Shown piece by piece: positions 1-64,000 of a stretch of DNA of 64,000 nucleotides. Positions within the stretch are counted from its first letter, which is position 1; each line of letters starts with the position of its first letter. The notes under the pieces are model-generated. The model saw nothing but the letters and a program-made list of their open reading frames with translations. It was not told the DNA's origin and did no database searches. This DNA is from Rikenellaceae bacterium (GTDB lineage Bacteria; Bacteroidota; Bacteroidia; Bacteroidales; UBA932): positions 10,542-74,541 of the forward strand of contig CAAGIL010000170.1 of assembly GCA_900769905.1 (NCBI GenBank), given 5' to 3'. The translations under genes and the position numbers were made by a program.

Positions 1-1859
1 CGGGCCACGTGGATTTCACTGTGGAGGTTGAGCGTTCGCTCCGTGTCCTGGACGGTACCGTTGCTACTTTCTGCGCAGTAGGCCGCGTGCAGCCTCAGTC
101 AGAGACTGTATGGCGTCAGGCTGACAAGTACAGGGTGCCGAAGATTGCATACGTGAACAAAATGGACCGTGTGGGTGCGGACTTCCTCGCCTGTGTTGAG
201 GAAATCAAGACCAAGCTCGGTGCCACCGCAGTTCCAATCTGTCTCCCTATCGGCGCAGAAGAAAAGTTCAAGGGTATCATCGACCTTATCGCAAAGAAGG
301 CCATCGTATACCACACGGGTGAGGAACTCGTAAACTACGAGATTCAGGACATCCCTGAGGATATGGCTGACCAGGTTGCCCTCTGGAGGGACAAGCTCGT
401 AGAAGCTGCCGCTGAGTGCGATGAGAACCTTATGGACAAATATTTCGAAGATCCGGAGTCCATTACCGACGAGGAGATTATCGCAGCTATCCGCAAGGGT
501 ACCATCGCAATGCAGATCGTTCCTGCCTGCTGCGGTTCTTCCTTCAAGAACAAGGGCGTACAGTTCCTTCTTGACGCAGTAATGAGGTATCTCCCTTCAC
601 CTCTCGACATCGGCGACACCAAGGCTACCGACCTCAACACCGACAAGGAAGTTGACCTCAAGCCTTCTGCCAGCGAGCCTTTCTGCGGACTTGTGTTCAA
701 GATTGCTACCGATCCTTTCGTAGGCCGTCTTGCATACGTTAGAGCTTATTCCGGACATCTTGATGCCGGTTCATACGTGCTCAACACCCGCTCAGGCAAG
801 AAGGAGAGAGTAGCCCGTCTGTACCAGATGCACTCCAACCACCAGAACCCTATCGAGTTCGTTGAGGCAGGTGACATCTGCGCAGCAGTAGGTTTCAAGG
901 ATCTCCGCACCGGAGATACCATTTGCGCTGAAGGCAGCAAGTTCTCCCTCGAGTCTATGGAATTCCCTGATCCGGTTATCGGTATCGCAGTGGAGCCTAA
1001 GACCCAGAAGGATCTCGACAAGCTCGGAATCGCTCTAGCGAAACTTGCAGAAGAGGATCCAACCTTCACCGTGAAGTCAGATCACGAAACAGGCCAGACC
1101 GTCATCAGCGGTATGGGTGAGCTTCACCTGGACATCATCGTAGACCGTCTCCGCAGGGAGTTCGGCGTAGAGATCAACCAGGGTGCTCCTCAGGTTAACT
1201 ATAAGGAAGCCATCACCGGCACTACCCAGCACCGTGAGGTGTTCAAGAAGCAGACCGGTGGTCGTGGTAAGTTCGCCGACATCATCGTAGAGATCGGACC
1301 TGCTGACGAGGGCGTTACCGGACTTCAGTTCGACAATCAGGTCAAGGGTGGAAATGTTCCTAAGGAATTCGTCCCTTGCGTGCAGAAGGGCTTTGAGTCA
1401 GCAATGGCCAATGGCGTTCTTGCAGGCTATGAGGTTCAGTCCCTGAAGGTGACCCTGCTCGACGGTTCTTACCATCCGGTTGACTCCGACCAGCTCTCAT
1501 TCGAGCTTGCAGCACGTATGGCTTTCCGTCACGCCTGCCCTAAGTGCAAGCCTGTCCTTCTCGAACCTATCATGAATCTTGAGGTTGTTACCCCTGAGGA
1601 TTATATGGGAGAGATTGTAGGTGACCTCAACCGTCGTCGCGGACAGATTGTAGCTATGGACTCTACCGCAAACGGAGCCCGTGTCGTAAAGGCCTTCGTT
1701 CCGCTTTCAGAGCAGTTCGGTTATGTGACAGTGCTCCGTACCCTGTCTTCAGGTCGTGCCACCAGCACCATGTCCTTCGACCACTACGCTGAGGTTCCTG
1801 CCGCTATGGCCAAGGATATCATCGAGAAGAGCGGATACAAAGCTTCTGATGACGAATAA
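1..1859 (+). CDS. fusA: Elongation factor G (5'-truncated by the window edge)
   Basis: The translation shows EF-G motifs ([15 protein letters not shown], domains IV-V). The ORF is open to base 1, so the N-terminus lies upstream of the window. Confidence 0.95.
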
Positions 1860-1885
1860 TTAACAGAATAAAAGAATTCATCAAT

Positions 1886-2191
1886 ATGAGTCAGAAAATT
1901 AGAATTAAACTCAAGTCTTTCGATCATATGCTCGTGGACAAGTCCGTGGCCAAGATCGTTGAGACAGTGAAGTCTACCGGTGCGAAGGTGAATGGCCCAA
2001 TTCCTCTCCCTACCAACAAGAAGATCTTCACGGTTAACCGCTCCACCTTCGTGAACAAGAAGGCTCGCGAGCAGTTTGAGCTCGATTCATACCGCAGACT
2101 TCTCGATATCGAAGAGTCCAACGCCAAGACCGTTGACGCTCTTATGAAGCTCGAGTTGCCTTCAGGTGTAGAGGTAGAGATCAAAGTCTGA
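1886..2191 (+). CDS. rpsJ: 30S ribosomal protein S10
   Basis: The 101-aa product aligns with S10 along its length ([14 protein letters not shown]...LPTNKK...). It sits immediately after fusA, as in the str/S10 arrangement. Confidence 0.95.
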
Positions 2192-2220
2192 TATCGGGCG
2201 GTATTAAGACCGCCCAGAAA

Positions 2221-2294
2221 GGTCCCTTAGCTCAGTTGGTTAGAGCACCTGACTCATAATCAGGGAGTCGCAGGATCATGCCCTGCAGGGACCA
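2221..2294 (+). tRNA. tRNA-Met, anticodon CAU, probable elongator (Ile2-lysidine not excluded)
   Basis: A cloverleaf was drawn by hand. The acceptor is GGTCCCT/AGGGACC with a G1:C72 pair. The D-arm is GCTCAGTTGGTTAGAGC and the anticodon loop is CTCATAA. It strongly resembles E. coli elongator tRNA-Met. CCA is not encoded. Confidence 0.8.
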
Positions 2295-2298
2295 CAAA

Positions 2299-2339
2299 TC
2301 AAGCCGCTTACGATAAGCTCGTGAGCGGCTTGATTTTTT
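2299..2339 (+). terminator. Rho-independent terminator after the tRNA
   Basis: An inverted repeat AAGCCGCTnACG...CGTGAGCGGCTT is followed by a T6 run. Confidence 0.6.
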
Positions 2340-2503
2340 GTGGCCAGAGGAATTATGCATCCATTAATTCTCCATACTCTCAACATATCTATTCATATTG
2401 CATTCATTTCAATCGGAGCTGACCTCGACTACGGGCTCGCCAAGGGGCATGGTACGCGAAATCGTCTTCTTCATATGTAAACTAATAAACTTTCGGAACC
2501 CTG

Positions 2504-3808
2504 CTACAGCGGAATTGATACGCCGAGAAGGAAGGAGTAAATCGTATCGTAGTAGTTGGAAGTGGCTGAGGACAAACTGTCCGTCAAGTTCCGGCGATAG
2601 TTGTATGGAACAATGGACAGATGCGGTTCCAGATAGACTGCCAGCCTGGAGAAAGCATTGTACCGGAGCTGAATGCCCGTGCTGAGACCCAGGTACTGGC
2701 GCTTGATGTCATAGCTGTGGTCGTACTTTAGCATCCAGCCGTATTCCGGCCCCAGAAACAGAGGGAGAGAGATGTATTTCTTGATATCCTTAAAGTAATA
2801 CATAGGATCGAACATTACTTCTCCCCGCAAGCCAAAGTAGTAGGAAAACTTGTTCACGGACCCCACAAGCCTTTTCCATACATCGCGGGAATAGAAAACG
2901 GACATCCTGACCGACACCGGCCCGGAAAGGGGGATACCTAGGGCAACGCTTGCCGCTTCCCGGGAGGAAGGAAGAAAGCCTACTGTAGAGGCGACCAGAT
3001 CGGATGCCTGGAAGGCAAAGCCGGCGGATACATCCAGTGACAGGCCGCGGCTGCCGATTTCACTGATAAACTGCTTGAAGCTCGGGATGCCGCCGGAAGG
3101 GAGGCGGAATACGAGGCCTGAAGAGATTCCGAATCCGTTGTCATTACTCTGCCAACTCACATTATTGTAGCCATCCAGCCCATCCGTATAAAATGAAATG
3201 AACGGTTCAAGGAAGACATCCAGCATTTTGTTTATCTGGAAGTTGACATCAAAGCCCAGGCGTATATGCCCTGACATATACCATTCGCCGTCAGTATTGG
3301 ACAAATCGAAGCCGACAGCTTCAAGAGTCGAAACGGAAACGGTTCTGGATGAGCGGTAACCGCTCAAATATGAGCTGATGTCAAAGTGATGCATAGCTTC
3401 GATGCCTCCTCCGGAAACCTTTGAGCCGTCCACATTGCGGCGGAAAGACATTCCGGAAAGACCAAGGGATATGGAATTGTAACGGTCGAAGGCCTTCCCG
3501 ACTTCCAATCCTCCTATGCCGCCCCACGAAAACGAAGAATAGTCCCGTTTGGCAAGCTGAAAGGCACCAAAATTCAACTTCAGATACAGATTGTCCATAA
3601 AACTGTTGTTGACGAAGGGCTCGTCCTTGGGACGGTAACGTTTCTGAAGGCGATATTCCAGGGCATTGAACCCCCTTGAGGCGGCAAGTGAATCCTGAAC
3701 TGTCTTGACGGAATCCTGAACTGTCGCAACACCGGGAGAGGACTCCGTCGGCATCGCCACGGAGAGAAAGCAGGAAAGTATATAAGTGCTGAGTAGTGAC
3801 ATAATCAA
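2504..3808 (-). CDS. Putative outer-membrane beta-barrel protein (last gene of the pilus operon)
   Basis: A 434-aa ORF with an N-terminal signal-like hydrophobic stretch. It is Gly/Ser/Tyr/Phe-rich with alternating hydrophobic patterns typical of OM beta-strands. Its start overlaps the upstream stop by 4 nt. No family was recognised. Confidence 0.5.
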   Translation of the reverse strand: MIMSLLSTYILSCFLSVAMPTESSPGVATVQDSVKTVQDSLAASRGFNALEYRLQKRYRPKDEPFVNNSFMDNLYLKLNFGAFQLAKRDYSSFSWGGIGGLEVGKAFDRYNSISLGLSGMSFRRNVDGSKVSGGGIEAMHHFDISSYLSGYRSSRTVSVSTLEAVGFDLSNTDGEWYMSGHIRLGFDVNFQINKMLDVFLEPFISFYTDGLDGYNNVSWQSNDNGFGISSGLVFRLPSGGIPSFKQFISEIGSRGLSLDVSAGFAFQASDLVASTVGFLPSSREAASVALGIPLSGPVSVRMSVFYSRDVWKRLVGSVNKFSYYFGLRGEVMFDPMYYFKDIKKYISLPLFLGPEYGWMLKYDHSYDIKRQYLGLSTGIQLRYNAFSRLAVYLEPHLSIVPYNYRRNLTDSLSSATSNYYDTIYSFLLGVSIPL

Positions 3809-6054
3809 GGATTGTTATAACGGTCAAGTGCTGATTTGAAGATGTATTCCACAATGTCTCCATCACCGGCGGCTATATCTATATAGGATTTGTCTTTCTG
3901 GAAACAGGAAAGCAGATAATCCTCACTTACTATATCGTCCATAAAATCTCCGCCTCTGGCAGCCTTGCGCCCATAGATGACGGACCACAGGTAATCGGTC
4001 AGCGGGTCATTGGGGTCAAGTTCCGCCATTGCCTCCTCTGCCATCGCATCATAGCTTTTTGTGTTCATCGCAAGACTCAACACCACCTTGTTCCGTGGCG
4101 AACTCGCCGATACATTTTCGAAAACCTTTCTCGCCCGGGCTTTCTCCTCCGGGGTGTCGCCCCCTTTGTAATAACCTCCCAGACATAGGGCGAAGGATGT
4201 CACAAGGGCATTCTTCTCATTGTCACCGAGGATGTTGGTGAGCTGTCCTGCCTTGCGGAAGTTATTGTCCATCACATACATAATCATCTGATTGGCAACA
4301 ACTGCCTCCGGATTGATTATATCATAGCCGTCCCCGCCGAACCTCCTCCTCTGGAAATCAGTCCTCGGAGTAGCCAAATCTATGAACTGCCCGAGCAGGG
4401 TTGTGTCACAGACTCCGCGGGCAATATATGACTCGGCAAGATTGCAGGCAGCCAGAATCCACGGCTTGCCGTTCGACATTTCAGATTCTTTATAAGCTCT
4501 CAGATACAGTTTTTCCAGCTCAAGCGGGTCTTTGACCATATTGAAAAGATGCCAGTATTCATACAGGGCAAATTGTTTCCGTCCGCTCCTGTAGTCCTCA
4601 TCGTTTTGATAGCGGTCAAGGATTTCTGCAGGGGTAAGTTCCCTGTATAAGTCGTACTTGAATGAATAGTTTACGGACCGGAGCTTAGGAAGGTATAATG
4701 AAATCACGCTCTTGTAGAACGGAAGCGAGCGTATTCTTTCCCATTGGCGGTCCTGGCCTCCGGGATACTTTTCCACTATGTCCCTAATAGCCTTCGCCTC
4801 GGTTTTCAGCGAGTCTGCCTCCAGCAGGTCGGCAACGTCAGACCACGGGGCAACTTCTGCCTTTGTGGTTATGTAAATCTTGTTCTTGTTCGGAATGATT
4901 GCAGTAATCTGTCCGAGGATATATTCCATCCTGCGCTTTGCCAGAGCAAGGTTGGAAGCGTATGATCCGTCAGGGGATGCAATTCCGACAATGTGAAACT
5001 CCTTCAGCTGGGAACCTTCTCCGTGGATGATGTCCAGCAGGGCCTGTTTGACCGAATCTATCTGACGGAGGCCAAGTGTGTCCTCATCAGAAAGGACTGC
5101 CTGCCCGACCTTGAAGGTAAGGGACATGCTTCCGTCTGCACCTCTTTTCTCCCTGTTTGGTCTTTCGACATAGTCATTAGGGTTGAGATGGTAGGGGGCC
5201 ATTGAATATTCCAGAAATCTGAGCGGCCTCCTCAGACGGGACGATGCAAGGAAGTGGTCTTTCTCGAAATAGGTTATGTTGTAATCTTCCATTGAAATGA
5301 TTCCCTTCACCTGATAGTAGCGTGAAGGGTCTTCAATGTAGATTGTGTCAGCCCAGTTGACGCTCTGACTCTCCGCAGTCAGAGTATCTTTGCTGACAAA
5401 TGGAGTAAGGGGGTCATTGTCGGAGGAATATCCCATCAGGCGCAACTGGGTCAATCGGTACTCCAAACCGTCCATTACGGTCGGCTTCAGGAACCGGAGC
5501 GTGTCCCCGGTGTTGCCGTCCAGCAGCATAGGCTGAACTATCATTCTCGCATTGGTCTTTCCAGAATTGGCCGGCAAACTTATGGTGCACCTGCTCTTGA
5601 GGTAGTTGCCTTCAATTTCGCCCTGTGGGTCCAGCACGCCCACAACGTCCCTGACGGCAGTCACGGTGGAGGTGTTGATGTAGTTTCCCATCTCGATGCG
5701 GACATTGATTTCCATTCTGAAATTGACGGGTTCAAGGAGAGCTTCTTTCATCTCGGCCTTGAAAATCAGGGCGCCGGTCTCCGCCACTGGAATCTCATAG
5801 TATCCGTTGTCGTCAGGATGGGCCTCAGCATCCGGTATCACGATACTGTTTTCATCCCCGTCCATCTGTTTTTTTACGTCCTGGGCTGCTGCAACGGTGT
5901 TGAATGCATAGATATTTACGACCACCTGCTGCAAGTCAATTGGCTTGCCTGTGGTCTTGTCGAGAATTCGGCCGCTCACTCTCTTCAGGTCCTGTGAATG
6001 GCAGGGGAGAAGGGACAGAAGTGCCAATATTATGCATAAACAGCGTTGCTTCAT
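3805..6054 (-). CDS. Large secreted protein with a central OmpA-like peptidoglycan-binding motif and a helical C-terminal region
   Basis: The N-terminus MKQRCLCIILALLSLLPC reads as a signal peptide. The segment HIVGIASPDGSYASNLALAKRRMEYIL matches the OmpA/MotB GxTDxxG...N..LS..RA pattern. Stop and start overlap both neighbours. Confidence 0.6.
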   Translation of the reverse strand: MKQRCLCIILALLSLLPCHSQDLKRVSGRILDKTTGKPIDLQQVVVNIYAFNTVAAAQDVKKQMDGDENSIVIPDAEAHPDDNGYYEIPVAETGALIFKAEMKEALLEPVNFRMEINVRIEMGNYINTSTVTAVRDVVGVLDPQGEIEGNYLKSRCTISLPANSGKTNARMIVQPMLLDGNTGDTLRFLKPTVMDGLEYRLTQLRLMGYSSDNDPLTPFVSKDTLTAESQSVNWADTIYIEDPSRYYQVKGIISMEDYNITYFEKDHFLASSRLRRPLRFLEYSMAPYHLNPNDYVERPNREKRGADGSMSLTFKVGQAVLSDEDTLGLRQIDSVKQALLDIIHGEGSQLKEFHIVGIASPDGSYASNLALAKRRMEYILGQITAIIPNKNKIYITTKAEVAPWSDVADLLEADSLKTEAKAIRDIVEKYPGGQDRQWERIRSLPFYKSVISLYLPKLRSVNYSFKYDLYRELTPAEILDRYQNDEDYRSGRKQFALYEYWHLFNMVKDPLELEKLYLRAYKESEMSNGKPWILAACNLAESYIARGVCDTTLLGQFIDLATPRTDFQRRRFGGDGYDIINPEAVVANQMIMYVMDNNFRKAGQLTNILGDNEKNALVTSFALCLGGYYKGGDTPEEKARARKVFENVSASSPRNKVVLSLAMNTKSYDAMAEEAMAELDPNDPLTDYLWSVIYGRKAARGGDFMDDIVSEDYLLSCFQKDKSYIDIAAGDGDIVEYIFKSALDRYNNP

Positions 6055-6659
6055 CTTATTATATATATGAATGTGACACCCAGATTGGAAGGAAGAAAGT
6101 CGCAGCCTTTGGATATGGCCCAGTCATCTCCTCCTTCATAACTGCCGCTGAAACTGTCTGATGCACCATATCTTTTCTGGTTATAGAATATGAGGGACAG
6201 GCCTCCGGAAAACTCCAGTGCGCAGCGTTTGTTCAGGGGCATCACATAGCCCGCAGTAAGTCCCAATCCTCCTGTTGAGCCTTTATAAACCCTTGAAGAA
6301 AGAGTCATATCGTAGGTTGAATACAGTGCGGAAACCCCAATGTATTCCCTGTTGAAAGGCCTTCCGGAGAACCAGTAACGGAACTGCGGCTGCACAGACA
6401 TGAGCCTGGAGTCCAGTCCGTATGGATGCCAGTGACCGGACACGCTGACACCTGCAGTGGTCTTCTCTCCGACTACCATATCAACTCCGGCATCAGGGGT
6501 CATCAATGCATACTTCAAGGCATTGATGTGCACGGCAATCTGTTGTGCGCCAAGTCTCTGCCCGCACAGAAATGCGGACAGAGACACGAGCACAACTATA
6601 GCAGTATGAAGGTTTTTGCTCAAATCATTAGATTTCTGCACCTTCTTCAGGAGTACCAT
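6051..6659 (-). CDS. DUF3575-family small outer-membrane protein (copy 2)
   Basis: The 202-aa product has a signal peptide. Motifs HINALKYAL..P..G, QPQFRYWF and a C-terminal aromatic strand pattern are typical of DUF3575 proteins found at the head of Bacteroidales fimbrial loci. Confidence 0.65.
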   Translation of the reverse strand: MVLLKKVQKSNDLSKNLHTAIVVLVSLSAFLCGQRLGAQQIAVHINALKYALMTPDAGVDMVVGEKTTAGVSVSGHWHPYGLDSRLMSVQPQFRYWFSGRPFNREYIGVSALYSTYDMTLSSRVYKGSTGGLGLTAGYVMPLNKRCALEFSGGLSLIFYNQKRYGASDSFSGSYEGGDDWAISKGCDFLPSNLGVTFIYIIR

Positions 6660-7686
6660 CCTGCCATTCCTCGAGTGAGGTCTGTATGATGGTAACTTCT
6701 TCAGGTTTGTTCACCGTCACGGTAAAGTAGTATCTGTAGCCCGCCTCGTAGGATGAGGATCCGTTAATCGGGAGCTCAAGTACGTGAGTGTCGGTGTTTT
6801 CATCGTGTGTGAACGTGAGGGTGATGACAGCAGTATAGCTTGTGGAAGGATAAGCAAGGATGGTACACAGGTCGCTTGTCGAGGTAGTAGGCTGGACGCT
6901 CAAATCGGTAAAACCGATCCGGCCGTTGCCCCCAGGAACAAGCGTTCCGGCTGAAGCCTCATCTCCTGCCTTGCAAACACAAAGGCTTGCGTTTGTGTAA
7001 GTATCCTTGAGTTCCATTCCTGTCACCTTGATGTCGTAGTCCGTTATCTCCGCATCATTGCTTACGACCTTGAAAGCCAGGGCGGTAAGCAAGTGCTTGT
7101 ACTGGAGTTTCGGGAAATACGCACTTTCCTCTCCCGCTTTGCCAACGGCACGGCAATACCTCGCATTGAAACCGGTTAAACGGTTGTATTCCGCCGCCCC
7201 AGCCTTGGCCCAGAGAATATCGGTGTCTCCAAGGGAATAGGTGATGGAGTAGCTTCCGTTCTCAAGGCTTGCAGGCTGACTTTCGGAATTGGAATATGGA
7301 TAATAACTGTAGAAAGTATACGCATATCTGCTTCCGAAAGGATAGTAAATCTTTGGCGAGAATACTATGCTGCCGTCTACGCCGGTGGTCACGTGTTTGT
7401 TGTCGATGAGTGTGGTCCATACGTCGCCCTGATTCCAGTCAACGGTTTCCAGTCCGTCGCCGGTTTTCTCGGCCACGCCTATGATTCCCACATCAAGACC
7501 GTTCATCACGTTGCCGGTAACAATGCCCTTTGTCTGAGCACTGATGCTTCCGGATGTGCTGAACAACACGGGAACAGGCTTGGTGTCATCTTCGATCCAG
7601 GCATTCTCTTCCTCAGCCATTTCGGCTTTGGAGCAGGATGCCAAGGATGCCAGGGCCAATAAGCCCAAAAGATAAAACCTCTTCAT
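6628..7686 (-). CDS. Fimbrillin-family lipoprotein (Mfa1/FimA-like type V pilin), paralog 1
   Basis: It carries a lipoprotein signal (LASLASC) and a conserved PVPVLFS motif. A ..QTK|G.. segment resembles the Lys/Arg processing site of type V pilins. It is paralogous to the next two genes. Confidence 0.7.
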   Translation of the reverse strand: MKRFYLLGLLALASLASCSKAEMAEEENAWIEDDTKPVPVLFSTSGSISAQTKGIVTGNVMNGLDVGIIGVAEKTGDGLETVDWNQGDVWTTLIDNKHVTTGVDGSIVFSPKIYYPFGSRYAYTFYSYYPYSNSESQPASLENGSYSITYSLGDTDILWAKAGAAEYNRLTGFNARYCRAVGKAGEESAYFPKLQYKHLLTALAFKVVSNDAEITDYDIKVTGMELKDTYTNASLCVCKAGDEASAGTLVPGGNGRIGFTDLSVQPTTSTSDLCTILAYPSTSYTAVITLTFTHDENTDTHVLELPINGSSSYEAGYRYYFTVTVNKPEEVTIIQTSLEEWQDGTPEEGAEI

Positions 7687-7698
7687 AGAGAGATAGGA

Positions 7699-8826
7699 TT
7701 ATTCCGTTGGTATGTCATCCTCGTCGAGGGTAGCGTTACCGCCTTCTTTCCAATCTTCGAGTTCTGCGGTAATCTTGACTTCCTCAAGACCGTAGATGAC
7801 GATGGTGATTTTGTATGAATATCCTGCCTCAAAGGCGACAGCGTCTTCCGGTGCACCAACAACATTACCAATCTCAATCTGCCATTCCTGCTCTGGAATG
7901 TCTGTGCTGACACCATCCTGGCTGGTCTTGAGTTTAAGAGTGTAAGCTGCCTCTCCAGGGATAACCATAATGCTCTCACCAATTTGCTTGGGGTTGTCTC
8001 TTGTCTCGACATATGCATTAGGCTTGACAGAAGTCAAATCCTGGGCATTTCCTTCAGCATTGATTTCCTGGAGCTTGAAGCTTGTCACATCCTCCGTGAC
8101 ATCTGCAATACCGCGTTCGCCCACAACAACCAGGTTACCCTTGTACTTGGAGTCTACAGTGATATAATCTACATTTACATTGCTTCCAGAAGCAGAACCG
8201 GCCACGATTTCAAAGGTGAACCTTGCAAGCTGGTGCTGGAACTTGAGAGTCGGATGTACATTACGCCTTGCAGCATATGCGCTGTAGGCATTATTCTCAG
8301 TAATGCTGGCTCCAACCTTATCAATGTCAGCCTGCTGGTCAGCCTTGGCAATCAAAAGGTCCTGGGCTCCGTTAATCTCGAATGGCACATATACTCTGGC
8401 TGCTTCACGCACAGGCTCTCCCGTCGCTGCATCATCAACGTGATAGCCGTAGAAGTCATAGCGATTCTTGGCAACATAGTAGAATGGTTCGGCAGGATCA
8501 ACGCTTGCATTCAAAACCTCGATTGCCCCGCTGGCAGTTCCGCCAGGTGCGGTAGCCCTTACATTGTTGATGAAAGGCTCCGTGGTAAAGTCAGAGACTG
8601 TCCTGTCATAGCCGTAAATGTAAAGGTCCTGCTCGTTCCATTGGTTGTTCCCAATAGTACCCACAGCGCCGGTTGATTTGGTGCTGACGGAGCTTGTCAT
8701 GGACACTGCGCTGAAGCGTACAGGAACCGGAGTTCCGTCGTCCAGAACGTCATCGTTCACGTTGCTCTTTGTGCAACCTGAAAGAAGGATTGCAAACGTA
8801 GTTGCGAAAAATAAAAACTTTTTCAT
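7699..8826 (-). CDS. Fimbrillin-family lipoprotein, paralog 2
   Basis: Lipobox LLSGC, then GTPVPVRFSA and STK|STGAV. Same family as paralogs 1 and 3. Confidence 0.7.
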   Translation of the reverse strand: MKKFLFFATTFAILLSGCTKSNVNDDVLDDGTPVPVRFSAVSMTSSVSTKSTGAVGTIGNNQWNEQDLYIYGYDRTVSDFTTEPFINNVRATAPGGTASGAIEVLNASVDPAEPFYYVAKNRYDFYGYHVDDAATGEPVREAARVYVPFEINGAQDLLIAKADQQADIDKVGASITENNAYSAYAARRNVHPTLKFQHQLARFTFEIVAGSASGSNVNVDYITVDSKYKGNLVVVGERGIADVTEDVTSFKLQEINAEGNAQDLTSVKPNAYVETRDNPKQIGESIMVIPGEAAYTLKLKTSQDGVSTDIPEQEWQIEIGNVVGAPEDAVAFEAGYSYKITIVIYGLEEVKITAELEDWKEGGNATLDEDDIPTE

Positions 8827-8875
8827 AACTTTTTTGATTAAAAGTTTAACAAATAAGGTTGATATAAAAAAACTG

Positions 8876-10072
8876 TTAATAGTATTCGTCTTCCTTGTCC
8901 AGAATGATGTATCCGCCTGTGCCCCAAGGTTCCACGTCCACCGTAATGTCCACTGACATCATTTCATAGATTGCCATTTTCACGACATACTGATGCCCGG
9001 GTTTGAACCCTTCTGCCAGGCTGATGGTGAAGGGCAGGGGATGGACTACCTTACCGGTATTGGTCTCATAATTCACAATGGCAATTTCGTAGGATGTGTC
9101 CGGGGCCACGAGGATTGTACCTCCCACCTGAACTCCTTGACGCTCAAATATTGGTAATGAGAAGTCCCCTTCATATTGGGTGTGGTAGGTGTTCTGTTTG
9201 AGAGGAGAGCCGTCCTGCTCGCAAAGGAACAGATCGCTGCGTGTAGATGATGCTTCGAAGTCAAGGCCCATAAGGGAGGGGTCTGAGGATGCCACGGTAA
9301 ACTCTGCTTCAGTTTTGCTTTTGACGCGTACCTCATTGACATACACCTCGTTGGAGCCGGGGAGTCCGGGATAGATTTCAAACCTGAGCCTGGTCAGATG
9401 GTGCTTGAACTGAAGTACGGGATTGACATTGCGGCGCGCCGTCCAGCTGCTGAAGGAGTACTTCTCGAGCATCTGGATATCATCATCCGTAAAGCCTCTG
9501 CCTGCCACCTGGTCCCTGGAAAACTCGGCGTAGGCGGTCATCAGGTCTCTGCTTCCGTCGATCTCCACCGGGAAAGACACCGAAGTCCCCGTCCTGGTGA
9601 CGGAAGAAGCATCCACCTCGGCATCATCCAGATAATAGGCAAAGAAATCATACGGCTCTTTTCCAAGCGGATAATATACATTCTGCTTGGCGTTTTCCCA
9701 GGTGATATAGCCGTCCACACCTTCATATATGGCCTTCCTGCCAAGTGTTGATTCCGGGTCGTCAAGCGATGCATCCACAAGAGTGTTCGGATTGTTTTCG
9801 GAAGCCGGGTAAGAATAGGACTCTGCGTCTTTTTTGAACGCATAGACATACACGTCAACGTCCTTCCACAACTTCCCGTCTTCTGCGTCCACCGCTCCTG
9901 TTCCCTTTGTGTAGCCGTTCTGAAGACTTCCCATAGAGATGACCACCGGTACGGGAACACCCATATCGAGATCATCATACTGATCGTCGGTAATGCCTTC
10001 CCACGCCTTGTCTGTGCAGGAAAAGAGTGCCGACGAGCACAATATGGCAAGTATCAGTTTTCCGTACTTCAT
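8876..10072 (-). CDS. Fimbrillin-family lipoprotein, paralog 3
   Basis: Lipobox ALFSC, then GVPVPVVIS and YTK|GTGAVD. Same family as paralogs 1 and 2. Confidence 0.7.
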   Translation of the reverse strand: MKYGKLILAILCSSALFSCTDKAWEGITDDQYDDLDMGVPVPVVISMGSLQNGYTKGTGAVDAEDGKLWKDVDVYVYAFKKDAESYSYPASENNPNTLVDASLDDPESTLGRKAIYEGVDGYITWENAKQNVYYPLGKEPYDFFAYYLDDAEVDASSVTRTGTSVSFPVEIDGSRDLMTAYAEFSRDQVAGRGFTDDDIQMLEKYSFSSWTARRNVNPVLQFKHHLTRLRFEIYPGLPGSNEVYVNEVRVKSKTEAEFTVASSDPSLMGLDFEASSTRSDLFLCEQDGSPLKQNTYHTQYEGDFSLPIFERQGVQVGGTILVAPDTSYEIAIVNYETNTGKVVHPLPFTISLAEGFKPGHQYVVKMAIYEMMSVDITVDVEPWGTGGYIILDKEDEYY

Positions 10073-10076
10073 ATCT

Positions 10077-11147
10077 CTAAACCTCTACCTCAATTGTTTC
10101 CTCGGAATCAAACCAGGAGTCCACGCCTTCACTGTCGCCCTCCGAAACGAATGAGCCTTTCCCGATAACCAGTGTCACTGGAATATCTAGCGTCGCTTGT
10201 TCCTTTGTTATCTTGTATCCTCTCCCATTCTGGGCCGGAGACATCAGCCCGGCTGAGACAATCAGGTCGTAAAGGTTGATTGCCGGGTACAGATATTTCG
10301 TTTTCTCTCCATAGCTCGCGCTTACTCTCAGGCGCAAAATCCCGCTTCCGAAATACAACTTGGATGATTCAGGAGGGAATATGCCCAAAATGTTGAAAGA
10401 AGCCGAATAAGTGGAGTCGTCAGGGTCGGACGATGCAGACATCGGAAAAATAACCCTCCCGAGGTCTTTCTGCTCTACCGTTCCGGCAAACAGTGATACC
10501 GATGATGGAATCCCGGAAAGTTCTCCCACCACCTCATTCAGAGTTACCCCTTCTTCCGTGAGTATATTTACCCTTAAGTTCAGATTGAGAACAAGAGAAG
10601 TCAAGTTGATTGTAAAATCATTCGCGACAGTGTCGGATACCTGACATTTGCCCAAAGCAAAACAGAATGCTTCCGGCTGGCGGAGATAAGGAATGTCCGT
10701 GTTGAAGTCCTTTGCTCCCTGAGGCATCAATGGAGACAGTTCTTCTTCGGAGAGTTTGAGCAGACCGGCGCTGAAATCCTCCAGCGGGATATCGGATTCC
10801 GAAATGAAATCCGATGGCCAATCTATTTTCACGGCATCATCATCGCAGGTGAAGGCAAGGAAGATATAATTGCCGAATTTGACAATATGTTCTTCTGTCG
10901 TGCCGGAATAGAATTCGCCCTTAGGATTGAGCCTGTAGCCGTATTTTACGGGTTCCTCCTCAGTATCCGTGGTATTCACGGCATTCATTGCAACATATAC
11001 CGTATCCTGAGGGGAGACCCCTTCAGGCCATTCCACAGAAAAAGATATGCTGGCGGATTCCGGACTGTCCTCTGGAACAATCCTTGGTTCGAGCATCACA
11101 CAGGAAACCAGGCAGGCTGCAAACGATATCAGGGTAAATTTTTTCAT
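10077..11147 (-). CDS. FimB/Mfa2-like fimbrial anchor or accessory lipoprotein
   Basis: The start is taken at the internal ATG (MKKFTLISFAACLVSC, lipobox). The 63-codon upstream extension in the track has no signal peptide and overlaps the upstream gene. The ATG overlaps the upstream TGA (ATGA). Size and position are those of an Mfa2-type subunit. Confidence 0.55.
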   Translation of the reverse strand: MKKFTLISFAACLVSCVMLEPRIVPEDSPESASISFSVEWPEGVSPQDTVYVAMNAVNTTDTEEEPVKYGYRLNPKGEFYSGTTEEHIVKFGNYIFLAFTCDDDAVKIDWPSDFISESDIPLEDFSAGLLKLSEEELSPLMPQGAKDFNTDIPYLRQPEAFCFALGKCQVSDTVANDFTINLTSLVLNLNLRVNILTEEGVTLNEVVGELSGIPSSVSLFAGTVEQKDLGRVIFPMSASSDPDDSTYSASFNILGIFPPESSKLYFGSGILRLRVSASYGEKTKYLYPAINLYDLIVSAGLMSPAQNGRGYKITKEQATLDIPVTLVIGKGSFVSEGDSEGVDSWFDSEETIEVEV

Positions 11148-11943
11148 AGTGCAGCCTCCTGTTCTTTCTTCTTTTCCTTTGCGGCTGCGCGTGCGGCTTC
11201 CTTTGCGGCTGCCCGCTCCCGCCGTCTGGCTACCCTTTCCGGATCTTCCTTCTTGTATTTGTCTTTGATGGACAAGGTTCTGAACACGAAACTTGCCCTC
11301 AACTCCGACAATATGGGATATGGAATCACGCGCCAATGCCCGGAGTCATTCGGAAGAATGACATAATCGGTCTCGGTGCTGTTCATCCGGTAGCAGTCGT
11401 AGCGGCTTACTCCGTAGCCGAGAGAGGCTCCAATTTCGAAGTCAATGCAGAATTTTTTGAAGGTGTAGAGCGGAAAATCGTAGCCGTATGAGGCTCCTAT
11501 TCCGAACAGGAGTCCCTGGCGGCCCGTTGGGGACATCTTTACTGAGAATGAACCTCCGTGCAGGTAGCCTCCAACATAAAAGGCCCCGTTGGAAAAGAAC
11601 TTTATCGGCGATTCCTTCTGCCGGTACCACCATCGGCATTCGGATCTGAATTCCAGAAGATTGAACACTGTCACAGGAGCAAGAGTGTGCCAGGTGTCCG
11701 GATTGTATTTTGCTGAAAGGGAAAGAGTCAGACGGTTGTACGGAGAGTCCGTCAAATCATACTCTGCACCAATGTTGGGAATTGTGCAAAGCAGCTCTAA
11801 CGCATTGATTTTTAGGCCGAGTCTCCCCCCCCTATCGGATTGGCAGAGGTGGGCGCTTGAGCCATCAATGCGTCAGTACCGGATGCCAAAACAACAAAAA
11901 AAATCAAGACATCCGTTAGTGCGTGCCTGACAATATGAGTCAT
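11144..11943 (-). pseudogene. DUF3575-family OM protein (copy 1), out of frame at a G8 tract and possibly phase-variable
   Basis: The DUF3575 body at 11144..11755 has no ATG and no signal peptide. A 43-codon ORF at 11812..11943 encodes a good signal peptide (MTHIVRHALTDVLIFFVVLASGTDALMAQAP...). It runs into GGGGGGGG at 11825..11832 and is in the -1 frame relative to the body. One extra G would fuse the two frames. Confidence 0.55.
11825..11832. repeat. Homopolymeric C8 tract (G8 on the coding strand), the only such tract in the window
   Basis: Seen directly in the sequence. It lies in the 5' coding region of the first pilus-operon gene. An A8/T8 tract at 11896..11903 lies in the same signal-peptide coding region. 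Confidence 0.9.
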
Positions 11944-11970
11944 AGATGTTTAGAATAATCTTCAGCCTGG

Positions 11971-11978
11971 CAAATATA
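11971..11978 (-). promoter_or_regulatory. Candidate Bacteroidetes -7 element (TATATTTG) for the pilus operon
   Basis: The minus strand reads TATATTTG 27 nt upstream of the 11943 ATG. It lies just downstream of the GH3 terminator. Confidence 0.35.
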
Positions 11979-12041
11979 GCGAATTCTTCGTTAAAATAAA
12001 ACGATTGTAAACTGATTTTCCAAGCCAAACTCACAGGCACG

Positions 12042-12088
12042 AAAAAAAGAGGATGCATTCCGGGTCTCATGACGGGAATGCATCCTCA
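12042..12088 (-). terminator. Rho-independent terminator of the PUL operon (after GH3)
   Basis: On the minus strand, GAGGATGCATTCC-loop-GGAATGCATCCTC is followed by a T7 run. Confidence 0.65.
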
Positions 12089-12110
12089 GGTAGATTATCC
12101 CTGGTGGGGA

Positions 12111-14411
12111 TTATTTGTTGAAGCTGATTGCGCTTACCTTACGGCTTGAACCTTTGACATTTGCGTCTGCGCTGAGCCTGATGTCGCGGGAAGAGGAGCC
12201 TACAAGGAACTTGTAGCTGCCTTCCTCAACTACCCAGGCGTTGGCAGCCTCATCGAAGGAGGCGAGATCGCTGTTGCTGAGTTTCAGGCTTACGGTCTGG
12301 GTTTCGCCAGGCTTCAGCTCTCCGGTCTTTGCGAAGGCCTTGAGCTCCTTGGCAGGCTTGTCAAGCTTTGAAGCAGGGGCAGCCACATAGAGCTGAACCA
12401 CTTCCTTGCCGGCAACTGCTCCGGTATTCTTGACCTCGACACTCACTGTGGTCTCGGTCTTGCCGACATTCACGACAGGATTGCTGTACTCGAAGCTGGT
12501 GTAGGAGAGGCCGTAACCGAACGGGTAGGACACTTCCATATTCTGCTTGTCGAACCAGCGGTAGCCCACATAGATGCCTTCCTCATATTCGGTGTAATCC
12601 ACATTCCTCTGGGCCTCGCCGCCTTCCTTTCCGAACATTCCGAACTCGAGATCAACAGGGAAGTTCTTAGAAGAAGCGTGGTCGCTGTAGTTGACAGGGA
12701 AGGTCATTGAGAGCCTGCCTGAAGGGTTTGCAACGCCTCTGAGCACATCAGTTACGCTGTTGCCACCTTCCTGGCCTGCCTGCCAAGCGCAGAGCACTGC
12801 GTCCGGAAGGTTCTTCCAGGATGCGGTCTCGATGACTCCGCCAATGTTCAGGAGCACTACAACCTTCTTGCCTGCGGCGTGGAAAGCGTCGCACACGCTC
12901 TTGATGAGCCCGTACTCGTTTGCGCTGAGGGAGAAGTCTGCAACTTTCCTGTCAAGGAATTCGCCGGAAGTGCGTCCTATGGTGATGATGGCTACGTCAT
13001 TGGCTGCCACGCTGCGTGCAAGTGTCTTTGCGTCAGGAATGAACTCGCCCGGACGCTGCTTAGGAGCAAACATTGCGACAGGGTCGTCTCCGGTAGCTTT
13101 GTTGAGCTTCGCGGTCTCTTCCTCAATATAGCTCAGATAACGCTTTGCAAGTGTCTGGTCTGCCACGTAGCCTGCATTGGAAAGTCCGTCGAGCAGGGAC
13201 ACGGTGTATGCGCGGTTCACGTTTCCGGAACCGGTACCGCCGGCGATGAAATCGTAGGAGGTGGTGCCGAAAAGGGCAACATTCCTGATATCAGCTGTGA
13301 GCGGAAGTACGCCCTTGTTCTCGAGGAGCACCATACCCTCGACAGCGGACTGCCTTGTCACCTCGGCGTGAGCCTTGAGGTCAGGCTTGTTGCTGTACTC
13401 GTAACCCTTGAAATGAGGGGATTTGAGTATGAGCTCGAGCACTCTCTTGACGTTCCTGTCAAGCACTTTCTCGGACAGGCGGCCTTCCTTGACTCCGTTC
13501 ACGATGTCTTCGAACTGGCCTGCGCGTCCCGGCTGGAGCATATCGTTGCCTGCTTCCATCTGGGCCACAGCGTCCTGCCCGCCGAACCAGTCGGTCATCA
13601 CCATTCCCTTGAAGCCCCATTCGTCACGGAGCATCGTGGTCTGGAGATCCTTGCTCTCGGAGGTGTACACTCCGTTTACATAGTTGTAGGAAGACATTAC
13701 GGTCCAAGGCTCGGATTCCTTGACTGCAATCTCGAAGCCTTTGAGGTAGATCTCACGCAGGGCGCGAGGGCTCACGCGGGCGTCGTTCTTCATACGGTTG
13801 GTCTCCTGGTTGTTGACAGCATAATGCTTGATGGAGGTACCGACACCGTTGCTCTGGATACCCTTTACATAGGCGGCGGCAATCTTACCGCTCACGAGCG
13901 GATCCTCGGAGTAGTATTCGAAATTGCGGCCGCAGAGCGGGTTGCGGTGGATGTTTAGAGCAGGTGCGAGGAGCACATCAGCGCCGTACTCGAGAACCTC
14001 CTCTCCGATAGAATTGCCCACGCTCTCCACGAGCTCGGTGTTCCAGGTGGAAGCGAGCAGAGTGCCGATAGGGAAGTGGGTGCAATAGTAGGTGTTGGAA
14101 TCACCCTCCCTGAGCGGGTCAATGCGCAGACCGGCAGGACCGTCAGCGAGGACGATTGCAGGTATGCCCAGACGCGGGATAGGGTAGGTGGTGCCGGCAG
14201 CACCGGGCACGAGATTGCGGGTAGCACCGATAACCGGGGCGTCACCGTCGAATCCGGCCATTCCGGTGCCTATCACAAGATGAGCTTTTTCCTCCAGCGT
14301 CATCGCGGCAATCACCTTGTCCAGGGATGCTTCTCCGAGCTGAGGCTCACCTTTTGGCCCGCAGGAAACGAGCAAGGCAGCGGCGGATGTCAAAATCAGT
14401 AATTTTTTCAT
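12111..14411 (-). CDS. Glycoside hydrolase family 3 (beta-glucosidase/beta-xylosidase type) lipoprotein
   Basis: The 766-aa product has lipobox LVSC. The GH3 N-terminal (GPAGLRI..., KHYAVNNQE) and C-terminal domains and an FnIII-like tail are recognisable. Confidence 0.9.
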   Translation of the reverse strand: MKKLLILTSAAALLVSCGPKGEPQLGEASLDKVIAAMTLEEKAHLVIGTGMAGFDGDAPVIGATRNLVPGAAGTTYPIPRLGIPAIVLADGPAGLRIDPLREGDSNTYYCTHFPIGTLLASTWNTELVESVGNSIGEEVLEYGADVLLAPALNIHRNPLCGRNFEYYSEDPLVSGKIAAAYVKGIQSNGVGTSIKHYAVNNQETNRMKNDARVSPRALREIYLKGFEIAVKESEPWTVMSSYNYVNGVYTSESKDLQTTMLRDEWGFKGMVMTDWFGGQDAVAQMEAGNDMLQPGRAGQFEDIVNGVKEGRLSEKVLDRNVKRVLELILKSPHFKGYEYSNKPDLKAHAEVTRQSAVEGMVLLENKGVLPLTADIRNVALFGTTSYDFIAGGTGSGNVNRAYTVSLLDGLSNAGYVADQTLAKRYLSYIEEETAKLNKATGDDPVAMFAPKQRPGEFIPDAKTLARSVAANDVAIITIGRTSGEFLDRKVADFSLSANEYGLIKSVCDAFHAAGKKVVVLLNIGGVIETASWKNLPDAVLCAWQAGQEGGNSVTDVLRGVANPSGRLSMTFPVNYSDHASSKNFPVDLEFGMFGKEGGEAQRNVDYTEYEEGIYVGYRWFDKQNMEVSYPFGYGLSYTSFEYSNPVVNVGKTETTVSVEVKNTGAVAGKEVVQLYVAAPASKLDKPAKELKAFAKTGELKPGETQTVSLKLSNSDLASFDEAANAWVVEEGSYKFLVGSSSRDIRLSADANVKGSSRKVSAISFNK

Positions 14412-14417
14412 TTCTTG

Positions 14418-15635
<1,218 letters not shown>

Positions 15636-17063
15636 TTATTCAAGCGAACCTACGAATTTAGCATTGACGGTCGAACTTTCAAGAGCTATAGTGTAAATTC
15701 CGTCCTCGACTGATACGACAAGCTTGCCGTCGAGCACCTTCTCTGCGGATGTTGCTCCATCTTCCACTGTCCACCAGCAGGTGCCCCAGTCGTATACCTT
15801 CGTACCCCACATCTCAGTGTCGTATCCTATTCCGAATTCGCCTTCTCCAACGACTCCTCCGGTTGTGCAGGCGGTGTAAGTGCCGGCTGAGAGGGTGCCG
15901 TCAGCGCTGTAAACGTCCAGTGCGAGGTAGTTTCCGGTGCCGAAGTAGGTGGTCTGGTATGTGTCAGTGTTGAATTCGGAAGTAACCCCGTCCGTTGCGA
16001 GCTGCAGTGAAAGCAGGCCCGCGTTATAAGGGTTGACGGAAAGCACTTTCGTGAGCTCCTTGTACTTGATTTCACCGGCGGAACCGGGATCGGTGAGAGC
16101 AGGGATTTCGCCCGTGAATGTGGTCCAGAGCATCTCCTTGCCTTCTCCGCTCTTGAGTTCGATGGTCCACTTGTTGCCGTCGCGGCTGACAACAACCTCT
16201 CCGGAGAGGACCTTCTGTGCGCTGGTCTTGCCGTCGGCAACGGTCCAGAGGCAGGTGCCCCAGTCTTTCATTTCCATAGGGCCCCATCCGAAATCTACGG
16301 TAGTGTCATATCCAATTCCGAACTCACCTTCGCCAACGACTCCTCCGACTGCACAGGCAGTGTAGGTGCCTTCGTGGAGATATCCGTCAGGGCTGTAGAG
16401 GTCAAGGGCGAGATAGTAGCCTTCACCATACCAGGTCGTGCTCCAGTCCGGATTCATAACTGAAGAGATGCCGTCCTGGGCAAGCTGCATTGAAACTATG
16501 CCCGGATTTGCATTTGCAGAAAGCACGTTCACGAGCTTTATAGGTTCCGGGTCAGGTTCGTAAAGGAGTTCCACTGAAGCGTTGAGCTTTACTATGCCTC
16601 CTTCCTTGAGCCAGATCGGGCCGTTGATGGTGTAGTGCAGACCGTCCCCGGTCTCAACTGAAATGCCGCCGTGGTCAAGCTCCTTGGTCTCGGCCTTGCC
16701 GCCGCTGATTCTGGTGTAGCTTGAGCCTTCAGCTCCCGTCATATAGAAACCTTTCTTTATTTCTCCGGCAGGAGCAGCAGTATAGGTGGCATTCTCAAGG
16801 AAGTACTTGTTGCCAACGAACTTGAGCGTGAGCACGGAACCGTCTCCGCTATAATTGCCTTCGCTGCCGCTGACTCCTTCCGTGGCAATTTCCACGACGA
16901 AGCAACGTACTCCGTCATATTTCCGGACTTCGCTGGACAGGAGCTTGCTCATTTCAAGCTGCTCGGGTTTCTCGTATATGTCCTGAAGAGGATCTATTGC
17001 CTCTTTGGCGCAGGAAGCGGACAGAAGTACGGCCGCTGCCATCATCAAATATCTGAATTTCAT
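15636..17063 (-). CDS. Surface lipoprotein with two tandem repeat domains (SusE/F-like surface glycan-binding protein candidate)
   Basis: Lipobox LSASC. It sits immediately downstream of SusD. An internal duplication (GVVGEGEFGIGYDT...DWGTCLWTV twice) is visible at both protein and DNA level. Confidence 0.6.
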   Translation of the reverse strand: MKFRYLMMAAAVLLSASCAKEAIDPLQDIYEKPEQLEMSKLLSSEVRKYDGVRCFVVEIATEGVSGSEGNYSGDGSVLTLKFVGNKYFLENATYTAAPAGEIKKGFYMTGAEGSSYTRISGGKAETKELDHGGISVETGDGLHYTINGPIWLKEGGIVKLNASVELLYEPDPEPIKLVNVLSANANPGIVSMQLAQDGISSVMNPDWSTTWYGEGYYLALDLYSPDGYLHEGTYTACAVGGVVGEGEFGIGYDTTVDFGWGPMEMKDWGTCLWTVADGKTSAQKVLSGEVVVSRDGNKWTIELKSGEGKEMLWTTFTGEIPALTDPGSAGEIKYKELTKVLSVNPYNAGLLSLQLATDGVTSEFNTDTYQTTYFGTGNYLALDVYSADGTLSAGTYTACTTGGVVGEGEFGIGYDTEMWGTKVYDWGTCWWTVEDGATSAEKVLDGKLVVSVEDGIYTIALESSTVNAKFVGSLE

Positions 17064-17080
17064 ACTTTCAATTTATTAAA

Positions 17081-18643
17081 TTATTCCCATCCTTCGTTTT
17101 GCTTGATGTTAGGGTTGAGTCGTATCTCGACACCAGGATAAGGAAGCCTGTTATGCCTAGGTTTGAATCCGTACTTGGAAGTATCATCTCCGTTGTACTT
17201 GGTGTAGCTGACGTTACCGTTGGATTCGAGGGCAGGGCACCTGGAACCGTTGTCCTTCATCCTGGCCTCTGCCTCACCCCAGCGCAGGAGGTCCTGGAAG
17301 CGGAGGCTCTCGCCGCAAAGCTCGATACGCTTCTCCGTCTTGATGTCTTCCAGGGTGACACTGCCTACGGCAGGAGCCTTAGCGCGGGTGCGGATTCTGT
17401 TGAAGTACTCGGTAGCCTTGTCTGCGTTGCCTGCCTGGAGGTGAGCCTCAGCGCCGCAAAGGAGCACTTCCGCAAAACGCATCCAGCGAGGGTTGTTGGT
17501 GTCCATAAAGAAGCTCATACCTGAAACATACTGGCTGAAACGGTCCTTGGTGCCTCTCCACTTCCACATGAAGTATCCTTCGTTGATGATGCTCTGGCCC
17601 ACGTTTACGGAGTGGCCGCGCTCCTTCATCTGCTCGTAGGTCTTGAGGGTGCAGTTGAGACGGTAACCGTTCTCTCCTTCCACCTTCACAAAATCCTCGT
17701 AGAGGCTCTTGGTAGGGTTGAGGAAGCCCCAGCCCGTGTCTGCGAGACCGTCGCCATTGTTCAACGTCATCTTGTCGGTCCTGTAGTGTATCATTACTCC
17801 GGTCAAGTCGAAGTTGTCCCACGCGTTATTGGAGTCGTCGAACTTGATGCTCTCGAAGATGCTCTCGCAATTCTGCTTTGCACTCACGCAGAGTATGTTC
17901 TCGTAGTCGTCATAGAGCTCGTAGAGCTTGCTGCCCACTACGGCATCAAACTGCTCTGCCGCCTGGGCGTACTTGTTCTGCCAGAGGTATGCCTTGCCGA
18001 GTATTGCCTGGGCGAACTGCTTGGTTACCCTCCAGGTCTTGTCGTTCAAGTTGGACTTCTCGGTCAGGCGTCCTGAACTGATTGCTTCGGTGAGGTCGGT
18101 CTCCACGAGGCCCCAGAGTTCTTCGGTGCTTCCATTAGGCTTCTGGTACTCGCTAGGCTCAAGCTCGTGGTCCACAAGAGGCGGATTGCCCCACATTGAG
18201 ATGAGCTCGAAATATGCCCAGGCGCGGAACACCTTTGCCTCCGCCCTTGCGCGCTCCATTATCGGGCTGTCTCCGGTCACGTGTCCAAGGACCACGTTTG
18301 CCTTGTAGATGATCTGATAGTAACTCTCGAACATTCCCTGAAGCATACTCTGATCAGTGCCGAAGGTGAACTCGTTGAGCTGCTCCAGCTGGGCGTTGTC
18401 ATTGCGTCCGCCGCCACCGGCCCAAAAATCGTCGGTAAGCATATTCTTGCCGAGGGTGTAGTTGTAGTTCAGACCTCTCATCTGGAGGTAGCAGGCCACT
18501 ATGGCATTCTCTGCATCCTCGTCGGTCTGGTAGTAGGTCTCGTAGTTGAGAACTCCGTGCTGAGGTATGTCAAGCAGGTGGCTGCAGGAGTTGAGTCCAA
18601 CCAGTGCTGCAGCTGCAAACATTATTATATTACGGATTTTCAT
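17081..18643 (-). CDS. susD: SusD/RagB-family nutrient-binding outer-membrane lipoprotein
   Basis: Lipobox LNSC. TPR-like SusD features are present and it follows the SusC gene. Confidence 0.9.
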   Translation of the reverse strand: MKIRNIIMFAAAALVGLNSCSHLLDIPQHGVLNYETYYQTDEDAENAIVACYLQMRGLNYNYTLGKNMLTDDFWAGGGGRNDNAQLEQLNEFTFGTDQSMLQGMFESYYQIIYKANVVLGHVTGDSPIMERARAEAKVFRAWAYFELISMWGNPPLVDHELEPSEYQKPNGSTEELWGLVETDLTEAISSGRLTEKSNLNDKTWRVTKQFAQAILGKAYLWQNKYAQAAEQFDAVVGSKLYELYDDYENILCVSAKQNCESIFESIKFDDSNNAWDNFDLTGVMIHYRTDKMTLNNGDGLADTGWGFLNPTKSLYEDFVKVEGENGYRLNCTLKTYEQMKERGHSVNVGQSIINEGYFMWKWRGTKDRFSQYVSGMSFFMDTNNPRWMRFAEVLLCGAEAHLQAGNADKATEYFNRIRTRAKAPAVGSVTLEDIKTEKRIELCGESLRFQDLLRWGEAEARMKDNGSRCPALESNGNVSYTKYNGDDTSKYGFKPRHNRLPYPGVEIRLNPNIKQNEGWE

Positions 18644-18661
18644 ATCAGAATCATTTTGAAA

Positions 18662-21600
18662 TTAGAATGTAAGGCTGATGCCGGCAACAACTTTCCTGGA
18701 GGTAGGATAGCTTCCCTTGTCCACGCCGAGGGCGCTTCCGACTCCGGTAACCTCAGGGTCGAGTCCAGGATATGAGGTGAATACGAAGAAGTCGTCAAGA
18801 GAGGTATAGATTCTCAGGTTTTCTACTTTAATGCTCTTGAGGAGCTTCTTCGGGAGGGTGTAGCCGAGCTGTATCTGCTTGATTTTGAAGTAGGATCCGT
18901 CAAGCACGCTGGCAGAGGAAATGTAGAACTTCTCCATGTCGTTGGCTCCGGCCTTAGGCATGGTGCCGTTCTCGTGGCCGACTTTCCATCTGTCGTCGGT
19001 GAAGTAGCTGAGCTTGTTGAGGGTGTAGTCGGAGCGGTTGAGGCAGCAGTAGATGTCATTGCCTATGGAACCGGTGCCGAAGAGGATGACATCGAAGCCC
19101 TTCCAGGATGCGGAGAGGGTGATACCGTAGTTCGCGTCGGCCATACCCTTGCCGATCATGGTCTTGTCGCTGTCGGTGATTGAACCGTCCTCGTTCAGGT
19201 CCTTGAAGGTAGGGTTGCCGGTAGCAGGGTCGATGCCGTCGAACTCGTAGCCGTAGAAGTACCAGGCAGGCTTGCCCACCTCGAAGCGGGTGATGGCGCC
19301 GTAGGTATGGAAACCGGTGCCGTCGATGGCGCTGAGGGTAGGGTGGATATAGGTTACTTCATTCTTGAGGGTGGAGAAGTTTCCGCGAACCTCGTAGCCG
19401 AAGTCACCGATCTGGTCGCGCCATCCGAGTTCGAGTTCGATACCGGTATTCTTTATGTTGCCGGCGTTCACAGGGGAGGCGGTGTTACCCACCACGGTTG
19501 AAGGGGTGATACCGGTCACGATGAGGTCCTTGGTCTCCTTGACGAACCAGTCGGCGGAGAAGCTGAGGCGGTTGTTGAAGAAGCGGCTGTCGATACCGAC
19601 GTTGGTCTGCTCGGCGGTCTCCCACTTGAGCTCCTTGTTGCCGGTTGCGGACGGAGCGTAGCCCACGATGTAGTCAGGAAGCTCGGATGAGACAGGGTAG
19701 GAACCGGTAGAACTGATCACGGTAGCATAGCGGTAGCCTCCGAGGCTGGCGGTGGAACCGTTCTGGCCCCAGCTGAGGCGGAGTTTGAGGTGGCTCATCC
19801 AGCTCTTTGTGCTCTTGAGGAACTCCTCGTTGGAAAGTACCCATCCTGCGGAAACGGCAGGGAAGAAGCCCCAGCGCTTCTGGATAGGAAGTACGCTGCT
19901 GTCGGCAGCATCAGCGCGCAGGGATACCTGCACCATATACCTGTTGTCGTACTCGTAGTTCGCACGGCCGAAGTAGGAGAGTTTCCTGCCGTAGCTAGGT
20001 TCGCCGCCGCTGACATCCTTGGTGGCATTGCTGGTGGCGTAAGCGAAATACCAGAAGAGAGGATCGTCCTTCTTGAAGCCTAGGCCGGCCTGGTCGTTAC
20101 CGCTCTTGGAACCGCTGACTCCGAAAGACCTGGACTCGCTGAAGCTGGTACCCAGCATAAGTCCGAGATTGTGCTTCTTGATCTGCCTGTTGTAGTTGAG
20201 GAAGTTCTCCCACTGCCAGTAGGTGGAGTTACTGCCTCCTGCAGAAACGCTCAGGTACTTGTTCTGCACCTGGCTGCTGGCGAAGTAGTCGTGGCTTACA
20301 CCGTAGCTCTCGGAAGAAGAGAGGCGGTAGCTCAGGCGTGAGGTGACGGTAAGGCCTTCAATCGGCATGAAGTTGATGAAGGTGGTACCGTTGATATTGA
20401 AGCCGCGGTTGTAGGAGTCGGAGCTTCCTATCATTATATAAGGGTTTACGCTCTCGCTGTTGACATAGGCTGATACACCGTAGACGTTGCCGTTGCCGTC
20501 TCCGAGCATAGGAGCGTGAGTCTTGTCGTCGTATATCTTCTGCATGTGTGCAGGCAGATTGTTCTCCGGATACCAAGGCTTGGTGAGAGGATCGAGAGTC
20601 ATAAGGGAGAGCAGATAGCTGCCGTACTCGGAGCCTTCAGCCACGGATGAGGACTTGTAGTACTCGATCTGGTTGTTGGTGCCGATTTCGAGCCAAGGCT
20701 TGATCTTCCAGGAAGCGTTGATCATACCGGTGAGGCGGTTGTAGTAATCCTTGTTGCCCACTACGATACCGTCGTTGTTGAGGTAGGTTCCTGAGATGTA
20801 GATTGACTTTCCCTCATCTCCTGCGGAGAAGGTGAGATTGTGCTTGTGCATATTGGAATTCTCGAAACCTGCCCTTACCCAGTCGGTGTTGGTCTCGAAG
20901 TCCCAGTTGTTGTAGAACTTCTCGAGGGAAATGAGGTTGGCTTCGGTATAGAAGTCGATGTACTGCTCGGAGTTCATAAGGTGAGGGACCTTTGCCACGC
21001 TCTGGCTGGAGTACTGATAATCATAGGTGATCTTTCCGTTGCCCTTACCCTTCTTGGTGGAGATGAGAACGACACCGTTGCCTGCCTCTGCACCGTAGAT
21101 GGCAGCTGATGCACCGTCCTTGAGCACTTCCATCGAGTCGATGTCGTTAGGGTCGATGCCGGAGATGTCCTTGGTGAGACGGCCGTCAACTACGTAGAGA
21201 GGGTCGCTGGCGTTGTTCGAGCTCACGCCACGGATACGGATGGACGGAGATGCGCCCGGCCTTGCGGAACCGCTGAGTACCTGTACGCCGGAAGTCTTGC
21301 CCTGGAGGGCCTGGCTGGCTGAGGTGATGGTTCTGGCTTCAATGTCCTGAGACTTGACCTGGGATACGGAACCCGTCATCGAGCTCTTCTTCTGCACACC
21401 GTAACCTACCACGACAACTTCGTCGAGCAGCCTGGTGTCAAGCTCCATCTGGACAGTCAATCCTGCCGCAGCCTTGCGCTCGGTGGTTACATAACCGATG
21501 CAGTTGAATTCAAGTGTGGCCCCTTCAGGCACATCGAGGGCCCAGGTGCCGTCGAGGTCTGTAGTTGTGCCCGTCTGGGTGCCTTTCACGATGACTCCTA

Positions 21601-21745
21601 CTCCTATCATAGGGAGTTTGTTCTCATCGATGACAGTACCGTTGGCCTTGATCTTTCCCTGTCCGGAAAGGTTCAGGCTGGCGAAAATGAAGAGTGCGGC
21701 TGTGAGCAGCGCCTTCATTCCGTTTTGGATTAGTTTGGTTCTCAT
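18662..21745 (-). CDS. susC: SusC/RagA-family TonB-dependent transporter
   Basis: The 1027-aa product has a carboxypeptidase-regulatory-like N-domain, a plug, a barrel and a C-terminal ...SLTF. Confidence 0.9.
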   Translation of the reverse strand: MRTKLIQNGMKALLTAALFIFASLNLSGQGKIKANGTVIDENKLPMIGVGVIVKGTQTGTTTDLDGTWALDVPEGATLEFNCIGYVTTERKAAAGLTVQMELDTRLLDEVVVVGYGVQKKSSMTGSVSQVKSQDIEARTITSASQALQGKTSGVQVLSGSARPGASPSIRIRGVSSNNASDPLYVVDGRLTKDISGIDPNDIDSMEVLKDGASAAIYGAEAGNGVVLISTKKGKGNGKITYDYQYSSQSVAKVPHLMNSEQYIDFYTEANLISLEKFYNNWDFETNTDWVRAGFENSNMHKHNLTFSAGDEGKSIYISGTYLNNDGIVVGNKDYYNRLTGMINASWKIKPWLEIGTNNQIEYYKSSSVAEGSEYGSYLLSLMTLDPLTKPWYPENNLPAHMQKIYDDKTHAPMLGDGNGNVYGVSAYVNSESVNPYIMIGSSDSYNRGFNINGTTFINFMPIEGLTVTSRLSYRLSSSESYGVSHDYFASSQVQNKYLSVSAGGSNSTYWQWENFLNYNRQIKKHNLGLMLGTSFSESRSFGVSGSKSGNDQAGLGFKKDDPLFWYFAYATSNATKDVSGGEPSYGRKLSYFGRANYEYDNRYMVQVSLRADAADSSVLPIQKRWGFFPAVSAGWVLSNEEFLKSTKSWMSHLKLRLSWGQNGSTASLGGYRYATVISSTGSYPVSSELPDYIVGYAPSATGNKELKWETAEQTNVGIDSRFFNNRLSFSADWFVKETKDLIVTGITPSTVVGNTASPVNAGNIKNTGIELELGWRDQIGDFGYEVRGNFSTLKNEVTYIHPTLSAIDGTGFHTYGAITRFEVGKPAWYFYGYEFDGIDPATGNPTFKDLNEDGSITDSDKTMIGKGMADANYGITLSASWKGFDVILFGTGSIGNDIYCCLNRSDYTLNKLSYFTDDRWKVGHENGTMPKAGANDMEKFYISSASVLDGSYFKIKQIQLGYTLPKKLLKSIKVENLRIYTSLDDFFVFTSYPGLDPEVTGVGSALGVDKGSYPTSRKVVAGISLTF

Positions 21746-21771
21746 TGTTGAATATAATTAGATTAGTGATG

Positions 21772-23433
21772 TTAAAATCCTCTTGTAGGGAAAGTTCTTA
21801 TGAAATCAATCAGTTCCTTGTCGTGATTGTGGGCTATGCGGCTCTCGTTGTCGAAGAGCATCGTGGCCCTGTCAGTGCAGTTGAATTCTTCCCACTCGGG
21901 AAGGTCTTCGGTATTCGGGTTGCCGGTGCGGGCAAAATTGGCCCAGCTGTGGCTCATCTTGGCAGCGAGTTCCAGGGCCTGCTTGCCGCCACCGGTCATG
22001 CTGGCGTGTCTGCCGGCATTGTTGAACACGAAAGGTATCTCCATACAGTGGGTGCTGCGCAGGATTCCGTCAAGGACAGGGGACTCCCAGCAGAACATAT
22101 ACAGGTACACCGGTGCCCCGTTCTGGCGGCACTTGCGCGCAGCCTGTTCCAGAGCGCTCGGGCGGAAGGTGAAATCAAGGTCGATCAGGTCGGCCGGCTT
22201 GTATCCGGGGTACGCCTTGCCCACGAGGTCGAGGAAACGGGATGTTGCGTCGCCATAACTTGCCTCGAGCAACTTCACTGCATCCTCCTTGCTGATGTTG
22301 CGGAGCTGCGGAGCGTAGGTGGTGGCGCTGAACTCGTGTTTGGTGGTGCCTATAATCATAGGTATGTCGGCTGACATTGCCGGAGCCTGCGGGTCGAAAG
22401 GCTGGCTCGGGAGCACGGATGCGTCTACGGTCGGAGCCCATCCGAAGATGAACGACGCTATCCCGTCCTTCCTTGCTTCCTTTTCAACCTCTGCCACAGC
22501 CTTTTCCCCTGCGGCCAGCAGTTCCCTGTAAGGCACTTTTTCGATTTCATCGATGTTGGAGGCGTTGAGCCCGAGATTGCGTACCGTGGCGGCACCGATT
22601 TTCCTGGAATACCTGGATTCCATAGTCTGGAGCATTGAACCGCTCTGGACTATTGCCTTGTGGAACAGGCCCTTTGCGGCCGGAGTCGCCATAAGGGTGG
22701 TAACCTTTCCGCCACCGCCTGACTGGCCGAAAATGGTGACGTTGTCCGGATCCCCGCCGAAGCCGGCGATGTTGTCCTTTACCCACTGGAGGGCGGCAAC
22801 CATATCCAGAAGTCCGGCGTTACCCGACTTGGCATATTTCTCGCCGAAGGCGGAGAGGTCAAGGAAACCGAGCACGTTGAGACGGTGGTTGATGGATACT
22901 ACCACCACATCCTCGGATGCGGCGAGGGAGGTACCGTCATACGAAGGCAGCTCCTGGCCGGAACCGGCGGAATATCCGCCGCCGTGCAGCCATACCATCA
23001 CCGGCCTCTTGGTGTTGTCCCCAATCTTCGGAGTCCAGATGTTGAGCCTGAGGCAGTCTTCTGAACTGAAACCGTCGTCCCAGTTGAAGGCGAAGGCAAT
23101 CTCGTCGTTCAGCCACCCCTGCCTGTCCTGTTGAGGGCAGACCGGACCGTACTGGCGGCAGCTGCGGATTCCGTCCCAGCTTTCCACAGGATGCGGCGGC
23201 TGGAACCTTTCAGCCCTGGCATAAGGGATGCCCTTGTAGATGAATATTCCGTTTTCGATGTAGCCGGCGACCTTTCCCTTGTCGGTACTGACCACCGCTA
23301 CCGAAGAAGATGCGGAGATTTCCGGTGCAGTGACGCAAGCCTCGGAAACTGTCCGCCTGCAGCAGGAAGATGCGGCCAGTGCGAGCCCCATCATTCCGAT
23401 AAATAGCTTCAATGCTTTCATAATGATTGGCAT
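21772..23433 (-). CDS. Type-B carboxylesterase (COesterase family) lipoprotein
   Basis: The start is taken at MPIIMKALKLFIGMMGLALAASSC (lipobox). The family is indicated by WLHGGGYSAGSG, GQSGGG and GDPDNVTIFGQSGG. The gene ends 26 nt upstream of susC on the same strand. Confidence 0.85.
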   Translation of the reverse strand: MPIIMKALKLFIGMMGLALAASSCCRRTVSEACVTAPEISASSSVAVVSTDKGKVAGYIENGIFIYKGIPYARAERFQPPHPVESWDGIRSCRQYGPVCPQQDRQGWLNDEIAFAFNWDDGFSSEDCLRLNIWTPKIGDNTKRPVMVWLHGGGYSAGSGQELPSYDGTSLAASEDVVVVSINHRLNVLGFLDLSAFGEKYAKSGNAGLLDMVAALQWVKDNIAGFGGDPDNVTIFGQSGGGGKVTTLMATPAAKGLFHKAIVQSGSMLQTMESRYSRKIGAATVRNLGLNASNIDEIEKVPYRELLAAGEKAVAEVEKEARKDGIASFIFGWAPTVDASVLPSQPFDPQAPAMSADIPMIIGTTKHEFSATTYAPQLRNISKEDAVKLLEASYGDATSRFLDLVGKAYPGYKPADLIDLDFTFRPSALEQAARKCRQNGAPVYLYMFCWESPVLDGILRSTHCMEIPFVFNNAGRHASMTGGGKQALELAAKMSHSWANFARTGNPNTEDLPEWEEFNCTDRATMLFDNESRIAHNHDKELIDFIRTFPTRGF

Positions 23434-23622
23434 AGTTTTATACGTATGCAAAGTTCTACATTCCATTTCGCAGCGGCTTGCTGCTTTGTTTTTCTTTTTT
23501 TCTTTCCTGTAAATCGGGTTGTCGGATTTGTTCATTTGTTTTCAGATTTGTTCAAATCCCGTCATTTTAATGCGATTTTGAAATTTTATTCGTATATTTC
23601 GGATGATTTGAACAGCCCACAT

Positions 23623-26600
23623 ATGAAAATGAGATTCCTGGTGGCTGCCCTGGCCATCCTGATTTCCGCAAATATTTCTTCAGCATCAACCGAGATTTCC
23701 GATGCTCTTTCCAACGACAGAATCACTGCCATTACCCAGGATATGCAGGGTCATATATGGATAGGTACCTTCAGGGGCCTTAACAAGTTTGACTCCCACG
23801 CATATCATCAGTATTTCTGCGGGACGGATGAGCCCAACGCCCTCCCGGACAATCAGATACGTTGCCTGCATACCGATGTTTCCGGCCGCCTCTGGGTCGG
23901 CACCGTCAACGGCATATGCCGCTACAGGGACGATGACAGCTTCGAAACCATCCCTGCCTATGGCATACAGAGCAAGAATGTGGGTCAGATCCTCGAGACC
24001 AGGTCCGGCAAGCTTCTCATCAACACTTCCGATGCAATCAGCCTTTACAAGCCGGAATCAGACTGCTTTGAAAGCATCATAACCGTATATTCGCGAGCCT
24101 TGAAGTATATCACGGCAGCCTACGTGTCCCCTGATGACAGGCTGTGGATACTCGGGGACCGCCTGTACTGCTTCGATACCGGGAACTTCCACATGCTCAA
24201 TTCTTATCTGCTGCCCCAGGAAGAGCTGCTGAGTGCCTGCATGACCCCTGACGGGTCAATATGGATGAGTTTTGAGGACGGCATGTATCTTTTCAGCGTG
24301 GCCAGGGAGTCCTTTGTCGCCCTGCCTGAGTCAATGACCGGAAGCGCAGCCCTGTCTTCCACGCCTATTACCCAGATGTATCTGTGCTCCGGCAATCTCC
24401 TGCTCCTCTCCGATAACTCGGATGCTTTTGCATACAATTTCGGAGATGGAACCCTAACGCGCCAGTCGGATCCGGATTTTGAATTTTCCATTCCGGACTT
24501 CATAATCAGCAATGTCTTTGAGGATAGGGACAAGAACATCTGGTGGTGCTCCTATGACCAGGGCTACAAGGTCTCTTATGCGTACAAGGAACGCTTCGGC
24601 AACCATTCCCTCAATACTGCCTTGAGCGGGCGCTCCGTAATTGCCCTGGAACTCTCCGATGATGACAGGCTTTTCATTGCCACTTTGCGCGACGGCATCT
24701 TCACCTACAAGCTTTCTGACGGCTCCTTTTCCGGGACCCCGCTTAGAATAGGAGGAAAGGAATACAGGAATCCTTACATTACCGATATGGAAGCTCAGGA
24801 AGGATCTTATCTTTGGATTGCCACCTATAAAAACGTCTTCCTCACTCGCGTATCCGATAAGGAATTGACTGTACTTCATACTTGGGACGTGCCTATGTGC
24901 CTCTGTCTCAAGGGAGATGATGAGGGTTATGTATGGGCGGCAACTAACTACGGAAAAATCCTGCGTCTCGGCAGGGACGGCAGCGTGCAGGCCGTGGATC
25001 TTCACATCTCTCCGGAATCCTACAGCTTCGTGGGCGGAATAGATCTGCTTCCGTCCGGCAACGTGATTGTGAGCACTTTCCGTAACGGACTATACGAGAT
25101 TGACCGCAATACACTGTCAGCCGGACATATAGATTTCTCTGAAGAGGAGTGGTCGCGTTGCATAGCCCGTTCTCTCTTCATACCTTCTGCCATCTGCGTA
25201 GACAGCAAGGGAATGGTTTGGCTTGGCACCGTGGCCAACGGACTGCTCAGGTATGACCCTGCAAGCGGACGGCTTCAGCCGGTTCCGGGAACCCCGTGTG
25301 ACGATATTTGCAGCATAGAAGAGGACCAGCAGGGCAATCTTTGGATAAGCACCCAGCACGGACTGGCGAAATATGACAGGACTGTGGGCCGCTTCATCAA
25401 CTGGTTCAAGTCGGACGGGATCGGTGGCAACCAGTTCTATGACAGGGCTTCCTGCAAGACGAAAAACGGGGCATTGATCTTCGGAGGCACCCACGGAATC
25501 ACCCTCTTTGACCCGTTGGTGCTCATGGAAAAGAGGAATGTGCCTCTGGTTTTCGAAGCCCTCAAGGTGAACAACTGTTACATCAAGCCCGGGGATGGAA
25601 AATGCATCTCCAAGGCGATGAACTTCAACCCCCCGCTAAGGCTCAAATATGACGAAGGCAGTTTCGGCATCGCGTTCACGGCCCTGGATTACAGCGAGTT
25701 CGACCGCGTGCGCTACGCATACAAACTGGAAGGATACGACAGGTTCTGGATAGATGCCACGGGTAGCAGGGAGGCCTTGTATACCAATGTGCCGGCCGGG
25801 AAATACTCCTTCAAGGTGCGAATCAGCAATATGGACCGCACGGAAATCCTGGCAGAGAACAGCCTGGACATTACCATAGACAGGCCTTTCTGGCGCAGCT
25901 GGTGGGCATATCTGCTGTATCTCAGCATCGCTATCTGCATAATTCTGACCATTGTCAGCTACAGGCGCCGCCTCAGCCTGGAAAAGCAGGCCAGGGAAAA
26001 GGCCTCGATGGAAAGGGAGCAGGAGAAGAGGATGAACGAGATGAACATGAGTTTCTTCGCGAACATCTCCCACGAATTCAGAACCCCTCTCACGATGATA
26101 GCGGCCCCCGTGGCCCAGCTTTCCGAGTCCTCTTCCATTGACGGGGAGGGCAGGCGACTGCTCGACATAGTGCGCAGGAACATAAACAGGATGCTCAGGC
26201 TCGTGAACCAGCTTCTGGATTTCAACAAGATGGAGAATGATAGCCTGAAACTGAAAGTGCGCAAGGTGGATGTGGTGGCCCTGTTGCGCTATATGGTGGA
26301 TACCTTCAAGGTGAATGCGGAGGAAAAGGGCATAAGCTTGGTGAGCTGGGGCATAGAGGATTCTCTTACGGCTTGGATAGACGATGACAAGATAGACAAA
26401 ATCTGTTTCAATCTGCTCTCTAATGCAATGAAATTCACGAGCCAGGGCGGGAAGATAGAAATCAGCCTCGATTGCCTGACCCGTGAGGAGGCATCCAGGC
26501 TCTTCAAACTCGGGGAGAAGGACACCGACACCAGGTATGTCAAAATTACGGTCAAGGATTCAGGTCCCGGAATACCGGAAGACCAGCTCGAGAAAATATT

Positions 26601-27630
26601 CGAGCGCTACTACCAGTTGGACAACAATGTGCGAGGGGCATACAACTGGGGCACGGGCATAGGCCTGTACTACGCAAGGTCGCTCGCCACCATCCATCAC
26701 GGCTGGCTCCAGGCAGCCAACAGGAGCGATATGCGCGGTGCGGAGTTCACCCTGCTCGTACCGGCAAGCGAGTCCTCATACGCAGAGGAAGAGAAGGGTA
26801 GGGAAGAAGGAGGAATATTCGTGAAGCAGGAGGCACTGCAGTGCCACGGATTTGCAGATGAGACCCCGGCGGACGACAGGAAGCACAGCGTTCTCGTGGT
26901 TGACGATGACGCCGAAATCGTCAGATACATGAGGGAACTCCTGTCCGCCCAGTACAATGTCATCTACAAATACGACGCGGATTCTGCGTTCAACGCCATC
27001 AAGAAGGATGCGCCGGACATAGTCATAAGCGACGTGGTGATGCCGGGGAAGACGGGTTACGAACTCTGCCGCGACATCAAGGGTTCCCTGCAGCTCTCGC
27101 ATATCCCGGTAATCCTGCTCACGGCGAAGGCAAATGTGGACGACCAGGTCGAGGGTCTCGACTGTGGCGCGGATGCATATGTCACCAAGCCTTTCGAGCC
27201 TCAGTATCTGCTGGCGTTGGTCAACTCCCAGATAAAGAACAGGGAAAAGATCAAGTCGATGCTTTCCCAGGCCACAGAAGTCGCTTCACTGGAAGAAAAC
27301 GTGCTCTCCGAGCAGGACAATGCCTTTATGAAGGAGCTCTACGAGCTTATGGAAGATGAACTTTCGAATGACGAACTCGATGTCAGCGGAATGACTGAGA
27401 GGCTGCATATTTCCAGGACCAAGTTCTATTACAAGGTCAAGGGCCTTACGGGCGAGAATCCAAGCGTTTTCTTCAAGCGCTACAAGCTCAACCGTGCCGC
27501 GCAGTTCCTCCGCGACCGTAAGTACAACATATCCGAAGTTGCCGACATGACCGGCTTCAGCACCCTGTCCCATTTCTCCACCAGCTTCAAGAAACAGTTC
27601 GGAGTGTCCCCAAGCGATTATCTAAAATAA
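23623..27630 (+). CDS. Hybrid two-component system sensor kinase/response regulator with AraC-type HTH
   Basis: The start is taken at MKMRFLVAALAILISA (signal). Periplasmic beta-propeller/Y_Y_Y repeats, a TM segment, HisKA (ISHEFRTPLT), HATPase, REC (VLVVDDDAEI...DVVMPG) and a C-terminal AraC HTH are present. It is divergent from the PUL. Confidence 0.9.
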   Translation: MKMRFLVAALAILISANISSASTEISDALSNDRITAITQDMQGHIWIGTFRGLNKFDSHAYHQYFCGTDEPNALPDNQIRCLHTDVSGRLWVGTVNGICRYRDDDSFETIPAYGIQSKNVGQILETRSGKLLINTSDAISLYKPESDCFESIITVYSRALKYITAAYVSPDDRLWILGDRLYCFDTGNFHMLNSYLLPQEELLSACMTPDGSIWMSFEDGMYLFSVARESFVALPESMTGSAALSSTPITQMYLCSGNLLLLSDNSDAFAYNFGDGTLTRQSDPDFEFSIPDFIISNVFEDRDKNIWWCSYDQGYKVSYAYKERFGNHSLNTALSGRSVIALELSDDDRLFIATLRDGIFTYKLSDGSFSGTPLRIGGKEYRNPYITDMEAQEGSYLWIATYKNVFLTRVSDKELTVLHTWDVPMCLCLKGDDEGYVWAATNYGKILRLGRDGSVQAVDLHISPESYSFVGGIDLLPSGNVIVSTFRNGLYEIDRNTLSAGHIDFSEEEWSRCIARSLFIPSAICVDSKGMVWLGTVANGLLRYDPASGRLQPVPGTPCDDICSIEEDQQGNLWISTQHGLAKYDRTVGRFINWFKSDGIGGNQFYDRASCKTKNGALIFGGTHGITLFDPLVLMEKRNVPLVFEALKVNNCYIKPGDGKCISKAMNFNPPLRLKYDEGSFGIAFTALDYSEFDRVRYAYKLEGYDRFWIDATGSREALYTNVPAGKYSFKVRISNMDRTEILAENSLDITIDRPFWRSWWAYLLYLSIAICIILTIVSYRRRLSLEKQAREKASMEREQEKRMNEMNMSFFANISHEFRTPLTMIAAPVAQLSESSSIDGEGRRLLDIVRRNINRMLRLVNQLLDFNKMENDSLKLKVRKVDVVALLRYMVDTFKVNAEEKGISLVSWGIEDSLTAWIDDDKIDKICFNLLSNAMKFTSQGGKIEISLDCLTREEASRLFKLGEKDTDTRYVKITVKDSGPGIPEDQLEKIFERYYQLDNNVRGAYNWGTGIGLYYARSLATIHHGWLQAANRSDMRGAEFTLLVPASESSYAEEEKGREEGGIFVKQEALQCHGFADETPADDRKHSVLVVDDDAEIVRYMRELLSAQYNVIYKYDADSAFNAIKKDAPDIVISDVVMPGKTGYELCRDIKGSLQLSHIPVILLTAKANVDDQVEGLDCGADAYVTKPFEPQYLLALVNSQIKNREKIKSMLSQATEVASLEENVLSEQDNAFMKELYELMEDELSNDELDVSGMTERLHISRTKFYYKVKGLTGENPSVFFKRYKLNRAAQFLRDRKYNISEVADMTGFSTLSHFSTSFKKQFGVSPSDYLK

Positions 27631-27686
27631 AATTTAGTATCTTTGCGGGGTTATATAATGTTTCGCTTGCGAAATTTGGGTGTCTT

Positions 27687-29099
27687 ATGTTTGCAAAAGA
27701 TGTATATGTCAGAAGGCGCAAGGCGCTGATTGACAAGATGACAGGGGAGAAAGGCGTGGCTCTGTTCATAGGCAATGTCGATGCCCCGGCACAGTATAGG
27801 GACAACTGCTACAAGTGGCGTCAGGACAGCACCTGGCTCTATTTCTTCGGTATAGATGAACCCCGTTTCGCCGCGACAATTGACCTTGAAAGCGGCGAAG
27901 AAACCATCTATGCAGACGATTTCGGGATTGATGACATCATCTGGATGGGCCCTATGCCTTCAGTGAAATCCCTCGCCGAGTCAGTGGGAGTGGCCAGAAC
28001 AGCCCCATACTCCGCACTCGATGAGGCTGTGAAGGGCCGTCAGGTCCATTTCATCCCTGCCAGCAGGTACTACACCCGCCTGAAACTCGCTTCCCTGCTC
28101 GGACTGGACCCTTCTGAGGTCGTTTCCAAAGGAAAGAAGGGTTGTCCAAAGGCCTCTGAGGCCCTCGTCAGGGCTGCAATTGAGCTCAGGCTTGTCAAGG
28201 AGCCGGAGGAAATTGCCCAGATTGAAGCCGCCTGCGAGATAGGATATCAGATGCATACCGCCGCCCGCAAGGGCATACGCCTCGGACGCATCGAGCAGGA
28301 GATAGTGGGAGAGATGGAAGGAGTCACCCTTTCCAAGGGCTGGGGTGTGAGCTTCTCGACAATACTCACCCAGCACGGAGAGATATTCCACTGCCACAGC
28401 CACGACAGCCTCATCGAGCCGGGAAAGCTTCTGGTCGTGGATGCCGGTGCCGAGAACAATATGCACTACGCCTCCGATTTCACCCGCAGCTACCCGACGG
28501 GCGGAGTTTTCACCCCGAAGCAGAGGGATATATATGAAATAGTGTATCATTGCAATGAACTCGCATACTCCCTGATTTCGCCCGGTATGGCGTATCGCGA
28601 CGTGCACCTTGAGTGCGCAGGCCTGATGCTGGACGAACTCAAGTCGCTCGGACTCGTCAGGGGCAGCGTGGACGATATGGTGGAAAACGGGGTCGCCGGA
28701 CTCTTTATGCCTCACGGACTCGGACACAATATGGGTCTGGATGTGCACGATATGGAAGACTACGGCGAAGACCTGGTGGGCTATGATCCCGACCAGAGCC
28801 GTTCCTCCCAGCTCGGTCTGGGCAGCCTCAGAATGGCCAGAAGGCTCTGCGAAGGCAATGTTATTACCGATGAGCCGGGAATCTACTTCATCCCGGCCCT
28901 GATAGAATCCTGGAAGAAGGAAGGCCGCTTCACCGACTTCATCAACTACTCCAAACTTGAGGAATACTACGACTTCGGCGGCATACGCCTCGAAGACGAT
29001 GTGCTCGTGACGGAGGACGGTGCCCGCAGGCTCGGCTCCGCAAGGCTCCCTATAGCCCCGGACGAGGTTGAGGAGGCGATGAGACGGGACAAGGAATAA
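27687..29099 (+). CDS. M24B-family Xaa-Pro aminopeptidase/dipeptidase
   Basis: An AMP_N-like N-domain and a pita-bread fold (HGLGHNMGLDVHD, EPGIYFIP) are present. Confidence 0.8.
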   Translation: MFAKDVYVRRRKALIDKMTGEKGVALFIGNVDAPAQYRDNCYKWRQDSTWLYFFGIDEPRFAATIDLESGEETIYADDFGIDDIIWMGPMPSVKSLAESVGVARTAPYSALDEAVKGRQVHFIPASRYYTRLKLASLLGLDPSEVVSKGKKGCPKASEALVRAAIELRLVKEPEEIAQIEAACEIGYQMHTAARKGIRLGRIEQEIVGEMEGVTLSKGWGVSFSTILTQHGEIFHCHSHDSLIEPGKLLVVDAGAENNMHYASDFTRSYPTGGVFTPKQRDIYEIVYHCNELAYSLISPGMAYRDVHLECAGLMLDELKSLGLVRGSVDDMVENGVAGLFMPHGLGHNMGLDVHDMEDYGEDLVGYDPDQSRSSQLGLGSLRMARRLCEGNVITDEPGIYFIPALIESWKKEGRFTDFINYSKLEEYYDFGGIRLEDDVLVTEDGARRLGSARLPIAPDEVEEAMRRDKE

Positions 29100-29141
29100 A
29101 CTGAACCTGCGCTTTATGCGCAAACAATATGTACTAAAACA

Positions 29142-29879
29142 ATGGGATTATTAACTGGAAAAGTCGCCCTCATCACTGGGGCATCGAGGGGCATAGGCAA
29201 AGCCATCGCCCTTAAGTTCGCGTCGGAAGGAGCGGATATCGCATTCACCGACATCAAGATCAACGAAGACACAGTGAAGGAAATCGAGGCTCTCGGAGTA
29301 AAGGTCAGGGCCTACGCATCCAATGCGGCTGATTTCGCCGCCACCCACGAGACGGTGGATCAGATACTTGCCGATTTCGGCCACATCGACGTGCTTGTCA
29401 ACAACGCCGGCATCACCCGTGACGGTCTGATGCTCAGGATGGACGAGGCGCAGTGGGATGCCGTAATCAACGTCAACCTCAAGTCGGCCTACAACTACAT
29501 CCACGCCCTTACCCCTATTATGGCCCGCCAGAGGGGTGGCAGCATCATCAATATGTCCTCAGTAGTGGGTGTCAGCGGCAACGCCGGCCAGTGCAACTAC
29601 TCCGCATCCAAGGCCGGTCTCATCGGTCTCGCCAAGTCCATCGCCAAGGAGATGGGTCCTCGCGGAATACGTGCAAACTGCATTGCTCCGGGCTTCATCA
29701 TCTCCGATATGACCGCCGCCCTTTCCGAGGAAGTCCGTCAGGGCTGGATCAAGACCATTCCTCTCCGCAGGGGCGGTACTCCTGAAGATGTCGCCAACGT
29801 GGCTCTCTTCCTCGCCAGCGACCTCTCTTCCTATGTCAGCGGACAGGTTATCCACTGCTGTGGCGCGATGAACTGCTAG
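29142..29879 (+). CDS. fabG: 3-oxoacyl-[ACP] reductase (SDR)
   Basis: TGASRGIGKAIA Rossmann motif, NNAG and the YSASKAG catalytic motif. Length is 245 aa. Confidence 0.85.
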   Translation: MGLLTGKVALITGASRGIGKAIALKFASEGADIAFTDIKINEDTVKEIEALGVKVRAYASNAADFAATHETVDQILADFGHIDVLVNNAGITRDGLMLRMDEAQWDAVINVNLKSAYNYIHALTPIMARQRGGSIINMSSVVGVSGNAGQCNYSASKAGLIGLAKSIAKEMGPRGIRANCIAPGFIISDMTAALSEEVRQGWIKTIPLRRGGTPEDVANVALFLASDLSSYVSGQVIHCCGAMNC

Positions 29880-29898
29880 AAGCGATTGACTGCTCGCG

Positions 29899-30657
29899 AT
29901 GACTTCTTCACCTAAAGACTTGAACTTGAAAACGGCCCTGTCTGCAATTGCGGACCTGGTGATGCCGAGAGTGTGCGTCGTGTGCGGCGCAAGCCTTGAC
30001 GGTGAAGAAAAACATATATGCAGGGATTGTTTTGCCGACCTGCCGCTGACAGGTTTTTCCAAGGTGGAACACAATCCTATGGCCGACAAGTTCAATGCCG
30101 GCTTCAGCTCGGATGAATATGAGCCGTATGCGCACGCTGCGGCTCTTTTCTATTATTCTCCCGAGAGTCCCTATTCCAGGCTGACCCAGGCCCTGAAGTA
30201 TGACGGGAACATTCCTGCCGGCCGTCTTCTGTCCAGGATGCTCGCGGAGGATCTGGTCTCTTCTCCCTTCTTTGCCGACGTGGATGCAATCGTCCCCGTG
30301 CCCCTGCACTGGACCCGGCTTCTGAAGAGGGGTTACAACCAGAGCGGGGTGATTGCCCGCTGCCTGGCTTCGGAAATGGGAGTCCCTGAACTCCCCGGCC
30401 TTCTCAGGCGCACGCGCCGCACCCGCAGCCAGACCACCCTCGGAATGGAGGAAAAGGCCCTCAATGTGGGTGGAGCCTTCGCCGTGGATACAAAAACCGC
30501 AGGGCGCACTCCCGCCCCGCGGCACATACTTCTTGTGGATGACGTGTTCACCTCAGGCTCCACGCTGGGAGCCTGCCGGGCTGCACTCAAGGCGCATTAC
30601 GGGCCCGGACTGCGGGTATCGGCCGCAACCCTCGCCTTTGTGGGAAGGCTGGGGTAG
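29899..30657 (+). CDS. ComF-family phosphoribosyltransferase-domain protein
   Basis: An N-terminal Cys4 zinc ribbon (CVVCG...CRDCF) plus a PRTase motif (LLVDDVFTSGSTL). Confidence 0.75.
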   Translation: MTSSPKDLNLKTALSAIADLVMPRVCVVCGASLDGEEKHICRDCFADLPLTGFSKVEHNPMADKFNAGFSSDEYEPYAHAAALFYYSPESPYSRLTQALKYDGNIPAGRLLSRMLAEDLVSSPFFADVDAIVPVPLHWTRLLKRGYNQSGVIARCLASEMGVPELPGLLRRTRRTRSQTTLGMEEKALNVGGAFAVDTKTAGRTPAPRHILLVDDVFTSGSTLGACRAALKAHYGPGLRVSAATLAFVGRLG

Positions 30658-32436
30658 TCAGGGCTCCAACGGAGCGGTTTTCTCCCTGAGCCATTCCGCC
30701 ACCTCGTCCGGCAGCAGCGGGCTCAAAGTCCTGTACACCTTCTCGTGGTACGCGTTCAACCACTCGATTTCCTCCTTCCCGAGCAATTCGGGTATAATAG
30801 CCTCCTTGTCGAAATGGCACAGGGTGAGCGTCTCGAAACAGAGCCAGCGCCCGAATTCGTTCTCCCCGGCTTCCGTGCAGAGCACCAGGTTCTCGTGGCG
30901 CACGCCGTGCTGCCCTTCCCTGTATATTCCCGGCTCGTCGGATATTATCATTCCCGCCTTGAGCGGCACCGGGTTGAGGTTCTGTCGTACATCCTGGGGA
31001 CCTTCGTGCACCCCGAGGAAAAAGCCTATTCCGTGGCCGGTACCGTGGCCGAAGTTGCGCTTGCTCTTCCATAGCGGCTCTCTTGCCAGGGCATCGATGC
31101 GGCAGCCCGGCGTGCCTTCCGGGAATACGGCCATCGCAAGGTCTATGTGGCCCTTGAGCACCAGGGTGTAGTCTTCCATCTCGAGTCTGCTGCACCCGCC
31201 CAGCGGTACGGTACGGGTGATGTCCGTCGTGCCGAGGGTGTATTGGCCGCCCGAGTCGCAGAGGTACAGACCCTCTTCCTCCAGCAGCGGCGCATCGGCG
31301 TGCGGAGTGACGTAATGCGGCAGCGCGGCACCCGGGCCGTAGGCCGAAATGGTCTCGAAACTGTCGCCCCGGTACTCCCCGATCTCTGCCCTGTATTGCC
31401 CCAGCTTGACGGCGGCATCCCATTCGCTGATCCGGCGACCCGCCCTGACGCTTTTCTCTAGCCAGTAGAGGAACTTCTCCATCGCCACGCCGTCCTTGAC
31501 GTGTATGCGCCGCATCGCGTCGATTTCATACCCGTTCTTCACCGCCTTGCGCAGGCCTACCGGGCTCGTGCATTCCTCCAGCTGGACTCCTGAGGCAATG
31601 AGGCTGCGGTAGATGCTATAGTTCAGGCTGCCCGGGTCAACGAGCAGACGGCCTTCGTCGAGCAGTTCGGCAAGCCTGAATTCCGCGTCGCCGTATGCGG
31701 CAATTTCCACGCCCTCGGATTCCAGGATGCTGAAACAGGCGGCGCTGCTCTCATCAACCTCCCCGCCTTTCTCCACAAACCATACCGCCTTTCCGGTGGT
31801 CACAAGCAGATAGCTGAGCACCAATGGATTATATTCTATGTCGGAGGCGCGCACATTGAGCATCCAGGCTATTTCGTCAAGGGCGCTGAGCAGTATTCCG
31901 GAGGCGCTGTTGTCCTTCAGGAAAGAGCGCAGCCATTCGAACTTGGATGCCCGCGTTTGTCCGCATTCCACGGAAAAGACCGGGGTCTGGGGTATCTGCG
32001 GCCTGTCCTGCCAGAACACTCCCAGCATATCCGGCACGCTGATTACCGTCCCCGGGAGGCAGGAGGCCCAGTCGGCGCTTACGCACAGTCCGTCCACGGC
32101 AATCAGGCCTTCGTCTCCGAACTGCTGCTCCAGCCACTCCGGAATCAGCACCTGCTCCGGAACCCGCGTCTTGTGGAGCTCAATCCCCGTTCCGTCCAGC
32201 TGCCTGCGGGCCTGGATGAAGTAACGCGTGTCTGTCCAGAGCCCCGCGTGGTCCAGGGTCACCACAAGGTCGCCAGCTTCCCCCGTGAAGCCGGAAAGCC
32301 ATTCCACCTGCTTCCATCTCAGCGCCGGGTATTCGCTCGAATGTGGATCGGACCCGGTGATGATCACTGCATCCCAGGCCTTCGTGCGCATCAGCGTACG
32401 CAACATTTCCAATCTTTGACTGTAGATATTTTCCAT
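30658..32436 (-). CDS. Aminopeptidase P family protein (M24, long form with creatinase-like N-domains)
   Basis: About 590 aa with a C-terminal M24 fold (HGTGHGIG, EPGIY). The start is taken at MENIYSQRLEMLR. The longer track start would overlap the divergent promoter. Confidence 0.8.
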   Translation of the reverse strand: MENIYSQRLEMLRTLMRTKAWDAVIITGSDPHSSEYPALRWKQVEWLSGFTGEAGDLVVTLDHAGLWTDTRYFIQARRQLDGTGIELHKTRVPEQVLIPEWLEQQFGDEGLIAVDGLCVSADWASCLPGTVISVPDMLGVFWQDRPQIPQTPVFSVECGQTRASKFEWLRSFLKDNSASGILLSALDEIAWMLNVRASDIEYNPLVLSYLLVTTGKAVWFVEKGGEVDESSAACFSILESEGVEIAAYGDAEFRLAELLDEGRLLVDPGSLNYSIYRSLIASGVQLEECTSPVGLRKAVKNGYEIDAMRRIHVKDGVAMEKFLYWLEKSVRAGRRISEWDAAVKLGQYRAEIGEYRGDSFETISAYGPGAALPHYVTPHADAPLLEEEGLYLCDSGGQYTLGTTDITRTVPLGGCSRLEMEDYTLVLKGHIDLAMAVFPEGTPGCRIDALAREPLWKSKRNFGHGTGHGIGFFLGVHEGPQDVRQNLNPVPLKAGMIISDEPGIYREGQHGVRHENLVLCTEAGENEFGRWLCFETLTLCHFDKEAIIPELLGKEEIEWLNAYHEKVYRTLSPLLPDEVAEWLREKTAPLEP

Positions 32437-32442
32437 TGCATT

Positions 32443-32473
32443 TTTGCACTTTCTACAAATATAAGTAATTTTG
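32443..32473 (+). promoter_or_regulatory. Bacteroidetes sigma-A-type promoter for dus (TTTG-N19-TAATTTTG)
   Basis: TTTG lies at 32443..32446 and TAATTTTG at 32466..32473, with a 19-nt spacer. The ATG is 8 nt downstream. A back-to-back TATATTTG for the divergent aminopeptidase gene lies on the minus strand at 32455..32462. Confidence 0.45.
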
Positions 32474-32480
32474 CACAACG

Positions 32481-33476
32481 ATGAAGATTGGAAGCGTGGA
32501 TTTGGGCGAAAAGCCCCTTCTGCTGGCGCCGATGGAGGATATCACCGACGTCACTTTCCGCCTGCTCTGCCGCGAGCAGGGGGCGGATATGGTATATACC
32601 GAGTTCATCCCTTCCGACGGGCTGATACGCGATGCCCAAAAGGCCATTGCCAAGATGCACACCTACGAAGAGGAGGCCCCGGTGGCGATACAGATTTACG
32701 GCCACATCCCGGAATCGATGGTGGAAGCGGCGCGTATGGCGGACAAGGCGGCGGAAATCGCCGGAGGCCACGGAGCGGACATCATAGACATCAACTTCGG
32801 ATGCCCGGTGAGCAAAATCGCCGGCAGGGGAGCGGGTTCGGGAATGATGCGCGAGCCTGACAAACTCGTGGCGATTACCAAGGCCGTGGTGGAGGCGGTG
32901 GACAAGCCGGTCACCGTGAAGACGCGCCTGGGCTGGGACGAGAATTCCAAGATTATCGTGGAACTGGCCGAAAGGCTTCAGGATGTCGGCATACAGGCGC
33001 TTACCATACACGGGCGCACGCGTTGCCAGATGTACAAGGGGGAGGCCGACTGGACCCTGATCGGCAAGGTGAAGGAGAACCCGAGGATGCACATACCCAT
33101 CATAGGGAACGGCGACATCAAGGACGGGCCTGGTGCAGCCGCAGCTTTCGCGCGCTACGGTGTGGATGCAATAATGATAGGCCGTGCCACCTTCGGGCAT
33201 CCTTGGATATTCAGGGAAATCAGGCACTACCTCGACCACGGCGAACCTATGCCGGAGCCGACGGTGGCAGAAAAGGTAGCCCTGGCAAAGCGTCACCTGG
33301 CGCTGTCTCTGGAGCACAAGGGCAGTCCGCGCGGCATCTATGAGATGCGCCGCCACCTGAGCTGCTACTTCAAGGGCCTGCCGGAGTTCAAGGAGACTCG
33401 TATGCGTATGGTGACGACCCTCGACAGCACAGAACTTTATTCGATACTGGACGAAATACAGCAGAGATATGATTGA
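32481..33476 (+). CDS. dus: tRNA-dihydrouridine synthase
   Basis: Dus-family TIM-barrel motifs are present (LAPMEDITD, FGCP, GNGDI). Confidence 0.85.
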   Translation: MKIGSVDLGEKPLLLAPMEDITDVTFRLLCREQGADMVYTEFIPSDGLIRDAQKAIAKMHTYEEEAPVAIQIYGHIPESMVEAARMADKAAEIAGGHGADIIDINFGCPVSKIAGRGAGSGMMREPDKLVAITKAVVEAVDKPVTVKTRLGWDENSKIIVELAERLQDVGIQALTIHGRTRCQMYKGEADWTLIGKVKENPRMHIPIIGNGDIKDGPGAAAAFARYGVDAIMIGRATFGHPWIFREIRHYLDHGEPMPEPTVAEKVALAKRHLALSLEHKGSPRGIYEMRRHLSCYFKGLPEFKETRMRMVTTLDSTELYSILDEIQQRYD

Positions 33477-34593
33477 CAAGGTACTTCTTTTTCCATATTA
33501 CGCGGTCCTCAAGCTGAGGAACAGCTTCTATTCGTCTTCCCGACGCAAGCCGGCGCTCACCGAGGTGCCTTCGGTATGCGTGGGCAATGTCACCGTGGGC
33601 GGCACGGGAAAGACCCCTCACGTGGAGATGATACTGCGTATGCTCAGGGAGAGCGAGCGCTGGGGCGATGCACAGCTTGCCGTGCTTTCCAGGGGTTACA
33701 AGCGTGAGAGCAAGGGCTTCCAGCAGGTTACGGTGGGCGGGAGTGCGGAGATGTTCGGGGACGAACCGCTCCAGATCAAGAAGAAGTTCCCGGGAGTGAC
33801 GGTGGCCGTGTGCAAGAACAGGGTGGAAGGAAGCGGCCTGCTCTGCCATCCGGACCGGCTTGAGGCGAAGAAGTACGCCAGGAAATGCTGGAACCCCGAG
33901 TTCCCTCCTGCAGACTTCCTGGTGCTCGACGACGCGTACCAGTACCGCAAGCTCAAGCCTGAGCTCAACATAGTCCTGGTGGATTACAACCGTCCGGTGT
34001 TCAAGGATATGCTGCTGCCCCTGGGACGCCTGCGCGACCTTCCCGAGAGGGTGGCGGACGCGGACGTGGTGATAGTCAGCAAGTGCCCTGCCCAGCTTGA
34101 GAACCAGGAGCGCAAGGCCTTCGCCGACGGTCTCAAGGTCCTGAGCTACAACCAGGATGAATGCGAGTGCATCAGCGCAAGCGGGAAACGCCAGCTGCTG
34201 CTCTTCACCACTATAGATTACACGCGCGCACAAGGAGTTTACGAGTGCACGGAGCCGAGGTACGTATATTCCAAAAAGGCCATTATGGTCACGGGCATAG
34301 CCAAGGACACCCCGCTGCGCAAGCATCTGAGCGACAGTTACAAGATAGTGTCCCGTTTCAGCTTCCCCGACCACCACAAGTTCAGCTGGTCAGATATCAG
34401 CAAAATCCAGGCAGCGCTCCGCAAGAATCCTACCGCGTCCATCTTCACGACCGAGAAGGATACCCAGAGACTGCTCGATTTCAACGGTATGCCAAAGGAG
34501 ATTATGGAGCGTTGCTTTATGATACCAATAGAAACGCGCTTCCTCTCCGAAGCGGAAAGAAGCGCGTTTGCAAGACTGCTTGAGCAGCTCTGA
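33469..34593 (+). CDS. lpxK: Tetraacyldisaccharide 4'-kinase
   Basis: A VGNVTVGGTGKTP P-loop is typical of LpxK. The gene overlaps dus by 8 nt. Confidence 0.85.
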   Translation: MIDKVLLFPYYAVLKLRNSFYSSSRRKPALTEVPSVCVGNVTVGGTGKTPHVEMILRMLRESERWGDAQLAVLSRGYKRESKGFQQVTVGGSAEMFGDEPLQIKKKFPGVTVAVCKNRVEGSGLLCHPDRLEAKKYARKCWNPEFPPADFLVLDDAYQYRKLKPELNIVLVDYNRPVFKDMLLPLGRLRDLPERVADADVVIVSKCPAQLENQERKAFADGLKVLSYNQDECECISASGKRQLLLFTTIDYTRAQGVYECTEPRYVYSKKAIMVTGIAKDTPLRKHLSDSYKIVSRFSFPDHHKFSWSDISKIQAALRKNPTASIFTTEKDTQRLLDFNGMPKEIMERCFMIPIETRFLSEAERSAFARLLEQL

Positions 34594-35163
34594 TTACACG
34601 GTCATAATGTCTTTTTCCTTGGCTGCGACAAGTTCGTCCACAGTCTTGACCTTCTTGTCGGTAAGCTTCTGAATTTCGGTCTCGGCTTCCTTCTGGGTGT
34701 CTTCAGGGAGACCTTCGTTCTTGTTTGCCTTCTTGAGAAGCTCGATGCCGTCGCGGCGTGCGTTGCGTACCACGATCTTCGCATTCTCGCCGGCACCCTT
34801 CGCCTTCTTGATAAGCTCCTTGCGCCTCTCTTCGGTCAGGGCCGGAACGGTGCAGCGTATTACCTCGCCGTTGTTCTGGGGAGTGAAGCCGAGGTTGGCG
34901 TCGATGATGGCCTTCTCGATCTTAGGGATCATATGCTTCTCCCAAGGCTGGATTGCAAGGGTCTTTGCGTCCGGGGCCGAGATGGAGGCAACCTGTGCAA
35001 GAGGGGTAGGGGTGCCGTAGTAATCTACGGATACGCTGTTGAAGATGAGAGGGTTAGCCTTGCCTACCCTGTATGTCTTGAGGTCTTCCTCGAGGAAGTT
35101 TACCGCATCCTGCATCTTGGAATCAGTCAGGTTTACGATTTCTTTGGCTCTGTCTGTTAACAT
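34594..35163 (-). CDS. frr: Ribosome recycling factor
   Basis: The product aligns with Frr along its length (YYGTPTPL, LTEERRKEL). Confidence 0.95.
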   Translation of the reverse strand: MLTDRAKEIVNLTDSKMQDAVNFLEEDLKTYRVGKANPLIFNSVSVDYYGTPTPLAQVASISAPDAKTLAIQPWEKHMIPKIEKAIIDANLGFTPQNNGEVIRCTVPALTEERRKELIKKAKGAGENAKIVVRNARRDGIELLKKANKNEGLPEDTQKEAETEIQKLTDKKVKTVDELVAAKEKDIMTV

Positions 35164-35183
35164 ATTAGTATGGTGTTTGATTG

Positions 35184-35882
35184 TTAAGCGTGTACGGTTG
35201 TGCCCACCTTCTCGCCTGCAAGCAGGCGGCCGAGGCTGCCTTTCTCTCCTATATTGAATACTATGATAGGAACCGGGCCCTGTTCGCAGAGGGCGAAGGC
35301 GGTGGCGTCCATCACCTTGAGGTGGTCGGAGAGGGCCTTGCTGAACGTGAGCTCGTCATATTTCACGGCATTCGGGTCCTTTTCCGGGTCGGCGGTGTAA
35401 ACCCCGTCCACCCTGGTGCCTTTCAGGAGTGCGTCCGCCTCGATCTCAAGGGCTCTGAGCGCCGCTCCGGAATCGGTGGTGAAGAAAGGGTTGCCCGTGC
35501 CTCCGGAGATCAGTGCCACGCCTCCCTGCTCCAGGAGGGCGACTGCGTCTTCCCTGCGGTAGTAGTGGGCAATAGGCTGCATAGGGGTTGCAGTGAACAC
35601 CTCCGCCTTCACTCCTTCGGAGCGCAGTGCGCAGGCCAGGCCCAGGGAGTTGATGACTGTCGCCAGCATTCCCATACGGTCTCCGCTGATTCTGTCGAAG
35701 CCTTTCCCCAGGCCCTGGAGCCCGCGGAAAATATTGCCTCCTCCGTTCACGATTGCTATCTGATGACCGGCTTTCACGGCCTCGGCGATTTCTTTGGCAA
35801 AGCCCGTCAGGCACCCGCTGTCAATGCCCTTGCCTGAAGGGCCTCCAAGGCTTTCGCCGCTCAGTTTAAGTAAAACTCTCAT
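35184..35882 (-). CDS. pyrH: UMP kinase
   Basis: KLSGE, VVGGGN-type motifs are present and the gene is adjacent to frr. Confidence 0.95.
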   Translation of the reverse strand: MRVLLKLSGESLGGPSGKGIDSGCLTGFAKEIAEAVKAGHQIAIVNGGGNIFRGLQGLGKGFDRISGDRMGMLATVINSLGLACALRSEGVKAEVFTATPMQPIAHYYRREDAVALLEQGGVALISGGTGNPFFTTDSGAALRALEIEADALLKGTRVDGVYTADPEKDPNAVKYDELTFSKALSDHLKVMDATAFALCEQGPVPIIVFNIGEKGSLGRLLAGEKVGTTVHA

Positions 35883-35986
35883 ATAAATTTCAAATTTTGC
35901 AGACTTTTAAACAAAAATATCGGAAAATTATGAAACTTGCAAGATTAGGAGTATATTTGCACTCCAATTGATTAAATTCAACACCA

Positions 35987-36712
35987 ATGTTTATATTCAA
36001 TTCATCTATCGGAAAGAAATTCATCCAGGCCGTGAGCGGAGCATTCCTCATTGTGTTCCTTCTCCTCCACGTTACAATCAACTTCTTCTCTGTGATCGAT
36101 TCCTTCACAGGCAAGTTCGGTGCGGTTGCAGCTGACGACAAGCTCTTCAGCGCCGGTGACGGCCTTTTCAAGCTCGGATGCGACTTCATGTCCACTCCGG
36201 TCATCTCAATCATGGTCCCTGTGCTTGCTCTGGGATTCCTCATCCACATCGTCTACGGCTGCTGGCTGACCTTCCAGAACATTCGCGCCCGTGGTGGTGT
36301 GAAGCGCTATGAGGTTGCAAGCAAGGCGGCTGCCGATTCCTGGTCTGCACGCAATATGTTCGTGCTCGGAATCGTCATCCTGGGTGCCATCTTCTTCCAT
36401 CTCTTCCACTTCTGGGCCAAGATGCAGATGCCAGAACTCCTGCACATCGGCACTTTCGAGAATGATCCTTACCTCCTCCTCACTACCGTATTCGGCAAGT
36501 GGTGGGTGCTCGTGATCTACCTCCTCTGGTTCGCCGCAATCTGGTTCCACCTCGTACACGGATTCTGGAGCATGTTCCAGACTGTGGGCTGGGACGGCAC
36601 CACCTGGTTCAAGCGCATCAAGAATATCGGTGTAATCGTGGTCAGCATCATCTGCGTGCTCTTCGCAAGCGTCGGAATCAATGCTTTCATCCAGGCCAAT
36701 TTCATCGCTTAG
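35987..36712 (+). CDS. frdC: Succinate dehydrogenase/fumarate reductase di-haem cytochrome b membrane anchor (Bacteroides FrdC type)
   Basis: Five TM segments carry four conserved His (LLHVT, FLIHIV, FFHLFHFW, IWFHLVHGFW). The C-terminal WFHL.HGFWS.FQTVGW motif is typical of the b558/FrdC family. Confidence 0.8.
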   Translation: MFIFNSSIGKKFIQAVSGAFLIVFLLLHVTINFFSVIDSFTGKFGAVAADDKLFSAGDGLFKLGCDFMSTPVISIMVPVLALGFLIHIVYGCWLTFQNIRARGGVKRYEVASKAAADSWSARNMFVLGIVILGAIFFHLFHFWAKMQMPELLHIGTFENDPYLLLTTVFGKWWVLVIYLLWFAAIWFHLVHGFWSMFQTVGWDGTTWFKRIKNIGVIVVSIICVLFASVGINAFIQANFIA

Positions 36713-36753
36713 GCAAGATACTTTTTGTTTTATCATAAATAATTGTTACCTTT

Positions 36754-36788
36754 GCGACCCCTATTTTGTGTAGGGATCGCAATTTTTT
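36754..36788 (+). terminator. Rho-independent terminator directly after frdC
   Basis: GCGACCCCT-loop-AGGGATCGC (one mismatch) is followed by a T6 run. Confidence 0.6.
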
Positions 36789-36815
36789 AGTATTAACTAT
36801 TTAAAGATCAAGACA

Positions 36816-37268
36816 GTGGACACACAAAGCTACAAGACAGTATCGCTGAACAAGGCGACTGTGGACAAGAAGTGGGTTGTCATTGACGCGACAGATCTCG
36901 CGCTTGGTCGTCTCGCTTCGCGCGTTGCTCTTGTCCTTCGCGGCAAGACCAAGCCGGGCTACACCCCTCACGTTGACTGTGGTGACAACGTTATCGTAGT
37001 CAATGCCGAGAAGGTTTCACTCGGTGGCAAGAAGATGACCGATCGTGTTTATACCCGTTACACCGGATATCCTGGTGGACAGAGGTTTACAACACCGAAG
37101 GAGATCCTCGCCAATAGGCCTGAGGAACTTGTCAGGAGAGCAGTTAAGGGTATGCTCCCTAAGACCCGTCTTGGTGACGACCTTCTCGGAAACCTGTTCG
37201 TTTACGCAGGTCCTGAGCACAAGCACCAGGCACAGAACCCTACAGTTATCAAGTTGGATGAAATTTAA
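36816..37268 (+). CDS. rplM: 50S ribosomal protein L13 (GTG start)
   Basis: The product aligns with L13 (WVVIDATDLALGRLAS...YTPHVD). Confidence 0.95.
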   Translation: MDTQSYKTVSLNKATVDKKWVVIDATDLALGRLASRVALVLRGKTKPGYTPHVDCGDNVIVVNAEKVSLGGKKMTDRVYTRYTGYPGGQRFTTPKEILANRPEELVRRAVKGMLPKTRLGDDLLGNLFVYAGPEHKHQAQNPTVIKLDEI

Positions 37269-37277
37269 ACAGAGCAA

Positions 37278-37667
37278 ATGGAACAGACACACGCCCTTGG
37301 AAGACGTAAAGCAGCTGTAGCTCGCGTTTATCTCACAGCCGGAAAAGGCAATGTGACCGTCAACGACCGTCCTCTCGAGAACTACTTCGCTCTCGAGTCC
37401 CTTCGTTATGTCGTAAACCAGCCTTTCGAAGTTACCGGTACTCTCGGACAGTTCGATGTCAAGGTCACCATCGCAGGTGGCGGAATCAAAGGACAGGCCG
37501 AGGCTATTCGCCTGGGCATCGCCCGTGCTCTCTGTGAGGTGGACAAGGAGGCATATCGTTCAGCACTCAAAGCAGCAGGTTTCCTGACCCGTGACGCCCG
37601 TGAGGTGGAGCGCAAGAAGCCTGGCCAGCCTGGTGCACGTCGCCGCTTCCAGTTCAGCAAACGTTAG
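37278..37667 (+). CDS. rpsI: 30S ribosomal protein S9
   Basis: S9 signature, including the C-terminal ...[11 protein letters not shown]. Confidence 0.95.
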
Positions 37668-37822
37668 TTATCGTTTATTTACGGCACAGCAGCGGTTTTT
37701 AAACCATCCCGCATTTTGATGGCTGCCGCGCTGCGAAAAAGGCCGGAGACCGTAAAAGCGCTACTCCGCCTTGAAGAAAAGAGACCCCGGAAGGGGACAG
37801 TTTACAAAAACAGAACAAACAA

Positions 37823-38632
37823 ATGTCACGTACAAATTTCCAGGAATTGCTTGATGCAAGCGTACATTTCGGACACTTGGCAAGGAAGTGGAACCCAAAA
37901 ATGGCCCCATATATCTTCGACCAGAAGAAGGGTATGCACGTAATTGACCTGCACAAGACCGTAGCCAAGGTGGATGAAGCCGCCGAGGAGATGAAGATGC
38001 TTGCAAAATCAGGCCGCAAAATTCTCTTCGTAGCAACGAAGAAGCAGGCTAAGGATATTGTAAAGGATAAGGCAACGGCAGTGAATATGCCGTCCATCAC
38101 CGAGCGTTGGGCTGGTGGTATGCTTACCAACTTCCCTACTATCCGCAAAGCCATCAAGAAAATGTCCACCATCGACAAGATGAAGGAGGACGGCACCTAC
38201 GACAAGCTCGCCAAGAGAGAGCGTCTGCAGGTGGATCGCCAGAGGGCCAAGCTCGAGAAGAACCTCGGCTCCATCCGCGATATGAGCCGTCTCCCGTCAG
38301 CACTCTTCGTGGTAGACGTGCAGAAGGAGGCAAATGCAGTCAAGGAGGCAAATCGTCTCAATATTCCGGTATTCGCAATGGTTGATACTTGTTGCGATCC
38401 TACCCCGATTGATTATGTGATACCGGCAAATGATGACGCCGCCAGCTCAATCGAGTGCATTGTCAACATCCTCTGCAAGGCTATCCAGGAAGGTCTCGAC
38501 GAGCGCAAGCTTGAGAAGGACAAGGATGCTGCTGCAGCCGAAGTTACCGAGGAGGTAAAGCCGGGTGCAAGGAAGCTCCGCTCCCGCAAGGGTGGCAAAA
38601 ACGCTGAGGCTGAAGAAGCAAAGGCAGAATAG
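37823..38632 (+). CDS. rpsB: 30S ribosomal protein S2
   Basis: An S2 alignment (LLDASVHFGH, VVDVQKE) with an acidic C-terminal tail. Confidence 0.95.
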   Translation: MSRTNFQELLDASVHFGHLARKWNPKMAPYIFDQKKGMHVIDLHKTVAKVDEAAEEMKMLAKSGRKILFVATKKQAKDIVKDKATAVNMPSITERWAGGMLTNFPTIRKAIKKMSTIDKMKEDGTYDKLAKRERLQVDRQRAKLEKNLGSIRDMSRLPSALFVVDVQKEANAVKEANRLNIPVFAMVDTCCDPTPIDYVIPANDDAASSIECIVNILCKAIQEGLDERKLEKDKDAAAAEVTEEVKPGARKLRSRKGGKNAEAEEAKAE

Positions 38633-38656
38633 TTCCATTTAGAAACAGATACCGTT

Positions 38657-39652
38657 ATGGCAATTACAGCAGCAGACGTAATGAAGTTACGTAAAATGAC
38701 TTCTGCAGGTATGATGGACTGCAAGAAGGCGCTTGAGGAAGCTCAGGGCGACTTCAACAAGGCAATTGACATCATCCGAGAGAAGGGCAAGCTCGTTGCA
38801 GCCAAGAGAGCTGACCGCGAGACTTCAGAGGGTGCAGTGAAGGCACGCGTAGAGGGAAACAAGGGTATCCTTGTATGCCTCGGATGCGAGACCGACTTCG
38901 TAAGCCGCAACTCTGATTTCCAGAACCTCGCCGAGGCTATCGCCGACGTGGCCATCGCTCAGTGCCCTGCGGACCTCGAGGGTCTCAAGGCTTGCAAGAT
39001 GGCTGACGGCTACACCGTGGAGGAGGCTGTGGAGGCTCAGACCGGAAAGACCGGCGAGAAGCACGTACTCGTAGGCTACGCCCTCGTAGAGGCTCCTTTC
39101 GTAGCTCAGTACATCCACAAGATCACCGGCAAGCTCGGTGCTCTCGTAGGCTTCAACAAGGAAGTTCCTGCAGAGCTCGCCAAGGGCATTGTAATGCAGG
39201 TGGCTTCCATGAACCCTGTCGCCATCTCCGCTGAGGACTGCCCTCAGGAGGTGATTGACAGCGAGCGCAACGTGGCTATCCAGAAGACTAAGGATGAGCA
39301 GGTTCAGAAGGCTGTTGATGCAGCCCTCAAGAAGGCAGGCATCAATCCTGCCCACGTTGACAGTGAGGATCATATCGAGTCCAACACCGCAAAGGGCTGG
39401 CTCACTCCTGAGCAGGCCAATCAGGCTCGCGAGATCATCAAGACCGTGAGCGCCGAGAAGGCTGCCAACCTCAACGAGCAGATGATCCAGAACATCGCCA
39501 ACGGACGCGTCCAGAAGTTCCTCAAGGAGCAGACCCTCCTCGAGCAGGACTATCAGATGAGCGAAGAGAAGATCTCCGTAAAGGATGCTCTCGCTGCAGC
39601 TGACAAGGAGGCTAAGGTGGTTGTCATCAAGCGCTTCTCTCTCAACGACTAA
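38657..39652 (+). CDS. tsf: Elongation factor Ts
   Basis: N-terminal UBA-like LRKMTSAGMMDCKKAL is present and the gene is adjacent to rpsB. Confidence 0.95.
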   Translation: MAITAADVMKLRKMTSAGMMDCKKALEEAQGDFNKAIDIIREKGKLVAAKRADRETSEGAVKARVEGNKGILVCLGCETDFVSRNSDFQNLAEAIADVAIAQCPADLEGLKACKMADGYTVEEAVEAQTGKTGEKHVLVGYALVEAPFVAQYIHKITGKLGALVGFNKEVPAELAKGIVMQVASMNPVAISAEDCPQEVIDSERNVAIQKTKDEQVQKAVDAALKKAGINPAHVDSEDHIESNTAKGWLTPEQANQAREIIKTVSAEKAANLNEQMIQNIANGRVQKFLKEQTLLEQDYQMSEEKISVKDALAAADKEAKVVVIKRFSLND

Positions 39653-39675
39653 TTTTTAGTTGCATATACAAAAAT

Positions 39676-39705
39676 GGCCGGCCCCGCAAAGGGTCGGCTA
39701 TTTTT
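39676..39705 (+). terminator. Rho-independent terminator after tsf
   Basis: A CCGGCCC/GGGTCGG stem with a G.U wobble is followed by CTATTTTT. Confidence 0.55.
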
Positions 39706-39720
39706 ATGCTCCTGTGGCTC

Positions 39721-40353
39721 TTATTCTTTCCTTATTACGGTCAAGCCGTCCTTGAGGGGCAGGATGACCGTTTCGACAGCAGGATCGGAGGCGACGATGC
39801 CGTTGAATTCCAGCAGACCCCTGGTCTGTGCATCGTGAGGCAGGGGATCGGCATAGACCTTCCCGTCCCAAAGGGTATCGTCAGCCACTATGAGGCCGCC
39901 CTTGCGAAGCAGCGGGAGGCATAGCCTGTAGTATTCCGCGTACTGTCTCTTGTTGGCATCAATGAATATGAGGTCGTAAGGCCCTTCCAAATTACCCAGG
40001 CTTTCGATTGCATCCCCTATGTGCAGATGTATCTTGTCCGACACTCCCGCTCTCTGCCAGCCTTCCCGCATCAGGTCTTCCAGCTCGTCGTTGATTTCCA
40101 AAGCATCTATGTGTCCGTCCTCGGGGAGGCCGAGGGCCATCCAGCAGGAAGAGTAGCCGGTAAACGAGCCGATTTCCAGAACCTTTTTTGCCCCGCTGAT
40201 TTCGACCAGCATCTTCAGGAAACGCCCCTGCACTGGCCCCGAGAGCATACGCGGATAATTGGTCCGTATATGGGTCTGCTTCTCTATCCATTCCAGGGCT
40301 TCCGGGGCGGCGCTGCTGTGTTCGCGTATGTAGTTATTCTCCGGTAAATTCAT
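39721..40353 (-). CDS. Class I SAM-dependent O-methyltransferase (family 3, caffeoyl-CoA-OMT-like)
   Basis: VLEIGSFTGYS SAM motif I and DLIFIDANK are typical of O-MT family 3. Confidence 0.8.
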   Translation of the reverse strand: MNLPENNYIREHSSAAPEALEWIEKQTHIRTNYPRMLSGPVQGRFLKMLVEISGAKKVLEIGSFTGYSSCWMALGLPEDGHIDALEINDELEDLMREGWQRAGVSDKIHLHIGDAIESLGNLEGPYDLIFIDANKRQYAEYYRLCLPLLRKGGLIVADDTLWDGKVYADPLPHDAQTRGLLEFNGIVASDPAVETVILPLKDGLTVIRKE

Positions 40354-41104
40354 TGTTCTTCGATATGCGCTTGATTTCGTTCTCGCTGAATTCCGTCTCC
40401 TTTCCTGTCTTGTACTTGCTTTCCCTGAAACTGAACAGCTCGTGTGTGTCGGCGGAAATCAGCATACGGTAGCACTTCATCTCAGGGCTCGGTTCAAGGG
40501 GACTGACGGTCACGCAGATAAGTGTGTCGCTGTCGGCCTGCATATAGAGCTCGTCGCACTTGTCGGGGTCCAGACATACGGTCTTGCCCTTGAAGTTGCG
40601 GTCATAGAAGCCCAGGCCTGCATAGGCCGCCTGGTCGCTCACCATTGCATCCTCCACATAGGCCTGAAGTATGTCTATGAATGCTCCCATATACATAAGC
40701 TCCCTTCCGCTCGGGGCTCCCGCGCAGGAGATCGGTACTCTGACCACCTCAAAAGGCCGGCTGAGGTTGTTCTCGGCCTGCGGGTTGCCGCCTTTCTCAA
40801 GGACTATGTAGGTAATGCCCGAGTCCACGCCCAGGTAAAGGAAGTACAGGCTGTTGTCTCCCTTGAGCTGCTCCATTTCTCCGGCCGTGCAGAACTCATA
40901 CGGAGAAATCCTCCATCTCGTGGAGATTTCTTCGCGGAAGGTAATGTCGAGCAGGGGATTGCCTCCCCCTGCGACTTTGACGGTGCGCGTAGGAAAATCG
41001 GCAAGTCTGGCTTTCCTGGTGTAAACCTTTCCCTGCGCTCCCGCCGTCTGGCAGAAGAGCAAAACGAGCAGGGAAACAAATATGAGTCTCAATCTTTTTT
41101 CCAT
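40334..41104 (-). CDS. Hypothetical secreted protein
   Basis: A 256-aa product with a signal peptide (LLVLLFCQTAGAQG). It overlaps the O-MT gene by 20 nt. No family was recognised. Confidence 0.5.
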   Translation of the reverse strand: MEKRLRLIFVSLLVLLFCQTAGAQGKVYTRKARLADFPTRTVKVAGGGNPLLDITFREEISTRWRISPYEFCTAGEMEQLKGDNSLYFLYLGVDSGITYIVLEKGGNPQAENNLSRPFEVVRVPISCAGAPSGRELMYMGAFIDILQAYVEDAMVSDQAAYAGLGFYDRNFKGKTVCLDPDKCDELYMQADSDTLICVTVSPLEPSPEMKCYRMLISADTHELFSFRESKYKTGKETEFSENEIKRISKNNEFTGE

Positions 41105-41143
41105 ACTTTCAAAGTTACAAAGAAATTCATAAATTTGTAATCT

Positions 41144-42913
41144 ATGTCAGATTATATTGTATCAGCAAGGAAATACCGTCCTGACAGTTTCGAATCACTG
41201 ATAGGCCAGGACAATATCGCCAGGACCCTCAAAAACTCCATCAAGAGGGGCCAGCTTGCACATGCCTACCTCTTCTGCGGTCCCCGCGGAGTGGGCAAGA
41301 CAAGTGCGGCGCGCATCTTCGCGAAGACCATCAACTGCTACAACCCGGGGCCGGACCTCGAGCCTTGCGGGGAGTGCGAGTCCTGCCGTTCTTTCGCGGA
41401 GGGACGTTCCTACTGCATCCACGAGCTGGATGCAGCGTCCAACAACGGAGTGGAGGATATCAAGGCCCTGATGGACCTGGTGCAGATTCCTCCTCAGACC
41501 GGGAAGTATTCCGTCTTCATCATAGATGAGGTCCACATGCTCTCCCAGCAGGCCTTCAACGCCTTCCTCAAAACCCTTGAGGAGCCGCCGGCACACGCAA
41601 TCTTCATCCTTGCCACGACCGAGAAGCACAAGATACTTCCGACCATCCTGAGCCGCTGCCAGACTTATGACTTCAGCCGCATCAGCATCTCTGACATAGT
41701 GAGCAATCTGCGTGCCATCGCTGCCAAGGAAGGCATAGACATAGATGATGAGTCCCTGCACATCATTGCCGGGAAGGCTGACGGGGCGATGCGCGACGCC
41801 CTTACCATCTTTGACCAGACCGTGGCCTTCTGCGGCACGACGGTAAGGTATGAGGATGTCATGCGCAACCTCAATGTCCTGGACTACGAATACTGCTTCA
41901 AGCTGGTGGACAATTTCCTTGCAGGAGACTACGCCAGCGCCCTGCTTGTGCTGGATGAAGTGCTTTCGAAGGGCTTCAACCCCCAGTACTTCATCTCTGC
42001 CCTGGGTTCCCATCTCAGAGACCTTCTGGTCAGCAGGACAGGCGGCCTGGAGTCCCTTGTTGACTTCCCCGAGTCCCTTGCGAAAAGGTACGCCGCCCAG
42101 GCGGAGAAGTGCTCCGTCAAGTTCCTGTATGACGCTCTTTCCGTGACCTCCCAGTGCGAGGCCGGATACCGTGCCGCCCTCAATCAGAGGCTGCATATAG
42201 AGTTCTCCCTGATGAAGATGTGCTTCCTGCTGAACTCCGCTCCGGCGGTGTCTGCGGTTGCTGCGTCTGCACCGGTGGCGTCTCCGGCCAGAGTGCCGGC
42301 TCCTGGACCTGCGGCTCCTGCCCCTGCGCCGAAGGCGGAGACTGCCGTCAGTCCCGCCCCGTCTGCTGCTCCGGCTCAGCCGTCCCCGGCTCCGGAAAAG
42401 GTCCCTGCTGCCCCAGCACCCAAGCCTGAGCCGCGCCGCAGCCCCCGTACGGGTGCGTCCCTTTCCCTGAGCTCGCTTATGAACGGGGATGACAAGGAAA
42501 AGAAAGCGGAGGAGGAGGCAAAGCCGGTGGAGAACGTGCAGCTCCCTTCCGACGAACAGCTTGCCGCCAAGTGGAAGGAACTGGCTGAGTCCTATGCATC
42601 AAAGCCCAGGCTGGCCAATGCCCTTTCCGAGGCCAAACTCTCCTTCCGTGAGGAGGATGGGCGCAAAGTGGTCAGCTTCACCGTCACCAACGAGGCCCAG
42701 CGCCGATGGATAGAGGAGAAGATGCTCCGCGAGATGGAAAATGATTTCTGCTCCCTGGCGGCCTGCAGGATGCTCAGACTCGAGCCTGCGGTGCTCCCGG
42801 AGGAGGAGATGAAGGAAGTGAAATATATGCCTAAGGAGAAGGCCGAAGACCTTATCAGCCACAACGAGGAGGTAAGGAATCTCGTGATGGATCTCTCCCT
42901 GGATGTCAACTGA
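41144..42913 (+). CDS. dnaX: DNA polymerase III subunit tau/gamma
   Basis: AAA+ clamp-loader motifs ([13 protein letters not shown]) are present, followed by a Pro/Ala-rich linker and a C-terminal domain. A TAAATTTG -7 box lies 6 nt upstream of the ATG. Confidence 0.9.
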
Positions 42914-42920
42914 TACTGAT

Positions 42921-43712
42921 ATGAAACTGCGTTGCGAAAATCTGGTTAAAAAATACGGTCTGCGTACCGTTGTAAAGGGGGTTTCGATGGAGGTGAGCCA
43001 GGGCGAAATCGTCGGCTTCCTCGGCCCCAACGGTGCCGGCAAGACCACCAGCTTCTATATGATTACGGGGCAGATAGTCCCGAATGAGGGCAAGGTTTTT
43101 CTCGACGACGAGGAAATCACCGGAATGCCTATGTACAAGCGTGCCCAGAGAGGTCTGGGATACCTGCCTCAGGATGCATCGGTGTTCAGGAAGATGTCAG
43201 TTGAGGACAACATACTGTCGGTGATGGAGATGAGGGGAATAGGCAAGGCCGAGAGGAAGGAGAGACTGGAGTCGCTGATAGACGAATTCAACCTCTCGAA
43301 GGTGCGCAGGTCTTTGGGAATACAGCTTTCCGGAGGTGAGCGCCGCCGTTGCGAAATAGCCAGGGCTCTGGCAATCGACCCCAAGTTCATCCTGCTTGAC
43401 GAGCCTTTCGCCGGCGTGGATCCCATTGCGGTGGAGGACATACAGTACATCATCGCGAAGCTGAAGTACCGCAATATCGGGGTCATAATCACCGACCACA
43501 ATGTGGGTGAGACTCTGGCGATTACCGACAGGGCGTATCTTCTCTACGAAGGAACCATACTCCAGGAAGGCACCCCTCAGCATCTCTCCGAAGATGAGGA
43601 TGTGAGGACCAAGTACCTCGGGTCAGGCTTTGTGCTGAAGCGTTCAGTCTCCGTGCAGAGGGCCAGGGACGAGTATGAAGCAAGACTCAAAAAGGAAAAA
43701 GAAAATGCTTAG
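42921..43712 (+). CDS. lptB: LPS export ABC transporter ATP-binding protein
   Basis: The start is taken at [13 protein letters not shown], which aligns with the LptB N-terminus. The track start at 42903 would overlap dnaX. Walker [10 protein letters not shown] and the LSGGERRR signature are present. Confidence 0.85.
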
Positions 43713-44394
43713 AATACCTGATATCACCATAGCCGTGGACGGCTGCTCCTCCACGGGCAAGAGTTCTTTTGCGAAGGAAGTTGCGAAAAAGTTCAATTTC
43801 CTTTATCTGGATTCCGGGGCGCTGTACAGGGGAGTCACCCTTTTCGCCCAGGAAAACGCCTATATTGATGCCGGCAACGTGGTCTCTGATGAACTTGAGA
43901 CCGCGCTCGAGGCTCTGGACCTGCACTTCGGGGAAGGAGGCGTATGCTGCATGGGGGACAGGTGCATCGAAGCCGAGATACGCTCTATGGGCGTATCCTC
44001 GCAGGTAAGTCCCATAGCGGCAGTGCCTTACGTGCGCAATTGGGTGGATGAGCGTCTGCATTTTCTTGCCGCGTCAGGCAGGGTGGTGATGGACGGACGG
44101 GACATAGGAACAAGCGTTTTCCCCAACGCCGAGCTCAAAATATATATGACCGCAAGGGACGAAGTGCGTGCGCAGCGCCGTTTTGACGAGATGAAGGCCA
44201 AGGGCGGCAATCCTGTCTTTGAGGAAGTGCTTGCCAATCTGCGCGAGCGGGATTACATCGATTCCCACCGCAGCACTTCACCTCTGCGCAAGGCAGAGGA
44301 TGCTTTTGAACTGGACAACTCCGATATGACCATGGCCGAAGAGCTCAGCTGGGTTCAAGGTTTGATACAGGGCCGTTTCGGCCTGCTGGGATAG
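43705..44394 (+). CDS. cmk: Cytidylate kinase
   Basis: The start is taken at [21 protein letters not shown] (P-loop). It overlaps the lptB stop (ATGCTTAG). Confidence 0.85.
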
Positions 44395-44397
44395 GCG

Positions 44398-45264
44398 ATG
44401 CGCGTAGAGATAGATTCACATTCAGGCTTTTGCGGAGGTGTCATCAGGGCCATAGGGACAGCGGAGAAGTATCTCCGTGCCCACGGCGGCAGGCTGTATT
44501 CCCTGGGTGCGATAGTCCACAACGAGGAAGAGCTTTCCCGGCTCGCATCGCTCGGCCTGGTGAGCCTCGACAGCCTGGACGGGCGTTCCCCGGTCCTGAT
44601 CCGGGCCCACGGAGAACCTCCTTCCGTTTACAGAAAGGCTAAGGAGGCGGGCATTGAGCTGATCGACTGCACCTGCCCGGTGGTGCTCAAGCTTCAGGGC
44701 CAGATACGCGAAGCATACGCCAGGCTTTCAGCCTCCGGGGGAAGTCTGGTGATTTTCGGGAAGAATGGGCATCCGGAAGTGCTGGGCCTGATGGGACAGG
44801 TGAACTCCGATGTCACCGTAATCCAGAGCCTGGAGGAGCTCAAACCCCTGGTAGAGAAGGGCGCGCTGGCGGTGGACAGGGATATAGAGCTGTTCTCGCA
44901 GACCACTATGAGCCCTTCCGAGTATGAGAGGGTGTGCTCCTATCTGCAGGCTTCGATGCGGGGAGCATCGCTCACGGTCCACAATACCATATGCTCGCAG
45001 GTCAGTTCCAGGCACAGGGAATTGATGCAGTTCGCGCGTACCCACGACGTGATTGTGTTTGTGTCCGGGAAGGAAAGTTCCAACGGAAAGGTCCTGTATG
45101 AACTCTGCCGCAGCGTAAATCCCCGCACTTACCACATAGTCTCACCCGAAGGCCTCGACCCTGCCTGGTTCGAATCGGCCGACAGTGCCGGGGTGTGCGG
45201 AGCAACATCCACGCCTAAGTGGCTGCTGGAAAACGTGTCCCGGGCGATAGAAAATTTGCATTAG
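44398..45264 (+). CDS. ispH: 4-hydroxy-3-methylbut-2-enyl diphosphate reductase
   Basis: A LytB/IspH alignment (GFCGGV, three Cys ligands). Confidence 0.9.
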   Translation: MRVEIDSHSGFCGGVIRAIGTAEKYLRAHGGRLYSLGAIVHNEEELSRLASLGLVSLDSLDGRSPVLIRAHGEPPSVYRKAKEAGIELIDCTCPVVLKLQGQIREAYARLSASGGSLVIFGKNGHPEVLGLMGQVNSDVTVIQSLEELKPLVEKGALAVDRDIELFSQTTMSPSEYERVCSYLQASMRGASLTVHNTICSQVSSRHRELMQFARTHDVIVFVSGKESSNGKVLYELCRSVNPRTYHIVSPEGLDPAWFESADSAGVCGATSTPKWLLENVSRAIENLH

Positions 45265-45322
45265 TTCCATCATTTGACTAACTTTGCCGAGTTATAGACA
45301 ATAATTAATTTTTACGATATTT

Positions 45323-45886
45323 ATGGCAACAACAGCTGATTTCAAAAACGGTCTTTATCTGAAGTATAACGACAAGCCTTGTATGATTGTGTGGTTCCAG
45401 CACGTAAAGCCTGGCAAGGGCCCTGCTTTCGTGAAGACCAAGCTCCGCAACCTTGAAAACGGACGCATACTTGAGAACACTTTCACCGCAGGTGCAAAGA
45501 TCGAGACCATCGACGTGGAGCGTCGTCCATACCAGTTCCTCTATGAAGAGGAGGATGGTTTCAACTTCATGCACGAAGAGACCTACGAGCAGATTCTTCT
45601 TCCTAAGGAAGTTGTGGAGAATGCCGACCTTATGAAGGAAGGACAGCACGTGGAGATGATGTTCGTGGTAGGTGAGGAGAAGTGCCTTACCTGCGAGCTC
45701 CCTACCTATGTGACCCTCGAAGTGACCTATTCCGAGCCTGCAGTGAAAGGCAATACCGCTTCCACTTCAGCCCTCAAGGAGGTTACCCTCGAGACCGGTG
45801 CAAAGATTATGGTTCCTCTCTTCATCGAGACCGGTGAGAAGATCACCGTCAACACTACCGACCGTTCTTACGGACAGAGAGTGTAG
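45323..45886 (+). CDS. efp: Elongation factor P
   Basis: An EF-P alignment including the KPGKG loop. Confidence 0.95.
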   Translation: MATTADFKNGLYLKYNDKPCMIVWFQHVKPGKGPAFVKTKLRNLENGRILENTFTAGAKIETIDVERRPYQFLYEEEDGFNFMHEETYEQILLPKEVVENADLMKEGQHVEMMFVVGEEKCLTCELPTYVTLEVTYSEPAVKGNTASTSALKEVTLETGAKIMVPLFIETGEKITVNTTDRSYGQRV

Positions 45887-45915
45887 TTTAGGACGAAGGA
45901 GATGCACAATAAAAA

Positions 45916-45948
45916 AGAGGTCGACTTTTTCAGTCGGCCTCTATTTTT
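45916..45948. terminator. Bidirectional rho-independent terminator (efp and the convergent small gene)
   Basis: An AGAGGTCGAC/GTCGGCCTCT hairpin is flanked by an A-run on the left and a T-run on the right. Confidence 0.6.
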
Positions 45949-46331
45949 AATTCCTGAATCCTGTATTCGTTTCCCTTGGAACTGACGAAGATTGTTACGG
46001 AGAAATTCTCGCCTCCGGCGGAGAGATTGCCCAAGGCGTATTTCATATTGGCCCTTTCGGCTGTATGGGTTATTTCAAAACCCCTCGGAGTATAGGAAGA
46101 GAAGAAGACCTTCAGTATCTGCTTTGCCTGATTTTTGCTGGTGCTGCCTTCCTGCCCTGCAATCGTGAGCTCCAGATTGGTGTCAAACCAGGCGGAGAGG
46201 CTGTCGGCATCCCCCTTGACAATATACTTGCTGATAGGGCTGAACACATCAAACCTCTCCGTTTGCGCCGTTGCGGGCAACTCGGTGAGGAGAGGAAAGA
46301 TGATAAGCAGTATGTTCAAAAAATGTTTCAC
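45930..46331 (-). CDS. Small secreted hypothetical protein
   Basis: A 133-aa product with a signal peptide (IFPLLTELPATAQ). Its stop lies inside the terminator hairpin. No family was assigned with confidence. Confidence 0.5.
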   Translation of the reverse strand: MKHFLNILLIIFPLLTELPATAQTERFDVFSPISKYIVKGDADSLSAWFDTNLELTIAGQEGSTSKNQAKQILKVFFSSYTPRGFEITHTAERANMKYALGNLSAGGENFSVTIFVSSKGNEYRIQELKIEAD

Positions 46332-46366
46332 ATAATCAAATTAGCAAAAGCCGTACCATAATGCAA

Positions 46367-46397
46367 TTTGATGTATAGAAAACTTTGTTTATATTTG
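46367..46397 (+). promoter_or_regulatory. Bacteroidetes sigma-A-type promoter for rlmH plus the sensor kinase (TTTG-N19-TATATTTG)
   Basis: TTTG lies at 46367..46370 and TATATTTG at 46390..46397. The ATG is 7 nt downstream, so the transcript would be leaderless or nearly so. Confidence 0.5.
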
Positions 46398-46404
46398 TCA
46401 ATAT

Positions 46405-46878
46405 ATGAAGATTACGCTCCTCACAGTGGGGCGGACAGATGTGGAATGGGTCCGCAAGGGTCTCGAACTGTATATTTCGAGGCTGAAGCATTATGTGCCT
46501 TTTTCCCTCGTTGAAATACCCGAACTGAAGAATGTCTCCGCCTTGACCAGGGACCAGATCAGGCAGAAGGAGGGCGAACTTGTACTCAAGTCGCTGAAGC
46601 CTTCGGACTGCGTCATCCTGCTGGATGAGCACGGGCGGGAGTACAGGTCGGTGGAGTTCTCATCTATGCTGGAGGAAAAGATGAGCAGGGGAGGCCGGGA
46701 CCTTGTGTTCGTCATCGGAGGAGCCTACGGTTTCAGCGATGCCGTGTATTCCCGTTCGGACGAAAAACTCTCCCTTTCAAAAATGACCTTCTCCCATCAG
46801 ATGGTGAGAACGATTTTTGCAGAGCAACTCTATCGGGCCTTCACGATAATGAAAGGTGAGCCTTATCATCACGAGTAA
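46405..46878 (+). CDS. rlmH: 23S rRNA (pseudouridine1915-N3)-methyltransferase
   Basis: A SPOUT RlmH alignment with the typical 157-aa size. Confidence 0.9.
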   Translation: MKITLLTVGRTDVEWVRKGLELYISRLKHYVPFSLVEIPELKNVSALTRDQIRQKEGELVLKSLKPSDCVILLDEHGREYRSVEFSSMLEEKMSRGGRDLVFVIGGAYGFSDAVYSRSDEKLSLSKMTFSHQMVRTIFAEQLYRAFTIMKGEPYHHE

Positions 46879-49800
46879 ATGAAGAATAAGAAGCATATAT
46901 TCAATGCTCTCACCGCCCTGATGCTGCTGATAAGCGCGGTGCTGATGGTCTTCTCATCCACCAGGGTGAGAAGCGCCGCCGATGCCGACAGGGTTGCTGC
47001 CGGAGTTTCCCGCGCATTGGAGAAGCGTATGGAGCTGCTGGACGGGTATATTGCCCGGGCTCTGGCTCAGGACCCTTCCACCTGGCTCTCGCTCGAGGAC
47101 CTGCCTCCGGATATGGTTGTGTACCGCTACATTGCGGATACGCTCCAGTCCTGGATAGGGGAGTTCTCCGTGTCAAACGACAATATACATTCGGGTACCT
47201 ATCTTCCTGTCATTACCAATCCTGCCCGGTCCCTGGTGTCGCCGCTTGCAATGGTTGCCGACTCCGCGACCTTTGTGAATATGGGCCAGCACTGGTATCT
47301 TGCCAAGTCGGTTGAGGAAGATGACTGCCGCATAATTGCCGGGCTTGAGATTCTCAGCAACACGAACGGACAGCGTATGAGGGCCAACCCTGCCCTGCAC
47401 ATCAATCCCTGCTATGCGGTAAGGACTCTTGCCGAGACCGGCGGGTCTGCCGTGTGCCTTGACGGCAAGCCTGTCTTCAAGGTTATCTGCGAGACTATGG
47501 ATGCCTCTTTGCTCAAGGACTCGGGACTGATGTGGCTTGCTCTTGCCTTTCTGATTGCCGCCGCCTACTGCTTCCTGCTTGCCGACCGCAATGTGAAGCG
47601 TCTGCTCATCACCCTGCTGGTGCTGGTCTCCGTGATGGCTTCCTTCTACCTCTGGGGACGCAATGCCGGCGGACGACTCATCATTTTCTCGCCGGTGCTG
47701 TATGCCGGAGGACCGGTGTTCAGCTCGCTCGGTGCCGTGGTCATCGCCAACCTGGCCGTCCTGCTCATCGTTTCCTGCTTCTATATTGCACGGGACGGCC
47801 TTTCCGGGGTGTTCCGCAATGACCGCCAGCGCTGGACTTTTCTCCTGCTCGACCTGGCTCTCATCGTGCTGCTGCTGGTGTACACCCACCTCACCCTCAA
47901 GAGCATTATTCTGAATTCCGGCATTTCCCTGGAACTGTTCAAGCCTGCGGAATTCACGCCTTTCTGCGCAATCGTATATGCTTCCTTCATCTCTATGCTG
48001 ATGAGCGTGCCTATGCTCGTGCAGCTGGGATCCGTCTCGGCTCCGGAACGATTCCGGGGCAGGGTCAATGCCTTCTCGGTAGGGAACAAGCTTCTTTACA
48101 GCATATTCATATCGGTCTATCTCATCAGCATCTCCTCAGTGCTCGGCTTCCGAAAGGAGCAGGACCGTATGGAGGTGCTTGCGAACAGGCTTTCATTCGA
48201 TAGGGATATTGCCCTGGAGATGCGTCTGCGCAGGGTTGAGAACCAGATTGCGGAAGATATGATCATTTCTGCCCTGTCCGTTTTCAACAATACCGCGTCC
48301 ACGATACAGGGCCGTATACTGGATACCTACTTCTCCCGCTCCGAGCAGGATTATATTGTTTCGGTATATGTGTTCAACGACAGCAACAATACCCGGGCGG
48401 CGCTTGACCAGTACAACCGTCTGCTCAAGGACGGAGTGCCGATTGCAGACAATTCCCGTTTCCTGTATGTGAAAAGGGACGGGGGACACTCCTACTATGT
48501 GGGACTCTTCCTCTATCTGGTCGAGGGCAACGGTATCAGCAGGGTGCTGGTGTGCCTTGAATCCAAGGACATAAGGGGCAACAAGGGATACGCGAGCATA
48601 TTCGGAATCACTCCTCCGGGAAAGGTTACCATCCCGGCAGGCTATTCCTATGCCAGATATGAAGGTGCCAATCTGAAATCCAGCCACGGCAGTTTCGCAT
48701 ATCCTACCAGGCTCGGCCCGAAAATGATGCAACTCTCCTATGAACAGAAGGACAGGACTGAAACCGTGAACGGCTACACGCATTTCTTTACCCTTATTTC
48801 CGACAATGAGATGGTTGCCATTTCCAGGGCAAAGACGGATTTTGTGACTTATCTGGTGTCCGGGATACTTGTCGCCATCATCACTTTCCTGCTGATGTGT
48901 CTCATTTCCCTGAAATGGAGTGACAGGCACAACTACGGATGGACTTTCTTCAGGACCCGCATAATGGGCCTGCTGCTTGCCTCCCTGATTCTTACTCTAG
49001 TGGCTATGGTCGCCGTGAGCGTATTTTTCGTGGCTTCCCGCAACGATACCAATATGCACACGATGATGTCGGAAAAGATACTCTCCATCAGCAGTATGAT
49101 GGAGGCAGGTAATGCCACAATCAACGATCCGGCCGAATTCAATTACTCCCAGCTGCGGCGCCTGATGGAGCAGGTGGGCTCTGACACCAACTCCGACATA
49201 AGCCTTTACACTCCTGACGGGAGGATGATGATGTCCACCACGCCTATGGTCTTCGAACGCCAGTTCCTCGGCAACCGCATCAACGGTATGGCGTATTCCG
49301 AAATAGTTTACAACTACAAGAAATACCATATCCAGAGGGAATCTTCCGCTTCGGTCAACTTCTACAGCCTGTATGCACCGCTGAGGAGCCGTGACGGAAA
49401 CATACTTGCCATCATCTGTTCTCCTTACAGCGAAGAGAATTACGATTTTGAACAGGATGCCGTGACGCATACAATGACGGTGGTGGCCATCTTCCTCTTC
49501 TTCCTCATCCTTTCAACCTTTATGGTGTCCCGCATCGTGGACAAGATGTTCGGCCCTCTGGGCGAGATGAGCCGGAAGATGAACTCTGCCGACCTGGACT
49601 CCCTGGAATACATTGAATACGACAGGAACGATGAGATTACATCCATAGTCCAGGCTTACAACCGTATGGTGACCGAGCTCTCCGAGAGTTCGCGCAAGCT
49701 GGCCCAAGCGGAGAGGGACAAGGCGTGGAGCGGAATGGCAAGGCAGGTGGCGCACGAGATCAAGAACCCGCTCACCCCTATGAAGCTCCAGCTCCAGAGA

Positions 49801-50436
49801 GTGATACGCCTCAAGCAGAAGGGGGATCCCGTATGGCAGGAGAGGTTCGACGAGGCGAGCAAGGTGCTGCTCGACCATATCGACATTCTGACGGACACGG
49901 CCAACGAGTTCTCGACCTTTGCGAAACTCTATACCGAGACCCCTGCGGAAATAGCCTTGGATACGCTCATACGCGAGGAAATTGCAATGTTCGACAACAG
50001 GGACAATATAGAGTTCATTTATCTCGGATTCGAGGATGTGAAGGTTATGGGACCAAAGCCTCAGCTCACCCGCGTGTTCGTCAATCTGCTCAACAATGCC
50101 GTGCAGGCTATAGGCGACAAGGAGGATGGAAAGATAGTGGTATCCCTGCGCAACTCCAACGAGGACGGTTTCTATGACATAGTATTCGAGGACAACGGTC
50201 CGGGAGTGTCCGAGGAAAACGAGTCCAGGCTCTTCTCCCCGAACTTCACCACCAAGAATGCCGGGTCAGGCCTGGGCCTTGCCATCAGCCGAAGCATACT
50301 GGAACGTTGCGGGGCAAGGATATCATACCACCGCTCCTACACTCTTGGAGGAGCTTGCTTCAGCATCACTTACCCTAAGGAAATGCCTGAGGAGTTTACT
50401 TCTGACGGCAGAAAATCTGAACCGGACAACCGTTGA
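46879..50436 (+). CDS. Large multi-pass membrane sensor histidine kinase (1185 aa)
   Basis: The ATG overlaps the rlmH stop (TAATG). There are at least 9 predicted TM segments and two large extracytoplasmic loops. A HAMP-like linker is followed by HisKA ([12 protein letters not shown]) and HATPase_c (NLLNNAVQA...DNGPGV...GSGLGLAI). Confidence 0.8.
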
Positions 50437-51703
50437 GGTTGAAATTCTTCCTGATCTGGTTCTCAAGGAAACGTTTGTACGGCTCCTTGATGTACTGAGG
50501 CAGATTGCAGAAGAAGGCGAATGCCGGGAACCTGGTCGGGAGCTGGGTGACGTACTTTATCTTCACGTACTTGCCCTTCCACGCAGGTGGCGGAGTCTCC
50601 TCTATGATAGGAAGCAGGATTTCGTTGAGCCTGGCGGTAGGAATCTTCCTGCTGTAGTTGGCATAGACTTCGGTGGCGGCGTTGAGCACGTCCTGGATGC
50701 GCTGCATCTTGAGCACTGAGGTAAATACAATAGGAATGTCGTTGAACGGAGCCAGCCTTGCCTTCAGGGCTTCGGTGTACTCCTTCATCGTGTTGGAATC
50801 CTTGATGAAGAGGTCCCACTTGTTCACTACGACCACGCAGCCCTTCTTGTTCTTGATTATGAGGTTGTAAATGCTCATATCCTGGGCTTCCATTCCCGTG
50901 GTGGCATCAATCATCAGTATGCAGATGTCGGAATGCTCTATCGCCCTGATGGAACGCATCACGGAATAGAACTCCAGGTCCTCGTGTACCTTGGTCTTCC
51001 TGCGTATGCCTGCCGTATCCACGAGCATGAACTCGAAGCCGAACTTGTTGTAATGGGTCTCGATTGCGTCCCTGGTCGTGCCGGCGACAGGGGTGACAAT
51101 GTTCCTCTCTTCGCCCAGGAGGGCATTGGTGAGGGAGGACTTGCCCACGTTAGGCTTGCCCACGATGGCGATTCGCGGAAGTTCGGCATAAGGGTCCGGG
51201 CCCTGTTCCTCCTCCGGAAGCACCGCCACGAGTGCGTCGAGCAGGTCGCCGGTGCCGCTGCCGTTGGCCGCGGAGATGCTGTAGATTTCTCCCAGCCCCA
51301 GGGAATAGAACTGGTATGCGTCGAACATCTTCTCTCCGGAATCCACCTTGTTGACGCAGAGTACCACCGGCTTGCGGGAACGCCTGAGTATATCGGCGAT
51401 CTCGGAGTCGTAGTCGGTGATGCCGGTGCCTGCCTCGACCATAAACAGTATGGCATCAGCTTCCTCAATTGCTATCTGCACCTGGGAACGGATGGCGCTT
51501 TCGAAAACGTCATCGGAATTGGTGGTGTATCCGCCGGTGTCGACTACGGAGAATTCTTTCCCGCACCAGTCGCAACGTCCGTAATGGCGGTCGCGGGTCA
51601 CGCCCGCTGTATCATCTACTATTGCCTGCCTCATTCCGACGAGGCGGTTGAACAGGGTTGATTTGCCGACATTAGGCCGGCCGACTATTGCTACCAGACT
51701 CAT
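50396..51703 (-). CDS. der: Ribosome-biogenesis GTPase Der (EngA)
   Basis: Two GTPase domains (two GxPNVGKS boxes) and a KH-like C-terminal domain. The start is taken at [15 protein letters not shown]. Confidence 0.9.
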
Positions 51704-51926
51704 ATAATTTACATTCTTTGCAGGCGTCGCTGTAATCGCCGCTGCAGTGTTTTCTGTGCAATGCGGCATCCTCGTCCTTGTAACAGCGAATGCCGCGCTT
51801 TCTCATTTCCTCGTTGGAACCCACGTCGTAGTGCGGAAAATCCTTTTTCCGCACAAGTATGTTGAAACTCAGTCCCAGTACGCACAGGGCGACGAGGGCA
51901 AGGGCGAGGAGAAATACTTTCATCAT
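51672..51926 (-). CDS. Small Cys-rich membrane-anchored protein (hypothetical)
   Basis: An 84-aa ORF with an N-terminal TM/signal ([16 protein letters not shown]) and a 4-Cys tail (C..HC......C..C). It lies 1 nt after the prs stop and overlaps the der start by 32 nt. Confidence 0.35.
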
Positions 51927-51927
51927 A

Positions 51928-52899
51928 TCAGAACACGAAGTCGCTGCTTATGGACTCGTAGTTGTAAACCTTGTTGATGATGTGTGCAAATACCGCGGTC
52001 ATCGTCACAATCCTTATCTTCGGATCGTTTGCGAGCTCAGGATGCGGCACGGTGTCGGTGATGAAGACCTCTTCAAGCACGGAATTGTGGATTCTTTCCA
52101 GGGCTTCCCCTGAGAAGATGCCGTGGGTGGCGCAGGCCCTGACGCTCTTTGCGCCCTTGCTCTTGAGCACTTCAGCCGCCTTGCAGAGCGTGCCGGCGGT
52201 GTCGATCATGTCGTCGACGATGATGATGTTCTTGCCCTCGACCTCACCTATTGCGGTGATTGACCCCACTACGTTGGCCCTTTCCCTGGTCTTGTGGCAG
52301 ATGATGACGGATGCCCCCAGGTCTTTGGCATAGGCGTTAGCCCTCTTGGCTCCGCCCATGTCAGGAGCGGCGATTGCCAGGTCCTCGATATTACGTTCCT
52401 TGATGTAAGGGATGAATACCTTGCTGGCATAGATGTGGTCCACCGGGATGTCGAAGAAACCCTGGATCTGGTCGGCGTGCAGGTCGCAGGCCATGACCCT
52501 GTCGGCACCGGCGGCGCGGAGAAGGTTGGCAACCAGTTTGGCACCGATGGCCACCCTCGGCTTGTCCTTGCGGTCCTGGCGGGCCCATCCGAAATAAGGC
52601 ATAACCGCTACGACTGAATCGGCTGAAGCCCTTTTGGCCGCATCGATGGTCAGAAGCAGTTCCATAAGGTTGTCTGCAGGCGGTATAGTCGACTGCAGGA
52701 TATAAACTGAAGCGCCGCGGACGCTCTCAGTGAATTTCGGCTGAAATTCACCGTCACTGAACGGGGTTAGCTCCAGCTCTCCGAGGTGCATCTCGGGCTG
52801 GTCGGGGTCCCTGAGTTCGTTCAGATGTTTGATGACTTTGCTGGCAAAGTCCTTGGATGCGCGGCAGGCGAATAATTCCAGTCTGTGGGAGTGTAACAT
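51928..52899 (-). CDS. prs: Ribose-phosphate pyrophosphokinase
   Basis: The start is taken at MLHSHRLELFAC, which aligns with the Prs N-terminus. The PRPP-binding loop DLHADQIQGFF and DDMIDTAGT are present. Confidence 0.9.
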   Translation of the reverse strand: MLHSHRLELFACRASKDFASKVIKHLNELRDPDQPEMHLGELELTPFSDGEFQPKFTESVRGASVYILQSTIPPADNLMELLLTIDAAKRASADSVVAVMPYFGWARQDRKDKPRVAIGAKLVANLLRAAGADRVMACDLHADQIQGFFDIPVDHIYASKVFIPYIKERNIEDLAIAAPDMGGAKRANAYAKDLGASVIICHKTRERANVVGSITAIGEVEGKNIIIVDDMIDTAGTLCKAAEVLKSKGAKSVRACATHGIFSGEALERIHNSVLEEVFITDTVPHPELANDPKIRIVTMTAVFAHIINKVYNYESISSDFVF

Positions 52900-52903
52900 A
52901 AAA

Positions 52904-53509
52904 CTATTTTGCATTAAGATTGTTAAGTATCCTGTCGATGTAGGACAATATCTCTTCCTTCCCTGCACCGGTTTTGGAAGAGGAGCAGAGAACTTCCGGT
53001 AACTCCTCCCATTGCTCCATAAGAACCCTGGAGTTGCGTTCGAGCCGCGCAGCCAGCACATTCGGGCCCTGCTTCTCGCACTTGGTCATGATAATGCTGA
53101 ACGGGATGCCGTGCTCTCCGAGCTCGCTGATGAAGTCTATGTCTATGCGCCCTATGTCGTGGCGGGAGTCCACCAGAACAAAAAGCATCACAAGATCTTC
53201 CGACCCTGTGATGTAATCCCTGATAATCTCTGCGATCTGCTGCTTCCCTTCCCGCCCGAGCTTGGCGTAGCCGTAGCCCGGGAGGTCCACAAGATACCAG
53301 CTGTCATTTATGAGGAAATGATTTACGAGCTTGGTCTTTCCCGGAGTGGAGGATGTCATGGCAAGCTTTTCGTTGCCGCATAACATATTGATAAGCGACG
53401 ACTTGCCGACATTGGACCGGCCTATGAAAGCAAATTCCGGCAGGCGTCTCTTCGGTTTCCCGGCCGCCTTGGTGCTGCTGCCTGCAAATCTGGCTTCAGA
53501 GATCTTCAT
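52904..53509 (-). CDS. engB: Ribosome-biogenesis GTP-binding protein YsxC/EngB
   Basis: The start is taken at MKISEARF. The G1 box is GRSNVGKSS. Confidence 0.85.
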   Translation of the reverse strand: MKISEARFAGSSTKAAGKPKRRLPEFAFIGRSNVGKSSLINMLCGNEKLAMTSSTPGKTKLVNHFLINDSWYLVDLPGYGYAKLGREGKQQIAEIIRDYITGSEDLVMLFVLVDSRHDIGRIDIDFISELGEHGIPFSIIMTKCEKQGPNVLAARLERNSRVLMEQWEELPEVLCSSSKTGAGKEEILSYIDRILNNLNAK

Positions 53510-53631
53510 ATAACAAGAAACAAATGCAGATGTTAATTCTTTGCAAATATAGCAAATCTTTGCCATTTTTTGTAATTTTGCAAGAACGGAAAAGGCTTGG
53601 CCTTTTTCAGGACCAATATTGACCTTGACGT

Positions 53632-55593
53632 ATGAACAAGAGAATTTACCAGACTGATCCCTGGCTTGAGCCGTTCAGGCCGGCGATAGATGCACGACAC
53701 GAAAGGATACTTGCCGAGAAGCGCAAGCTTGCCGGCGAAGGCTCCTTGAGCGCTGCGGTCAACAATCATCTTTACTACCCTCTCCATAAGGAAGGACCCG
53801 AATGGGTTCTGCGCGAATGGGCACCTAATGCGAGCCGCATCTACCTTATAGGGGATTTCAACAACTGGAAGCGCACCGACAGTTATGCCCTGAAACCTGT
53901 GGGACAGGGCAACTGGGAAATCAGACTGCCGGAAATCTGCCTTCATCACGGAGATTTGTACAAGTTCTGGATAGAGTGGTCCGGCGGCGGTGCGGAAAGG
54001 CTTCCGGCGTATGCGACCAGGGTGGTTCAGGACCCTGATACCAAGGTTTTCAGTGCCCAGGTATGGAACCCTGAACCGTATGAGTGGAAGCACCGTAACC
54101 CGGGCAAACGACCGCATCCGCTCATCTATGAATGCCACATCGGCATGAGTTCCGAGCAGGAGAAGGTGTCCACCTTCGAAGAGTTCAGGACCACGGTGCT
54201 CCCGAGGGTAAAGGCCCTGGGCTACAATGTCCTGCAGATAATGGCGCTGCAGGAGCACCCTTATTACGGTTCTTTCGGCTATCAGGTGTCAAACTTCTTT
54301 GCCCTGAGTTCCCGCTTCGGCACGCCTGAGGACTTCAAGCGCCTCGTGGATGATGCCCACGCCCGCGGAATTGCGGTCATTATGGACATAGTCCATTCCC
54401 ATTCGGTGATCAATGAGGCCGAAGGCCTGAGCCGCTTCGACGGCAGGGACGACCTGTATTTCTACAAGGGCCATCAGGGTTACCATCCCGCCTGGGGCTC
54501 CCGCTGTTTCGACTACGGCAAGGACGAGGTCAAGTACTTCCTGCTTTCCAACTGCAAATACTGGATGGAGGAGTACCATCTCGACGGCTTCCGTTTCGAC
54601 GGCGTGACAAGCATGATATACTGGGACCACGGTCTGGGCAAGGACTTCGGCAACTATTCCCTCTACTTCGACAACGGAGTTGACGAGAATGCGATTACTT
54701 ACCTCGCGCTGGCGAATATGCTCATCCACGAACTCAATCCGAATGCAATCACGATTGCGGAGGATGTCAGCGGAATGGCCGGACTGGCGGCTCCGTTCTC
54801 CGCCTATGGCGTGGGCTTCGACTTCAGGATGGCTATGGGTATTGCCGACCACTGGATCAAGTGGATAAAGGAGCTCAGGGACGAGGACTGGAGTATGGGA
54901 GGAATATGGTGGGAGCTCACCAACAAGCGTGCCGACGAGAAGACCATATCCTACGCCGAGTGCCACGACCAGGCCCTGGTGGGCGACAAGACCATCATCT
55001 TCCGCCTGATGGACAAGGAGATGTATTACAGCATGAGCAAGTCTTCGCAGAACGGAATTGTGGACAGGGGAATAGCCCTGCACAAGCTCATACGCCTGGT
55101 GACCCTCGCGACCTGCGGTGGCGGATACCTGAACTTCATGGGCAACGAATTCGGACATCCCGAGTGGATAGACTTCCCTCGCGAGGGGAACGGCTGGTCC
55201 TGCAAATATGCCCGCAGACAATGGTCACTTGCCGACAATCCTGATCTCAGATATGGCGGACTCCAGGCTTTCGATGCTGCTATGGTGAAGTATGTGAAGG
55301 CCGAGAAGATTCTGAACGCCTTCCCGGAGCAGTTATATGTCGATGAAAGGGCAAAAGTTTTGATATTCAAGCGGGGAAATAGTATCTTTGCATTCAATTT
55401 CAGTCCGAACGCATCCTATGCGGATTTCCGCTTCCATGCTCCGGACGGAGTTTACGTAATGGCCTTCAACTCAGACGAAGAAAGATTTGGAGGTTTTTCA
55501 AGGCTTCAGCAGGATGAGAAGCATTTTACCGTTGACGGGGTGCTTTCTCTCTATCTGCCGAGCCGTGTTGTTGTTGTATTGAAGAAATTGTAA
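53632..55593 (+). CDS. glgB: 1,4-alpha-glucan branching enzyme (GH13, eukaryote-like subfamily)
   Basis: An N-terminal CBM48-like region is followed by GH13 catalytic regions (GFRFDGVTSM, EDVSG, CHDQALVGDK). Confidence 0.85.
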   Translation: MNKRIYQTDPWLEPFRPAIDARHERILAEKRKLAGEGSLSAAVNNHLYYPLHKEGPEWVLREWAPNASRIYLIGDFNNWKRTDSYALKPVGQGNWEIRLPEICLHHGDLYKFWIEWSGGGAERLPAYATRVVQDPDTKVFSAQVWNPEPYEWKHRNPGKRPHPLIYECHIGMSSEQEKVSTFEEFRTTVLPRVKALGYNVLQIMALQEHPYYGSFGYQVSNFFALSSRFGTPEDFKRLVDDAHARGIAVIMDIVHSHSVINEAEGLSRFDGRDDLYFYKGHQGYHPAWGSRCFDYGKDEVKYFLLSNCKYWMEEYHLDGFRFDGVTSMIYWDHGLGKDFGNYSLYFDNGVDENAITYLALANMLIHELNPNAITIAEDVSGMAGLAAPFSAYGVGFDFRMAMGIADHWIKWIKELRDEDWSMGGIWWELTNKRADEKTISYAECHDQALVGDKTIIFRLMDKEMYYSMSKSSQNGIVDRGIALHKLIRLVTLATCGGGYLNFMGNEFGHPEWIDFPREGNGWSCKYARRQWSLADNPDLRYGGLQAFDAAMVKYVKAEKILNAFPEQLYVDERAKVLIFKRGNSIFAFNFSPNASYADFRFHAPDGVYVMAFNSDEERFGGFSRLQQDEKHFTVDGVLSLYLPSRVVVVLKKL

Positions 55594-55601
55594 TATAGAC
55601 T

Positions 55602-57545
55602 ATGGCATTCATTAAATTCAACAAGTCCGAGCTTGTGAATATTGCCTACTCTCTAAAGAGGGAGATTCTGAGCGCCAATAAGACCGGTGCGTATTGCAAC
55701 ACGTCGATTCTGACCTGCAATACGAGGCGTTATCACGGTCTTCTGGCCGTCACCCTGGACCGTTTCGGAGGGGACAGATATCTTCTGCTCTCGGATCTGG
55801 ATGAGAGCCTCATCATCAAGGGTAAGCAGTTCAACCTCGGAATTCATTGCTATGGAGACATCTATGAGCCGCGCGGACACAAGTACGTAGTGGACTTCAG
55901 CGCGGATCCGGTGCCTCAGATCACCTACAAGGTCGGAGAGGTGCTTTTCCGCAAGAGCATCCTTCTCGCCCAGGACCGTGACCAGGTCCTTGTAAAGTAT
56001 GAACTCCTCGAGTCTCCTGCTCCCGTGAAGCTCATCCTCAAGCCTTTCCTGGCCTTCCGCAACACCCACGCCCTTACCCATCAGAACTCCGCCGCCAACA
56101 CCGCAGGCCGCGAGATCCCGGGAGGTATGGCGTTCTGTATGTATGCCAACTTCCCGGACCTTCATCTTCAGCTCAGCGATTCCAAGTCCAGTTTCGTGGA
56201 AGGTCCTCACTGGAACAACAACATCACCTACTCCGACGAGTATCGCCGCGGTTTCGACTGCCGTGAAGACCTCTTCGTGCCGGGCACTTTCGAGTGTACG
56301 CTCAAGACGGGTGGGTCAGTGGTGTTCTCCGCTTCCCTTGCCCAGGAGGAGCCGGCAGGACTCAAGAGGCGTTTCAATTCCGGTGTCGTCGCTGCCGGTG
56401 AAATCACGGGTTATCGCGACCAGCTTTGCCGCTGCGCCGACAGCCTTATCATAGACCACAACAACAAGAAGAGGATCAATGCCGGCCTTACCTGGCTGTA
56501 CAACGGACTGCTCAGGGAGACCCTGCTGTCTCTCCCGGGACTCACGCTCTATGCCAAGAACGACGCAAAGCTCTTCGAGGAGATTCTCGACAATCTCATC
56601 GCCGATGAGCAGGAAAGACTCTTCCACAGGACCACTCAGGTGGAGGCCCCTCTCTCCCTTGCCGGCATACTGCAGGAATATGTGGACTGGGGCGCTGACG
56701 AGAAGGCAGTGTGGAAGAAGTACGGTGCCACTGTCTGCGGCATAGTCGAAAGCTACCTGCCGGGCGTACGCGCCGAGATAGCTATGCAGCCTAACGGTCT
56801 GCTCTGGGCCCAGAAGGACCGCACCGCCCTGTCCTGGATGAACGCCTACGTGGACGGACATCCTGTGACCGAGCGTGCAGGCTACCAGGTCGAGACCAAC
56901 GCGCTCTGGTACAATGCAGTATGCTACGCCATCGATATGGAGCAGAAATACGGCCGCAAGAAGAATGACTTCGTGCAGAAGTGGATTCCGATCCGCGATA
57001 TGATCAAGGCCAACTACCAGAAGACTTTCTGGAACGAGCAGCGCGGCTGTCTTGCCGACTATGTCGACAACAACGGCCAGAATATGGACATACGTCCTAA
57101 CCAGCTCTGCCCGCTCGTATGCAAATATTCCCCTATTGATGACGAGCTCGCTCCTTCCATCCTCAGGGTGGTGGACGGTGAACTGGTGACCGCGCGCGGC
57201 ATCAGGACCCTTTCTCCGAGGGATGTCAAGTACAGGGGAGTTTATGAAGGAGCCCAGAGGGACAGGGACCTTGCCTACCACCAGGGTTGCACCCGTCCTT
57301 GCCTGCTGGAACCGTATGTGAAGGTTGCATTCCGCATCAAGGGCCCGTCCTTCCTCAAGAAAGCCGAATGGCTTGTGGAGGGATTCTACGAGGACCTCGG
57401 CCAGCACGGGGTGGGAGCCTTCTCCGAACTCTATGACGGAGACCCTCCTCACGCACCTCACGGAGCCATCTCGTCTGCGCTCAGCACCTCGGCTCTGCTT
57501 TCCGTTGAACATATTCTGGACAAATACAGGGAGGAAGGAAAATGA
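55602..57545 (+). CDS. Glycogen debranching enzyme family protein (GDE N-terminal domain plus amylo-alpha-1,6-glucosidase domain)
   Basis: Archaeal-type GDE N-domain and a C-terminal (alpha/alpha)6 barrel, inferred from overall similarity to Bacteroides 'glycogen debranching enzyme, archaeal type' proteins. Confidence 0.75.
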   Translation: MAFIKFNKSELVNIAYSLKREILSANKTGAYCNTSILTCNTRRYHGLLAVTLDRFGGDRYLLLSDLDESLIIKGKQFNLGIHCYGDIYEPRGHKYVVDFSADPVPQITYKVGEVLFRKSILLAQDRDQVLVKYELLESPAPVKLILKPFLAFRNTHALTHQNSAANTAGREIPGGMAFCMYANFPDLHLQLSDSKSSFVEGPHWNNNITYSDEYRRGFDCREDLFVPGTFECTLKTGGSVVFSASLAQEEPAGLKRRFNSGVVAAGEITGYRDQLCRCADSLIIDHNNKKRINAGLTWLYNGLLRETLLSLPGLTLYAKNDAKLFEEILDNLIADEQERLFHRTTQVEAPLSLAGILQEYVDWGADEKAVWKKYGATVCGIVESYLPGVRAEIAMQPNGLLWAQKDRTALSWMNAYVDGHPVTERAGYQVETNALWYNAVCYAIDMEQKYGRKKNDFVQKWIPIRDMIKANYQKTFWNEQRGCLADYVDNNGQNMDIRPNQLCPLVCKYSPIDDELAPSILRVVDGELVTARGIRTLSPRDVKYRGVYEGAQRDRDLAYHQGCTRPCLLEPYVKVAFRIKGPSFLKKAEWLVEGFYEDLGQHGVGAFSELYDGDPPHAPHGAISSALSTSALLSVEHILDKYREEGK

Positions 57546-58831
57546 AAGTATTGATGTTCGGTTGGGAGTTCCCGCCTCATATCGCAGGCGGACTCGGAAC
57601 TGCCTGTGAAGGCATAGTCAAGGGCCTTGCCCACAACGGAGTGGAAGTGCTTTTCGTGATGCCTTCCGCCTCGGGAGACGAGGACCAGAGCTGCGCGAAG
57701 ATACTCAACGCCAGCGACGTGGCCGTTGCTAATGTCAGCGACACGGTTGAGGAGTTCCTCGACAAGGTGAAGTTCATCAACGTGGACTCCAACATCGTGC
57801 CTTACGTGGACCCGGATGAGTATTTCGAGGCCATAGAGCAGATGAAGAAGAACAGGGTTCACGAGACCACCGTAGGTTTCGGGCAGAAGTTCAAGTTCTC
57901 CGGAAAGTATGGCGCCAACCTCCTTGAGGAGGTGTCCCGTTACGCCCAGGTCGGCGGAACCATTGCGATGCAGTATGACGGTCAGTTCGACGTGATCCAC
58001 GCCCACGACTGGCTTACCTACCTCGCCGGAATCGCCGCCAAGGAGCTCACCGGCAAACCGCTGGTGGTGCACGTTCACGCCACCTCCTACGACAGAGGTT
58101 CTGACGATATGGTGGATACCAGGGTGCTCGCCATCGAGAAGAAGGGTATGGAGGCCGCCGACAAGGTTGTCACCGTGAGCGACCTCACCCGCAATATAGT
58201 CATCAACAAATACGGGATCGACCCGGCCAAGGTGGTGACCGTCCACAACGCCGTGGACTTCAGCGGAAGGAGCAAGATGGAAGTGGAAAGGGGAGTGAAG
58301 GACAAGATTGTAACCTTCCTCGGCCGCATCACCTTCCAGAAGGGCCCTGAGTATTTCATAGAGGCTGCGGCCAAGGTCCTGAAGAGGACCCGCAATGTCC
58401 GTTTCGTTATGGCCGGCAGCGGAGATATGATGAACAAGGCAATACGCCAGGTGGCAAGGCTCGGCATTTCCGACCGTTTCCACTTCACCGGTTTCCTCAG
58501 GGGACAGGAAGTGCAGAAGATGTTTGCACTTTCGGATGTTTATATTATGCCGTCCGTCTCCGAGCCTTTCGGCATCTCTCCGCTTGAGGCGATGCAGTCC
58601 AACGTGCCTTCAGTCATTTCCTACCAGTCCGGAGCCGCAGAGGTGCTCAAATATGCCCTCAAGGTGGATTTCTGGGATGTCGACGCTATGGCCGACCAGA
58701 TTTATGCCCTGCTCAATTATCCGGCTCTTGCCGATTTCGCAACCAAGCAGGGATACGACGAGGTAAATGAGCTCAAGTGGGATGGAGCCACTGCAAAGCT
58801 CAAGAAAGTTTATGAATCAGTAGTCAAGTAA
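57542..58831 (+). CDS. Family 4 glycosyltransferase (putative alpha-glucan/glycogen synthase)
   Basis: A GT-B fold with GT4-type N-terminus (EFPPHIAGGLGT) and a C-terminal E..G motif region. It sits inside the alpha-glucan gene cluster. Confidence 0.75.
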   Translation: MKVLMFGWEFPPHIAGGLGTACEGIVKGLAHNGVEVLFVMPSASGDEDQSCAKILNASDVAVANVSDTVEEFLDKVKFINVDSNIVPYVDPDEYFEAIEQMKKNRVHETTVGFGQKFKFSGKYGANLLEEVSRYAQVGGTIAMQYDGQFDVIHAHDWLTYLAGIAAKELTGKPLVVHVHATSYDRGSDDMVDTRVLAIEKKGMEAADKVVTVSDLTRNIVINKYGIDPAKVVTVHNAVDFSGRSKMEVERGVKDKIVTFLGRITFQKGPEYFIEAAAKVLKRTRNVRFVMAGSGDMMNKAIRQVARLGISDRFHFTGFLRGQEVQKMFALSDVYIMPSVSEPFGISPLEAMQSNVPSVISYQSGAAEVLKYALKVDFWDVDAMADQIYALLNYPALADFATKQGYDEVNELKWDGATAKLKKVYESVVK

Positions 58832-58835
58832 CAAT

Positions 58836-60032
58836 ATGAAAAAATCAGTTTGCCTTTACTTCCAGGTACACCAGCCGACCAGACTCCGCCTTTATCGTTT
58901 CTTTGATATAGGCAAGGATTCCCACTACTACGACGACTTCGCCAACAGGACCATACTCAAGAGGATAGCCCAAAAGTGCTACCTCCCTATGAATGAGCTG
59001 CTGCTGGATGCCATCAAATGCAACAAGGGTAAGTTCAAGCTTGCCTTCTCGATATCAGGTTCCGCTCTCGAGCAGTTTGACCGTTATGCTCCGGAAGTGA
59101 TTGACAGCTTCAGGAAGCTCGCGGATACCGGTTGCGTGGAGTTCCTCTGCGAAACCTACAACCATTCGCTTGCCTCCCTTGCCTCCAGGCAGGAATTCGA
59201 GCATCAGGTGAATAAGCACAAGGAAGCCATAGAGCACTATTTCGGAGTGACTCCAAAGACCTTCCGCAACACCGAGCTCATCTATTCCGACAGCATAGGA
59301 AAGGATGTCTATGATCTCGGATTCAAGACCATACTCACCGAAGGCGCCCGCCACATTATGGGATGGCAGAGCCCTAACTACCTTTACAGGAACGACATCA
59401 AGAGCGGCCTGAAGGTGCTTTTGAGGAACTACTCCCTCAGCGACGACATAGCCTTCCGCTTCTCCAACAGGGGATGGTCCGAGTGGCCTCTCACTGCCGA
59501 GAAATATGTGGGATGGCTCAAGGCTGCTGAAGGTGAAATCGTAAACCTCTTTATGGATTATGAGACCTTCGGAGAGCATCAGAGTGAGGATTGCGGCATC
59601 TTCAGCTTTATGCGTGCCCTTGCCGATTTCGTATGCAAGGATTCCGAGCTTGAATTCGTCACCCCTTCAAGGGCTGCCACCAAGCACAAGCCTGTGGGTG
59701 AAATCTCCGTACCGGAGGCCATTTCCTGGGCTGACGAAGAGAGGGATCTCTCCGCCTGGCTCGGAAACGAGCTTCAGCAGGATGCCTACAACAAGCTCTA
59801 CGCCCTCGAGGAGAAGCTTTCCCTCGCCGACAACGAGGCGCTCTGGGCAGACTACGGCCACCTTCAGGAGAGCGACCACCTGTATTATATGTGCACCAAA
59901 TTCTTCTCTGACGGAGAAGTGCACAGCCGTTTCAACCCTTATTCCGGACCGTATGACGCGTTCATCAACTATATGAACGTGCTCAGCGACTTCAGCATCA
60001 GGGTCAACAATGCCATTGCAGAAAAACAATAA
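58836..60032 (+). CDS. Glycoside hydrolase family 57 (alpha-amylase / 4-alpha-glucanotransferase type)
   Basis: GH57 region I (FQVHQP) and the catalytic region (DYETFGEH) are present. Confidence 0.85.
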   Translation: MKKSVCLYFQVHQPTRLRLYRFFDIGKDSHYYDDFANRTILKRIAQKCYLPMNELLLDAIKCNKGKFKLAFSISGSALEQFDRYAPEVIDSFRKLADTGCVEFLCETYNHSLASLASRQEFEHQVNKHKEAIEHYFGVTPKTFRNTELIYSDSIGKDVYDLGFKTILTEGARHIMGWQSPNYLYRNDIKSGLKVLLRNYSLSDDIAFRFSNRGWSEWPLTAEKYVGWLKAAEGEIVNLFMDYETFGEHQSEDCGIFSFMRALADFVCKDSELEFVTPSRAATKHKPVGEISVPEAISWADEERDLSAWLGNELQQDAYNKLYALEEKLSLADNEALWADYGHLQESDHLYYMCTKFFSDGEVHSRFNPYSGPYDAFINYMNVLSDFSIRVNNAIAEKQ

Positions 60033-60057
60033 ACTAGTAGTGTATATTTTATAAAAG

Positions 60058-62616
60058 ATGAACAGAAACGAAATTGGAGCACCATCGTGGAAGAGCGTTA
60101 TGGTGACTCGACACCTCCCGGAGAAGCTTTCGGGCCTTGAAACCCTTTGTAAGAATCTCTGGTGGTGCTGGAACGATAACGCCAAAGCCCTCTTCAAGAG
60201 CATTGATTATGACCTTTGGCACAAGTCCGGTCATAACCCGATGGAAATCCTTGACAAAGTCAGCTACAAGAGATATGTAGCTCTCTCAAAGGACGAGGAA
60301 TTCGTTGCCCGCCTCGACAAGGTGATGCAGGAGTTCAACTCGTATATGGCAAAGAAATCTGAAAGAGTTGAGCCGTCAGTAGCCTACTTCTGCATGGAGT
60401 ATGGACTTGACACCTCTTTGAAGATCTACTCAGGCGGTCTCGGCATTCTTGCCGGAGACTACCTCAAGGAGACCAGCGATATGAACGTGAACCTCGTTGC
60501 TGTCGGACTCCTCTACAGGTATGGATACTTCACCCAGAGGCTTACTCCTCAGGGAAATCAGGTTGCGGAGTATCAGGCCCAGGACTTCCTCAAGATTCCT
60601 GCCGAGCCTGTAATTGACGAGAACGGAGTATGGAAGACCATCAAGGTTGCTCTTCCGGGAAGGGATATGACAGCCCGCATCTGGAAGGTTGCCGTGGGAA
60701 GGACAGACCTCTATCTGCTCGACACCGACTTCGAAGCCAATATTCCTGAAGACAGGCAGGTGACCCACCAGCTCTACGGAGGTGACTGGGAGAACCGTCT
60801 CAAGCAGGAAATCCTGCTCGGTATAGGCGGCGTACGCGCACTGCGCGCCCTCGGACTCAATCCGACCATTTACCATTACAATGAAGGACATGCAGCCTTC
60901 GCCGGTCTTGAGAGACTGCGCGAGTGCATGCAGGGCGGCCACCTTAGCTATGCCGAGTCAATGGAGCTCATCAGGGCTACCGGACTCTTCACTACCCATA
61001 CCCCTGTTCCTGCAGGCCACGATGCCTTCACTGACGAGCTCCTCGGCAAGTACATAGGCTCATACCTCCCGACCATCGGTATCGACTGGCATACCCTTAT
61101 GACCCTTGGCAAGATCAATCCTGACAATCACGACGAGAAGTTCTCAATGAGCTCCCTCGCCGCCAATATGTCCCAGAATGTCAACGGCGTATCCATGCTT
61201 CACGGCAAGGTGAGCCAGGAGATTTTCGCGGATATGTATCCTGGATATCTTCCTGAGGAACTCTATATCAGCTATGTCACCAACGGAGTGCACTATCCTA
61301 CCTGGGCATCCAGGGACTGGAAGAAGGTTCACGCCAAGGTCTTCGGAGACCAGTTTGCAACCCACCATTACGACAAGAGCTGCTTTGAGGGCATCTACTC
61401 CGTTTCCGATGAGGAAGTTTGGGAGACCCGCAAGCAGATGAAGAGCGAGCTCACCAAGGCTATCAAGGAGAGATTCTCTGATCCTCAGCTCTGTGCTCAC
61501 TATACTCCGAAGCAGATCGTAACCATCAAGGAAAGGCTCAGCGACGATGCCCTGACCATCGGCTTTGCCCGTCGTTTCGCCACCTACAAGAGAGCAACCC
61601 TGCTCTTCAGCGACCTTGACAGGCTTGCCGAGATCGTGAACAACCCTAAGCGCCCTGTACAGTTCATCTTCGCCGGCAAGGCTCACCCTGCCGACGGAGC
61701 CGGACAGGACCTCATCAAGCAGATCATTGAAATCTCCAAGCAGGACAGGTTCCTCGGCCGCATCATCTTCGTCCCTGGATATGACATCACCCTCGCAAAG
61801 CGTATGGTTCAGGGCGTGGACGTATGGCTCAACAATCCTACCCGTCCTCTCGAGGCATCCGGTACTTCCGGAGAGAAGGCTGCAATGAACGGAGTAATGC
61901 ACTTCTCCGTCCTCGACGGCTGGTGGGTTGAGGGATACAAGCCGGGTGCCGGCTGGGCCCTCCCTCTCGAGAAGACCTACGACGATCCTAACTACCAGAA
62001 CGAACTGGACTCCGCCACCATCTACTCTACCATAGAGAACGAGATTGCTCCTGACTACTATGCCGTGGATGAGAAGACGGGACTTTCACCAAAGTGGATA
62101 GGATACATCAAGAACACCATCGCCAAGGTGGCCTGTGAGTTCACCACCAACAGGATGCTCACTGACTACTGCAACCAGTACTATATTCCTCAGTGCGAGC
62201 GCTATGCCAAGCTCTCCGCCGACAATGAGAAGGTGGCAAGGGAAATTGCCCAGTGGAAACACCTCGTTCTCGACGAGTGGAACAACATCCGCATCGTTTC
62301 CTATACCCAGCCTGACGCATCATACTCCCTCTCTGCAGATAATACTCTCAAGAGTGAGGTTGTGCTCGACCTCGGCCGTCTCAAGCCGGAAGATATAGGA
62401 GTCGAGATGCTGTTTACCGTTTCTGACGAGAAGGGCAAGCTCCACCTCCAGGCAGTGAACGAGTTCAAGCTCGTTTCCTACGAGAACGGCAAGGCTACCT
62501 ATCAGGTGGAAGTGCTCCCGGAGAGGACTGGTATGTATCAGGTAGGTACCAGGATTTATCCTAAGAATCCTCTCCTGCCTCACAGACAGGATTTCCCTCT
62601 CGTGAAATGGCTGTAG
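60058..62616 (+). CDS. glgP: Alpha-glucan phosphorylase (GT35)
   Basis: An 852-aa product with GT35 motifs (YFCMEYGL, SGGLGILAGD, a PLP-site K in ...TSGEKAAMNG). Confidence 0.9.
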   Translation: MNRNEIGAPSWKSVMVTRHLPEKLSGLETLCKNLWWCWNDNAKALFKSIDYDLWHKSGHNPMEILDKVSYKRYVALSKDEEFVARLDKVMQEFNSYMAKKSERVEPSVAYFCMEYGLDTSLKIYSGGLGILAGDYLKETSDMNVNLVAVGLLYRYGYFTQRLTPQGNQVAEYQAQDFLKIPAEPVIDENGVWKTIKVALPGRDMTARIWKVAVGRTDLYLLDTDFEANIPEDRQVTHQLYGGDWENRLKQEILLGIGGVRALRALGLNPTIYHYNEGHAAFAGLERLRECMQGGHLSYAESMELIRATGLFTTHTPVPAGHDAFTDELLGKYIGSYLPTIGIDWHTLMTLGKINPDNHDEKFSMSSLAANMSQNVNGVSMLHGKVSQEIFADMYPGYLPEELYISYVTNGVHYPTWASRDWKKVHAKVFGDQFATHHYDKSCFEGIYSVSDEEVWETRKQMKSELTKAIKERFSDPQLCAHYTPKQIVTIKERLSDDALTIGFARRFATYKRATLLFSDLDRLAEIVNNPKRPVQFIFAGKAHPADGAGQDLIKQIIEISKQDRFLGRIIFVPGYDITLAKRMVQGVDVWLNNPTRPLEASGTSGEKAAMNGVMHFSVLDGWWVEGYKPGAGWALPLEKTYDDPNYQNELDSATIYSTIENEIAPDYYAVDEKTGLSPKWIGYIKNTIAKVACEFTTNRMLTDYCNQYYIPQCERYAKLSADNEKVAREIAQWKHLVLDEWNNIRIVSYTQPDASYSLSADNTLKSEVVLDLGRLKPEDIGVEMLFTVSDEKGKLHLQAVNEFKLVSYENGKATYQVEVLPERTGMYQVGTRIYPKNPLLPHRQDFPLVKWL

Positions 62617-63473
62617 CGGCCACAGGTTTTTTTGACGGTGTCCATCTTGGACACCGTGAAGTTCTGAAGACACTCGTCTCCTCGGCCCGTGAAAGGGGCG
62701 AGGAGGCGCTTGTCATTACTTTCTCCCAACATCCGAGGACTGTGCTTCAGCAGGATGCCGGGAAACTCAGATTTCTTACCACTCCCGAGGAGAAGCGCCT
62801 TCTGCTCGAATCAGCCGGAGCGGGACGCGTGGAAACCATCCCTTTCACACGGGAGTTCGCTTCCCTGAGTGCGCGGGAATATATTTCCGAGCTGCTCGTG
62901 AAGCGTTACGGAGTAAGCAGTCTGATTCTGGGATACGACAACAGGCTGGGCAGCGACAGGCTCGGTACCCCTCAACTCCGGGAACTCTGCGCCGGAATGG
63001 GCCTGGATGCAAGGATTGTCCCTCCTTACCGTCTTGCGGACGGAAGTACGGTAAGCTCCACCAAGATCCGTGACCTGATAGCCTCCGGAAAGATAGAGGA
63101 GGCCAATGCGATGCTCGGAGGGCGTTATATGCTTTCTGGCGTAGTGGTCAGCGGGAAGCAGCTAGGCAGGACCATAGGCTTTCCCACTGCCAACACCGTC
63201 TGCTCCAATCCGCTCAAACTGGTGCCGGGAAGGGGAGTGTACGTGACGGAAGTTACCGTCCAGGGCCGTCGATACTATGGGATGACCAATGTCGGAGATG
63301 TGATCGAGACCAACATCTTCGACTTCGATGAAAGCATTTACGGTCTCGAACTGGAGCTCAGGTTCATAACGCGCATCCGCGATATGAGAGCCATGAACGG
63401 TCTGGAGGAGCTGAAAAAACAACTCTCCCTGGACCGCAGCGCAGCCAGGGAGATTATCTCTTCCTTGATTTAG
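62607..63473 (+). CDS. ribF: Bifunctional riboflavin kinase / FMN adenylyltransferase
   Basis: The FAD-synthetase N-domain (GFFDGVHLGH) and the riboflavin-kinase C-domain (GFPTANT) are present. Confidence 0.9.
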   Translation: MAVAATGFFDGVHLGHREVLKTLVSSARERGEEALVITFSQHPRTVLQQDAGKLRFLTTPEEKRLLLESAGAGRVETIPFTREFASLSAREYISELLVKRYGVSSLILGYDNRLGSDRLGTPQLRELCAGMGLDARIVPPYRLADGSTVSSTKIRDLIASGKIEEANAMLGGRYMLSGVVVSGKQLGRTIGFPTANTVCSNPLKLVPGRGVYVTEVTVQGRRYYGMTNVGDVIETNIFDFDESIYGLELELRFITRIRDMRAMNGLEELKKQLSLDRSAAREIISSLI

Positions 63474-63475
63474 GA

Positions 63476-64000
63476 TTATTTCAGCACTTTGTCAAGCACT
63501 TTCCTGAGTCCGTCCTCTCCGCTCACCGACTCGGAGTACAGGTCTCCGTCTACAATGAGGAAGGAATTCGGCAGGGAAGTGACATTGTAAAGATTTACAG
63601 GGGATGCGCAGCCAAGCCCGTCGTTCACATTGATCCACGGGAGCTTCTGAGAACTTACGACTGAACCCCAGAGAGCCTTGTCCGCAGTCACGCATATGGA
63701 ATAAATCTCGAAACCGCGTTCGTGATACTTGTTGTACAGAGGAAGCAGCGAGTCGAGGTTCAGCATCTTCTGTGCTACGTCAGAGGCATCCCAGAAATGC
63801 ACCATAATTACCTTTGAATCAATGGAACTGAGAGCTTTCTGCTCTCCGTTGATGTCCGGGAGCTTGATGTCCGGGTATGAGATTTCGGTAGCATTGCGGA
63901 GCTGACCGTCAAGTTCCATCAACTTCATCCTTCTGGCAGCCTCCTTCTCAAGAGCCTTAACATAGCGTGACTCAGGGTAAACCTTCTTCAGGGAATCAGC
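63476..64000 (-). CDS. Thioredoxin-like (TlpA/AhpC-TSA fold) domain protein, truncated by the window end
   Basis: A C-terminal thioredoxin-fold region (VIMVHFWDASD...SLPNSFLIVDGD) lacks the CxxC motif. The frame stays open to the window edge. Confidence 0.55.
   Translation of the reverse strand, partial: ADSLKKVYPESRYVKALEKEAARRMKLMELDGQLRNATEISYPDIKLPDINGEQKALSSIDSKVIMVHFWDASDVAQKMLNLDSLLPLYNKYHERGFEIYSICVTADKALWGSVVSSQKLPWINVNDGLGCASPVNLYNVTSLPNSFLIVDGDLYSESVSGEDGLRKVLDKVLK

Follow-up and report, generated by a model that had tools for sequence, protein, structure and literature searches.

A poly-G tract near the 5' end of a gene that opens a type V pilus-like operon of a Bacteroidales bacterium and encodes a predicted outer-membrane barrel of the DUF3575 family varies in length recurrently among near-identical strains of two related lineages. 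In the stretch of 64,000 nucleotides analysed here (the window) the tract is G8 and the gene is out of frame by -1. We interpret the tract as a slipped-strand contingency switch, that is, a hypermutable simple-sequence repeat, captured in the window in its OFF state, and put the probability of this reading at roughly 0.75. The locus combines a long homopolymer within coding sequence, length polymorphism among near-identical strains and a gene that is otherwise intact, which are among the attributes by which contingency loci are recognized. Contingency genes typically carry the variable site near their 5' end and stand first in an operon for a surface structure.

The minus-strand sequence of the region is ...CCG ATA GGG GGG GGA GAC TCG GCC TAA, with the G8 corresponding to C8 on the plus strand. 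A 43-codon open reading frame, MTHIVRHALTDVLIFFVVLASGTDALMAQAPTSANPIGGGDSA, runs from the ATG at 11943 through the tract to a stop shortly behind it, and the remainder of the gene continues in another frame (Table 1). An earlier note, made from the sequence alone, had claimed that the G8 splits the DUF3575 gene, that the body is left without an ATG start and that one additional G, or the loss of two, restores the frame. Each of these points was borne out by our analysis. The version of the body annotated by gene callers is a 203-codon open reading frame starting at TTG (11755-11144), with the first in-frame ATG at 11536, and in-silico frame repair joins the two parts into a protein of 266 amino acids with G9 and of 265 amino acids with G6, G7 giving no fusion. 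The note had placed the stop five codons past the tract, where we find three sense codons (D-S-A) between the tract's closing codon and the stop. The 5' fragment has the same N-terminus as the intact 266-residue proteins P0033 and P0001, which are encoded elsewhere in public data. As had also been stated, the G/C8 run is unique in the 64 kb: G/C runs of length 4 occur 221 times, of length 5 20 times, of length 6 once and of length 7 not at all, the C8 is the only run of seven or more, and extrapolation from the decay of run lengths gives an expectation of approximately 0.01-0.02 runs of length 8 per 64 kb. Long uninterrupted open reading frames are tightly packed through the rest of the window, with no second split gene among them. 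The T8 run to which the earlier note had drawn attention is indeed present, 64 rather than 70 nt upstream of the tract, but a role in the variation is unsupported. A second variable tract at this position can be ruled out, as all loci of the window's lineage in which the site is covered have T8, and the run is absent from the second lineage. Being invariant, it represents an internal control and not a part of the switch.

Table 1. Features of the type V pilus-like operon and of its upstream border, in window coordinates
Feature	Position	Strand	Remarks
Terminal gene pair of the same-strand cluster, 749 and 432 aa	2504..6054	minus	without family assignment
Intact DUF3575 paralog, 202 aa	6051..6659	minus	PF12099, E=3e-31; without homopolymer and without charged C-terminal helix
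Mfa_like_1 fimbrillin-like lipoprotein (predicted), 352 aa	6628..7686	minus	Pfam PF13149, E=7e-20
Mfa_like_1 fimbrillin-like lipoprotein (predicted), 375 aa	7699..8826	minus	Pfam PF13149, E=7e-14
Mfa_like_1 fimbrillin-like lipoprotein (predicted), 398 aa	8876..10072	minus	Pfam PF13149, E=6e-10; lipobox LFSC
Second gene, predicted lipoprotein of 356 aa, MKKFTLISFAACLVSC...	10077..11147	minus	ATG overlaps the DUF3575 stop (ATGA, 11147-11144)
DUF3575 gene body, other frame	11144..11824	minus	beta-barrel and charged C-terminal helix (predicted)
5' fragment of the DUF3575 gene	11812..11943	minus	ATG, signal-peptide-like N-terminus, linker, tract, three out-of-frame codons, TAA (11814-11812)
Poly-G tract, G8	11825..11832	minus	codons 38-40 of the DUF3575 gene; hypervariable site; -1, out of frame (OFF)
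T8 run (plus-strand A8)	11896..11903	minus	signal-peptide coding region, 64 nt upstream of the tract
Putative operon promoter, TATATTTG	11971..11978	minus	matches TAnnTTTG; 27 nt upstream of the ATG
Terminator-like hairpin followed by T7	12042..12087	minus	13-bp arms (12049-12061, 12075-12087); after the GH3 gene

A search with the frame-repaired protein matched 28 protein clusters. Both forms of the gene are represented in public data, the exact G9-fused protein (P0033, 266 aa) on 32 contigs and the exact shortened open reading frame of the window (P0032, 203 aa) on 36, and each of the listed alleles exists in a 266-residue and a 203- or 204-residue version (P0031/P0038, P0033/P0032, P0035/P0034, P0040/P0036, P0003 and P0043/P0039 and P0042, P0029/P0044). 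Among the listed members, which in the main protein cluster are 15 of 42, the contigs number about 133 for full-length (ON) and about 88 for short (OFF) versions, so that approximately 40% are OFF. Each of the 34 short-form contigs that were retrieved was read as DNA; the frameshift lies at or right beside the tract in 33 of them, and the remaining one (L043) is degraded at this site and unreadable. Two 240-residue forms (P0037 and P0002) were considered as products of a second switch driven by the T8 run; at the DNA level the ATG is intact, the T8 is present and the tract is in frame, and these forms are therefore only alternative start calls.

Altogether, 71 public contigs were retrieved, of which 67, together with the window, provided 68 loci with the tract, from independent metagenome assemblies. 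In the window's own lineage (95.6-99.7% nucleotide identity to the window) the ON states are G8T (27 loci) and G9 (3) and the OFF states are G9T (18), G7T (6), G8 (2, the window and L006) and G10 (1), and in a second lineage, at approximately 84% nucleotide identity, three loci are ON (G9) and the OFF states are G8 (3), G7, G10 and G11 (1 each) and G9 with an AG duplication (2); because ON and OFF proteins were looked up in similar numbers, the ratio of the two states in these 68 loci is no census. The loci thus display eight tract-length states (G7-G11 and G7T-G9T) plus one adjacent AG duplication, individual lengths on some contigs of low coverage (2.8-5x according to their names) being possible consensus errors at a G homopolymer. 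The earlier note had suggested that the tract be compared among related genomes and had regarded intact orthologs devoid of a homopolymer as evidence against a switch; tract length varies between independent assemblies, and the homopolymer is kept by all close relatives in both lineages. Scans for the DNA pattern of the tract and its flanks yielded no match in GTDB representative genomes or JGI metagenomes, and a protein-guided scan of GTDB genomes recovered only the 84%-identity lineage (L026, G9, ON). The names of the contigs include the labels GAIO21 and MUNK18 for the relatives, and XIAO16 and 'pig.gut.metagenome' for a more distant ortholog with 62% identity; these labels suggest pig faeces as the habitat.

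The recurrence of the changes is most directly seen in pairs of loci that have no difference in 2,650 flanking nucleotides (250 nt upstream and 2,400 nt downstream) and nevertheless differ in the tract, namely L007 (G9T) and L028 (G8T), L045 (G9T) and L053 (G7T), and L048 and L051. One coding haplotype is found with G8T nine times, with G9T four times and with G7T once, and another with G9T seven times and with G7T three times. On a neighbour-joining tree of the 49 full-length loci, constructed with the tract masked, parsimony requires at least 17 changes of tract state and at least 10 changes between ON and OFF, compared with at most six changes for each of the 571 other variable columns and an average of 2.4 for common variants. 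Across these 49 loci and 2,650 nt the tract is the sole frameshifting indel in coding DNA, and the T8 run and three A6 runs are constant. The presence of lengths from G7 to G11 and from G7T to G9T, in frame and out of frame on identical haplotypes, supports the earlier proposal that G8 is the OFF state of a slipped-strand switch.

Apart from the tract the DUF3575 gene is intact; it evolves under purifying selection and is not decaying. When the tract is normalised, 51 of 51 coding sequences are intact with 266 codons, and dN/dS is 0.03-0.09 within the lineage, comparisons with OFF alleles included, and 0.10 between the lineages at a dS of 0.71. The tract itself has been kept in the two lineages despite this near-saturated synonymous divergence (dS ~0.7). 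Its triplet, GGG, is the rarest glycine codon of the window (10.2% of 1,211), and the four other Gly-Gly-Gly peptides encoded there use no GGG codon; judged by this choice of codons, the tract is evidently no accident of codon usage. In the 62% ortholog, which belongs to an operon of the same gene order, including a 751-aa gene after the paralog as in the window (749 aa), the site reads GGA GTT GAC AGA (G-V-D-R) and the tract is absent. Position 40 is aspartate almost throughout the family, and glycine in the tract carriers. Among the 15 members listed for the ortholog's cluster, 12 have 261 aa and none is a 5'-shortened form of about 200 aa. On the basis of this comparison, the tract is apparently a lineage-specific innovation.

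The repaired protein matches the profile of the DUF3575 family significantly (Pfam PF12099, E=1.1e-18, 67.7 bits with a cut-off of 21.1). An AlphaFold model built on a 26-sequence alignment (mean pLDDT 73) consists of an N-terminal helix (residues 2-21), a disordered linker (22-38) that finishes at the tract-encoded glycines, approximately ten strands distributed over residues 42-222 and a charged C-terminal helix (235-265). Foldseek detected weak similarity of the model to the small outer-membrane barrels NspA, OmpW, CarO and the N-terminal domain of OprF (OprF-N), with a best E-value of 6e-4 and TM scores of 0.3-0.6. The putative signal peptide ends in ALMA and is followed by QAP, which fits a signal peptidase I site with a subsequent glutamine, the usual pattern in Bacteroidota. 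The tract is thus located between the putative signal peptide and the first β-strand of the model, just past the predicted cleavage site. In those parts of the literature that were accessible, DUF3575 is mentioned only in expression tables, once beside Mfa1-type genes of B. thetaiotaomicron.

The split gene is the first of eight genes on the same strand, separated by gaps of -32 to +49 nt. The four genes that follow it encode proteins whose N-termini end in LFSC, LSGC, LASC and LVSC, each with the cysteine of a lipobox. Type V pilins are made as lipoprotein precursors with a signal peptide and a lipobox cysteine, and the locus, with three Mfa_like_1 pilin genes and precursors that are predicted to be of the lipoprotein type, has the pilin genes expected of a type V pilus operon. 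The 356-aa product of the second gene resembles Mfa2 only below threshold (E=0.13, 12 bits vs a cut-off of 21). Pfam searches at relaxed thresholds returned nothing usable for this protein or for the 749-aa and 432-aa proteins, a sequence search of the PDB with the 749-aa protein was equally uninformative, and NCBIfam profiles provided no name for any protein of the operon. The ATGA overlap of four nucleotides between the DUF3575 gene and its neighbour is shared by all related loci and by the 62% ortholog; this arrangement of stop and start is typical of translational coupling.

Upstream of the operon lies a polysaccharide-utilisation locus with SusC-like and SusD-like proteins, an esterase, a GH3 enzyme and a hybrid two-component regulator, separated from the pilus-like genes by the terminator-like hairpin. 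Between this hairpin and the ATG there is a match to TAnnTTTG, which we take to be the Bacteroides -7 promoter motif, and an alignment indicates that TA..TTTG is kept in both lineages. The operon therefore seems to have a fixed promoter of its own. An invertible promoter was considered and rejected: convincing inverted repeats around the promoter are lacking, the sole candidate having 11-nt arms of which one is inside the GH3 gene, and the 250 nt upstream of the tract, promoter included, are collinear in 49 of 49 aligned loci.

Several other explanations of the variable tract deserve consideration. The tract could be a passive hotspot of mutation in a gene that the cell can dispense with, where frameshifts arise often and persist by drift or through a mild benefit, amounting to recurrent pseudogenisation. 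In favour of this reading, what the data display is recurrent change rather than reversal; about 40% of the contigs among the listed members are OFF, and the second DUF3575 paralog in the operon could provide redundancy. However, a gene that is being lost repeatedly would be at odds with OFF alleles that are free of further lesions in all 51 tract-normalised sequences and with a dN/dS of 0.03-0.10 that includes these alleles. The tract, moreover, has been retained in two lineages separated by a dS of ~0.7 while consisting of the rarest glycine codon, and +1 and -1 OFF states coexist with ON on a single haplotype, as produced by back-and-forth slippage. Together these observations render the passive hotspot unlikely. 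Still less probable is a sequencing or assembly error, by which the G8 of the window, and perhaps other out-of-frame lengths, would conceal a tract that is truly in frame. Homopolymers are classic sites of error, and two of the contigs have low coverage (L001, 2.8x; L002, 5x). However, the same G8 is found in the distinct assembly L006, from a strain with 18 mismatches to the window in 6.6 kb, so that a one-off error in the assembly of the window is unlikely. Furthermore, out-of-frame lengths come, by contig names, from three pipelines (NODE_, k141_ and Logan) and from three or more series of samples, one such length being on a contig with 11.5x coverage (L047), and an OFF fraction of about 40% of contigs among the listed members is far above the rate of consensus errors. 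The constancy of the T8 run within the same gene, albeit an imperfect control for G-specific error, and the lack of any other split gene in the window point in the same direction.

Out-of-frame alleles are common, and the G run might accordingly be a recoding site at which full-length protein is made from these alleles by transcriptional slippage or ribosomal frameshifting, in which case the length of the DNA tract would matter little. Long homopolymers can cause slippage of RNA polymerase, and low-level leakiness at the G run is possible; we know of no evidence, however, for efficient slippage on runs of G8-G10. At programmed recoding sites a single out-of-frame arrangement is fixed, whereas here most alleles are in frame and the lengths scatter to both sides, and we consider recoding very improbable as the explanation of the locus. 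Finally, the tract is part of a 54-nt segment between 13-nt imperfect inverted repeats (11797-11809 and 11864-11876) that could, in principle, be flipped by a recombinase, and the inverted repeat is kept in both lineages. The opposite orientation, however, was seen in none of the 68 loci, and both arms encode conserved residues (DALMAQ and INALEL). In the ortholog that lacks the tract, both sites hold a palindrome as well, though a shorter one, so that protein constraint explains the inverted repeat, and the probability that remains for an intragenic inversion is minute.

Under the contingency-switch interpretation, slipped-strand mispairing during replication would add a G to the run or remove one. 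A tract unit of nine nucleotides, G9 or G8T, would be read as Gly-Gly-Gly and the 266-aa precursor of the outer-membrane β-barrel would be made (ON). A change by one or two nucleotides in either direction would terminate translation after 43 codons (-1) or about 62 codons (+1), and the barrel would have neither a start codon nor a signal peptide (OFF). Since the ATG of the following gene lies in the ATGA overlap with the DUF3575 stop, an early stop some 660 nt upstream may also reduce the expression of the downstream pilus genes; the OFF state would then lower, by polarity or because translational coupling is lost, the output of the coupled lipoprotein and pilin genes. We infer that changes of the tract are reversible within the lineage and frequent enough for phase variation; runs of G8-G9 are at the short end for fast switching where mismatch repair is present. 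The retention of the tract would, in addition, be the result of selection for the switch. A fuller scenario, which we regard as possible but clearly short of probable, is that of a selected switch, the first case of simple-sequence-repeat phase variation in Bacteroidales, which silences the DUF3575 barrel together with the pilin genes and so toggles a type V pilus in the pig gut under pressure from phages or host antibodies.

Metagenome surveys of switching in Bacteroidales search for inversions, and would miss a homopolymer in coding sequence by which the first gene of a pilus-like operon is switched on and off. Gene callers label the alleles as 203-aa proteins or as pseudogenes, which hides the length variation. 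Recurrent ON and OFF majorities are already visible here across many samples; repeat-length switching would seem worth adding to such surveys. The alleles also constitute a natural ON/OFF series for probing the DUF3575 barrels in type V pilus-like operons. DUF3575 is the head gene in the 62%-identity operon of the same gene order as well and, if the reading as a selected switch is true, the protein would be a required outer-membrane component of such operons.

The remark in the earlier note that a homopolymer switch would be unusual for Bacteroidales agrees with the literature searched, in which reviews of phase variation in this order describe only invertase-driven switching (PMC12632263, PMC11868660). 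In Phocaeicola vulgatus, phase variation of Mfa1-type (type V) fimbriae is likewise attributed to an invertible promoter (PMC12940148). With that system the present locus would share stochastic ON/OFF control of type V pilus-like genes in a gut member of the Bacteroidales, as proposed here; in P. vulgatus, however, the promoter is inverted between inverted repeats, whereas here it is collinear and what varies is a homopolymer within coding sequence. For B. fragilis, an older paper raises a frameshift from C4 to C5, as a speculation only (PMC3090145). The searches turned up no case in which repeats mediate phase variation, be it in Bacteroides, in Bacteroidales as a whole or in type V pili, and this absence does not prove that none exists.

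Outside this order the parallels are closer. Campylobacter jejuni, in which mismatch repair is absent, possesses dozens of poly-G contingency genes, unlike the window with its one tract in 64 kb. The G8-G11 tracts of the C. jejuni contingency genes, cited in the review PMC11868660, are similar to ours in the type of repeat and the range of lengths, in intragenic ON/OFF frameshifting of genes for surface structures and in the polymorphism of near-identical isolates. Phase variation by frameshifting in Bordetella pertussis (Stibitz et al. 1989, cited in the same review) also involves a G/C homopolymer within coding sequence, and is reversible there. The target in B. pertussis is a two-component regulator with global effects, in contrast to a gene for a presumed structural outer-membrane protein that heads a single operon. 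Another close counterpart is pilC of Neisseria, for which Jonsson and colleagues are said to have described, in 1991, phase variation by frameshifts in a G run of the signal-peptide coding region. In both cases a gene associated with a pilus has a G run close to its 5' end, within or adjoining the part that encodes the signal peptide; the gain or loss of one G toggles translation in pilC and would do so here. PilC, however, is an adhesin and assembly factor of the type IV pilus in Proteobacteria, whereas here a DUF3575 barrel heads a type V pilus-like operon of Bacteroidales; the pilC tract is within the signal-peptide region, and ours is just past the predicted cleavage site, with switching deduced from a comparison of sequences. 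The mechanism is thus a classical one, and what appears to be new is its occurrence at type V pilus-like genes of a member of the Bacteroidales.

The G tract, the minus-strand run of eight guanines that splits the DUF3575 head gene in the window, lies inside the 54 nt that separate the arms of an imperfect inverted repeat, the arms being complementary at 12 of 13 positions. Both arms are conserved coding sequence, and the palindrome AATGCATT is found at both arm sites in the tract-less DUF3575 ortholog of 62% identity; none of the loci examined carries the 54-nt segment in the flipped orientation. The coordinates of this repeat and of the other features considered here are collected in the table.

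Features of the window in and around the pilus-like operon and in its wider surroundings
Feature	Position in window	Strand	Location or remark
tRNA gene	2221-2294	+	just past the end of the pilus-like cluster
749-aa ORF	3805-6054	-	3' of the DUF3575 paralog
Imperfect inverted repeat, 13-nt arms	11797-11809 and 11864-11876		flanks the G tract
A4/A5 length polymorphism	12003-12006 region		5' of the putative -7 box, at a distance of about 46 nt
Terminator-like hairpin, 13-nt loop	12049-12087		3' of the GH3 gene
Intergenic gap	36713-37277		about 570 nt
Intergenic gap	53062-53631		about 570 nt

Several variants at or near the tract concern individual contigs or alleles. Two contigs of the second lineage, whose members share about 84% nucleotide identity with that of the window (L035 and L036), are out of frame through an AG duplication directly 3' of an intact G9 (GGGGGGGGGAGAGAC), with the length of the G run unchanged. 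The protein allele P0041, represented by three contigs, has methionine in place of isoleucine ahead of the glycines (ANPMGGGR), from which an ATA to ATG codon change is deduced; such a substitution would make the G run one nucleotide longer while the frame was kept. In L043, a 937-nt contig with a coverage of 2.9, the tract region reads like a degraded version rich in A and T (…ATTAAAAAAAAATTAGCCTAAAAATCAA), in which numerous G-to-A/T differences occur as the contig end is approached; it is probably a low-coverage artefact.

Two further polymorphisms occur outside the coding sequence. The intergenic A run is divided almost evenly between A4 and A5 (approximately 25 versus 24 loci) and requires only three changes on the tree, a pattern like that of an ordinary inherited variant. 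The hairpin loop occurs among strains in two orientations that are exact reverse complements, GGGTCTCATGACG at 16 loci and CGTCATGAGACCC at five, the window included, while a third variant, GGGTCTCTTGACG, is present at 28. The pattern resembles a flip polymorphism of a small hairpin loop, and loop orientation shows no linkage to the ON (in-frame) or OFF (out-of-frame) state of the tract.

In the two long intergenic gaps, the rough gene-map filter left no ATG-initiated ORF of at least 90 aa, and no Rfam match reached the gathering threshold.

The operon itself behaves as a portable module: in four pig gut metagenome contigs (L064-L067), which carry the 62% ortholog, it is present in its entirety in another genomic setting, where it follows pdxA, RNase H and an AhpC-like gene, and its genes are in the order DUF3575, lipoprotein, three Mfa-like genes, DUF3575 and a 751-aa gene. 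This last gene occupies the position equivalent to that of the 749-aa ORF, whose product had no match in Pfam, NCBIfam or a PDB sequence search. The 749-aa protein contains FHIVGIASPDGSYASNLALAKRRMEYI, spotted by eye, which recalls the C-terminal peptidoglycan-binding motif of OmpA; if the motif is real, the paralog barrel and the 749-aa protein together would look like a split OmpA.
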